Virus record (IMG/VR): IMGVR_UViG_3300033076_000548 | Coordinates: 1-45,806 of that record | Source of the DNA: a virus | Lineage: Duplodnaviria > Caudoviricetes | DNA: 45,806 nt | Reading direction: 5' to 3' (one strand) | Shown here: one piece after another, positions 1 to 45,806 of the stretch | Layout of the letters: each line of letters opens with the position of its first letter | How positions within the stretch are numbered: the stretch's first letter is position 1 | Notes under the pieces: model-generated | The model's database searches: none | The model's input: only the letters and a program-made list of their open reading frames with translations | Told to the model about the DNA's origin: nothing | Position numbers and translations under genes: made by a program

Positions 1-47
1 ATCAAAGCCCTGTGCAGCGTGTATGCACGTATTACGTCAAACTTCGA

Positions 48-629
48 TCAAGAGTGTTTCTTGGACTGGTGCTTAATAAGTCGCTGTGCCCAGTTTAGAA
101 AGTCCTCCTTACTCTGACTCATTTTTGCGGAATTACAGATAGTACAGCACGGGACGATGTTTTCCAGTATATAGCCATTAGTATTATCCACTCTGTCAAT
201 ACCATTGAATTTGTACACACGGTTTTCATCTAGAACAGATACGTCATATGTGATAGAGGAGTCTATACCACAGTAGTTACAAGGTTGTAATATATGATTT
301 AGAAAATCTTCATACGTGAGTTGAAACTCAATACTTCTATGCTTTGCCGAGTTCCTGTATGAGTAGTACATTTTATTTGACGCTGAAAGTAAACCCTCTT
401 TACGATTTCTTTTAGAAAGACGGTTTCTATACTCAGAGGTTTTTCTCAGACAACCACAGCTTTTAATACGACCCGCCCTTAGAGTAGTCCCCGCTACAAT
501 GGATTCGTTTCCACAATCACAAAGGCATCTCCACAATTGGGAACGTTGTTTTCTATTCGATTTATCTACAGTTTCAAGGGCGGTAAGTAGCCCAAATTTT
601 TGGTTAGTAATGTCAATATATTTAGGCAT
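48..629 (-). CDS. HNH homing endonuclease (free-standing, antisense to early genes)
   Basis: N-terminal WRCLCDCG...KSCGC module; C-terminal CNYCG...GIDRVDNTNGY...NIVPCCTICNSAK HNH-type motif; strong SD AAGGAGG. Confidence 0.85.
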   Translation of the reverse strand: MPKYIDITNQKFGLLTALETVDKSNRKQRSQLWRCLCDCGNESIVAGTTLRAGRIKSCGCLRKTSEYRNRLSKRNRKEGLLSASNKMYYSYRNSAKHRSIEFQLTYEDFLNHILQPCNYCGIDSSITYDVSVLDENRVYKFNGIDRVDNTNGYILENIVPCCTICNSAKMSQSKEDFLNWAQRLIKHQSKKHS

Positions 630-655
630 CCATCCTCCTTTAAAATAAACCCAAC

Positions 656-684
656 ATTGTACAGTATTTTTATAGTATTGTCAA
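656..684 (-). promoter_or_regulatory. sigma70-type promoter for the HNH gene
   Basis: Minus strand TTGACA-17 bp-TACAAT just upstream of the SD and ATG at 629. Confidence 0.75.
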
Positions 685-719
685 ACTTATCTAAATTCAA
701 TTAAACTTATTCAACACAC

Positions 720-962
720 ATGAAAAACTACAATTTGTCTTTTAGTGTTTCTATTAGCACTAATGAATCTTATGCAAGCACTAAAATCCTTAACATCAAT
801 ATTGATGAAACTCTCCCTGCAAACACCGACCCACAGAAGTACATCCGTGCCCGTCTGGCTGAAGAAGTTAAACGTAAGTTTGACCAATTGGTAACACCTA
901 TTGAGAATTTTACAGACGAAGAGAAGAAGCCCGATCCTCTTTCTGATGATATTCCCTTCTAA
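720..962 (+). CDS. small protein ending in an SSB-like acidic tail (DDIPF)
   Basis: 80 aa ORF with C-terminus LSDDIPF. Confidence 0.75.
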   Translation: MKNYNLSFSVSISTNESYASTKILNINIDETLPANTDPQKYIRARLAEEVKRKFDQLVTPIENFTDEEKKPDPLSDDIPF

Positions 963-972
963 GGAGATTTAA

Positions 973-1254
973 ATGGACATTGAAAGATGCCCCACACATG
1001 AGGAAAAGGAAGTTGACACCTCTCCCGCCGCGCTGCGGGCGCTGGCTGATCAATGGCATTCCACACCAGGCCCATTCCTGGCGATCCACTGGGCCTTGCG
1101 CGGCACCGCTATGGAAGCCGCCCTGCGCGCCGTGGCTGCAGAGAAGGAACGTTTTATTGAAGAACAACAAGTTGATACGTCCGCTGCCTATTGGGCTGGG
1201 TTTGATGATGGTCGTGCATGGGTTGAACAGAAACAAGATGAGGTGTGGTTGTGA
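973..1254 (+). CDS. hypothetical modular early protein (VDTS/AVAAEKE modules)
   Basis: SD AAGGAG; shares motifs with the ORFs at 2203 and 8782. Confidence 0.7.
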   Translation: MDIERCPTHEEKEVDTSPAALRALADQWHSTPGPFLAIHWALRGTAMEAALRAVAAEKERFIEEQQVDTSAAYWAGFDDGRAWVEQKQDEVWL

Positions 1255-1367
1255 CTCCAGGTATTGTTTTAGAGTGGATGTTTGTTGTTATGATGGGTTT
1301 ACTTCTTGTTGGAGCAATGTTTGGATTAGGTTTTGGTATATACATGGCTTTTAAGGAGTTTAAATGA
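1251..1367 (+). CDS. small membrane protein (38 aa)
   Basis: GTG start overlaps the previous stop; one hydrophobic stretch; stop overlaps the next start. Confidence 0.55.
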   Translation: MTPGIVLEWMFVVMMGLLLVGAMFGLGFGIYMAFKEFK

Positions 1368-1615
1368 ACACCCCACATAAACACCGAGACCTCATTATTG
1401 CTTGGGCGAATGGTGAAACTATTGAAGTCTGTTGTAATAATAACCAATGGAAAGTAGAAACCAGGCCCGATTGGTGGACCGACGTAAAATATCGTGTTAA
1501 ACCAGACATTCGTACCAAGCTGAAGCAAGTAGTGAATAGGTATGTAATCCCTAATGTTAATGATCTATTGGTCGACGACTTGATAGAAGTTTTCGATATC
1601 TCTATGAAGGAATAA
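1364..1615 (+). CDS. hypothetical phage protein
   Basis: SD AAGGAG; IIAWANGETIE...KYRVKP pattern, similar to 3987..4292. Confidence 0.75.
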   Translation: MNTPHKHRDLIIAWANGETIEVCCNNNQWKVETRPDWWTDVKYRVKPDIRTKLKQVVNRYVIPNVNDLLVDDLIEVFDISMKE

Positions 1616-1616
1616 T

Positions 1617-1850
1617 ATGAGGTGTCAGTGCTGCAATAGAATCCTCACAGACTATGAGACCACCTTGCGCCATAAATATACCAAGGAATTTGTTGATATT
1701 TGTCTCAAATGTCTAGACGGTCTTGGTATTAAAACCAAAGGACGTAAAGACCTTCTTCACCAGGCCTATGTCCCTGAGGACATTGATGTGTTCTCTGAAC
1801 TACTACTTGACGAACGGAGTTTATACGATGAACTACCCACAGACGAATGA
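1617..1850 (+). CDS. small zinc-finger protein
   Basis: CQCC...CLKC; SD AAGGA. Confidence 0.7.
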   Translation: MRCQCCNRILTDYETTLRHKYTKEFVDICLKCLDGLGIKTKGRKDLLHQAYVPEDIDVFSELLLDERSLYDELPTDE

Positions 1851-2028
1851 GGATTGGGCTGCATTAACATGGCTTCTAAATGAAGGTTGGGAGGGGAAAA
1901 TAGCACTAACAATGTTTGATCTCGTAGATGCCGTTAAGATGGAATCTTTAGATGAGGGGCTCCGCGCACCAGACGAATTTTATGGTGGACATTGGTATAC
2001 CATTCTCAACAAGGAGGAGTTTCTATGA
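1828..2028 (+). CDS. hypothetical protein
   Basis: ATG at 1828 after GGAG; fills the operon. Confidence 0.6.
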   Translation: MNYPQTNEDWAALTWLLNEGWEGKIALTMFDLVDAVKMESLDEGLRAPDEFYGGHWYTILNKEEFL

Positions 2029-2216
2029 ACATCACCATTTCAACCAAGGAGTATTACTGCTTGGTTGAAGACCAACAACTTCTCTATCACCTTGTGGAGC
2101 TTGGTGTTGAGAAATGGGAACACTACCAAGAAGCAATAGGTAGGTGCTACGAAGAAGACACCATCTCTGAAGAAGAGTGGGATTTTATTTTTGAAGGGGT
2201 AGATGATGAAGGTTGA
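2025..2216 (+). CDS. hypothetical acidic protein
   Basis: SD AGGAGG, ATGA overlap with the previous gene. Confidence 0.65.
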   Translation: MNITISTKEYYCLVEDQQLLYHLVELGVEKWEHYQEAIGRCYEEDTISEEEWDFIFEGVDDEG

Positions 2217-2739
2217 CACAAGTTCAGAAGAACTTTTCTCCCTAGCTGAACAATGGTATCTCTCCTGTGGCGATCCAAATGTTGGTCATGCTATGGCTAA
2301 AGCCTTACGGGCTGTGGTATATGAGAAGGCGGCTGCCCTGGAAAGGCTCACGCGGATCGATGAGGAAATTGAGCGGGCCACGCAGGCACAACCTGTTGCA
2401 TGGGGCGTGCCGAATACGCGGCCAACAGAGAGAGCACCATTCATGCAGGTGCTGTTGGACATCACAAGCGCCCAGTACCCGGAATTGCTGGTGCCGCTCT
2501 ATGCGGCCCCGGAGGCTCCGCAGGCGCCGGCCAGCGCGTGGCGGCCTATCGACGATGGCGCGAAGGATGGGACGCAGGTGCTTCTTTCACGATGGGAAGG
2601 CGGTCGGCTGGTCTGTGCGCAAGATGATTATTGGGTCTCCGACGCCAAATGTTGGTGTGACTGGGATAGCTCACGGCAGCCTACCCACTATCAACCGCTG
2701 CCCGCCGGGCCGGCGCAGGAGGATTCCAATGGACAATAA
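2203..2739 (+). CDS. modular protein with C-terminal DUF551-like domain
   Basis: WRPIDDGAKDGTQVLL...PTHYQPLPAGP. Confidence 0.7.
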   Translation: MMKVDTSSEELFSLAEQWYLSCGDPNVGHAMAKALRAVVYEKAAALERLTRIDEEIERATQAQPVAWGVPNTRPTERAPFMQVLLDITSAQYPELLVPLYAAPEAPQAPASAWRPIDDGAKDGTQVLLSRWEGGRLVCAQDDYWVSDAKCWCDWDSSRQPTHYQPLPAGPAQEDSNGQ

Positions 2740-2926
2740 AGAAGTTGTGGCCATTATGGCTGCTCAAGTAGAAGAATGTCATAAGATGTTGCTTATGCTG
2801 ATGAAGCTAACAGAGATGTCTTTAGAAACTATTCATGGCCAACATCCCGTGTCTGAATATTGTCACACAGTGATAGAAGTACTTGATGAAGTAGAACCCT
2901 ATTTCAAAGGAATCAAATATGACTGA
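2729..2926 (+). CDS. hypothetical protein
   Basis: ATG at 2729 after AGGAGG. Confidence 0.65.
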   Translation: MDNKEVVAIMAAQVEECHKMLLMLMKLTEMSLETIHGQHPVSEYCHTVIEVLDEVEPYFKGIKYD

Positions 2927-3293
2927 GCAAAAGACAATATGTCTTGCCAATTTACATGAAGCTACTGAGCAAGAAGTGTTTGATCAAGTAGCAAAACATC
3001 TACTGACACAGAAGAAACGTTCTACCGATAGTGCTAATGAAAATTGCCAATATCGTGGAGATGGTGGTTTGATGTGTGCTGCTGGGTGCCTCATTACAGA
3101 TAGTGAATACAATAGGAATATGGAGGGTGCTTCCTGGGATACACTTGTGGAAGGTGGACATGTGCCCCGTGCTCACATACAGCTTATTCAGACTTTACAA
3201 GAAATCCACGACCATACACCAGTAAACAATTGGTACACATCTCTAAAGATGTTGGCTTTTAATAACGGCCTTGAGTTTAAGGAGTATGTATAA
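2919..3293 (+). CDS. hypothetical phage protein
   Basis: 124 aa; CQYRG..GLMCAAGCLI and LQEIHD motifs; SD AAGGA. Confidence 0.75.
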   Translation: MTEQKTICLANLHEATEQEVFDQVAKHLLTQKKRSTDSANENCQYRGDGGLMCAAGCLITDSEYNRNMEGASWDTLVEGGHVPRAHIQLIQTLQEIHDHTPVNNWYTSLKMLAFNNGLEFKEYV

Positions 3294-3616
3294 TGAAACA
3301 CGCAACATCCACCCTCTCCGGCGCACTGTTGGACCAGGCCGTGGCCTTGGCCCTGGGCGAGCCTGGATGCTACGTTGAATTTGACACGGGCAAGACAGTG
3401 CCCGCCCCCGCATACTCCACCGACTTTGCCCATGGCGGGCCGCTGCTGAACGAGCACATTGATGCAATCGAGCGCACGGACATTGACGAGTTTTGGGCGC
3501 GGTGTCTCACTTGGGCGGATGGGCAGTCATTAGGAGGAACCGTGCTCATTGCGGCCATGCGCGCCATCGTTGCATCGAAGATTGGCGCCGGGTGTACCTG
3601 GGTTATGAAAAGCTAA
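3293..3616 (+). CDS. NinX/DUF2591-like protein
   Basis: LSGALLDQAVALALG...YSTDFAHGGPLL...LIAAMRAIVASK. Confidence 0.7.
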   Translation: MKHATSTLSGALLDQAVALALGEPGCYVEFDTGKTVPAPAYSTDFAHGGPLLNEHIDAIERTDIDEFWARCLTWADGQSLGGTVLIAAMRAIVASKIGAGCTWVMKS

Positions 3617-3649
3617 CGGCCGTTCGCGAGGCCATCGAAAGGAAGAAAC

Positions 3650-3985
3650 GTGAAAGCATCTGAATTGCTCAAGAAAGCAGAAGCCCACTTGTGGGACGGA
3701 ACTGGCGATTTCATGAGGACGGACATCAACGTCCGCTATTCGATCTGCGGCGCGGTGCAAAACACCGGCAGGGGCTACCGTTTGGCAAAACGTCGCATCA
3801 CTGATCGCATCATGTCCAGGCTGGACGGAAGTTCATACGCCCCTGCATGGCTGCAATTGAATCACCCCGCGTTAGCTGCTCGGCTTGGACGGATGGACAG
3901 CGCGACACAAATAATTTACATCCAAGCGTGGCGCTTGAACTGGATGCGCAAGCTGGCTGCGGAGTTCGCGGCGGAAGGAGATTGA
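3650..3985 (+). CDS. hypothetical protein (paralog of 12955..13338)
   Basis: GTG start after AAGGA; shared motifs with the ORF at 12955. Confidence 0.7.
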   Translation: MKASELLKKAEAHLWDGTGDFMRTDINVRYSICGAVQNTGRGYRLAKRRITDRIMSRLDGSSYAPAWLQLNHPALAARLGRMDSATQIIYIQAWRLNWMRKLAAEFAAEGD

Positions 3986-3986
3986 C

Positions 3987-4292
3987 ATGGAAATTTCAGA
4001 AGAACTGGCGAGCATCATGCGCGCCATGCTCGACGGCAAGCGCGTCGAGTTGCGATGCGAAGAGCCGGACGAAGACGGGTTCGAGAGCTGGAGTGATTGG
4101 CGCCGCGCCACCATCGCGGATCTGTCCTGTGTCGGCCTTCTGCACGTACAGTTCCGGGTGCGCCCTGCAGCCCACGAAGACATGGCTGACTGGTGTCTCC
4201 GAGAAAACCCCTATCTGAATTCGGACGACCTCAAAATCTGGTGTCGGGCCCTCATCGCGAAGTGCCCCTTCCTCACCGAGGTGGAGCTGTGA
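3987..4292 (+). CDS. hypothetical protein
   Basis: SD AAGGAG; GC-rich codon usage. Confidence 0.7.
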   Translation: MEISEELASIMRAMLDGKRVELRCEEPDEDGFESWSDWRRATIADLSCVGLLHVQFRVRPAAHEDMADWCLRENPYLNSDDLKIWCRALIAKCPFLTEVEL

Positions 4293-4295
4293 GCA

Positions 4296-4985
4296 ATGCA
4301 CACCTCATGTCCTAAATGCCATAGCTCAGACGCTAGGTATGTCTACCCAGATGGAGGGAGTTTTTGTTTCAGTTGTCGCAAGGTGTTTGGTGCTAGTAAA
4401 TATGTTCCCAAGCCTTTGGAGGAAGAAAAAAAGAAAGAGCTAGCCCTCCCCTATGGGTGTACACAATCGTTCGGTGTAGAGGCTGTGGAGTGGTTTAAAC
4501 GCTATGAGCTTGGTGTAGAGGATATGGTGTTACATGGTCTGCAATGGCACGAAAAGAGAAAACAGCTTTTTTTCCCTTACTACGAAGCTAACACTCTCGT
4601 GCTGTTCCAGACTCGTAACTTCCATCCAGAAGCTAAGCAGAAGAGCTGGACACAAGGGTCTATCAAAGAAGTATTGCCTATTAACGTGGGTGTGTTAGGT
4701 AACACAGTTGTGTTAGTAGAAGATCCTGTGTCAGCAATTAAGGTGTTAAAGTACACTGGTGTTAGCACCATACCGCTCCTTGGCAGCGACCTGGACAAAA
4801 ACAGAATATTTGCTGTAGTACAGAAATACAAACAGGTAGTTGTATGGCTTGACAGCAACATGCTACATAAAGCCAATAGAATAGCCGAGAGGGTCGGGAT
4901 TATTGGAGGCTGTGCCAGAGTTGTGTACACAAAAGAAGATCCCAAAGATCAATCTATCGAAACAATAAAGAAGCTAATATTATGA
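4296..4985 (+). CDS. DNA primase (Zn finger + TOPRIM)
   Basis: CPKC...CFSC Zn finger; VLVED and WLDSN TOPRIM motifs; DPKD. Confidence 0.9.
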   Translation: MHTSCPKCHSSDARYVYPDGGSFCFSCRKVFGASKYVPKPLEEEKKKELALPYGCTQSFGVEAVEWFKRYELGVEDMVLHGLQWHEKRKQLFFPYYEANTLVLFQTRNFHPEAKQKSWTQGSIKEVLPINVGVLGNTVVLVEDPVSAIKVLKYTGVSTIPLLGSDLDKNRIFAVVQKYKQVVVWLDSNMLHKANRIAERVGIIGGCARVVYTKEDPKDQSIETIKKLIL

Positions 4986-5203
4986 ATGTAAAAGTGATGT
5001 CGGAAAAAGAATATTATCTAACTGATGGTGCCGTAGATGAAGATGATTTCAGTTTTGTTAAATGGGAAGATGGTTCTATTGGAATACTACTCCATCCACG
5101 CGTGGTAAACATGCTTATGTGGCAAGAAGGAGATATTATTGAAACTATTGAGACAAATGGCAGTGTTGCCTTTGTCAATCGCCAATGGCTTGAGCGTCAA
5201 TAA
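4982..5203 (+). CDS. AbrB/MazE/SpoVT-like small protein
   Basis: WEDGSIGILLHPRVVNMLMWQEGDII resembles the swapped-hairpin signature. Confidence 0.5.
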   Translation: MNVKVMSEKEYYLTDGAVDEDDFSFVKWEDGSIGILLHPRVVNMLMWQEGDIIETIETNGSVAFVNRQWLERQ

Positions 5204-5250
5204 CTAATAAGTAGAAGTCCTAATAGCTTAAGCACAGACTTGTGCTACCC

Positions 5251-5340
5251 TTAATACATATAGTATTTATATAAAAGAAATATAAAAGAATAAATAAATA
5301 TAAAGAATATATAAAAGAATAAAAGAAAGAGAGAAGAGAA
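5251..5340. other. AT-rich, strand-biased intergenic tract (origin-like)
   Basis: Repeated ATAAAAGAA units; shares a 22-mer (inverted) with 42254..42275. Confidence 0.55.
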
Positions 5341-6591
5341 ATTAAACCAGAACTAAATATACTTTCTTTGTTTTTAAACTACAAGCATTGGTGTAAGTAT
5401 TCTCAGTGTATCTCATCGAACGACATTCCCTCAGACCTACAATTGGTGTTTCGAGTTATTGAGAACTACCATCGTGTTAACACGGAAGAAACATCGCTCT
5501 CGGTTGCTGACCTCCGCTCCCTATTCTTTTCAAATCCGTGTAAAGACAAAGAATATTATTCCTCCGTGTTTGACCAAATGGCTCAGCTCTCCCCAGACGA
5601 GCGGGCCACGTCGGTGTACATCAACTCGTTGCAGAAAAACAACCTTCTCAAGCAAGCCGCTTTAAAGGCCTTTGAAGCCTCTGAAGGGAAGGGAAGCTAT
5701 GTCGAGACCTGCCAGCTATTTAAATCGATTCTGGAGCTTCCTGACGCGTCTGAGGGCCCTTCAAACACAGATGTGTTCGTCACAACCAAGCTAAGCGAGC
5801 TTTTGACCGAAAGCTACACCAATGTAGGTCTCACCTGGAGGCTTGAGTGTCTTAACAAATCAGCAGGTAGTATTCGTAAAGGCAACTTCATTATTCTATT
5901 TGCTTACGTTAATGTAGGGAAAACAACATTCCTCTCTTCGGAAACTACACATATGTTTCCACAAATACCAAAAGACAAATATTTACATTGGTATAATAAT
6001 GAGCAGGCTGGTAGTGAAGTGATGTTGAGGGTCTATCAAGCTTGGTTTGGCCTCACATTAGAAGAACTCTATTCCAATGTATTATTCTACGAACAGGAGT
6101 TTGAGAAACAAACACAAGGCCGGTTCCTACTAATAGACTCTACGGCTACCACAAACACTCGTGTTGAGCAGCTCTGTATGGAATATCCCCCTGCGATCGT
6201 GGTTATTGATCAGCTCCCCAAGATTAAAGGAGTGGGGGAGAAAGCTGACAGAGATGATTTGAAGATGGGGGATAAGTTTGTATGGGCCCGCGAGCTGGCC
6301 AAGACACATTGCCCTGTCATTGCTATTACACAAGCAGATGCTGCGGGTGCTCATAAGAAGTGGCTTGATCTCACTGACATCAGCAGGGCAAAGATTGCTG
6401 TACAAGCTGAGGGAGATTTGGTGTTGGGTATCGGGAAGGATAATAAAGAGGGTTTTGAATATATGCGCTACATCAACATTGTGAAGAACAAGTTGCCGGG
6501 TGATCTTGGCATCACAGATCCGAAGCAAAGGCACGGCAAGCTGACATGTCTAATTGATCCTAGTGTGGCTTTGTATCGTGACATCAAATGA
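5341..6591 (+). CDS. DnaB-like replicative helicase (probable ATT start; TTG at 5368 is the alternative)
   Basis: Walker A AYVNVGKTT, Walker B IVVIDQ, ITQAD and IVKNK SF4 motifs. Confidence 0.9.
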   Translation: MKPELNILSLFLNYKHWCKYSQCISSNDIPSDLQLVFRVIENYHRVNTEETSLSVADLRSLFFSNPCKDKEYYSSVFDQMAQLSPDERATSVYINSLQKNNLLKQAALKAFEASEGKGSYVETCQLFKSILELPDASEGPSNTDVFVTTKLSELLTESYTNVGLTWRLECLNKSAGSIRKGNFIILFAYVNVGKTTFLSSETTHMFPQIPKDKYLHWYNNEQAGSEVMLRVYQAWFGLTLEELYSNVLFYEQEFEKQTQGRFLLIDSTATTNTRVEQLCMEYPPAIVVIDQLPKIKGVGEKADRDDLKMGDKFVWARELAKTHCPVIAITQADAAGAHKKWLDLTDISRAKIAVQAEGDLVLGIGKDNKEGFEYMRYINIVKNKLPGDLGITDPKQRHGKLTCLIDPSVALYRDIK

Positions 6592-6791
6592 AGAAACTAA
6601 AAAATAGAACACCCGTCTACACTATTGTTCGTCTCGCTCCACGAGACTCCTCCATCCCTCCTCATGTTAAGGACACCTTCGGCACATTAGAGAAAGCAGA
6701 GGAGATGTGCGGAGTGTATGAACAAGAGATGCTAGAGCTAGACGTTCACGGCTTTGTGTTTAAAACCTTTCCCAACTACTATTACGACTGA
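6588..6791 (+). CDS. hypothetical protein
   Basis: ATGA-coupled ORF. Confidence 0.6.
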   Translation: MKKLKNRTPVYTIVRLAPRDSSIPPHVKDTFGTLEKAEEMCGVYEQEMLELDVHGFVFKTFPNYYYD

Positions 6792-7180
6792 TGAAATTCC
6801 TATTTAAAAGAGCAGATGGTGGACCAGATTCCAACGTAACTGGGTATTGGTTTATTGAATGGAAGAAAGTGTTCTCTATTGCTCTCCTGAAGTTTTCACA
6901 AGGAAGCCGTGAAAATTACCACTCACATGCCTTCAATAGTTTTAGTGTTGTCTTAAAAGGACATATAAAGGAGGAGATGTTCAACGGCACCACTAATGAT
7001 TTCAAGACAGGGAAAATAGTTGTCACCACTCGCTCTAATTTGCATAAGGTGTTTGGTGTTGCTCCTACCACATGGGTGCTTACATTTCGAGGCCCCTGGC
7101 TTGACACTTGGTATGAAAAAACTCCTAGTAATGAAACTATTATACTAACACATGGAAGAGAGGTTGTAGATGAAAATTGA
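6791..7180 (+). CDS. cupin-fold protein
   Basis: YHSHAFNSFSVVLKGHIKEE...LHKV...LTFRGP. Confidence 0.7.
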   Translation: MKFLFKRADGGPDSNVTGYWFIEWKKVFSIALLKFSQGSRENYHSHAFNSFSVVLKGHIKEEMFNGTTNDFKTGKIVVTTRSNLHKVFGVAPTTWVLTFRGPWLDTWYEKTPSNETIILTHGREVVDEN

Positions 7181-7364
7181 ACTTTCTTGTACCCTCCATG
7201 TTGAAGGCAGAGTAGATAATGAGTTTTTAGACGCTCTTCAAGAGCTGTTTAAGAATGTTTCACTAGAAGATCCAGATAAACTACTTATCCTCCACTCTAA
7301 TGACATTGGAGATGTTGTTGGATATATTAACAACATTGACATTTTGAATGCTACAGATGACTGA
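7170..7364 (+). CDS. hypothetical protein
   Basis: SD GAGG; coupled ORF. Confidence 0.6.
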   Translation: MKIELSCTLHVEGRVDNEFLDALQELFKNVSLEDPDKLLILHSNDIGDVVGYINNIDILNATDD

Positions 7365-7596
7365 ATTTGAAGACAGCTTTATTGAGGAAAATCCTGTGTT
7401 TGACAGCTACTGGATTTATGGGGCTATGGATAGGGCTTGTATTGAATGTCAAAATGTGGGGCGTTGGTTGTGTGAGGATGAGTATATCCAGTCTCAACCA
7501 GATCTCCTTGAACAGGCTATGAAAGCACATGATGCTTTGTTTGACCTGTATCAAAAACTAAGTAAGGAATTTTTCAATGACAACGAGATTGTTTGA
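7357..7596 (+). CDS. hypothetical protein
   Basis: Fills the operon before dUTPase. Confidence 0.6.
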   Translation: MTEFEDSFIEENPVFDSYWIYGAMDRACIECQNVGRWLCEDEYIQSQPDLLEQAMKAHDALFDLYQKLSKEFFNDNEIV

Positions 7597-8080
7597 CGAT
7601 GTTGTGCGAGAGCACCTAACAGCTTCTACGAAAGTAGAAGTTCGAGTTAAAAAGCTACACAAGGACGCTCGTCTTCCCACCTATGCTACAGATGGTAGTG
7701 GGTGTTTTGATATTTATACCTATGAGGGTGTTTACCTAGACCCAGACATTCCAACAGAGACACTCCGAACAGGGCTTGTATTTGAGATTCCAGAGGGCCA
7801 TGTGATGCTGGTGTTTAGTAGAAGTGGTCATGGGTTTAACAACGATGTCCGCCTGGCCAATTGTGTTGGCGTTATCGATTCAGATTATCGTGGTGAACTA
7901 AAGGTGAAGCTTGTGCTTGATGATTTGAAGTCAAGTGGTTTTGGACTTCCTTACAAGCTCCAAGGTAATCGTATAGCCCAGGCACTCATAGTGCCAATTC
8001 CTCGTGTTAGCTTTGAAGAGACAGAGTTTCTTTCAGAAACGTCTCGTGGAATAGGTGGCTTTGGAAGCACTGGGACATGA
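7577..8080 (+). CDS. dut: trimeric dUTPase
   Basis: Motifs SGCFD, SRSG, GVIDSDYRGE, RIAQ and RGIGGFGSTG. Confidence 0.95.
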   Translation: MTTRLFDDVVREHLTASTKVEVRVKKLHKDARLPTYATDGSGCFDIYTYEGVYLDPDIPTETLRTGLVFEIPEGHVMLVFSRSGHGFNNDVRLANCVGVIDSDYRGELKVKLVLDDLKSSGFGLPYKLQGNRIAQALIVPIPRVSFEETEFLSETSRGIGGFGSTGT

Positions 8081-8081
8081 C

Positions 8082-8303
8082 ATGCACAGACGTAAGAGAT
8101 GGCTTGTTTACCCTCTAGACTACAGCCCTGGTGATGGATACACCCAACATACAAGCCGAGGTGCTGCTATCAAGAAAGCACAGCGTCAAGGAGGTGGATC
8201 AATCGATGTAGTGGTACATGTGCATCCGTCTAAAGGTGCTATGTGGACTAGTAGTGCTCAACACCATATGTTGGAGTTGACCCCTACAGATGAGCTGTGC
8301 TAA
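8082..8303 (+). CDS. hypothetical protein
   Basis: ATG immediately after the dut stop. Confidence 0.5.
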   Translation: MHRRKRWLVYPLDYSPGDGYTQHTSRGAAIKKAQRQGGGSIDVVVHVHPSKGAMWTSSAQHHMLELTPTDELC

Positions 8304-8418
8304 AATATTAGGAAAGACATCATGGATACAAGCAATTTAGATGTGAAGCTTAAAGCTTTGATGGATGTGAAGTCACTCACAGAGTGCGGGCAATGTCCTT
8401 TACTGAAAGGAGAACTTG

Positions 8419-8610
8419 ATGGACGATTTTGACAAGTTCCTAGCTGACTCGGGACTGAAGGCCCGCACAGGCTGGTCTGGCGTCTTCTCGGTCACGTCGA
8501 ATGATGTGCGCGCTTGGTTGTTTGCAGCGTATCAGGCAGGAGTCTTGAGTGAGACCCGTAGACAAGAGAACCAACGGCAGATTGATGCTTACTATGGAGT
8601 TGGCGAATGA
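8419..8610 (+). CDS. hypothetical protein
   Basis: SD AAGGAG. Confidence 0.6.
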   Translation: MDDFDKFLADSGLKARTGWSGVFSVTSNDVRAWLFAAYQAGVLSETRRQENQRQIDAYYGVGE

Positions 8611-8781
8611 TCGCATTAATTCGCAGTGTCCTTGCATGGATTCTTTACTGGCTTGGAGATTTTTCCTGGAAATCATATTGCCGTCTTATGGATTGGTCAC
8701 ATACCGTACAAGGTGAGTCTGCTAAATACGGACCTTGGAATTACCACCGAAAAGGTGATGAATGAGTCCTAGGAGAACGAA

Positions 8782-9285
8782 ATGAAAGAATTCGTGGAGG
8801 CGCTGAAGGCTCAAATTGCGTTTGAGATGCGAAGGTACATGGGTCGCGAGCGCATTGAAAGCATCATCGACCAGTTCGCCGCGACCTGGCGGCCGGAGCA
8901 GCGGGCTGCGCAAGGGGTCGACACAAGCCCGGAGGCTCAGCAGGCCGTGCCGCAGGGGTGGATTGACGCAGTGCGTGACGCGGCATTTGATGAGGAAGGC
9001 TACACCCTGAATCCTGATCTTGCTGAGGTGCACGCCGCCATGCTCGCCGTGGCCGCTGAGAAGGAGGCGCAGGCTTTAGAATATGTGTCGCTATTTGGCC
9101 AAACCCAAGAAGCTCTTGATCGCATTGCCGAGCTGGAAAGCAAACTGGGTGCGGAGCAGTGCAAGGCCGTATCGATGGAGGCTCTGGCCGTTAAACGCGC
9201 AGAGATGCTCGCTGCGGCCCCGGAGGCTCCGCTCAACTATCCGGGCCGGCGCGGCGAGGCTGACGCTGGCAATGAAGGAAAATAA
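8782..9285 (+). CDS. hypothetical modular protein (VDTS, AVAAEKE, AAPEAP modules)
   Basis: SD AGGAG; GC-rich. Confidence 0.7.
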   Translation: MKEFVEALKAQIAFEMRRYMGRERIESIIDQFAATWRPEQRAAQGVDTSPEAQQAVPQGWIDAVRDAAFDEEGYTLNPDLAEVHAAMLAVAAEKEAQALEYVSLFGQTQEALDRIAELESKLGAEQCKAVSMEALAVKRAEMLAAAPEAPLNYPGRRGEADAGNEGK

Positions 9286-9635
9286 TGCTTGAAGAATGGC
9301 CAGAAACACCCACTCCAAAAGGGCATACAGGTAGGTGGGTGACATTACAAGCAGACATTAGAGAAAACTCTACTGGTGTAGTTAGAGAATACACAATGCC
9401 TGCTCCTCTAGAGAAGGAAGAAAAGCTCTCTACATGGATTTGGGAAGAGGGTAATTATGCCTGTGATTGCAACCGTAGATTATTTTTTGGATATGCAATA
9501 GGTGAGGACTATGATGATATTGATCATCCGTGTGGAGATAGTTTGTTTTCTGTTCGGATACGAAACCCAAGAACAAAAACTGTTTTCTACTCAGATTTTG
9601 TAGAGGATGATGAAAACAATGGGACATCGTTATAG
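9285..9635 (+). CDS. hypothetical protein with CDC motif
   Basis: WEEGNYACDCNRRLFF; SD AAGGA. Confidence 0.7.
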   Translation: MLEEWPETPTPKGHTGRWVTLQADIRENSTGVVREYTMPAPLEKEEKLSTWIWEEGNYACDCNRRLFFGYAIGEDYDDIDHPCGDSLFSVRIRNPRTKTVFYSDFVEDDENNGTSL

Positions 9636-9825
9636 TGATAAGGCATTAGCCCTATATTTTTATGTGTGTCAAGGAATAAACAGGTCTTCTGCTTTACATA
9701 TTAAAACAGGTATAACACCAGAAGAAGTTCACTTTATCTTAATGGATATGCGTAGGAAAAAACTTATTAGGCATAATAAGAAATATGGGTGGAGGCCAGT
9801 CCCAATTGAAAACCTTAACACTTGA
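9607..9825 (+). CDS. small basic protein, possibly winged-helix
   Basis: 72 aa, helix-turn-helix-like pattern with a basic C-terminal hairpin. Confidence 0.5.
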   Translation: MMKTMGHRYSDKALALYFYVCQGINRSSALHIKTGITPEEVHFILMDMRRKKLIRHNKKYGWRPVPIENLNT

Positions 9826-10954
9826 CAGCGAAGTAACAACTCACGCTAAAGGAAACCCATTCTCACGTAAAAACCATTCTGTGTGTTGGAGCTGGAAGCG
9901 GGACACCAATCCCGCTAAATGCAACATGCATTCTTGGAAGAAGAGGCGTTCTTCCATACAGAACGCCCTAAAAAAACACCAGCCTTTGCTGGTGTTTTTT
10001 AATGCTAAGTTTGACATTCATTGGGGGAGGAATGACGGAATAGATTTGACTGGTTGCCCCATCTGGTGTTGTCAGCTTGCTGAATACATTCTTGAGAACC
10101 AGCGCCAGCGCTATCCTTCTCTAGAAGATGCAGCAGTTAAGTATGGCCTAGGACACAAGGAAGATGTTGTGAAGAAGGTGTATTGGGAGCAGGGCCTGGA
10201 CACCATCTTTGTCCCATGGCACGTCCTTAGCAGCTATGCCAACCAAGACGTAGAGCTGACGTATAAGGTCTATCAAAAACAGCTTGAACAGTTTGAAGTA
10301 CAGCCTCGCCTATTTAGGTTGTTCAAACAGGCTTGTGCTGATTTGTTGGTGTTGTTAGAAATGGAGAAGAATGGTATTTGGTACGATGCAGAGATGTGTC
10401 GAGAAAAAGAAGTAGAAGCAGAAGCTGAGCTTGCACAAATCAAGGAGGAGCTTGCCAACGTCTATCCAAATATTCCTATCAATTTCAACAGCAATGACGA
10501 CCTGTCGGCCTTCTTATATGGTGGTGTTATAACAGAGACAGTGAAGGAGCTTGATGGATTTTATAAGAGTGGTGCTAAGAAAGGAATGCCTAAGTACAAG
10601 AACGTAAAGAAGGAGCACCAGCTTCCACGTCTGTGTGAACCTATTAAGAGGAGTGAGACAAAGAAACCTGGCTTCTGGAAAACCTCTAAAGACCTGCTTG
10701 TACAGCTTAAAGGGCCTTATGCTAAGAAGTATGTCAGTAAGCTGTTACGCCTGGCGGATCTAGACAAACAAATTACCAGCTACTATCGCAAGCTTCCTTC
10801 AATAACACAGGAGATGGATTGGGAGCCAGGTGTACTACACGGACAACTAAACCAATGTGTGACGGCAACAGGCCGCTTGTCTGCTGACATATTTAACCAG
10901 CAGAACATGGCCGGCAACAGTAAAAACATTCTTATCAGTCGATATACAACATGA
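9806..10954 (+). CDS. family A DNA polymerase, N-terminal subunit (3'-5' exonuclease + thumb)
   Basis: ExoI LDSE, ExoII FNAKFD, ExoIII YANQD; INFNS; TATGRLS near the C-terminus; TTG start after GGAGG. Confidence 0.9.
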   Translation: MKTLTLDSEVTTHAKGNPFSRKNHSVCWSWKRDTNPAKCNMHSWKKRRSSIQNALKKHQPLLVFFNAKFDIHWGRNDGIDLTGCPIWCCQLAEYILENQRQRYPSLEDAAVKYGLGHKEDVVKKVYWEQGLDTIFVPWHVLSSYANQDVELTYKVYQKQLEQFEVQPRLFRLFKQACADLLVLLEMEKNGIWYDAEMCREKEVEAEAELAQIKEELANVYPNIPINFNSNDDLSAFLYGGVITETVKELDGFYKSGAKKGMPKYKNVKKEHQLPRLCEPIKRSETKKPGFWKTSKDLLVQLKGPYAKKYVSKLLRLADLDKQITSYYRKLPSITQEMDWEPGVLHGQLNQCVTATGRLSADIFNQQNMAGNSKNILISRYTT

Positions 10955-11154
10955 GAACCAAAAACAAAGAAGAACAATTTATTTTCTCCCTCGTCGACAT
11001 GGCCAATTTCCTAGAGGAATGGGGTGTTGAATATGTAATGAAGGAGCTTCAACAATTTGACAGCATTGTGCACACCAACCTCCAACGACACTTCCAAATG
11101 GATAGCACCACGAAGCGTGTGGCTGCTTTGCTGCGAGATTTCGATGTGGCGTAA
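10951..11154 (+). CDS. hypothetical protein between the polymerase halves
   Basis: ATGA-coupled ORF. Confidence 0.65.
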   Translation: MRTKNKEEQFIFSLVDMANFLEEWGVEYVMKELQQFDSIVHTNLQRHFQMDSTTKRVAALLRDFDVA

Positions 11155-11199
11155 AAGAGAAGGAAAGATGTTTGTATCGTATAGACAACAGGACTAAAC

Positions 11200-11454
11200 A
11201 TGGCACGAAGTAAATATGTATATGTATTAATGTATTGTCCCTGTGAGGAAGACTCTGTGTGGGAGCCAGTAATGGCCTACACAGTTAAACATGAGCTTGT
11301 TTGGAGGTGGTACAAAGATTGTTTCAGTGATATTAATTTCCAAGTATTGAGATTTGGTGATGGTGTTCCTGGCAACTGTGGGACAGACATTACTGAAAAG
11401 ATTGTGAAAGAATCAAACCAGCTCAAGAAGCTGGAGGAGGGAGAGCCTTGTTAG
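11200..11454 (+). CDS. hypothetical protein between the polymerase halves
   Basis: SD AGGA; 84 aa. Confidence 0.65.
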   Translation: MARSKYVYVLMYCPCEEDSVWEPVMAYTVKHELVWRWYKDCFSDINFQVLRFGDGVPGNCGTDITEKIVKESNQLKKLEEGEPC

Positions 11455-12179
11455 TCAATTGTGATGCCAAGGCTCTTTAGCTTGAGTGGGTAACCCTGGC
11501 AGAGCTAAGCCAAGACCCTGTAGCTAAACGTGAGCTTGAGGAGAAGATTGATCAACACACTTCAAACCAATCCCTGTTCAACCTACCTACCCGTAAGGTG
11601 GCAAAACTCTACCTCTTCAGAACTATCTACAACAGAGGCAAAGGCTTTGCCTTCACTGTAGATCCCGACTTCCTACATGTGTCTACAAGTGTGAAGTTTT
11701 GGGACAACATTGGAGAGAAGTTTTACGAGAAGTATGCTGGCATCAACAGGAAGCATCTAGAATGGATACAACATGTGTCCCAAGGCAATGTTCTGGAGGG
11801 GCCTTCAGGCCGGCAATGGAAGTTTGAGATGCTACCCAATTGGAAAGGAGAACTGGAATGGCCAGTGAACAGTATTATATGCTATCCCAACCAAGGCACT
11901 GCTGCTGATGTGATGATGCTGGCTCGCCTCAGTCTCGCCAGCCGACTTAAAAAACTAGCTCTTCCAGAAATCCTTATGATTTCTACAGTGCATGACAGCA
12001 TTGTGCTAGATAGCCCTAAGAAGCATGTTCCTATGCTAGTAGAGCTGTTTCACTCTGTGTTTGATGATTTGCCTAAGAACATCAAGAAATGCTGGGGGTA
12101 TGAATGGAACACCCCATTAACATGCGAAGTGAGTGTTGGTCCTAATATGAAAGACCTTGAGGAAGTATCTCGTAGCTAA
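11448..12179 (+). CDS. family A DNA polymerase, catalytic subunit, with an in-frame TAG at 11478-11480 inside motif A
   Basis: TTG after GGAGGAGG gives MLVNCDAKAL*LEW (motif A), in frame with motif B RKVAKLYLFRTIY, NQGTAAD and motif C VHDS. Confidence 0.9.
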
Positions 12180-12205
12180 GGCTACTCGTTTATAAAGGAA
12201 AGAAA

Positions 12206-12787
12206 ATGAAGATTAAAATTGTATCTATTGAAAAGAACGCAGCCACCGCCAAGAATGGGAAGCCTTATGAAGTGATTGAGGTAGCTTATAAGAACCTATC
12301 ATTCAATGGTAAGATGGAGAGCCGGAAGATTATGCCTTTTGGTAGCACGGCTGACACAGCTCGTATGCTGTCTAAGGCGTCTGCTGGGGAGCTGTATGAA
12401 ATCACTGTGGTGAAGAATGCTGCTGGGTATAACGACTGGACTGCTTGTGCTCCTACTGATGAGGCACCAACAACCCCTTATCCACATCCTGTTACGGCGA
12501 GCAAACTTGCATCACTCCCTAACAAAGCATCTTCTGGGAATTACCCCACTGCGGAAGAGCGTGCTAAAACGCAAGTTTATATTGTACGTCAAAGCTCTAT
12601 TAACCAGGCCCTGGAATATTTGAAACTTACTGGTACTGATATGGACCGCATCCCAGAAGTTACAGATGTCTTAGAAATTGCTAAGAAGTTTGAGCAGCAT
12701 GTGTTTTCTATAGCACAGCCTAAGAGCCTGCTTGATATGGAGAATGACCTTCCTCCTGTTGAGGCGTATGACGACATTCCAGATTGA
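12206..12787 (+). CDS. putative single-stranded DNA-binding protein
   Basis: OB-fold-like beta-rich N-terminus, acidic tail YDDIPD, position after the polymerase. Confidence 0.55.
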   Translation: MKIKIVSIEKNAATAKNGKPYEVIEVAYKNLSFNGKMESRKIMPFGSTADTARMLSKASAGELYEITVVKNAAGYNDWTACAPTDEAPTTPYPHPVTASKLASLPNKASSGNYPTAEERAKTQVYIVRQSSINQALEYLKLTGTDMDRIPEVTDVLEIAKKFEQHVFSIAQPKSLLDMENDLPPVEAYDDIPD

Positions 12788-12790
12788 TGT

Positions 12791-12955
12791 ATGTTTAAGT
12801 TTTTACTAGTTGTACTGCTGTCGGGACAACCGCCACAACCTGTGGCCTTGTTCACCCATCCAGCTATGTGCCAATATATGGCTGCTGTAATTAATAAGTC
12901 TGACATTGATGGGAGAGCTGTCTGTATTGAAACAGTTCCATATGGAGACACTTGA
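12791..12955 (+). CDS. small secreted/membrane protein (54 aa)
   Basis: MFKFLLVVLLSG hydrophobic N-terminus, two Cys. Confidence 0.5.
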   Translation: MFKFLLVVLLSGQPPQPVALFTHPAMCQYMAAVINKSDIDGRAVCIETVPYGDT

Positions 12956-13338
12956 TGCGAAAGATTTTTGAGTGGTTTATTCCTTCTATGTTTTGGTGGA
13001 AGACAAAGAAAAGCACTCTTCTAAACTCTGCTCGATTAGACCATTTATACAATCCTGGTGTAGGTAAGCGGAATGGGGAACATTATCTATGTTTTGCTGT
13101 AAGCAAAGCCGCTCAAGAAGTGAAAGAGGACCATCCCATTCTATCCTTCTTTTTTGGTACGAATGAGTGGAAACTAAGGGATGACATTATGGACTTGCTT
13201 AATGGGCACTCTTGCGTGACCTCTTTCTTGGTAGAACGTGGAGATATTACCTGGTCGGCTGGAGTCGATGAACACCAGTGGGCACGTTGGAAATGGGCTG
13301 GTAAATTGATAAACAAGTATTTGGAACGTGGTGAATGA
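12955..13338 (+). CDS. hypothetical protein (paralog of 3650..3985)
   Basis: SD GGAG; shared motifs. Confidence 0.7.
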   Translation: MRKIFEWFIPSMFWWKTKKSTLLNSARLDHLYNPGVGKRNGEHYLCFAVSKAAQEVKEDHPILSFFFGTNEWKLRDDIMDLLNGHSCVTSFLVERGDITWSAGVDEHQWARWKWAGKLINKYLERGE

Positions 13339-13613
13339 AGATTCCTAAAACATTTAAACTGGGAGGTGTCACTTGGACAGTGGAAAACACAGACCTAGCT
13401 GGTGCTGGTAGCCAGGGATTGTGTAAGAGTGATAAAGCCATCATCCAGCTAGAGAAGACACAGACAAAGGCCACTGTTGGTCAAGTGTTTTGTCACGAGC
13501 TTGTACACGCCATTTTGTTTGCTATGGGGAAGCACGTAGAGCCTCATGACGAAGTGTTTGTCGATGGGTTCGCAACGTTTCTTCACCAATATTTGGAGCA
13601 GCATGGGAAATAG
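13335..13613 (+). CDS. small HExxH metallopeptidase-like protein
   Basis: FCHELVHAIL...HDEVFV. Confidence 0.75.
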   Translation: MKIPKTFKLGGVTWTVENTDLAGAGSQGLCKSDKAIIQLEKTQTKATVGQVFCHELVHAILFAMGKHVEPHDEVFVDGFATFLHQYLEQHGK

Positions 13614-13645
13614 GTCGTTTGAGTACAAACTCCCGAGGAAAACTT

Positions 13646-14464
13646 ATGCAACCACTTCTCATTATAGATTCCGACCACCTAACATATAGAAATGCAGCAT
13701 CATGTGAGCCTACAAAGACACGACTAGACAGGGCAGAGCTTCACATTGCCATCTCTCGTATGGAATGGTCTATCAACAACATATTTGAGAAAACAGGCTC
13801 TGACAAGTATGAGATGTACATTGGTGGAGACAACAATTTCCGCAAGGAAATCTACCCCCTCTATAAAGCCAATCGTGCAAATATGAAGAAGCCTATGTGG
13901 CTTGAAGACTGTCGTGAGCATCTCATGGTGAAGTGGGGAGCTAAAATAATCAATGGTATGGAGGTTGATGATATGTGTGGTATTAGAATGTCCTGCGTCC
14001 ATTCTATCGCCCCCATTTGTGTGTCTCTAGACAAAGACCTTCTACAAATACCAGGCCGGCATTACAACTTCGTCAATGACGAGCACACCATTGTGTCTGA
14101 ACTAGAAGGTATGCGTCGGTTCTATAAGCAAATTATTCTTGGGGATTTGTCCGACAACATTCCGGGATATGATGGGAAATATCGAGACAAGGTGCCCAAG
14201 TTCATTAAGGCTATGCAAGATCCACTGGACTCCTTAGAGGAGGAAGTGGAAATGTACGAGCATGTTTGTGCTGTTTATGGAGGAGATACAGAGCGTGTCG
14301 ACCTACATGCCCAGCTCTTATACGTACTACGAAAAGAAGAACAACATTGGCAAAACCCTCTAAAAAGAAACAAACAGAATGGACCCCAGCCAGAAAGCAC
14401 AGCTTCATCGTCTCACAGCTTCGTGCCGGATCTCGAAGGTGGCCACCCCTCTATGAATGCTTAA
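13646..14464 (+). CDS. 5'-3' exonuclease (T7 gp6/T5 D15-like)
   Basis: IIDSD, NFRKEIYPLYKANR, EVDD, DKDLLQIPG, GDLSDNIPG. Confidence 0.92.
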   Translation: MQPLLIIDSDHLTYRNAASCEPTKTRLDRAELHIAISRMEWSINNIFEKTGSDKYEMYIGGDNNFRKEIYPLYKANRANMKKPMWLEDCREHLMVKWGAKIINGMEVDDMCGIRMSCVHSIAPICVSLDKDLLQIPGRHYNFVNDEHTIVSELEGMRRFYKQIILGDLSDNIPGYDGKYRDKVPKFIKAMQDPLDSLEEEVEMYEHVCAVYGGDTERVDLHAQLLYVLRKEEQHWQNPLKRNKQNGPQPESTASSSHSFVPDLEGGHPSMNA

Positions 14465-14751
14465 ACGAAGCTAAGACAGAGAAGAGGATAAATGTAAAGA
14501 CGGGCCGTATGGCCCAACATTACAGGTGTGCATGGTGTAAGGGAGATTTCTCTAGCACCAATGTAGCTGTAGACCACATACACCCAGTGGTTGATCCAGT
14601 GAAAGGCTTTGAAAGCTGGGACGAGTTTATCAAACGTCTCTATTGCGAAAAAGACAACCTACAGGTGTTGTGTAAGGAATGCCATACAGAGAAGTCGGCA
14701 TTAGAACGAGACATAAGAACTAAACAAAGAAAGAAAAAAGATGTTTCTTAA
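14347..14751 (+). CDS. HNH endonuclease
   Basis: CAWC...VDHIHPV...NLQVLCKECHTEKS; TTG start. Confidence 0.85.
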   Translation: MAKPSKKKQTEWTPARKHSFIVSQLRAGSRRWPPLYECLNEAKTEKRINVKTGRMAQHYRCAWCKGDFSSTNVAVDHIHPVVDPVKGFESWDEFIKRLYCEKDNLQVLCKECHTEKSALERDIRTKQRKKKDVS

Positions 14752-14944
14752 AGAACTGAAGCAAAACAAAGACAAGACAGCAGAGGTGACAATTGAACTC
14801 ACTGAGGAAGAACATCTCCTCATTGCTGAACATGGTCTTATGAACCTCCTACGTATTGGTATTTTAGCCACCTACGGCCAACTACCCACCCAAAATGGGG
14901 GGCTTCCTGAGCAGGAGTTCCCCAAAGGAGGTACGTTGCAGTGA
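14741..14944 (+). CDS. hypothetical protein
   Basis: Coupled ORF. Confidence 0.6.
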   Translation: MFLKELKQNKDKTAEVTIELTEEEHLLIAEHGLMNLLRIGILATYGQLPTQNGGLPEQEFPKGGTLQ

Positions 14945-15717
14945 GCAGTAAAAAGATAGTTGTGATTCCAGACACTCAAATCAAGCCTGGTGTTGACACA
15001 ACATTCCTAACCCACATTGGGATGTACATTGCAGAGAAGCGGCCAGACATTGTTGTGCATCTAGGGGACCATTGGGACATGCCTAGCCTGTCCTCTTATG
15101 ACAAAGGCACAAAGAGCTTTGAAGGCCGGCGCTATAAGGCTGACATTGAGGCAGGGAATGCTGCAATGAAACAGCTTTTGGCTCCAATTGAGGCATACAA
15201 CAAGCAAAAGAAAAAGAACAAAGAGAAGTTGTATAAGCCTGTTATGCATTTTATGTATGGCAATCATGAAAACCGTATTTCCAGAGCAACAAACGATGAT
15301 CCGAAGCTAGATGGCACCATTGGCCTCCAGGACTTGGATTTGTCTGGGTGGATTGTGCATCCATTCTTAGAAGTAGTCACTCTATCTGGTATTGCCTTCA
15401 GTCACTATTTCACCACTGGTGTGATGGGGCGCCCAGCAACAAGTGCACAAGCTCAGTTAAACAAAATGCATATGAGTTGTATTGCCGGACATCAGCAGGG
15501 TTTCCAGATGGCTACAGGCCGTAGGGCGGATGGTGTTCAGCTCACCTCCATTATTTGTGGTTCCTGTTATGAGCATGAGGAGAGTTATTTGGGGCCACAA
15601 GGAAATAGGCACTACCGAGGTATCTTGGTGCTGAATGATGTTCAGCCGCCTGGTGAGTTTGAAATTATGCCTGTTTCTTTACGTTACTTGCGGAGTAAGT
15701 ATGAAAAACTGGAATGA
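14941..15717 (+). CDS. calcineurin-like metallophosphoesterase
   Basis: PDTQ, HLGDHWD, GNHE, FSH and GHQQ motifs. Confidence 0.9.
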   Translation: MSSKKIVVIPDTQIKPGVDTTFLTHIGMYIAEKRPDIVVHLGDHWDMPSLSSYDKGTKSFEGRRYKADIEAGNAAMKQLLAPIEAYNKQKKKNKEKLYKPVMHFMYGNHENRISRATNDDPKLDGTIGLQDLDLSGWIVHPFLEVVTLSGIAFSHYFTTGVMGRPATSAQAQLNKMHMSCIAGHQQGFQMATGRRADGVQLTSIICGSCYEHEESYLGPQGNRHYRGILVLNDVQPPGEFEIMPVSLRYLRSKYEKLE

Positions 15718-16174
15718 GCATATTCCTCCACTAAATTTAAACAACATGCCACAAACAAAGGAAATGAAAACACTACGCGAAGAGCTTCTGGACAGGGCTA
15801 AAGAGAGCACCCATAGGAAGCAGGAATATGGGAAGCCAGAAAATAGCTTTAAGACCATCGCTAAGCTCTGGGAAGCCTTGCTGGGCTCCCGCCTTGATGA
15901 TGCTGGGCTTGAAGAAGCGGATGTTGCCCTTATGCTCGCTCTTGTCAAAGTGGCACGGCTGTCCTCCACCATTACACACGAAGACAGTTGGGTTGATTTG
16001 GCAGGCTATGCTGCTTGTGGGTATGAGGCTACTTCCTATCAACGAGCAAACCAAAAACTGGCTGATGAGTTGGATAATGAGATGTTTAGCACCAATTGGT
16101 TGGGGGCTTACTACACCTCTTGTCCAAAGTTTGACTATGAAGCGCTACACAAAGCCATTAAGGAGTGGAAATAA
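15701..16174 (+). CDS. DUF6378-like protein
   Basis: YGKPENSFKTIAKLW...DVALMLALVKVAR...HEDSWVDLAGYAACG. Confidence 0.75.
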   Translation: MKNWNEHIPPLNLNNMPQTKEMKTLREELLDRAKESTHRKQEYGKPENSFKTIAKLWEALLGSRLDDAGLEEADVALMLALVKVARLSSTITHEDSWVDLAGYAACGYEATSYQRANQKLADELDNEMFSTNWLGAYYTSCPKFDYEALHKAIKEWK

Positions 16175-16725
16175 TGGCTCCTTGGATTGAAACTGCATCT
16201 GGCAAGAAATATCATTTCTTGTCTCCAAAACTTGAGGATATTTGCATTGAAGACATTGGGTTTGCTCTTAGTAATAAGTGCCGGTTTAGTGGGCACACTC
16301 AGTTTTACTCTGTTGCTGAGCATTGTGTGGCCGTTGCTCGTCGTCTGCCTCGCCGTCTACAGCTTGCTGGACTGCTTCATGATGCAGCTGAAGCATATCT
16401 GGGAGACATTCCATCTCCGCTCAAAGAACATCTTCCAGACTATAAAAATCTGGAACGTATAAATGAAGCTGTTATAGAAGAGAAGTTTAACATTCTTCTC
16501 TCTTCCAATGAACGTAGGGAAATTAAACAAGCCGACCTACAGGCTTTGTATAATGAAGCCTATTTTCTCCTTCCCTCTCAGGGGGAGGAGTTTAGTATGT
16601 TCCAACACAAGAAGTGGGAGCTAGATCGCATCTATCCCGAATGTCTTCCTCCTGAGGATGCCTTCCGTGTGTTTATGAGCACCTACCACTCCCTGGCGCT
16701 GCCTATACAAATGGAGCTGTTCTAA
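16174..16725 (+). CDS. HD-domain phosphohydrolase (YfbR/YfdR-like deoxynucleotidase)
   Basis: RFSGH..FYSVAEH, LLHDAAEAYLGDIPSPLK. Confidence 0.88.
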   Translation: MAPWIETASGKKYHFLSPKLEDICIEDIGFALSNKCRFSGHTQFYSVAEHCVAVARRLPRRLQLAGLLHDAAEAYLGDIPSPLKEHLPDYKNLERINEAVIEEKFNILLSSNERREIKQADLQALYNEAYFLLPSQGEEFSMFQHKKWELDRIYPECLPPEDAFRVFMSTYHSLALPIQMELF

Positions 16726-16850
16726 GTAGACAATGAGAGAAAAAGAAGAGAGACAGGAAAAGAAGAGATATAAAACCCGCATTCAAGAGGAGCGTAATGC
16801 CGAGAAAGAGATTAGAGAATACACCAGACAATATAAGAATGGTGGAGCAG

Positions 16851-16970
16851 ATGAAGACCGAGAATGGGATAGTAAAGAGGGGAACCAAATGCGGCCAATG
16901 TAATGGGTATTTACGCAAAGGGTTTTGCATCACCTGTTATGTAAAGAATAAGAACAAAAAGGAGAACTAA
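16851..16970 (+). CDS. tiny zinc-finger protein (alternative start 16797)
   Basis: CGQC...CITC; stop lies 1 nt before the RNR ATA. Confidence 0.5.
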   Translation: MKTENGIVKRGTKCGQCNGYLRKGFCITCYVKNKNKKEN

Positions 16971-16971
16971 A

Positions 16972-18864
16972 ATAGATAGCTTCCAAACATACATTCACAA
17001 ATCTCGTTACGCTCGTTGGCGGGATGACCTTGGTCGGCGTGAGACATGGGAAGAGACAGTGACACGCTATTGTGACTTCTGGAAAGCTCGTTACCCAGAG
17101 GTGTTTCCTTATGAGGAAGTGTACCAAGCCATCTACAATATGGACGTAATGCCCAGTATGCGGGCATTGATGACAGCAGGGAAAGCTCTGGAACGAGATA
17201 ACATTGCTGGGTACAACTGCTCGTATATACCCATTGTAGACCAACGGTGCTTTGATGAAATAATGTTCATCTTGATGAACGGCACAGGTGTTGGTTATTC
17301 TGTAGAAAGGCAATATGTTTCAAAGCTTCCTGAAGTGGCTGAAAGCTTTCATGACAGCGACACCACAATTAAAGTGGCAGATAGCAAGCAAGGATGGGCA
17401 GGCGCTCTCCGCCAGCTTATCTCTCTCCTATATTCGGGACAAGTGCCCAAGTGGGATGTTAGCGGAGTTAGGGCGGCTGGTACACGCCTTAAGACTTTCG
17501 GGGGACGGAGTTCCGGTCCAAAACCTCTTACAGATTTGTTCTCCTTCACTGTTGGTTTATTTAGGAAGGCGGCTGGAAGAAAGCTCACAAGTGTGGAGTG
17601 CTCAGACCTCGTATGTAAAATTGCTCAGGTTGTCGTGGTCGGAGGAGTGCGGAGATCAGCTCTCATTTGTCTTTCAAATCTTACCGACGAGCGGATGCGT
17701 AATTACAAGAACGGACAATGGTGGGAAAACGATGGACAACGAGCATTAGCCAATATCAGCGCGGCTTACACAGAGAAGCCCGACATTGGTATTTTTATGA
17801 AGGAATGGCAGGCATTATATGAAAGTAAATCAGGAGAGCGTGGAATATTTAATCGAGTTGCTGCTAGAAAGCAAAGCGAACTTACAGGCCGTCGAAACAC
17901 GGATTACGATTTTGGAACAAATCCTTGTGGGGAAATTATCCTCCGTCCATTTGGATTCTGTAACCTATCTGAGGTGGTTGTCCGAAGCGGAGACAATTTT
18001 GAGACCCTTGCCAGGAAAGTTAAAATTGCTAGCATCATTGGCACGTTTCAGTCTACCCTCACCGACTTCAAGTACATCCGAAAGCAATGGCGAGTAAATG
18101 CTGAGGAAGAACGCTTGCTTGGTGTTTCTATGACAGGTATTATGGATCACCCTGCTCTTAATGGTAAACAAACATACTTAGACGGAAAAGGAGATGCTCT
18201 TCCTGCTGTACTAACAAAGCTGAAGCAACATGCAATTGACACAAATAAAGAGTGGGCTAATAAGCTTAATATTTGTCCTTCTGCCGCTATCCACACTGTC
18301 AAGCCATCTGGAACGGTCAGCCAGTTGGTGGATAGTGCTAGTGGCATTCATCCTCGCCATAATCAATTCTACATTAGAACTGTGCGAGCTGATAGCAAAG
18401 ATCCGCTTGCCAAATTTATGCAAGAGCAAGGAGTGCCCTGCGAATCAGATGTCACCAACCCAAACAACCTCGTATTCAGCTTCCCTATCGCCGCTCCAGC
18501 AGGCAGCCTTACTAGGAATGATAGATCAGCAATTGAGGCTTTGGAGCACTACCTACTCTTTAAACAACACTGGTGTGAGCACAACCCCTCAATCACTGTG
18601 TACGTCAAAGAACACGAATGGCTTGAAGTAGGGGCGTGGGTCTATAAGCATTTGGATGACCTAGGTGGTGTTAGCTTCCTCCCCCATTCAGAGCATGTCT
18701 ACCAACAAGCTCCTTATCAGGACATCGATCAGCAGGAATATGAAGCTAGAAAGGCTTCATTTCCGATGATCAATTGGGCTGCTTTCGACAGCTACGAAGT
18801 AGAAGACACAACAACAAGTACACACGAACTGGCATGTACCAGTGGTGTTTGTGAACTATTATAA
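16972..18864 (+). CDS. nrdJ: class II (B12-dependent) ribonucleotide reductase, probable ATA start
   Basis: IHKSRYARW..RRETWEETV, PSMR, YNC, VVVGGVRRSA, TNPCGEI, KPSGT, C-terminal CTSGVC; no beta-subunit gene present. Confidence 0.93.
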   Translation: MDSFQTYIHKSRYARWRDDLGRRETWEETVTRYCDFWKARYPEVFPYEEVYQAIYNMDVMPSMRALMTAGKALERDNIAGYNCSYIPIVDQRCFDEIMFILMNGTGVGYSVERQYVSKLPEVAESFHDSDTTIKVADSKQGWAGALRQLISLLYSGQVPKWDVSGVRAAGTRLKTFGGRSSGPKPLTDLFSFTVGLFRKAAGRKLTSVECSDLVCKIAQVVVVGGVRRSALICLSNLTDERMRNYKNGQWWENDGQRALANISAAYTEKPDIGIFMKEWQALYESKSGERGIFNRVAARKQSELTGRRNTDYDFGTNPCGEIILRPFGFCNLSEVVVRSGDNFETLARKVKIASIIGTFQSTLTDFKYIRKQWRVNAEEERLLGVSMTGIMDHPALNGKQTYLDGKGDALPAVLTKLKQHAIDTNKEWANKLNICPSAAIHTVKPSGTVSQLVDSASGIHPRHNQFYIRTVRADSKDPLAKFMQEQGVPCESDVTNPNNLVFSFPIAAPAGSLTRNDRSAIEALEHYLLFKQHWCEHNPSITVYVKEHEWLEVGAWVYKHLDDLGGVSFLPHSEHVYQQAPYQDIDQQEYEARKASFPMINWAAFDSYEVEDTTTSTHELACTSGVCELL

Positions 18865-18874
18865 GAAAGATATA

Positions 18875-19069
18875 ATGTTTAACGTAGATGTTAGTACAAA
18901 CCTAGGCTTCATCGTAGGCTTTCTCATTGCAGATGATGAACAACGTTTCCTGCATGGAATTAAATGGGGGTTTTCCCTTCAGTTGGGTATTTTGTCCATC
19001 AATCTATTCCAATTGGATCCTGACTCAGAACTGTATGGTTTAGAAGAGGACAACGATGAAGAAGTATAA
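18875..19069 (+). CDS. hypothetical protein
   Basis: Short ORF with a hydrophobic core and acidic tail. Confidence 0.55.
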   Translation: MFNVDVSTNLGFIVGFLIADDEQRFLHGIKWGFSLQLGILSINLFQLDPDSELYGLEEDNDEEV

Positions 19070-19298
19070 ATGCCGTGAGGTGGTGGAGGCCAGTAAAATT
19101 GTAGCTGTTATGCAGCGAGGCTTCTCTGGTGGTGCTTGGATTGATACAGATGATCGGGACACACACACTGTTGATAGCCTGTGGTTGATTAAACACAATC
19201 CCCGTGTTGGCGGGTATTTGGTTCGTTATCAAGATGGGTATTTGTCCTTCTCACCAACAAAAGCTTTTGAAGATGGATATACAGAACTCGTAGAATAA
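19056..19298 (+). CDS. conserved small phage protein
   Basis: GGYLVRYQDGYLSFSPTKAFEDGY motif; SD GAGG. Confidence 0.75.
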   Translation: MKKYKCREVVEASKIVAVMQRGFSGGAWIDTDDRDTHTVDSLWLIKHNPRVGGYLVRYQDGYLSFSPTKAFEDGYTELVE

Positions 19299-19304
19299 TT
19301 TAGA

Positions 19305-19352
19305 CAAAAAGAAGGCCCCTTGAGCGCAAGTCTCAAGGGGCCTTTATTATTT
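19305..19352. terminator. bidirectional rho-independent terminator
   Basis: 13-bp stem AAGGCCCCTTGAG/CTCAAGGGGCCTT with A and T tails, between convergent gene blocks. Confidence 0.9.
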
Positions 19353-19357
19353 GTGTG

Positions 19358-19789
19358 TTAATATTTATATTGCCGTACACCAGTACGAATTTGTTCTGCT
19401 ACACGCTTGGCCCTGGCTGGTGTTTGAGAGGCCCATAGGCTCTTCAGCATCTGCTCTGCTGCCTCTGTATATCTCCCATCCTTAATAAGTCCTAACGAGG
19501 TTTTAAAGCCTAGCAGGCCATCAACACCAAGCTGAAAAGCCATGGCAATGAGAGCGTCCAAACGTACCTGGTCAAGAGCTGCCACCCAAGGAGCTTTCTG
19601 GAGCAGCTCTGCTGTCTTCTTCTTGATGTCATTCGTCAGGAGAAAATCTATCTCCTCATCTGACAACCCCCCTCCCTTACGCTCGTCAACCAATCTCCCA
19701 ATACCAATTGTGTAAAACCCCAGGTGGTCCTTATACACAGAAGGCTTCCGTCCTTCTTCCTGTTCTAGTTGTTTAATTAGCTCTTTCAC
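19358..19789 (-). CDS. lysozyme (GH24/T4-type) endolysin
   Basis: EEG...YKDHLGFYTIGIG catalytic E-D-T; MAFQLG; WASQTPARA. Confidence 0.92.
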   Translation of the reverse strand: MKELIKQLEQEEGRKPSVYKDHLGFYTIGIGRLVDERKGGGLSDEEIDFLLTNDIKKKTAELLQKAPWVAALDQVRLDALIAMAFQLGVDGLLGFKTSLGLIKDGRYTEAAEQMLKSLWASQTPARAKRVAEQIRTGVRQYKY

Positions 19790-22700
19790 GTTCCAACTCC
19801 TGAAGCTTCTTCAGCATCAACATTGTTTTAATACTAGCTTTTGGATCTATAGCCTTCCGTTCAACACGAGAAGTGTATTCGTCCACTACTTGTTTCTCAA
19901 GCTTGGTATTCAACCCATCAACATCCCCACCAATCTCAGCATAAAGCCTAACTTTGTCCGCGACATCCTTACCGTTGCGAACATCGCTGTACATTTCTTC
20001 GACAAGCTTGTTCTGGCGCTGTTTAGCTTCAGCTTCCTGCTTCTTCATATTCCACAGCAAGTCCCCCTCAACCACTTCCTTCTGAGGACGGAGCCCCATA
20101 TTGGCAAGCTGACGTTCCTTCTCTCCTCGAATACTGGTGCCCTCACGTGCAGCAATGTCTTTACGAGCAAAAGGAATTGTTGTTCCATCAGCACGCTGTG
20201 CCTGTGTGTACTTCTCCAACAGGTTTTGTGCTACAAATTCCTTCAACCCAGGAGGAGAGACATCGAGAGCAGCTTGACTCCATTTAACTGGATCATCCAC
20301 AGCAGCAGTCGCTTGTGCTACACTAGTCAACTGATGGGTAAGGTCTATCAACATACCACCAGGAATTTGAGGAGCATCAATGATGCTTGGTGCATTCAGA
20401 CGGCTGCTAAACCCAGCACCAGTGGTTGCGCTCAGAGCACCATATGTCACTTTCTCCCCAAACAAATCTAGCAACACCCCTTTAACAGATAAGTCCTTCA
20501 CTGTGTTCCACATCTTTGTAGGAAGAGTGGATTTGGCATATTCCCACATCTTGTCTAGATCTGATATTAGAGGAAGTCCAGCAGCTCCAGCGAGAAGACC
20601 CTGTGTAACCAATCCCACAAACAGAGGAGCAGGATTCCCTCTTCCAAACTCCCTAGCAAAATAACTCCATTGGTTAAACCAGTTGACATTGAATGTCTGT
20701 AGGGTGTTAAAAGCACTACCAATGTTTCCAGCCTTAGAGAACACTTGAGCTTTCTCTGTAGGCCGGGCATCACCCATAGAGATATTGGTGTAGTCTTCTG
20801 CCAGCTTGAACATATCTCCCCAAGTTTCCTTTGAGAACTTCCCACTATCATGCAGATGTTGTACAAAAGACATATAGGCCATAGCACGAGTGAATGTGTC
20901 TGCCAAACTCACTGTCTTGCTAATAGCACGGCTAACAGCATTCCCTTGTCCAATTGGTGTTTCGTCATAAACAGAGCGGTTGGTAACACTGTTGTTTTCA
21001 GCATACTCCATTGCCTGACGCATATGTTCGGGCATGAGAGCATACTTCCCAGACACTTCCTTCCCAATAGCACTGTCAATGGTGTGTACACTACCTAGTT
21101 GCATACCCCCTAATAGCCCCATCACTGTGGTAGAAATGGGATTGCCCTTATACCCCTTAACAGACAAATCTGTGTGGAGAGGTAGGGTGTTGACAAGTTG
21201 TAACACCTGTGCAGCGTTATACCCTACAGAAGACATCAGCTTTTGTGTAACCCAGACAAACTTCATCCCACCAATTGCATCTGCTACAGCCTTGGGACTA
21301 ATACCAGTTTTCTTTCCTAGGTAGTTTTCCATCTCCCTAATCACTTTGTTCTCTCCAAAACCTAAAGCATTCTGCACATATTCCTGTGCCCATTTCACTT
21401 GCTCAGGCTGTGCAGCAACAAGACGCTCATCGGAGAGAATGGTTTTCAGATTGGGCATCGCCTTCTGAATCTCACTCCATTTACTGGCATTCTTAGCGTA
21501 TTGGATTTGGTGTTGGAAAAACTGCTTGGCATCTTCCTTAGAAGACATCCAAGGCCGGTCTCCCACCGCCCCACGCATTTCTGTCTTCTTCTGGAAATGC
21601 TTGGTTTGACCCAGAGCACGCTCTGCCTCTGCTCCCTGCTCAGCTTCAACCAGCTGCTTAATAGATTGAACAATTTCGTTGTCTCTGCCCAAGATATCAA
21701 GCATGGTGCTATAGGCAGCTTGAATATCTGTTGTATCCGCACCACGAGCATTCAATCTATCAAACTTGTCTCCCATAACAAGCTCTGGCATTTTCTTTAG
21801 AAGAGCCTTAGCTTGTCGATCTGCAGACAATCGTGTGCCAGCACGTATTTTCCACACCACTTCCCCTTTAGCATTCTTGATGTTGACACCAAAATCCCCA
21901 TCCCAACGGGAGGCATGGTAGGCTTCCATCCCAGTAATTGGCTCTTTACCAAGAGCTACACGAGCTTCATTCTGTATTTTCAATGTCTCATCAAATAAGG
22001 TACGAATGGCTTGATGAGCATTAACTTGTTTCTCAGAAAACCCAGCGTCAATAAGTTGCTCAGGAGTAAACCTATGTTCGCTGGAAAGCTCTTCCTTCAT
22101 AACAGCATTCAGCTCTACCAAGTCATCAGCAGACAGCTTCTTAAATTCCTTTTCTACAGGAAACACAGTTTCCCTCACCCACTTCTCGTTCCTCTTCCCC
22201 CAGTTTTGTACAATGTCCCCTACAGCCCTAATAAGAGGGCTCTGACGCTTCAAAGCTTCCAAGGTAGCCCCAGCACTGAGGTAGCGGTTTGCACCCGTTC
22301 TACGGGCCTGTAGAGCCTTCTCAACAACACTCTTCGCTTCTGGGTCAGGTTGGATGCCTGTAGCTTTCTCCCTTAACAGCTTAGATGTAGCATCCCCTTG
22401 TACAGGACGGGTTGTTAGTTTGTTCTTTAGCTCTTGAAACCCAGCTACAATTTCCCCAATGTTAATACCACCTCGCTGACCTTTAGGAACAAAGCCCTTA
22501 GAGGCGTAAAGAACACGCTCTTTAATAATGGGGTCCGTGATGTTACCTAGCACAACACTAGCGGGGGCCCCCTCTCGGATTCTCCCTGCCTCCTGTTTAA
22601 TAAAACTCTCCACCTTCTCAGGATAGGAACGCTTCCAGACTTTCCAAGCGTCCTGAGTGGTTTTACCACTAGGAGCAACCCTACCCTCGTGTTTCTGGTA

Positions 22701-24023
22701 AAAAGCATCATAAAGAGCCCTACCTACACCAGTACCCCTATGTTCGGGATTGACATGCACAATGTCTATGTTGGCTGTTTCATCAAGCTGTTTAGCCATG
22801 CCTTCTGGTAGGTTGTCTTTTAAATACCCAACCTTCTTACCATCTACATATGCTTCAAAACCAGTGTCTGTTTTTCTGATGTCAACAGAGGGTTTCTTAA
22901 TAACTACAGAGGATTTCTCGGTAGTTGGTTCCTTAGTGAAATCAAGAGAACGCTGCTCCCCTTCAGGGAACAAATTCATCTGCTCCCCAGTAGGCTCGTT
23001 CTTGTTCTTCCATTCAGTATCAACTGCCTCAGACAAACCCTTCTTCTGTTGTTCACGAATAGTAGGAATGTCTTCAGCAGGAGTACGAACCTCCACACCA
23101 AGGTCTTTAGACGCGGTGCCGTCTCTACCCACATAGATAGGCTCACTTCCTGTCTGTGCTTCACGTTGAAGACGCGCAGCATTCTGGCGAGCAAACTCCA
23201 CCATCTCAGGAGATTCTGTAACACGAGAGGTAGGAGTATCAGCTACATTCCCTTCTTTGTCGACGTACAGCGTTTTGTCCGAGGTTTGTTCCAAAGCCGA
23301 TTGCTTAGCTTTTTCTTCTCGAGCAATAGTTTTTAGATTGGTGAGTTTGTCTTCTAGGTTCTTAGGAGAATAAACACGTCCATGAGGAATAGCAGCAAGA
23401 CCTGCACCAGGAATGGCTGCTAAAGCGGCGCTTTCCCATGTAGGCTCAAACTGTTTCTTTGTAGTTTCTTGCTCAGCAAGGGTGCTAATAGCCTTCTTAG
23501 AGGCAAAGTCTTGGGCTGCATTACTAACGCCACCACCTACCACCCTGCCCGCCAGTGTCTTACCTACACCAGGAATCATCATCCCAGCTACATTACCTGT
23601 GGTGTCTAACAGAGCCCCCATTTGTGCTTTATCCAGAGTTTCACCATTCTCCAGCATAATCTGACCAGTTTCAGCTGGACTAAAAGCCATAGCTCCTATT
23701 TGCAACGGCAAAGTGCCTATAACACCAGCCGCCTTCGCTGCAAACCCCTGCTCTTTCTTGTCTGGATTGGCCCACCTATCACGTTGTTTAATTCTATACT
23801 CCATGTTACGGAATATATCATCAGCAGCGTCTGACCCTTCAAAGGTGTCAGCAAGAGCACCAGCAAACCCAGACAACCCGCGATCTACTGTATTACCAAT
23901 AGCAGCCACAGGCATTGTCAGAGTTTCTCGGCTGAAGAAGTCGCTCTTCTTTGCTGGAGAGGCAGTCTCCCAACCCTCAGCATCCTCCCATTCCCCAGAA
24001 GGGGCATCTTCCCATTGACTCAT
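19773..24023 (-). CDS. large internal virion/ejection protein with an embedded GNAT-like domain
   Basis: 1416 aa; last of three internal-protein genes; VHVNPEHRGTGVGRALY motif. Confidence 0.75.
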   Translation of the reverse strand: MSQWEDAPSGEWEDAEGWETASPAKKSDFFSRETLTMPVAAIGNTVDRGLSGFAGALADTFEGSDAADDIFRNMEYRIKQRDRWANPDKKEQGFAAKAAGVIGTLPLQIGAMAFSPAETGQIMLENGETLDKAQMGALLDTTGNVAGMMIPGVGKTLAGRVVGGGVSNAAQDFASKKAISTLAEQETTKKQFEPTWESAALAAIPGAGLAAIPHGRVYSPKNLEDKLTNLKTIAREEKAKQSALEQTSDKTLYVDKEGNVADTPTSRVTESPEMVEFARQNAARLQREAQTGSEPIYVGRDGTASKDLGVEVRTPAEDIPTIREQQKKGLSEAVDTEWKNKNEPTGEQMNLFPEGEQRSLDFTKEPTTEKSSVVIKKPSVDIRKTDTGFEAYVDGKKVGYLKDNLPEGMAKQLDETANIDIVHVNPEHRGTGVGRALYDAFYQKHEGRVAPSGKTTQDAWKVWKRSYPEKVESFIKQEAGRIREGAPASVVLGNITDPIIKERVLYASKGFVPKGQRGGINIGEIVAGFQELKNKLTTRPVQGDATSKLLREKATGIQPDPEAKSVVEKALQARRTGANRYLSAGATLEALKRQSPLIRAVGDIVQNWGKRNEKWVRETVFPVEKEFKKLSADDLVELNAVMKEELSSEHRFTPEQLIDAGFSEKQVNAHQAIRTLFDETLKIQNEARVALGKEPITGMEAYHASRWDGDFGVNIKNAKGEVVWKIRAGTRLSADRQAKALLKKMPELVMGDKFDRLNARGADTTDIQAAYSTMLDILGRDNEIVQSIKQLVEAEQGAEAERALGQTKHFQKKTEMRGAVGDRPWMSSKEDAKQFFQHQIQYAKNASKWSEIQKAMPNLKTILSDERLVAAQPEQVKWAQEYVQNALGFGENKVIREMENYLGKKTGISPKAVADAIGGMKFVWVTQKLMSSVGYNAAQVLQLVNTLPLHTDLSVKGYKGNPISTTVMGLLGGMQLGSVHTIDSAIGKEVSGKYALMPEHMRQAMEYAENNSVTNRSVYDETPIGQGNAVSRAISKTVSLADTFTRAMAYMSFVQHLHDSGKFSKETWGDMFKLAEDYTNISMGDARPTEKAQVFSKAGNIGSAFNTLQTFNVNWFNQWSYFAREFGRGNPAPLFVGLVTQGLLAGAAGLPLISDLDKMWEYAKSTLPTKMWNTVKDLSVKGVLLDLFGEKVTYGALSATTGAGFSSRLNAPSIIDAPQIPGGMLIDLTHQLTSVAQATAAVDDPVKWSQAALDVSPPGLKEFVAQNLLEKYTQAQRADGTTIPFARKDIAAREGTSIRGEKERQLANMGLRPQKEVVEGDLLWNMKKQEAEAKQRQNKLVEEMYSDVRNGKDVADKVRLYAEIGGDVDGLNTKLEKQVVDEYTSRVERKAIDPKASIKTMLMLKKLQELERERAN

Positions 24024-25057
24024 TATTTAGGCTTTCGTTGTGGGACACCATTGGGTCCAATTCGATAATCGAACTTATTAGGTTCGTAGCTACCAAAGGC
24101 TTGTTTAAAAGTTGCTTCGTCTTGTGCTGCTGCTTTACGAGCTGGATCAGTAACAGGAGAGGGAGTGGGAGAAGCTGCCAAGGGGTTGTTCCCTCCAAAC
24201 CCGGATGGTGTGGCACCAGGTCGTGTAGGAACACCTGCCAAACTACCAACATCCACTTTACCTGCACCACTTTGCTGGCCAGCTAGTGTTTTGCTACGCT
24301 CAAAAGCCTGTAGGGCCTCATCTGCCCTACGTTGGTACTCAGTTGCTTTAGCAAGCAACGCAGTGCGTTCCGGACCAGGCTCCATTGGTAGAGCATCTGC
24401 TAATGCCTCATCCGCAGTGTGCTTATAAAACACAGCACTCTTTTCCAGACCAAGTTTAGACACAAGCTCTTGCTCACTCTTCCCCGCTCGCTCACTCTTC
24501 TTAAACCTACCAGCATCAATCTGCATTTGCATAAGCTCTCGGGCATTTTCTCCCTGCATACCCAGCTTCTGCCTATCACGTTCTTCTTGTAGACGCATCT
24601 TCTCTTGTTCCCTCACCACTGCCTGAGAAAGCAGAGAGAGATGTTTTCCCCGTGCCTGCTCCTGTGGGTCATTGGAATAGAGAGCTTGCTGTGCCTCTTG
24701 CTCAATAGCTCGAAGGTCCTCAGCACGGATGTCACCTGCTAAATGCTTAGCAGCTTGTGATATTTCATCTTCAATAGGTATACCACGTTTGACAGCCACA
24801 TTCCTCTGCTTCAGCTCACTATCTGCCTGGTAGCCAGGAAGAAGAGCTGCCTGCTGACTAATCTCCCCACGCTTTCTCTCTAAATCTAATGGTTGGTCTT
24901 GAGCTTTGAACAACATATCTTGAAGAGCCTGATCTTGGTTGATTTTGTTGTTGTCCTGGGCTTCCATGAATTGCTGTGTGCCAAAATAAGCAGGCATCAC
25001 ACTATGGTCTCCAAATATCTGTCCTAGACCTGGGTATTGTGTTCCAATTTGTGGCAT
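24023..25057 (-). CDS. putative internal virion/ejection protein
   Basis: Q/E/A-rich helical composition and gene position. Confidence 0.65.
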   Translation of the reverse strand: MPQIGTQYPGLGQIFGDHSVMPAYFGTQQFMEAQDNNKINQDQALQDMLFKAQDQPLDLERKRGEISQQAALLPGYQADSELKQRNVAVKRGIPIEDEISQAAKHLAGDIRAEDLRAIEQEAQQALYSNDPQEQARGKHLSLLSQAVVREQEKMRLQEERDRQKLGMQGENARELMQMQIDAGRFKKSERAGKSEQELVSKLGLEKSAVFYKHTADEALADALPMEPGPERTALLAKATEYQRRADEALQAFERSKTLAGQQSGAGKVDVGSLAGVPTRPGATPSGFGGNNPLAASPTPSPVTDPARKAAAQDEATFKQAFGSYEPNKFDYRIGPNGVPQRKPK

Positions 25058-25066
25058 GTATGTTCC

Positions 25067-26683
25067 TTAAAACAGAGCCTCAAGGCCCTTCTTAAATTTC
25101 TTAACCTCTTCAGGACTTTGTTTAGCTTTCTTTTCAAGCTTTTTGAATAAAGAGTCTCCTAGTGTAGAAACTGTGTGTGCGGTAGAGACATATTCACCAT
25201 TTGAGAGCTTGGCAACAATACTGTCAGAAGTTCCTGTTCCAGGACCCCTCACTTTACCACCAGTGGCGAAGGCACCATCCCCAGCATCTCCCCCACTGCC
25301 CGAGTCACCAGCTCCTGAGTCTCCTCCACCAGCAGCACCACCAATACCACCACCCATTCCACCACTATCTCCCATACCACTACCTGAGTCTCCGGCACTA
25401 TCTCCCATACTACCTAAAGCACCTCCAAGTGCTCCTCCTAGACCGGCTTCGCCAGACATCCCACTATCTCCACCTCCGCCCAGTTCACCAACAACACTAC
25501 CAATACCTGCACCAGGAGCAGCAGCGTTCCCTAGACCACCATTTCCACCACCACTAAACAAAGAACTGAGAAGGCTTACAGCTAGAGCCAGGGGAGCTGA
25601 CACCATACCCAAACCGGTCATTGCGGCTGCACTTAAAGCACTAGAATTACTAGGGGCGCCTGCAAGTCCTAGAGCCCCATTTAAACCTGGGACAGCACCA
25701 ATACCAGAGAGCCCCGCTACAGTGTTACCAAGGCCAATAGCTCCTGTAACACCAGTACCAGCCAAACTACTCCCCATCCCAGCCATACCATTTACAGCAT
25801 CACTGCCTGCTGTACCCACATCTTCTCTAGAAGCCCCGGCTTGTGGTGGTCGATAGGGCTGCTCCATGTTTATTGGTTTTGTTTGCCCTTGTGGAGGAGT
25901 GTTTCTGCTTCTCTTCCCATCTGCAATTGCTTGGAAAATATCTACCTTACCACCTTGTGCAAACCCAGGGATGTCAAAATCACTAATGGAAGACTCAAAA
26001 TCCCCCATATTGGAATAGTCAGACCCACCACCAAAATCAAAACTGTCATAATTTTGACCAACACCTAGGTCTGAATAGTAGTCCCCACTACCTGAACCAA
26101 AATCAAAGCTATCATAGTTTTGACCTACGCCTAAATCACTGTAGTAGTCATTACCACCACCATAGTCATAACTATCGTAGTTTTGTGTGGTGTTGAGCAT
26201 GGGGCCTTCAGAAGACCCTATTAAGGAACCTGCCCCCATACCAACATTCTCACCAAACCCATCTCCACGCCGTTTGAACAAGCTTTTAACAGCGGGAGAC
26301 AGTTTAGAAAAACCACCACTCTTTGCTAGTACAGCAGCAATGTCTCTGCCAGCACTATTGGTAGCTTTTTGTTTCTGTTGATAAAGTTGGTTGAGTAGAG
26401 GAGCTGTAGAAGCTTGTTGTCGGCTAGCAGCATCTGCAAGCCTGCCTTGAAGCTCCACCTCACGAGGGCCATATTGACTCCTCCGACCTGCGGCTGCGTC
26501 TTTACGTTCAAGTGTTTGCCTTAAGTTTTGAGCATAAGGACTATCTTGAGCATACAGGTTTTGCATACTCTGAAGCCCTTCAATTTGCTTGTTAGCATCT
26601 TGCTTAGCTCTGTTAGCATTGTATAAACCCAGGCCACCTAAAACACCGAGGTCGGCCAGCTTGCTGTAATCAAAATCTGCCAT
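25067..26683 (-). CDS. putative DNA pilot/ejection protein, Gly-rich
   Basis: N-terminal hydrophobic Gly motif, Gly-rich tracts, FATGGKVRGPGTGTSDSI..LSNGEYV motif. Confidence 0.65.
   Translation of the reverse strand: MADFDYSKLADLGVLGGLGLYNANRAKQDANKQIEGLQSMQNLYAQDSPYAQNLRQTLERKDAAAGRRSQYGPREVELQGRLADAASRQQASTAPLLNQLYQQKQKATNSAGRDIAAVLAKSGGFSKLSPAVKSLFKRRGDGFGENVGMGAGSLIGSSEGPMLNTTQNYDSYDYGGGNDYYSDLGVGQNYDSFDFGSGSGDYYSDLGVGQNYDSFDFGGGSDYSNMGDFESSISDFDIPGFAQGGKVDIFQAIADGKRSRNTPPQGQTKPINMEQPYRPPQAGASREDVGTAGSDAVNGMAGMGSSLAGTGVTGAIGLGNTVAGLSGIGAVPGLNGALGLAGAPSNSSALSAAAMTGLGMVSAPLALAVSLLSSLFSGGGNGGLGNAAAPGAGIGSVVGELGGGGDSGMSGEAGLGGALGGALGSMGDSAGDSGSGMGDSGGMGGGIGGAAGGGDSGAGDSGSGGDAGDGAFATGGKVRGPGTGTSDSIVAKLSNGEYVSTAHTVSTLGDSLFKKLEKKAKQSPEEVKKFKKGLEALF
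26020..26185 (-). repeat. coding tandem repeat (about 22 aa unit)
   Basis: DYYSDLGVGQNYDSFDFG twice plus a partial NYDSYDYG copy. Confidence 0.85.
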
Positions 26684-26694
26684 GTCTTCCTTCC

Positions 26695-27000
26695 TTATGG
26701 CTTAGTTGTGCCTAAATCTGTCCATGTCACTACACCAAGATTGCTGATGGTGCCTCTCCAATAATGTCCATTGGGACTCACTAGAACAATTCCTTTTGTT
26801 GAGTTGTCAGAAATAATGTCCCCAGGAACGTCCACTTTAGTAACACCATATCCAGCCAATGTAGTGGGAGTGTTGGTTACAATGGTCCAATCAATAGATG
26901 TTGTTTTGTCTACAAGATCTCTTAGCTTTTCATACCAGTCATTCCAGAAAGGGTGGCCTGGAGGCACTCCTGTTGGTGCAGGAGGTAGTTTAGTCGCCAT
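26695..27000 (-). CDS. small virion/tail protein
   Basis: MATKLPPAP...WNDWYEKLR; PTTLAGYG tail-fibre-type motif. Confidence 0.65.
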   Translation of the reverse strand: MATKLPPAPTGVPPGHPFWNDWYEKLRDLVDKTTSIDWTIVTNTPTTLAGYGVTKVDVPGDIISDNSTKGIVLVSPNGHYWRGTISNLGVVTWTDLGTTKP

Positions 27001-28787
27001 TATACCATACCACCAAGAATAAAACAAATGAGCTGTTCATAGATTAGACCACGCTTAATCGAACCATCTGGCATTTTGGTTTCTTTGTACATTTCATATT
27101 TGTACACATCCAGACCTTCACTTGTGAAAGCTTGCTCAACCTCCTGAGCTACCAGCCCACAATGTAACATAGCATTTTCACCCGACTTCTCAAAATCATC
27201 TTTCATCCAAAACAGCTTGATCAAAGAAGCCAATTTACGGGCGACAGCTTTTTCTTTATCTTCTAGTGGACGGGGATCTTTTTTGTAATTAGCATCAGAA
27301 GTTACAGTGAAAGCAACACGGGTGTTACCACCTGCCCAGTCTAAGGCACCAGTACCACAAAGAATGGTGTTGGCTGCGCCAGGCTCAATGCTGTTCCCTC
27401 CGGCCCTACCAATATAGAGCTTTAAACCAGCATTGGACCAAAACTCGTACCCATATGCTTGGTCTTGATAGAAAGTGGTGTTTGCTCCATTGACCCATTG
27501 GAAATACCCCATGCGAGTGCCTGCAAGATTCTCAAAACGAAACTGCTGAGCATCGCTTCTACCCTGATACACACGATTGTTTATAGGGCTTTTAACCTCC
27601 CAAGTGGCGTTTAAACCACCCAAAGTATAGTAGCTACCAGATGGATCGCCGGCCTGGAAGCCTTGGCTCAGCTCCTTGTAGTAGTTTGTTGGGGCACCGC
27701 CAATCGCTGTTTGAAACTTACAGTTGCGGTCTTTTACGACACCATTTACATTAGTATAAACACTGTTACCACCATTATTGAATATGGTAGTTTTATCTAA
27801 ATCTACAACGCCATTATTAATAAAAAAACCGTGTGAAGAGCTTTGACCTAGGAATGTACCAGAAATTCGAGCAGTCTTTTCATCGGTAGCACAAGAAAGA
27901 TAAAGCTCATGTTGTGAGAAATTCCCCTCACCGTGTGCACCCTCAATAATCAAAGATTGATTACCAGCAATACCAGACAGGTTCTGAAAATCCCATAGAC
28001 GAATACCTGCAACGTTTAAAGGATTGTTTGCTTCATACTCCGGGTTATAAAAATACCAGGAACCACCCAGTGCTTCTACAATCTTTTTGTTTTCTCTAAA
28101 AATACAATCTCTAAAAGTATTATGGTTGGCTAAAGACATCGGTGCGGATACACTCTGATCCCCATAGATGGCAGTTAGGTTTGTCCGAAAGTTGAGGCGC
28201 TCCCCAACAATCATACCAGCACCATTGGCGTATAAACCTATACTATTTCCCCAAAAACAAATATCCCTAAGAGTAACACCAAAGCAATCTCTAATCTTAA
28301 TACCAGTGTAGGAGCTACGTGTGGCATCAGAAGCATAGGATACACTACCAGGGAAAGCAAATATCTCTAAGCTCTCTACAATAGTAGGTAGTAAATATTC
28401 AGGGCCTGGACTGGCACTTAAACCAATCTCAAAGACATTACTAGTACTATTTTTAATGGTACATCCATTTCCTTTGATATGTACAGGAAATGCCTCATTA
28501 TGTAATGGAGTGGTTGTTTTAAATGTCCATCCAGGAGGGAAGTACACTGGAACTGGCGCTAGTAGGTTGGGGGAAATACCTGTTCTATTAAAATTTTGGG
28601 CGGCTGTAATAGCTTGCTGTATATATGAAGTGGCGTCAAATGTTGTTGTCCCAGCTGCACACGCCTCCCATTGAGCCTTGGGTAAGTACCGTAAAACATT
28701 CCCTTCTCCAAACAATGCTTGGTCCACATCATTGAGCCATTCGGCAGTGACTGGAGTAATTTGGTCTATAAAAGTTGTATGTGCCAT
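27000..28787 (-). CDS. tail spike/fibre with beta-helix and C-terminal intramolecular chaperone (peptidase S74-like)
   Basis: DATSYIQQAI...VYFPPG pectate-lyase-like start; TSDANYK autocleavage motif; GLVAQEV. Confidence 0.85.
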   Translation of the reverse strand: MAHTTFIDQITPVTAEWLNDVDQALFGEGNVLRYLPKAQWEACAAGTTTFDATSYIQQAITAAQNFNRTGISPNLLAPVPVYFPPGWTFKTTTPLHNEAFPVHIKGNGCTIKNSTSNVFEIGLSASPGPEYLLPTIVESLEIFAFPGSVSYASDATRSSYTGIKIRDCFGVTLRDICFWGNSIGLYANGAGMIVGERLNFRTNLTAIYGDQSVSAPMSLANHNTFRDCIFRENKKIVEALGGSWYFYNPEYEANNPLNVAGIRLWDFQNLSGIAGNQSLIIEGAHGEGNFSQHELYLSCATDEKTARISGTFLGQSSSHGFFINNGVVDLDKTTIFNNGGNSVYTNVNGVVKDRNCKFQTAIGGAPTNYYKELSQGFQAGDPSGSYYTLGGLNATWEVKSPINNRVYQGRSDAQQFRFENLAGTRMGYFQWVNGANTTFYQDQAYGYEFWSNAGLKLYIGRAGGNSIEPGAANTILCGTGALDWAGGNTRVAFTVTSDANYKKDPRPLEDKEKAVARKLASLIKLFWMKDDFEKSGENAMLHCGLVAQEVEQAFTSEGLDVYKYEMYKETKMPDGSIKRGLIYEQLICFILGGMV

Positions 28788-30271
28788 TAAGAATTCCCCA
28801 TGTTGATATCAACTTCTAGAGACTTTATCCTGAGAGGCTGATTGGCTGTGTATGTAAGTCTGAAAGCTCGTTCATTAAACGTACCAAGCTGTGTTGCTGT
28901 AGGCTTCTTCTGATTTAGATTTATTGTTCGAGCAACAGAGTAGGTTTGGTAGTCATCGTCTGTATACTCAATAGAAATGTTTGTATCCACAGGCGGGCGG
29001 TCCCCACGAACAACCAGCTTACCCATAGTTTTTTCTCTCACTGTATCAAAATCTTCCTTCTCAGTGATAATAGTACAAGTAAAATCAATTCCCACATCTC
29101 TGTATACAGTGTCATCTACCCTAAATAAATCCAAATTATTATACAAGCTGAAAACACTATAGGCTTTATTATCTGTAATAACACTAGTGGCATACTGCAT
29201 AGGGAACCTATTACTCAAATTACCTGCCCTTATCCATCTGTGCCAAAGTTGTGTCTCAAGCTCCATCGCCCATGTTCGGCCGTTGCTGCCTGTGTCTAAA
29301 ATGTAGAACTCACGCCCATACATTGAAACTATATTTCCAGATACATTCTGAATACTAGAGGTGAGCGCGGCTAGATGTTCTTTAACAACCTCATCAGCGG
29401 CAGGAGTAATCTTCATGTCCTCCAACACAAATACATTTGGAAGAGCACCATTGTAATTACCCACAAAGTAAATTTTATTCCCCAATCGTGCAAAACCACC
29501 TATGAAACCTACCATCTTTACTGGTGTATCATTACGTTGTAAGGGACTACCTGAACTATTACCGGCATCCCAAAAATATTCAATACTACTATTACCAAAA
29601 GCTAATAGGTAGTTGTTGAGACGAGACAGGTAAGTAACACGATCTCCTAATATCTCAGCGGTAATGTAGTTACCAGGTGTCCACGCCAGAGGGTCATTCA
29701 AATCACTGTTATAGATATCAGCGCTATCTTCCGCTACTAAAAATAAGTATCCGTCCAAACAAACAGGGTAAGGGAGATGTGCAGGTAGGTCAGCATCAGC
29801 ACTAGTTACTACAGTGTCACTAGAGTCAATAGTTACTACAGTTGTGCCATCGGTTGCTACGAGCTTTACAACACCTGTGTCGTACAAGAATAAATCTGTT
29901 CCTATAGGAGTACCAAGAGCAGAAAATACACCAGGTATAACACTATTTATTAACATTGTGGATGCTGTATAAGTGTATACGTCACCAGCGATGAACAAAT
30001 ACAGCCTGTCCTCCTCCGGCCAGAAAAACATTCCTCGAATTGCCCCACTAGAAATGGGGGAGTTGTCAATTATTTTAGTACTACCCGCTCTCTTAATAAC
30101 TTCTAAATAATTCTCTTGTGTCACCTTGTTCTTAGTAAAGTCTGGGAACACATTTACATAACTGTTGTCTTTTGTCTCTCCAGTAAACACACCACGACTA
30201 TTAAGTTCTTTGAACAAAGGGATGTGTTTAGTGGAATATGTACTTTCTACAGGAGTTTTAGATTTAGCCAT
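28787..30271 (-). CDS. tail hub/DNA stabilisation protein (P22 gp10-like)
   Basis: Beta-rich, about 494 aa; LDGYLF, AFGNSSIEYF; follows the adaptor gene. Confidence 0.7.
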   Translation of the reverse strand: MAKSKTPVESTYSTKHIPLFKELNSRGVFTGETKDNSYVNVFPDFTKNKVTQENYLEVIKRAGSTKIIDNSPISSGAIRGMFFWPEEDRLYLFIAGDVYTYTASTMLINSVIPGVFSALGTPIGTDLFLYDTGVVKLVATDGTTVVTIDSSDTVVTSADADLPAHLPYPVCLDGYLFLVAEDSADIYNSDLNDPLAWTPGNYITAEILGDRVTYLSRLNNYLLAFGNSSIEYFWDAGNSSGSPLQRNDTPVKMVGFIGGFARLGNKIYFVGNYNGALPNVFVLEDMKITPAADEVVKEHLAALTSSIQNVSGNIVSMYGREFYILDTGSNGRTWAMELETQLWHRWIRAGNLSNRFPMQYATSVITDNKAYSVFSLYNNLDLFRVDDTVYRDVGIDFTCTIITEKEDFDTVREKTMGKLVVRGDRPPVDTNISIEYTDDDYQTYSVARTINLNQKKPTATQLGTFNERAFRLTYTANQPLRIKSLEVDINMGNS

Positions 30272-30974
30272 GGTATTCTGGAGAGAAGTAGATGGAAGCA
30301 TCATCTCCACCAAAACTTGTCACAATAGCCTCATGAGCTGCTGCTTCTTGGAGAAGAAGTTGGCGGTCTTGAAGAGGTACAGAGTATTCAGGAGCTAGTG
30401 CTACTGCCAGCTTGTAAATAAGCGTTTGATGCCATTCTTGAGGGAAGTCGGCAGTTTCTCCAGAAGCTGTGAAATTTTCAAACGGACGTTGGTATACCAG
30501 CTTGACAGTTTTTGTACTAGCTGTTGCTGCATCTGGTGTAGGCCAGAAACGAAGCTCTCCAACATTAATTTTAGGTTGATATACCACATATACAGGAACA
30601 CCCCCAGAAGAATTAGTAGGATATTTGTTATATTCATAGACACTCTCAATCCTCAAATCAATACGAGTGCCTGAAGTGTCGATAAGAACAGCTTGGTGGA
30701 GCTTTAGTGGAAATGGTGTATTGAGTGTTTGCCCAACACCAATTGAATAAGTGGGTACATTTGCTGTGAGATTAAATGTGTACTCTTTTCTAGCCCAAAG
30801 CTGCATACCAAGTGTTTGAAGTTCTGCAATCACTGCATTGAAAGCAATAGCACCATTGGCATAATCAAATGAATCTGGTGATGCTGTTTTGTCATATCGA
30901 GCCAGTTTTCTAAGAGCAGCCGCTATAAACTCATTACGTGTGAGTTGCCAGGATGTATTTCCAGATGTAGCCAT
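30264..30974 (-). CDS. head-tail adaptor (P22 gp4/tubular protein A-like)
   Basis: IAAALRKL...DFPQEWHQTLIYKLAVALAPEY. Confidence 0.7.
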   Translation of the reverse strand: MATSGNTSWQLTRNEFIAAALRKLARYDKTASPDSFDYANGAIAFNAVIAELQTLGMQLWARKEYTFNLTANVPTYSIGVGQTLNTPFPLKLHQAVLIDTSGTRIDLRIESVYEYNKYPTNSSGGVPVYVVYQPKINVGELRFWPTPDAATASTKTVKLVYQRPFENFTASGETADFPQEWHQTLIYKLAVALAPEYSVPLQDRQLLLQEAAAHEAIVTSFGGDDASIYFSPEYHG

Positions 30975-30985
30975 TTAACCTCCCT

Positions 30986-31285
30986 TTAAAAACTAGCTTT
31001 TGACACATAACCAGCAGTCATACAACCAGCAACACCAGCACCAGCCAATCCTTGACGTGTATACTCTGTACAAACGTCAAGAAAAACATCATCAGGTGGT
31101 GAACGGACAAAAGCAGGGGTTATGTCTTCTTTTGGTATACGAATAGAGAGTTGAGGATGTTTAACTTCCCAATCTTTTTCACAGACAATAAGCCCATCCC
31201 AACGTTTCTTTACTTCTGTATTCTGAAACCTAAATCCACAAACATCACATATAACACTCCATCGACCTACTTTAGCTTTGTCCAT
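30986..31285 (-). CDS. conserved Cys-containing virion-module protein
   Basis: ICDVCGF...WDGLIVCEKDWEVKHPQ. Confidence 0.7.
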   Translation of the reverse strand: MDKAKVGRWSVICDVCGFRFQNTEVKKRWDGLIVCEKDWEVKHPQLSIRIPKEDITPAFVRSPPDDVFLDVCTEYTRQGLAGAGVAGCMTAGYVSKASF

Positions 31286-31517
31286 TGGTAGCCCGTCTAT
31301 ACTGCCTAATTTCTGTCTTCAGCTCATTTAAGACATCAAACAGCTCTTGTTTAAACTCCCGAAAGTCTTCCTTTTTATGGCAACTTTCTTGTGTTTCTCT
31401 TAACCCCTGACGGAGTTCCTTAAGTTGGTCTCTTGTGTCACTAGCGCTCTGTTGCATAAAAAACATCACCACCCCCATCAATGCGTTTATAATAAACAAT
31501 ACAATTGTTAAATCCAT
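31272..31517 (-). CDS. small membrane protein with coiled coil (holin/antiholin-like)
   Basis: One N-terminal TM helix followed by a charged helix. Confidence 0.55.
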   Translation of the reverse strand: MDLTIVLFIINALMGVVMFFMQQSASDTRDQLKELRQGLRETQESCHKKEDFREFKQELFDVLNELKTEIRQYRRATNGQS

Positions 31518-31533
31518 ACACCACCTGTAAATT

Positions 31534-32694
31534 CTAGGCACCAATCATAGACATCAGTGCATTGGCATAGACACGCGCCTGATCTAAGTAACCTGCGGCG
31601 GATCTGTGGTTGCCATCATACTCCCAACCAAGCGCGTTAGTAGCAGCCCAAGTGGACCACTCTTTCTGCATAGAAATAAACAAAGCATTGTAGAGCCCAG
31701 CCACCTTTTTAGCTTCAGCCTCAATACCAACGCTGGTACCATTTGTCCAACCTGCACTTGTACCATTACCCCCTGTGGACACAATTAAATCTCCATACCG
31801 CACTACAAAGTCAGCAATGTAAGAGAGGTTGGTGTTAAAGGTAGACCTAGAAGTTGGAGCTAAAACATCATTGATAAACAAGGCAACAATTGACAAATCG
31901 GGTTTGATCAGAGGGTAATACCCCATACCATCCCATACATTAGTGGTGTTGTTAAAAGTACCTGCGGTTGCACCAGAGAAAGAGTGGCGGGTAACAATAA
32001 TAGACTTTTCCGCAGAATTCCAAGCAATCATACCAGCAATGTAACAGTTGTTGGCACCGTTGTTTTTAACCTTAATAATACCATCTGTAAGGGCAGCAGT
32101 TACTTGAAACACACCAGTTGCAGCAGTACCATTGGTGTTTAAAGATGTGAGCAGAGTATCACTACTATTGTATATACCAACTGAGGCGCTGTTTGTAGGA
32201 TTTACTACCATGTAAATTTCTACATCTGTCACAGGGGAACCAAAATTGTATTGGAAATAGCCAGCAGAAGCGGCAGAACCTACCATATGACTACCACCCA
32301 GAGCAAACTGTGTACTACCAGTTGTACGTGCCCAACCTGTTCCTAAAGTGATACGGGGGTTGTACTCAGAAACAGGTACCGCATTATTATTAGAGTTACC
32401 TTCCCCAAACCATGAAGTATTGCGAAGCACTAAACCACCTAGTGTAGGTGCCCAGGTGGAAATCTTCTCCATTGGACCTTTACCAAAAGAATTTGTGAGC
32501 TTCGGTACAGTACCAGTACCGTCACCCGCTCCCTCCCCTGTAAAATTACTATCGCCAATACCTGCCAGAATAATAGGACGAGTTCGGAGACCTCTGGTGT
32601 AGGCAGCTATGGCAGACCTAAAAGCTGAACCAAAAGCAGCAAATTTTTCTTCTGGGCTTCCTCCAGAAACTCGTGTGTTTACTACAGAGCCCAT
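31534..32694 (-). CDS. SGNH/GDSL hydrolase-domain virion protein
   Basis: Block I GDSNF, block II SGAT, block III INDV, block V DGNH. Confidence 0.78.
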   Translation of the reverse strand: MGSVVNTRVSGGSPEEKFAAFGSAFRSAIAAYTRGLRTRPIILAGIGDSNFTGEGAGDGTGTVPKLTNSFGKGPMEKISTWAPTLGGLVLRNTSWFGEGNSNNNAVPVSEYNPRITLGTGWARTTGSTQFALGGSHMVGSAASAGYFQYNFGSPVTDVEIYMVVNPTNSASVGIYNSSDTLLTSLNTNGTAATGVFQVTAALTDGIIKVKNNGANNCYIAGMIAWNSAEKSIIVTRHSFSGATAGTFNNTTNVWDGMGYYPLIKPDLSIVALFINDVLAPTSRSTFNTNLSYIADFVVRYGDLIVSTGGNGTSAGWTNGTSVGIEAEAKKVAGLYNALFISMQKEWSTWAATNALGWEYDGNHRSAAGYLDQARVYANALMSMIGA

Positions 32695-32696
32695 AT

Positions 32697-33044
32697 TTAT
32701 ACCCCCATCTTTACAGTGATAGAAATTCCCGTACCAGAAGATGAGGAGACAACAGCCCTAATATACTTCCAAGGGGCGTTTTGTGTCACAAACCCATCAC
32801 TTGCAAATGTAGTTCCAGAAAGAGAAATTACACCTAAAGAAGTGGATACGGCATACGTCTGGTCATTACTACATTGAATAGTAACAGTGGCCGCAACAGC
32901 ACCCGTACCTACTATAGTTGCTTGAATAGCTGAATTGGGACTATCTTTATAAACCCATTTACCTGTACCATCTGCTGTAAATTCTGTGGTAGTTGGCCCA
33001 GGAAGGTCCATAACTTTCCCACTTTTAACCCATACATTACTCAT
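32697..33044 (-). CDS. small beta-rich virion protein
   Basis: TVTIQCSND...WKYIRAVV. Confidence 0.65.
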   Translation of the reverse strand: MSNVWVKSGKVMDLPGPTTTEFTADGTGKWVYKDSPNSAIQATIVGTGAVAATVTIQCSNDQTYAVSTSLGVISLSGTTFASDGFVTQNAPWKYIRAVVSSSSGTGISITVKMGV

Positions 33045-33058
33045 TTTATTCCCCCAAG

Positions 33059-33085
33059 GAAAAGGCTAGCCCACGCTAGCCTGTT
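33059..33085 (-). terminator. putative intrinsic terminator
   Basis: AGGCTAGC/GCTAGCCT stem followed by T run on the minus strand. Confidence 0.6.
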
Positions 33086-33088
33086 TAA

Positions 33089-33841
33089 TTACCGCTCGCA
33101 AACAAAACGCATGTAGTCTACATAGTTTGTAGCACCACCGGCGCCATCACCATTAAGCACACCAATAAACGGAGACATAGCAACACTAGTGGGGATGGTG
33201 GAAGCTGCCCCGCTCCAAAGTACACTTAGTTTGCCATCAACATATCCACGAAGTTTTACACCATCATAATGGATAGCTAGAGTATGCCAAGTGTTGGCTA
33301 CCAGAGAACGTGTCCCCGTTTGGACAGTTGTACCACTATTACTGGCATCTGCCAATATACCAGTGGTGGCGCTGCCATCCAAAATACCAAATGAAACCAG
33401 ATTGGCTGCTGTAGTAGTCCACAAATCCTCTGGGTTGGTAGTTGCAGTGAGATCACTTAAACCAAATTGAATAGTATTATCTGTAACGTCATCAGTACGA
33501 ATAAGCACTTCCATAAAGAAACGCTTGCCTACAGTAAGTTGAACACTTTTAGGCATGTAGATTGATATACCCTCACTCGCAGTGGCGTCACCAAGACTTA
33601 AGACACCTTCGCTACCAATACCCGCTGCTGTAGAGGTTGTTGCAGTGGCACCTGTGTCAATAACAGCAGCGGTCCAACCAGTTGGGACATTTGATGTAAC
33701 TAGACGATTGAAATCGTCCATAAACACACAAAACTCTGCTGAGCTAATCATACCCATACCTGAACGGTAGGAATATTTGGCTTGAGGGCTATTTACAGCA
33801 TGAACAATAGTTTCAGTAAAACCAGCACCATTACTAGACAT
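33089..33841 (-). CDS. ConA/LamG-like virion protein
   Basis: WHTLAIHYDG..LRGYVDG motif; immediately after the capsid gene. Confidence 0.65.
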   Translation of the reverse strand: MSSNGAGFTETIVHAVNSPQAKYSYRSGMGMISSAEFCVFMDDFNRLVTSNVPTGWTAAVIDTGATATTSTAAGIGSEGVLSLGDATASEGISIYMPKSVQLTVGKRFFMEVLIRTDDVTDNTIQFGLSDLTATTNPEDLWTTTAANLVSFGILDGSATTGILADASNSGTTVQTGTRSLVANTWHTLAIHYDGVKLRGYVDGKLSVLWSGAASTIPTSVAMSPFIGVLNGDGAGGATNYVDYMRFVCER

Positions 33842-33950
33842 TATATTTTCTCCAACAAAATAATAAAGGGCCTCTCACCCACCCGTGTGTTTTACTAACA
33901 CATAAACATTTCTAAGCAAACTACTTTATCAATATAGTGCTATAGAAGCA

Positions 33951-34859
33951 TCAAGCACCCGGTGAGGCGTAGGCTCCACGAGGATCAGTCCAACCAGCAA
34001 CGAAACGCATCCGACCCATATACTTCAGGTTGGTAGTATCGAAGTCAGTGGTGTCGTCAAAACTGTCCGCCACGCGGTCAAACGTCTTCAGCCCGTCTGG
34101 TGCGTTGGTCTTGATAAACCAGGCATCAGCATCAGTCAGATAGTGATTGACCACCATTTCAGGGATGATACCCAGGGTTTTCAGAGCGTTCAGATCGTTG
34201 TTAGCAGTGCCAACACGACCGTCAGTCTTCAGAATACGTTGGGCTTCAAACATCAGTTCCTTGGGAACGATGAGCTTTTTAGCCATGAAACGCTTTTTGT
34301 TGCCACGGTCATCAGTGAAACCAGAGATGTCAATGGCGGCTTGCTCAAGAGCAGCTTCTGACAGGTCAGCAGCGACAGCTAGAGTGTTGCTCCAGCTACC
34401 ACCAGCAAACAGGGGGTGAGAAGTGCTGAACAACTCCTTACCGTCTGCACCCACATAGGAGCTGTTAAAACCACGGTTGAGAATGTTTGCATGAACCACT
34501 TCACGGGTTTCACGCATAGACTCAGCAAGGGCTGAAGCGCGTTTCTGACCAATCACAGCATATTGGTCATCTTCGATCATTTCCTTGGTGATGATAAAAC
34601 CCAGGGTGTAGGTGTCATGACGATAGACAGCACGGAAGCCTTGGCGGGCGCTGTCATAAGAAATAGCAGCACCTTCAGGCTTGATCTGAAACAGACCAAA
34701 ACCAGAGAAACCCATTTCTTCTTCAAAAGCCTTATCAGAGCTGAATTTGTCAAAGATTTGGGTGTATTCGGTAGGCCATGCTTCATAAGCAGTACCCCAC
34801 CACTTGCGGATACCAGGCCAGAGTGCTTTTGCAAAGCTGCTAGTATTAATTGTACTCAT
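33951..34859 (-). CDS. major capsid protein
   Basis: 302 aa; SDKAFEE, KPEG, GADGKELFSTSHP, LIVP, GWTDPRG; downstream of the scaffold gene. Confidence 0.88.
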   Translation of the reverse strand: MSTINTSSFAKALWPGIRKWWGTAYEAWPTEYTQIFDKFSSDKAFEEEMGFSGFGLFQIKPEGAAISYDSARQGFRAVYRHDTYTLGFIITKEMIEDDQYAVIGQKRASALAESMRETREVVHANILNRGFNSSYVGADGKELFSTSHPLFAGGSWSNTLAVAADLSEAALEQAAIDISGFTDDRGNKKRFMAKKLIVPKELMFEAQRILKTDGRVGTANNDLNALKTLGIIPEMVVNHYLTDADAWFIKTNAPDGLKTFDRVADSFDDTTDFDTTNLKYMGRMRFVAGWTDPRGAYASPGA

Positions 34860-34862
34860 GTA

Positions 34863-35453
34863 TTAAACTCCAGAAATAAACGAATGATATTGGTGTGCGT
34901 TACACAGCACCAGCACCTCCGCAGGGCGGGAAGTGGAAGTAGGGTCGTTATCAGGAGAATCAACAATACCAACAACTTTCCAAGGCAGAGTGCTGGTAGC
35001 GGCCACAGTGGAGCTGTCAATAGTCATAATTGAAGCACCAGGAGATGTAGCAACACCATCAGCACCTGGCGCCATAGCCACGTTTAGACCAATAGAGTTG
35101 ACACTAATAACACCGCCAACAGCGTCTTGAGGTGCTGCAAAAATAATAGTAGGGTCGTCTGCAACAAGAGCAACCCGGCGGGTAAGAGTTTGACGGATGT
35201 TAGGTAGATTGAGATTGCTTGTGTCAACTTCAAAACCAACCACAACACCAAGAATGGGGCCAGTAGTGGTAGACGTAGAACGCTCACACGCAGGATAAGG
35301 AGCGTCAGAGTTACCATCGCTCAGCTTAACCACGTCACCCACGTTAATAACCAGCGCTTCAGACGCTGGGACAATATAACGGTTGAGCTGCCCGTTAAAG
35401 GGACTACCGTTAATATGCTTTACAGGCTTGAAACCTGCGAGTACACTTGCCAT
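34863..35453 (-). CDS. capsid decoration/cement protein
   Basis: GFKPV...GDVV...GVVVG...VADDP; directly upstream of the capsid gene. Confidence 0.65.
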   Translation of the reverse strand: MASVLAGFKPVKHINGSPFNGQLNRYIVPASEALVINVGDVVKLSDGNSDAPYPACERSTSTTTGPILGVVVGFEVDTSNLNLPNIRQTLTRRVALVADDPTIIFAAPQDAVGGVISVNSIGLNVAMAPGADGVATSPGASIMTIDSSTVAATSTLPWKVVGIVDSPDNDPTSTSRPAEVLVLCNAHQYHSFISGV

Positions 35454-35475
35454 TTAAATTTCCTTCATAAGAACC

Positions 35476-35865
35476 TTATTTATTAGGTTCGAGATTTTTA
35501 CGAATTTCTTCAGCGGATTGATCCACCAATCCCTGCTTTTCCTTTTGGTATTCATCATACCAATCACGAGGAATACGCATAGGTACACCAGTAGCACCAC
35601 CACCTACAGAAATAACACCGGTACGTCCAATACCTTTACCAATGTCAGCACGTTGCTCACCAATATCAACACCAGGAACAACTTCCCAACCCATTGCTTT
35701 AAGATCCTCCACCCGTGTAATTCGGGCCTCACTATCTACAGCAGCAATGCGGTAGACATAGTTGGGATCTTGGTTGGTAATTGACAGACGATTGCGGCCT
35801 GCCAGATTTGTCCGCTTGGGACGTTGGGGGGCCTGCTTTACATTTAGTTGGCGGTCATTAGACAT
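35476..35865 (-). CDS. hypothetical head-module protein
   Basis: DPNYVYR...GWEVV...MRIPRDWY. Confidence 0.7.
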   Translation of the reverse strand: MSNDRQLNVKQAPQRPKRTNLAGRNRLSITNQDPNYVYRIAAVDSEARITRVEDLKAMGWEVVPGVDIGEQRADIGKGIGRTGVISVGGGATGVPMRIPRDWYDEYQKEKQGLVDQSAEEIRKNLEPNK

Positions 35866-36665
35866 TATTCTTTCTCCATAGACTTTAGTTCAGCAATATA
35901 TTGTTCCCTGGTCATAACCTTGGTACGCTCCAATGAACGCCACACCTTCTCTTGTTCAGGAGTCATCTTGAAGACAGATGTACCTCCTTTAGGAGTGGTT
36001 TTACCTGTGCTCTCTACTGAGCCAGGCTTGTCACGGTTGGGATTGCGGAACTTATGAGGAAACTCTTCCTTAACAGCGGCTTCAATCTTCTTAAGTGCTT
36101 CTTGCTGTGTCAGACTACCTGCACGAACTTCAGCACCAAGGCGCTGGCCCATCTGGTCTGCAAACACACGCATGTGTGTTTGATTGGTATACCAGGGGTT
36201 GCGATTGATCCAGCTTTGTAACTCAGGGTGTATTTGAGGCTGCTCCAGTTTAATCTTTTCAGCAGCTTCTAGCAGCTCTTGCTTCTCCGCTTCAGCAGCG
36301 GCCTTCTTCTCTTCAATAGCATCAAAAGCGTCCGCATCTCCCTCTCGGATAGCTGTCTTTTGTTGTGCTTTGAGTTCTTTCATTGCTTTGTTGTAAGCAA
36401 CTTCAGCAATTTTAATATGGTGTTCTTTAAGCGCTTCCAATGCTTGGTTTGTAGCCTTGTTTGATTGCTTAAGCTCTGCAATCTTCTCAAACAAAGGTGC
36501 GCGGCCTACAAACTCTTTAGCATCAACAAAGTCAGCTTCATCACCATCAAATTCTTCTAACGGGCGCCAGCCCATCTCCATAGCCTTCAGCTCTACGGCA
36601 GAGTATTGCTTTTCTGTAGGAGTATTTTCTTGTCCTTCTTCAGGAGTATTATTCTCTAGAGTCAT
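35865..36665 (-). CDS. scaffolding protein
   Basis: Acidic coiled coil; AMEMGWRP and WINRNPWY; lies between portal and capsid. Confidence 0.75.
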   Translation of the reverse strand: MTLENNTPEEGQENTPTEKQYSAVELKAMEMGWRPLEEFDGDEADFVDAKEFVGRAPLFEKIAELKQSNKATNQALEALKEHHIKIAEVAYNKAMKELKAQQKTAIREGDADAFDAIEEKKAAAEAEKQELLEAAEKIKLEQPQIHPELQSWINRNPWYTNQTHMRVFADQMGQRLGAEVRAGSLTQQEALKKIEAAVKEEFPHKFRNPNRDKPGSVESTGKTTPKGGTSVFKMTPEQEKVWRSLERTKVMTREQYIAELKSMEKE

Positions 36666-36667
36666 TA

Positions 36668-37003
36668 TTATTCTTTCTTAGTAGTCAAAACAGCAGCAAT
36701 GTCACCATCATTCAACAGGAGATAAACTTCATCATCTTCCGGATCGTCAATGTACATACCACCATGACGAACATAAGCGACTAAATCACCCTCCTTAACC
36801 CAGGGAATACCATCAGCATATTCCTTATAGGCAGTTGGGCCGATAGCTACAACAACACCAGTGGAGACACCAATTTGTTTTTTCTTGGTTGTGTCCTCAG
36901 TGAGAACAATACCAAATTGTTTTGCTGCTTTAATTACTTCGTCAACCTCTTCTACTTTTTGAGGCTTTACTAAAACATGATGACCTGTAGGCTTAATACT
37001 CAT
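36668..37003 (-). CDS. groES: GroES/Cpn10 co-chaperonin
   Basis: IKPTGHHVLVKP, GIVL, GVVVAIGP, VKEGDLV, LLNDGDIAAV. Confidence 0.88.
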   Translation of the reverse strand: MSIKPTGHHVLVKPQKVEEVDEVIKAAKQFGIVLTEDTTKKKQIGVSTGVVVAIGPTAYKEYADGIPWVKEGDLVAYVRHGGMYIDDPEDDEVYLLLNDGDIAAVLTTKKE

Positions 37004-37197
37004 TCAGACTCCTCTGAAACATTAATATCTAAAACATTTGACATCGCTTTGATGTATCCTTGTAAGCTCTGTACTTCATCAAGAGGAGCACCACACAGGG
37101 CCTCCTTGTGCATTAACAAACTCTCTTTGATCACATCAAGAAATGCTTGTGTTACTTCTTGGGATTTCCAGGCTTGGAATTCTTGTTTGCTGATAAT
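37000..37197 (-). CDS. small portal-adjacent protein (65 aa), probable ATT start; absent from the ORF track
   Basis: SD AAGGAG 8 nt before ATT; (M)ISKQEFQAWKSQEVTQAF...LQGYIKAM; stop overlaps the groES ATG. Confidence 0.65.
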   Translation of the reverse strand: MISKQEFQAWKSQEVTQAFLDVIKESLLMHKEALCGAPLDEVQSLQGYIKAMSNVLDINVSEESE

Positions 37198-39245
37198 TTT
37201 GCTTTCTCCTTAGAAAGATGCATCTGTTGCTCATGGGATTGTTGGTTGTGTACCAACTTTTGGATATGATCAGCTTGAGCGCCCGCTGAAAATATTTTCT
37301 GTTTATGTTCTGCTTCACCTGCTTGAATGTTAGCAAGTACAGCTTTAACCTGCATGTCCTGGGCTTTTGACATACCCTCCATTGCAATTTTGGCTGCTGT
37401 AGAAACAGTGTCAAGTTTCATTTTGTTCTGTTGCTCTTCAGCTTTCATTGCCATTTTCTGCTGTTCCAACTGACCTTTCATCTGCATTTCAAGCATCTTG
37501 GGATCGGGAGGAGATGGAGGCATCTGCCCTGTTTCTTTAATAGCAGAAATAATTAGGTCTTCATAATTGGGTTGTTCTTGAGCTTCAAGAATACGTCGTA
37601 CAACTTTTACTGGATCTAGAATACCCGTAGGCATCAATTCCATCAACCCCTGTGCTTTCATCAACTTCTCAGTTTCTGACATTGCATTTGGATCGGCACC
37701 AGGACAAATGTCATACCCCTCATCAGAGAAGTCATCAGGACCAATTGCTTCATCCAATACTTCTACATAGGTATTAGGATTTAAATAAGTTTCGTTAAGA
37801 GCGTAAATCTTCTTAAATTCACTAGCCAACGAACGATAGATGCGTTTGTACACTGCTGTGAACACCTTCATACCCTGCTCAATGGTAGCCATTGTGGTTG
37901 TAGCAGGGGTGTTTTGGCCGGGGCTTTTCCCTACAAATATCTCAGCAACTGACGCCAGTTCCTTACCAGAAGTAACCAATGCCTGCATAAGCTGAAACAA
38001 CACGGGGCTTGGTTCTTTGGTGGGTAGAGGTACAATTTGCTTTCGTAGGTCGTCGCCAGTAGCGTTGACAGGTTTCCATTCGTTAGGTCTGAAGCTGTAG
38101 TCACCACTCTTAATTCGCAAACCCTTACCAATAAACCCACCAGACAAGGTGTTCACTGTACCGGAATCAATAAGCTGATTAATAAGTGTGTTAATACTCT
38201 CATTCAGAGGACCAAGAAGAGCACCAAAACCAAGACCATAGAAACTACCGTCTGGGTTTGGCACAAAGTCAAACTTGGTGTAATAATGAATTGGATCTAT
38301 TTTTACTATCTTGCCTTCTTTGTTTTCTACTACACCATCAGCTTCAAACCTAGGAGCAATGCGTAACACCTTGCCGGTGTTACGTTGGAAAGTGACAATG
38401 TAGGGCTCAGAATATCCATCATCGTCCAAATCGATGAATGTATGCTGCTCTACAAAAGTGTAGGGAGTGGCATTGTCAACACGAGGGTGATTTTTGTCAT
38501 CTTCCTGGACATTCTGTGGACCAATATCAATGTCTAGATAAATTCCTTGGAGCTGCCTTTCTTTAAACTGGCGGGGAGTTAAGGTGAATATTTCACTAAC
38601 CCGTTCAGCTTCCTCAAGACATGTCGCCCAATTGTCAACAACCAAGTTCTTAGAAAGAATTAGACGACTAGCTGTCTTTTCTTTGTTGTGATCAAAATAT
38701 GTCTTCTTAAACAAACTACCATTGATAGGTAACATGATAAGAAGCTTGTCCATGTCTTCTTCCCAGTTGTCCATTTCCTTTAGGATTTGGTAGGACATAT
38801 AAGTAGCAACACGGTCGCCTTTACGGCGTTTAGCACCATCTTTGTCTTTACCTACCACAGAAGCTTTTACAAGTTTACCATTGGATGGTACTAAAGAGGG
38901 ATAGGCCCGAGCAGCAAACTGCATGGCTGCTGTAGAGAGGAGAGGATATTTAACGTTGCTACAGCCTTGCCAAGGAAAACTTTTGTCTTCCCGAATCTGC
39001 ATAGCTAGCTTGGTATATTCTTCTAGATCTTGTTCCCAACCCTCACGGCTTGTTAAATCAGCCTCAAAACCCTCTAAACATTCCCTACCAATTTCTGTGA
39101 GCTTGTCTTCGTCGAGACCATCTGCTAAATTGGTAGCATACAATTGACGTTCAATGTTTTCTTCTTCTGGCTCTTCAATACCCAGTGATGGCGCTTCGAC
39201 CATCTCGTTTGGATCTTCCGGCATGTCCGGCTGTTCGTAGTTCAT
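37152..39245 (-). CDS. portal protein
   Basis: About 697 aa after terminase; KSFPWQGCSNVKYPLL, QFAARAYP, QLIDSG, Q-rich barrel tail. Confidence 0.9.
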   Translation of the reverse strand: MNYEQPDMPEDPNEMVEAPSLGIEEPEEENIERQLYATNLADGLDEDKLTEIGRECLEGFEADLTSREGWEQDLEEYTKLAMQIREDKSFPWQGCSNVKYPLLSTAAMQFAARAYPSLVPSNGKLVKASVVGKDKDGAKRRKGDRVATYMSYQILKEMDNWEEDMDKLLIMLPINGSLFKKTYFDHNKEKTASRLILSKNLVVDNWATCLEEAERVSEIFTLTPRQFKERQLQGIYLDIDIGPQNVQEDDKNHPRVDNATPYTFVEQHTFIDLDDDGYSEPYIVTFQRNTGKVLRIAPRFEADGVVENKEGKIVKIDPIHYYTKFDFVPNPDGSFYGLGFGALLGPLNESINTLINQLIDSGTVNTLSGGFIGKGLRIKSGDYSFRPNEWKPVNATGDDLRKQIVPLPTKEPSPVLFQLMQALVTSGKELASVAEIFVGKSPGQNTPATTTMATIEQGMKVFTAVYKRIYRSLASEFKKIYALNETYLNPNTYVEVLDEAIGPDDFSDEGYDICPGADPNAMSETEKLMKAQGLMELMPTGILDPVKVVRRILEAQEQPNYEDLIISAIKETGQMPPSPPDPKMLEMQMKGQLEQQKMAMKAEEQQNKMKLDTVSTAAKIAMEGMSKAQDMQVKAVLANIQAGEAEHKQKIFSAGAQADHIQKLVHNQQSHEQQMHLSKEKAKLSANKNSKPGNPKK

Positions 39246-40704
39246 CCTGCCATTCCTCATCCTCATCTTCTTCTGGGGTGTTAGCCTCCACAAGTTTGTT
39301 TAGTAACATCCCAAGATATGCAAAGGTGTCTACCTGGTCATCGTGTACATCACGAGGAAACCGTAAACATTCTTCTTCAAATATGGGATACCAATCAGCT
39401 TCTTTTTCAAAATAAACACTTTGGCACATCATGCGGGCTCGTATAGAACTTGTCCGCATCACCTTGTCTTTACCACCATGCTTTAGTGGGTATAAATTTA
39501 GAAACACACTGGTGTTAAGCATTTCTTCTTGTAGGAAGGGGCCTATAGCTTTCGACACCTGCATTTCTTCAATACCCACCACAATGGGATCGTAAGCGCG
39601 CTGTAAGCTAATAAGTGTGTCCACAATTTCCCGTGGATCTAGGCGCTCTCGAATAACGTTCTTTATATGCAGACGTTTATATTCGTCAACCCCAGCAATT
39701 AGAAACACTGTGTAGTCTGCTTTAGCGTGCTCATCAACTGCCAAGTCAACCGTTATGTAATAGTTTAGGTTGAGCTTTCGCATTTCTTCCGTAATAGGAA
39801 GGAAGTTATTCCTCTTGAAAAGACTGTTAGCCTCATCCAAAGGAATATTAAGCATCTCTTGACTATAGGCGTCTGAATTACCATCAGCAGCTAGTGTTTC
39901 ATAATGCTCTTTTAGTTTCTGCTCAGGCCACCGCGTGGGCCAGAGAATGTGCTTAAAATCATCACTGTGTGCCCTATATTTAACACTTTTCCAACCCCCA
40001 ATGTTTTTTCTGCTCCACATTTTCAGTGGCTCAACAACGGTGTCTCTGTTAGATGGCTTAGGCATACGGCGCTCTAAGAGACTGTCCATATGCAGAATAG
40101 TACCCACCATTCTTATCTTGCCTTTGCTGGAACGCATGGGGAACACAGCTTTGTTAAACCAGTTTTTTAGTTTTTCTCTCCGCTCTTTATTTAATACCGC
40201 TTCGTCTTCCTCAAGGTCGTCACAAATAATAAGGTCAGGACGAGTACCCTCCCAATTTAAACCTCGAATCTTTTGCTCAGCACCCCGTGCAACAACTTTA
40301 AATAAATGGCCATCGTCAAATCTTACAATAAGACCGTCTTCTGTATCTTTTTCAAACTTCACCTCACCTTTGTCATCTCTTACTAAACCAAATAACTCGG
40401 CAATGTTTGTATTATTTTGGAGCTGGCTTCTTATAGAAGCAATCATTCCATTTGCTTGATCTATGGTTGCAGAAATAATAAGTAAATATCTACATTCTCT
40501 AAAAAGAAGCGAGGCCAAACCATAAGATAGGGTTACTGCCGTAGTTTTTGCGTGATTGCGCGGAGCAGCTATTGCTACTAACGGATGATCACTACAACAA
40601 AGTTCCCATAACTCTCTATGGAAGTCTGGGCTTTCCGTAGCTCCTTCAAATCCTGATGCAAGCACCGTGCGGACAAAGCCCTGCATAACATCTACGTTAA
40701 GCAT
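39175..40704 (-). CDS. terL: terminase large subunit
   Basis: APRNHAKTT Walker A, IICDDLE Walker B, VGT coupling motif, TVDLA and HDDQVD nuclease motifs. Confidence 0.95.
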   Translation of the reverse strand: MLNVDVMQGFVRTVLASGFEGATESPDFHRELWELCCSDHPLVAIAAPRNHAKTTAVTLSYGLASLLFRECRYLLIISATIDQANGMIASIRSQLQNNTNIAELFGLVRDDKGEVKFEKDTEDGLIVRFDDGHLFKVVARGAEQKIRGLNWEGTRPDLIICDDLEEDEAVLNKERREKLKNWFNKAVFPMRSSKGKIRMVGTILHMDSLLERRMPKPSNRDTVVEPLKMWSRKNIGGWKSVKYRAHSDDFKHILWPTRWPEQKLKEHYETLAADGNSDAYSQEMLNIPLDEANSLFKRNNFLPITEEMRKLNLNYYITVDLAVDEHAKADYTVFLIAGVDEYKRLHIKNVIRERLDPREIVDTLISLQRAYDPIVVGIEEMQVSKAIGPFLQEEMLNTSVFLNLYPLKHGGKDKVMRTSSIRARMMCQSVYFEKEADWYPIFEEECLRFPRDVHDDQVDTFAYLGMLLNKLVEANTPEEDEDEEWQDELRTAGHAGRSKRDGRSAITGY

Positions 40705-40705
40705 A

Positions 40706-41122
40706 TTACTTAGAGACCCCTTTTACCTTCTCCCACATTCTAGAGCCAGAATAACCTAAGTAACCAACACCAAACAATGTGTAGAGTGATTCAGGAATAG
40801 CAGAAAGCCATGCTTGCATGCCTGTAGCAATTTGTGTTGCTGCTAAAGGATAAAACACAGATAAGATACCAATAGGAATACCAGCAAGAATCATTACATA
40901 AATGACATAAAGAAAGCTGGGTCTGGCTCGACTTGTCCATGGATCAGTACTTTGAGCTTCGGCGACAATGGCTGATAACTGGAGTTCTGTTTCTTTAAAG
41001 GCACCTTCTTGTTGAAGTTTAAACAGCTCTAATTGAGCTTTTGCCTGTTCAGCTGGGTCTGGCCACATCCTCTTGATAAAAGTGTCACCTAGACCCGCTA
41101 TAAGCGCAAATAGAGGATTCAT
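40706..41122 (-). CDS. holin (3TM/GTA-holin-like)
   Basis: AEAQSTDPWTSRARP followed by two TM helices, GYSGSRMWEK. Confidence 0.75.
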   Translation of the reverse strand: MNPLFALIAGLGDTFIKRMWPDPAEQAKAQLELFKLQQEGAFKETELQLSAIVAEAQSTDPWTSRARPSFLYVIYVMILAGIPIGILSVFYPLAATQIATGMQAWLSAIPESLYTLFGVGYLGYSGSRMWEKVKGVSK

Positions 41123-41124
41123 GC

Positions 41125-41418
41125 TTATGTTCCCTTTTTACTACGTTGGGATTTTAGGCTCCCATCACTGTTACGAGAAAAGCTCCTATTGCTAGAAGCA
41201 CTAACAACCCTGGTGTTGTTTTTGCTATTTGAGCCTCCCTTAGAGAGGGGTTTGATGTGATCAAGGTCCTTACCGTCGCCTTTGCTTGTTCGCCCATCAG
41301 CGTTAGCTGCATTGCGGGCAATGGTGCGGAGACTCCTGTTTTTGCGTTGTTCGGGGCGGGAGGCATACTCCTCATATTCTTTTTTATAATTGCGTTTTCC
41401 ATCTTTTTGGTAGGGCAC
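41125..41418 (-). CDS. small HNH endonuclease (terminase-linked)
   Basis: GDGKDLDHIKPLSKGGSN..NTRVVSASSN. Confidence 0.8.
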   Translation of the reverse strand: MPYQKDGKRNYKKEYEEYASRPEQRKNRSLRTIARNAANADGRTSKGDGKDLDHIKPLSKGGSNSKNNTRVVSASSNRSFSRNSDGSLKSQRSKKGT

Positions 41419-41990
41419 TATTCTTCCTTATTTTCTTCCACGACAGTGCCAACGATGACATCCGTCACTTCCACTACAGGTTTGTTAGCAAACTCCTCAA
41501 AACTCTTTGCAAGCTTCGCCAGCTTGTCATTAATACCCTCCTGAGCAACAACGTAGTTTTCTACTGTTTTCAGGTCTTGGCGTTGGTTTTGCAGAGAGGT
41601 TTGTACGGCCAGAGCATCTTTGATGGTGACAGGTTTACGGGATAGTTTGCCTGTCTTTCGGTCGTAGTCCCAATCACCTTTCTCAAGACGGTCTTCAATG
41701 ATGTTTAGGCTTTTGTTCACCAACTTCTTCATGTGCTGGTCGAGCACGATGGTTTCTTCCGCCTTCAGCTCCTTTTCCAGGTCTTTCCACCACTGAGTTT
41801 CTCGCCAAGAGCAAATGGTGGGACGAGGAATGTTTAATACCTCAGCAGTGCGGGTGATGTTTCCCAACATCAAGTAGGTGGTGACGGCTTCAATTTTCTG
41901 GCTGTCGCTCCAACGCTTGCCAGCAATGTCAGTGGATACTCGCCGTCGATTGGGTCGGCGCTGTTTTAGCACAGGGTTGTCAGATAGCAC
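41418..41990 (-). CDS. terminase small subunit (putative)
   Basis: HTH (GNITRTAEVLNIPRPTICSW) plus helical region, upstream of terL; GTG after AAGGA. Confidence 0.7.
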   Translation of the reverse strand: MLSDNPVLKQRRPNRRRVSTDIAGKRWSDSQKIEAVTTYLMLGNITRTAEVLNIPRPTICSWRETQWWKDLEKELKAEETIVLDQHMKKLVNKSLNIIEDRLEKGDWDYDRKTGKLSRKPVTIKDALAVQTSLQNQRQDLKTVENYVVAQEGINDKLAKLAKSFEEFANKPVVEVTDVIVGTVVEENKEE

Positions 41991-42023
41991 AGATATTCCT
42001 TTGAACAATTTTTCTTACCTATT

Positions 42024-42053
42024 ATTATACATTAAACACAACTAGTACGTCAA
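42024..42053 (-). promoter_or_regulatory. sigma70-type promoter for the packaging/virion operon
   Basis: Minus strand TTGACG-18 bp-TATAAT. Confidence 0.65.
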
Positions 42054-42059
42054 CATATT

Positions 42060-42750
42060 TAGGGAAAACACCTATGTTAAGACACAGATGTTTGTGTAAC
42101 ACACAGATGTAGGGAAAGTACCTAGTTGACACCATAGCTCTAGGAAACATGCGGGTTGTAGAGCGTTTTAGCTCTGGAACACGGATGTTTCTTAACACAG
42201 AGGTTTATGTTATCATTTTTAAGAACATATAGTATTATATATATTTATATTATTATTCTTTTATATATTCTTTATTCTTCTTTTCTATGAATGTAATGAA
42301 TAGAAAAGACATATATTACACACATGCGTGAGAGACATGCCGACCTAGCGAAGCGACGGAAGGGAGGCAGGACGAGCACAGCACATGGGAAAGAAGAGAA
42401 AGCTAGCATGCCGTGAGGCACAACATCTCCTCAATGGTGTTTAAACACGTTTTAAGGGGCCTAGAAGGCCACAACACACCAGAGAAGCTACCCAGACATC
42501 TGTGAAGGTGTTTTATCGCCTCTAAAGGCGTTTAAAGAGCTTTATGTTATGTAAGCTTCTACTAACATCTCTGTGTTAAGCACCGGTAGGTGCCACGGAG
42601 TGGTGCCGACTGGAGGGAGGCACATTGGAATGCTCTTTAAATTGATTTAAACACCCCTAGAAGCTCTTAAAACAGGGTGGATGGTACCAGGGTAGCTTAT
42701 AACCTATTAAATCGCTTGTAGGCCGTTTAAAGCCGCCTGAAGCTTTTTAG
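42060..42750. other. origin-like region (short repeats, AT tract, DNA mini-hairpins, phased tracts)
   Basis: ACACAGATGT-like repeats, AT tract 42225-42290, GNA-loop hairpins, 10-11 bp phasing. Confidence 0.5.
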
Positions 42751-42827
42751 AAAAAATATAAAAAATTTAGCAAGCTTCCTCCCACAAACTTTCCTCCCTA
42801 CAGATTTTCCCCCACCCCCCTCCTTCC

Positions 42828-43212
42828 AAAATAGTATTTTTTCCACAAAGAAGGGCTAAAATATACTATTTTATACACAAATAACGATAAATATAGTGTT
42901 TTAGCAACAAATATAAGAAATATTATATCCCCCTTTGGGGGGTAAATGTTAATGAGAACCATTCTCAAATACAAGCACCTATCCCTATCTACCCCTACAT
43001 TTAATGACTCATTAGTCATTCGGCAGGGTGTTTAAGAGGTGACATATTTTGTCACTAAGTGACCATTTGCGTCACATGAGTTGTACCATTTTCTGTAAGG
43101 AGTGGTGTAACAAGTACACGCCTCTCCTATGGAAGAAGCCGTGCTGAGCAGCTGGCACGGCATATGCATGTCTGGGAACGTGGTGGTCCTGTGTGTGTAG
43201 GGAAAGCCCTAG
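42828..43212. promoter_or_regulatory. array of host-regulator-like binding sites
   Basis: Two DnaA-box matches, CsoR/RcnR-like site, Fur-like box, several palindromes, sigma54 -24/-12 site. Confidence 0.55.
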
Positions 43213-43213
43213 G

Positions 43214-43243
43214 TTGACAACACAGGCAGACATCCGATAAAGT
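43214..43243 (+). promoter_or_regulatory. sigma70-type early promoter
   Basis: TTGACA-18 bp-TAAAGT. Confidence 0.65.
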
Positions 43244-43251
43244 TTAGGTGT

Positions 43252-43440
43252 GGGAAGGCTAGAGAACAGTGGGACGGTGCTGCGGCTACGTCCATAGGCT
43301 CTAGTAACAGGGTGGCTCTCTTATGTAGCCCAGGGCTCATTAGGCCCTCGTGTGTGTCTAGGGGTCCTCCCCGAGTACCGAGCACGTAAAATCGCGGCAA
43401 AAGACAAGCGGGCGACATGCTGCCCGCCCTTCCCTGTTCT
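43252..43440 (+). ncRNA. candidate structured non-coding RNA
   Basis: Closing stem GGGAAGG/CCTTCCC enclosing several hairpins; starts at the predicted TSS and ends just before tRNA-Leu. Confidence 0.55.
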
Positions 43441-43444
43441 TCGT

Positions 43445-43527
43445 GCATGTTTGGTGGAATTGGTAGACACAGCTGGTTTAAGCCCAGCCGCTTCGGCGTG
43501 AGAGTTCGAGTCTCTCAACATGCACCA
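43445..43527 (+). tRNA. tRNA-Leu (TAA)
   Basis: Acceptor GCATGTT/AACATGC, anticodon arm GCTGG-TTTAAGC-CCAGC, long variable arm, TTCGA loop, encoded CCA. Confidence 0.92.
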
Positions 43528-43534
43528 GCCCTTT

Positions 43535-43610
43535 GGGCCAGAAGCTTAAACCTGGTATAAGCACCCGGCTCATAACCGGCAGACAGTGGGTTCAAATCCC
43601 TCCTGGCCTA
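43535..43610 (+). tRNA. tRNA with CAT anticodon, probably Ile2 (lysidine type)
   Basis: Acceptor GGGCCAG/CTGGCCT with C4-G69 and C5-G68, loop CTCATAA, TTCAAAT T-loop; no encoded CCA. Confidence 0.8.
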
Positions 43611-43628
43611 CTTTGATAGGAGAACATT

Positions 43629-43757
43629 ATGCAACGTTATGTTTTGTTTGATGCCTTTGAGCGCCCTGTTAAAGGGCTTGTGTTTCGTAACAAACAGCTC
43701 GCCGAAGAGAAGGCAAAGCTTCTTGGCTTGAAAGTGAGGCTTGTATGTCTACCCTAG
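43629..43757 (+). CDS. small early protein (42 aa)
   Basis: SD AGGAG; MQRYVLFDAFERPVKG. Confidence 0.55.
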   Translation: MQRYVLFDAFERPVKGLVFRNKQLAEEKAKLLGLKVRLVCLP

Positions 43758-43907
43758 CAAGTAAAATTGAGTTTTGGGAATTTACTCACACCAAAAGCAT
43801 TCACATTGTCATTATTGACACGTTTTGTGTTAGCTTTGTTGGTGAACTCTGGCTGTAGCTTTCGCCTGGCTCTAGGCTATCTATTAAACACCCTCTGAAA
43901 GTACATC

Positions 43908-44654
43908 ATGACCAACATCAAAGAAGACACCGCCCGCGGTCAAGCCATTGCCCAAGCCAACAGCATCATTTCGATGGTTGCTGCGCTTAAGGTTGATTAC
44001 GACAGGCTTGATGAATTGAAGGAGCAAGCAAAGGCCGGGCACTGGGTTGCCGGCTGGCATATACCCGGGACTGGTGATGATGAGCATGCTGTAGCGTTCA
44101 ATACATGTGATGAGGCGCGCAGCTACATCAAGGACCACATGCGGTACCATGCTGACGCTCGGGTCGCCACTGGCGACTCGCCGAGCAACGATGAGCAATC
44201 TCTTCTCGAAGTAGCCGACCTAGTGGGCTCGATGGTTGGAGAGGACAGCGCTGGGTACGGGAAAACCGTGGCAGGTCTGCATTACTGGATCACCCACATC
44301 TACACCGGCCTGGCTGACCCGGATGAGGCCGAGGAACTCGAAGAGCTGGAAGCCGATGCCGGTGATTGCTCGGACAAAGATGAAGCCATTCAACGCATCC
44401 AGGTCGCCGCCCTGAGCGTCGAGGTGCGCAGCGGGTGGCGCATGTTGGGTGTCACCTATGTCAACAACCACGATGATGAGGAGTTCCGCATCGTGCTGTG
44501 CACCGGTGGTCCTCATGTCGAAATCCGTGGTGAGCTGTGTGATGGTGAGCCGGTGAGGGCCTGGATAGAGTACTGGGGCGATGAGTCCGGCGAGCTGCAC
44601 GGTCACATCGAACAGGCCACCCTGCTTACCTACTGCCAGCAGTTCTTTGGATAA
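43908..44654 (+). CDS. hypothetical acidic early protein
   Basis: 248 aa, GC-rich; LSVEVRSGW...FRIVLCTGGPHVEI. Confidence 0.75.
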   Translation: MTNIKEDTARGQAIAQANSIISMVAALKVDYDRLDELKEQAKAGHWVAGWHIPGTGDDEHAVAFNTCDEARSYIKDHMRYHADARVATGDSPSNDEQSLLEVADLVGSMVGEDSAGYGKTVAGLHYWITHIYTGLADPDEAEELEELEADAGDCSDKDEAIQRIQVAALSVEVRSGWRMLGVTYVNNHDDEEFRIVLCTGGPHVEIRGELCDGEPVRAWIEYWGDESGELHGHIEQATLLTYCQQFFG

Positions 44655-44729
44655 TCATGACTGACGACATCATTGGTGTTATTTGTATTGGGTTGCTTCT
44701 TCTTTCTCTGTGTTTCTAAGGGGAATGCT

Positions 44730-44936
44730 ATGCGTAAAGAATTTGTATCCGATGAGGATATTCAGGAAGCCTCTTGTTATATACCAGACTTATTGGAGGC
44801 CACATTTCCTTGGATGGGTTACTACATCATTGTGCAAGGTGGCTACTGGGTTTTTGAATCGGTTTTTGAATCTTGTGTAGAGGCCGAGATTTGGAGGAAT
44901 CAAAATGAAAATCAAGATGACACAAAAGGCACGTGA
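44730..44936 (+). CDS. hypothetical protein
   Basis: ATG after AAGGGG. Confidence 0.55.
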   Translation: MRKEFVSDEDIQEASCYIPDLLEATFPWMGYYIIVQGGYWVFESVFESCVEAEIWRNQNENQDDTKGT

Positions 44937-45151
44937 CCGGGCATCAGATGATGAGGCCCAATATCAACAACCTAAGTGAGACTATTATGGGCCCAGATGC
45001 TATTGATGAATTGATTAAAGCCATCGCCTTGGCAGAAGACAACGACTTGCTATATCAATTTCTTTGTGATTTTGTTTGGGATTTGAGTGAAGCTAATGAA
45101 AAACAAATTCGAGATTCAATTTGGTATGCAAAAAGAGAATGGGATTTGTAA
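44933..45151 (+). CDS. hypothetical protein
   Basis: Coupled ORF; start uncertain. Confidence 0.55.
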   Translation: MTGHQMMRPNINNLSETIMGPDAIDELIKAIALAEDNDLLYQFLCDFVWDLSEANEKQIRDSIWYAKREWDL

Positions 45152-45152
45152 T

Positions 45153-45353
45153 ATGTCAACTTCAGACTACAATATTAATGGGATGCTTCAACTTATGGCA
45201 CAGCAAAACAACGAAATACAGCAGATTAGACAGATCAATGCGGATTTGATCTGTGCTCTTGAAGCTATTAAAGCCGAATGCGACCGTCCGTTTAGCTCGG
45301 TGTACATCAAAAAGCTTTGTACGAACGCAATTACCAAAGCAACTAAGGAGTAG
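45153..45353 (+). CDS. hypothetical coiled-coil protein
   Basis: DLICALEAI...AITKATKE. Confidence 0.6.
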   Translation: MSTSDYNINGMLQLMAQQNNEIQQIRQINADLICALEAIKAECDRPFSSVYIKKLCTNAITKATKE

Positions 45354-45355
45354 TT

Positions 45356-45806
45356 ATGCCAACCCTCTCAAAAACCCTTGCGTTTGGTGTGCTGTCTGCT
45401 GTAATAATGGTATCTACTCCATCCAAAGCTGAAGATAGTATTTGGCTTAACACTGGAGGATTTAGTAAGCATTTCAAGGACAATGGCAGGAATGAAACCA
45501 ACCTAGGGCTTGGTGTTGAGTATAGATTTCACGAAGATATAAGTATAATGGCAGGCTACCATAAAAATAGCCTGAGTCTCCGCACTCGCTACGCTGCACT
45601 AAACTATCAACCATTAAAAATTGGGTCTATCAAAGTGGGTGCTTCTGTAGGAGTGATGGATGGCTACCCACAAATGCATAATGGAGGTGGATTTTTCGCT
45701 GCTTTGCCCATGGCAACATATGAAACAAATGGATTTGGGGTTAATATTGGCATCATCCCCAATATTCCTTCTCAACATGTCGAGGGGGCTTTTGTAGCCC
45801 AAATCA
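45356..45806 (+). CDS. PagP-like outer-membrane beta-barrel protein, truncated by the window end; absent from the ORF track
   Basis: SD AAGGAG; signal peptide ending SKA|E; WLNTGGFSKH, NETNLGLGVEY, AGYHKNS; amphipathic strands. Confidence 0.7.
   Translation, partial: MPTLSKTLAFGVLSAVIMVSTPSKAEDSIWLNTGGFSKHFKDNGRNETNLGLGVEYRFHEDISIMAGYHKNSLSLRTRYAALNYQPLKIGSIKVGASVGVMDGYPQMHNGGGFFAALPMATYETNGFGVNIGIIPNIPSQHVEGAFVAQI

Follow-up and report, generated by a model that had tools for sequence, protein, structure and literature searches.

Few natural cases of programmed bypassing are known. In the closest to the locus described here, gene 60 of phage T4, the bypassed insert is reported to block nicking by the endonuclease MobA and to outlast the nuclease (Manning and Atkins, bioRxiv 2022.08.31.505936), and re-zipping of the mRNA that exits the ribosome has been proposed as the driver of the jump (bioRxiv 2024.12.09.627546). 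Synthetic stop-hops in E. coli, in which matched codons flank a stop codon and nine bases specify one amino acid, have also been described (Weiss 1987, via PMC5009743 and bioRxiv 2024.12.09.627546). A 2016 review states that no in-frame stop-hop had been found in nature (PMC5009743).

Here we analyse a 45.8-kb IMG/VR phage record (45,806 nucleotides; hereafter the window), the family A DNA polymerase (PolA) of which is split over two open reading frames (ORFs) with two small genes between them. Motif A of the catalytic subunit is interrupted by a six-base gap that contains a stop codon. We consider it likely that ribosomes cross this gap by a stop-hop that is assisted by a hairpin, and that the gap derives from an endonuclease cassette.

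Judged from its sequence, the PolA gap would work like the gene 60/MobA cassette, although it falls outside that system. In both, as far as the gene 60 case is set out in the cited account (bioRxiv 2022.08.31.505936), an endonuclease cassette lies in an essential replication gene (for PolA, in relatives rather than in the window itself), the gap appears to be kept after loss of the nuclease, a stop or rare codon follows the take-off codon, and the landing codon would be readable by the same tRNA. Repeated lateral spread with varied nuclease types as carriers is a further likeness, as is a 5′ stem-loop behind the ribosome, the PolA counterpart of which is a computed one. The gene 60 gap is 50 nt long, whereas PolA gaps span 1–10 nt (6 nt, in frame, in the window), and it lies at codon 46 of a topoisomerase gene (Gly46/Asp45) rather than at codons 9–13, in PolA motif A. 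In T4 the 5′ arm of a take-off stem-loop includes the take-off codon, a structure that PolA lacks, and a nascent-peptide signal lies 25–30 residues before take-off, whereas only 10 residues precede the PolA stop, too early for a tunnel-spanning signal of this kind. The PolA hairpin is instead made of the leader and the start codon and, unlike in T4, many different gaps occupy one site. In T4, protein sequencing identified a single product and the gap blocks nicking.

The synthetic stop-hops are laboratory constructs that work at a low level without stimulators, whereas the PolA gap occurs naturally, is conserved and comes with a candidate stimulator. The 10-nt bypass in the terminase of Streptomyces phage Hau3 and the mitochondrial byps of Magnusiomyces resemble it in their short inserts behind a slow A-site codon and in a relaxed landing match; these have sense-codon triggers (UUA, unused codons) and lie in other genes, and the relevant parts of the report mention no nuclease cassette (PMC10732093). 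The prfB +1 frameshift site resembles the PolA gap in its shift-prone CTT before a stop (PMC12421855), and two relatives of the window read exactly CTT TGA. The window differs from prfB in needing +6 rather than +1, and no release-factor autoregulation is implied.

We found no published account of a gap in PolA motif A in a search mainly of the open literature; the supplement to bioRxiv 2022.08.31.505936 may hold related cases. New here are an in-frame gap of six bases, a set of gaps from +1 to +10 at one motif, the 0/139 control for adjoining nucleases and the hairpin of leader and start codon. An element of about 50 nt would provide a minimal test of exiting-mRNA pairing as a bypass driver (bioRxiv 2024.12.09.627546), and nature supplies dozens of variants that differ in the length of the jump, the landing codon and the strength of the hairpin. 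The set of gaps also joins +1 frameshifting and bypassing at one site, a possible route by which T4-type cassettes begin.

A split polymerase with an interrupted motif A

The polymerase of the window fits the split family A type of MEP401/QDWS535-like podophages, with two ORFs of which the second begins just before motif A. We found the same split in Alcaligenes phage QDWS535 and in MEP401, and it is described as normal in this group (PMC10580990). The features of the locus are as follows.

9785..10954, plus strand: PolA N-terminal subunit, 3′–5′ exonuclease and first part of the polymerase domain (Pfam PF01612, PF00476)
10951..11154, plus strand: 67-aa small gene (weak homologues by phmmer, E 1e-4 to 4e-3)
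11168..11197, plus strand: candidate decayed old start of the C subunit (MFVSY..., then a stop); weak, although its position fits and the related contig X2 diverges from 11167 to 11417
11200..11454, plus strand: 84-aa ORF in the slot where relatives hold an endonuclease (phrog_18777 match only)
11433..11440, plus strand: strong Shine–Dalgarno (SD) sequence GGAGGAGG (anti-SD duplex −12.6 kcal/mol)
11440..11478, plus strand: 5′ hairpin, pairing 11440–11450 (leader and TTG) with 11468–11478; inner stem 11454–11457 with 11462–11465
11448..12179, plus strand: catalytic subunit of PolA (C-terminal; motifs A, B and C), TTG start; Asp codon of motif A at 11463–11465
11475..11477, plus strand: putative take-off codon CTT (Leu10), CTT-enriched in gapped relatives
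11478..11480, plus strand: in-frame TAG, A site
11481..11483, plus strand: putative landing codon CTT; decoding would restart at GAG 11484

Weak homologues of the 67-aa gene adjoin the C-subunit start in the intact loci L284, L048, L105 and L073 (phmmer). The candidate old start at 11168 was not significant in a profile test, and the 84-aa ORF has no endonuclease match. A promoter scan of 9400–12400 gave 3 sites against 5.4 expected by chance.

A sequence-only reading of this DNA had placed a TTG start at 11448 behind a strong SD sequence and had located CTT TAG CTT (11475–11483) inside motif A of the catalytic subunit. Both are present: the frame from TTG 11448 reads MLVNCDAKAL, TAG, LEW and then remains open to TAA 12179. 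Because the family profile aligns without gaps to Klenow IVSADYSQIE, D6 is the motif A Asp; we take the Klenow residues to be D705 and E710. The expected D-x4-E spacing is the rule in the family, as 101 of the 120 listed homologues carry D-x4-[LI]EW, with 3 that read LQLEW and 16 without the motif at their called start. The C subunit is 74% identical to the uninterrupted homologue P0002, and the window contains no second polymerase copy.

The window is one metagenomic record and our comparison is based on contigs, which leaves an assembly or sequencing error to be weighed. Contigs from other studies span the site without gaps and keep 11475–11483 unchanged: X2 (49 kb) has 43 differences in 757 nt (94% identity), and X3/X5, probably one data set, have 67 in 757 nt (91%), with silent changes beside the site at 11465, 11474 and 11486. 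With six-base stop gaps in 36 further contigs as well, the probability of an error, an alternative kept open by the sequence-only reading, is negligible. X1 shows 0 differences over 10459–13588 and is possibly the source sample; X7 agrees with the window but ends 10 nt beyond the site, and was therefore not counted as bridging.

A stop after codon 10, together with the truncated ORF that is all most gene callers give (P0003, P0124 and P0125), could also mark a dead gene in a phage that depends on a host or co-infecting polymerase. We think this extremely unlikely. Downstream of the gap, dN/dS is 0.06–0.23 in gapped pairs (11 of 16 computable) and 0.08–0.17 in intact pairs (7 of 8), which points to the same purifying selection, although part of the value reflects time spent as intact genes because gaps move sideways. 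The strong SD sequence and the hairpin are maintained, and the only recurring internal stop in the covered 4–15 kb is that at 11478 (114 alignments; elsewhere at most 4). A recent inactivating duplication, also considered previously, is disfavoured.

Gaps in relatives and their flanking codons

In a set of 199 distinct related contigs to which the window belongs, 53, again with the window, have a gap of 2–10 bases in motif A: 37 have six-base gaps, 5 two, 4 four, 3 seven, 2 eight and 2 ten. Loci fetched by downstream motifs are unbiased as to gap content; in one such viral sample 14 of 79 scored loci were gapped (best 80 of 165), and in a second, 4 of 78 (best 80 of 573). A genome collection yielded 6 loci, 2 of them gapped, all on MAG contigs uninformative as to the host, and a viral-contig search with a single protein yielded just 1 locus. 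No cultured carrier of the gap was found; the cultured relatives checked, QDWS535 and MEP401, are intact. Gene callers truncate such polymerases or may render them as readthrough products.

Every six-base gap holds TAA or TAG (37/37) and none a sense codon. When the middle codon was left free, a viral scan gave 30 hits, 6 of them true relatives, and a metagenome scan gave 54, 23 of them true, with a stop in 6/6 and 23/23, respectively. A scan that permitted TGA returned 14 hits and 7 relatives (1 new), in none of which was TGA found, and a later scan (19 hits) recovered two true relatives with CTT TGA G, the prfB +1 site.

These counts bear on whether the stop is instead decoded as an amino acid, with the resulting D-x6-E spacing tolerated. 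The three LQLEW proteins (P0021, P0031 and P0037) may be sense-codon versions, which would favour such readthrough, or may contain a TAG that the gene caller read as Gln; in addition, the base after the stop is C, reported as a weak context in prfB (PMC12421855). However, a sense codon occurs in 0 of the 29 true hits of the free-middle scans, TAA and TAG are both used, and two long minus-strand ORFs of the window end in TAG. Moreover, 16 of the 53 gaps are not a multiple of three and thus are not readable in this way. The window contains no suppressor tRNA and no tRNA with a CUA anticodon, and we regard readthrough as very unlikely. Its only tRNAs are Leu-UAA and one with a CAU anticodon (43445–43527 and 43535–43610, plus strand; the latter missed by ARAGORN), neither of which reads CUU or a stop. 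A phage recoded throughout with TAG as Gln was also considered and rejected: a single internal stop recurs across the region covered, no CUA tRNA is present and TAA variants exist.

Group I introns are marked by a U before the 5′ splice site, a terminal G and a catalytic core. The CTTTAG of the window is preceded by U and ends in G, and intron-like breaks occur elsewhere in polymerase genes of the family (L028), so the extra bases could be excised from the RNA by a trans-acting ribozyme or by a nuclease and ligase, as a micro-intron. This we judge highly improbable. X2 and X3/X5 have A in place of that U, Rfam identifies no intron family in the window, and gaps range from 1 to 10 bases with no shared ends. 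Under a loose test, 12 of 43 local sequence types have no register that ends in G and 23 of 43 have none with both U before and G at the end. The same observations speak against the group I remnant that the sequence-only reading had listed.

In that reading, identical codons on either side of the stop were the mark of a hop, to be sought in relatives as a codon–stop–same-codon pattern. The window has CTT on both sides of TAG, and the stop is universal among the six-base gaps, but strict identity of the flanks is not required: they are identical in 20/37 and share the CTN box in 31/37, and the landing codon is CCC in 5/37, with CAG/CGG in 1/37. Odd landings are undercounted in these figures because the pattern scans are blind to landings outside YTN or HTN. 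A CCC landing pairs poorly with the Leu tRNA, which counts against a hop. By contrast, codon choice at the site is strongly biased, with CTT at take-off in 28/32 Leu-type six-base gaps compared with 8/70 intact genes, and TTA or TTG in 0/64 flanking codons of gapped genes compared with 31/70 in intact ones.

The take-off codon shifts along with the gap, as in CAG TAG CGG, GAA TAG CTAC GAT/GTA, GAA ATAC GAC and CAA ATATG CAG. In nearly all types the last in-frame codon is followed by a stop or by ATA (the exceptions are two +4 types; ATA follows take-off in the +7 and +8 types), and in nearly all the final codon of the gap resembles the last in-frame codon. In a GenBank virome genome (MW202697; L292:1170–1210), an extra A in an A run within motif A, behind a strong SD sequence, is either a +1 variant or a homopolymer error. 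Seven further homologues (P0032, P0036, P0050, P0076, P0080, P0102 and P0112) have out-of-frame text before LEW or FEW at their called N termini, which suggests additional frame-changing gaps.

A hairpin of leader and start codon

The stem previously proposed to cover the site (TTAGCT/AGCTAA, 11477–11482 with 11503–11508) can form, but at chance level (z −0.63; 46/200 shuffles). We found no conserved structure 3′ of take-off (gapped versus intact, p 0.80); the conserved structure sits upstream, so the downstream stem is unsupported. The 5′ hairpin of the window has a z of −3.39, with 1/200 shuffles as good. Across representatives, the duplex between leader and take-off region has a median of −10.35 in 44 gapped loci and −3.5 in 70 intact ones, and at least five leader pairs form in 41/44 and 21/70, respectively. 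Gapped loci pair better with their own leader than with swapped ones (−10.9 versus −6.3, p 7e-7), whereas intact loci do not (−3.9 versus −4.1, p 0.19); these p values are inflated because the representatives are related.

The hairpin has three registers, which go with TTG, GTG or ATG start codons and show compensatory pairs; its strength is the same with or without a nuclease (p 0.87). The distance between the 3′ end of the stem and take-off varies (−5 to +11), and the duplex is nearly absent in one gapped clade (L211, L127 and L213; −2.5 to −3.3). In X2 and X3/X5, T11474A breaks one stem pair, whereas two other changes keep theirs. The anti-SD duplex is also stronger in gapped representatives (median −12.1 in 44, against −5.6 in 70 intact ones), a difference of which part may reflect translational coupling in intact loci. 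The window carries an AAGG 8 nt upstream (the T4 mini-SD lies 6 nt 5′ of the landing codon); by eye, such a sequence is absent in DASQL types.

Because it covers the start codon, the hairpin may act on initiation only. An unassisted, leaky hop might then supply enough polymerase, with the hairpin damping initiation or being a by-product of the cassette. Low-level stop-hops without stimulators are reported (bioRxiv 2024.12.09.627546), about 10 thioredoxin molecules per cell are said to support T7 replication (PMC12645430), and the clade without a hairpin retains its gap. Yet the hairpin pairs specifically with the codons that end at take-off and tracks take-off where this is shifted (L059, L086 and L097); it arose in three registers and persists without a nuclease; and damped initiation fits badly with a far stronger SD sequence. 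We therefore consider an unassisted hop fairly unlikely and favour one that the hairpin assists.

Endonuclease cassettes and a proposed route

An endonuclease ORF or its remnant adjoins the C-subunit start in 24 of 48 gapped contigs and in 0 of 139 intact ones, in a count limited to contigs with at least 300 nt upstream and made with nuclease queries derived from gapped loci. After clustering at 80%, the figures are 17/30 and 0/48, and among the unbiased downstream-motif loci they are 10/17 and 0/133. As an independent check, a scan of 40 of the 46 distinct abutting ORFs with PHROGs placed 18/25 of those from gapped loci in endonuclease families, compared with 0/15 from intact loci; Pfam did not recognize the nucleases among the 46 ORFs and gave 1 weak HNH match. 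The cassettes carry at least three nuclease types.

Close pairs of loci (L211/L213 versus L214/L212, L099 versus L044 and L086 versus L084) show the layout: the element sits a few codons into the gene and is followed by a new SD sequence, a recoded start of motif A and the gap. An orphan old start remains upstream in 9/13 nuclease loci, 1/13 gapped loci without a nuclease and 1/37 intact loci. The cassette of L211 opens with TTGACT-17-TATACT, which lies about 70 nt before the start of the nuclease and is promoter-like by eye; this cassette may carry a promoter of its own. On a quick tree of 105 rows (9 short rows excluded), the gap changes 24 times, at least 10 of them forced (shuffled mean 29.7; 2/500 shuffles as low), which indicates repeated gain, loss or lateral spread. 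Independent pairs link nuclease and gap, with 6.1 in the same direction and 0 in the other (median p 0.03).

The window has no nuclease beside its C-subunit start, as is the case in 24 of the 48 gapped loci. The nuclease slot holds the 84-aa ORF, X2 diverges over 11167–11417 and the old start is non-significant, so that loss of the nuclease in this lineage, with the gap, SD sequence and hairpin staying behind, is a presumed step. The gap was probably introduced by a homing-endonuclease cassette, against the cutting of which it would protect. The earlier proposal that the gap serves mainly to ration the polymerase finds no support: the gap moves together with endonuclease cassettes and is accompanied by a far stronger SD sequence, which favours nuclease protection with compensation. 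Of the natural minimal programmed bypass proposed from the sequence, a real, conserved short gap with a stop-hop as the best fit thus stands, whereas the stem named, strict codon identity and rationing do not.

We propose the following route. An endonuclease element would enter the C-subunit gene within its first codons, bringing a new SD sequence, a recoded start of motif A and a short gap; this gap would destroy the DNA target of the element while leaving the protein unchanged. In the window genome the nuclease would since have gone, with the gap, SD sequence and hairpin remaining. A ribosome would start at TTG, melt the hairpin and pause when peptidyl-tRNA-Leu is paired to CUU and the A site holds UAG. 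The hairpin could then re-zip on the mRNA leaving the ribosome and push the ribosome forward, so that the tRNA pairs again six bases downstream and GAG is the next codon decoded. Nine bases would be read as one Leu, and the D-x4-E spacing would thereby be restored. Most ribosomes would probably terminate, a loss that the strong SD sequence and a low need for polymerase could absorb; a modest hop yield could suffice, given that T7 replicates with about 10 thioredoxin molecules per cell.

The balance tips slightly towards a more specific version, in which this is a natural, essential in-frame stop-hop driven by the leader/start-codon hairpin alone, and one of a set of +1 to +10 jumps that several unrelated homing endonucleases evolved repeatedly, as intron-free self-immunity, at one motif. 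If so, bypassing would join introns and inteins as a third and common way for selfish nucleases to reside in essential phage genes.

PolA of this family is a nuclease hot spot. An HNH-like ORF of 193–198 aa breaks up the end of the N subunit in L044, L051, L079, L014 and L097, and L028 and L114 have breaks downstream, after motif B; these interruptions are probably introns. Other nuclease genes occur in the window. The gene at 48–629 on the minus strand, distant from the polymerase, encodes a relative of the cassette nucleases, an endonuclease of 193 aa (phrog_374, 1035 and 3322), and an HNH-type nuclease gene at 14266–14751 on the plus strand overlaps the exonuclease gene. At the start of the 5′–3′ exonuclease gene, X2 has 899 other letters in place of window positions 13611–13646, possibly another mobile cassette.
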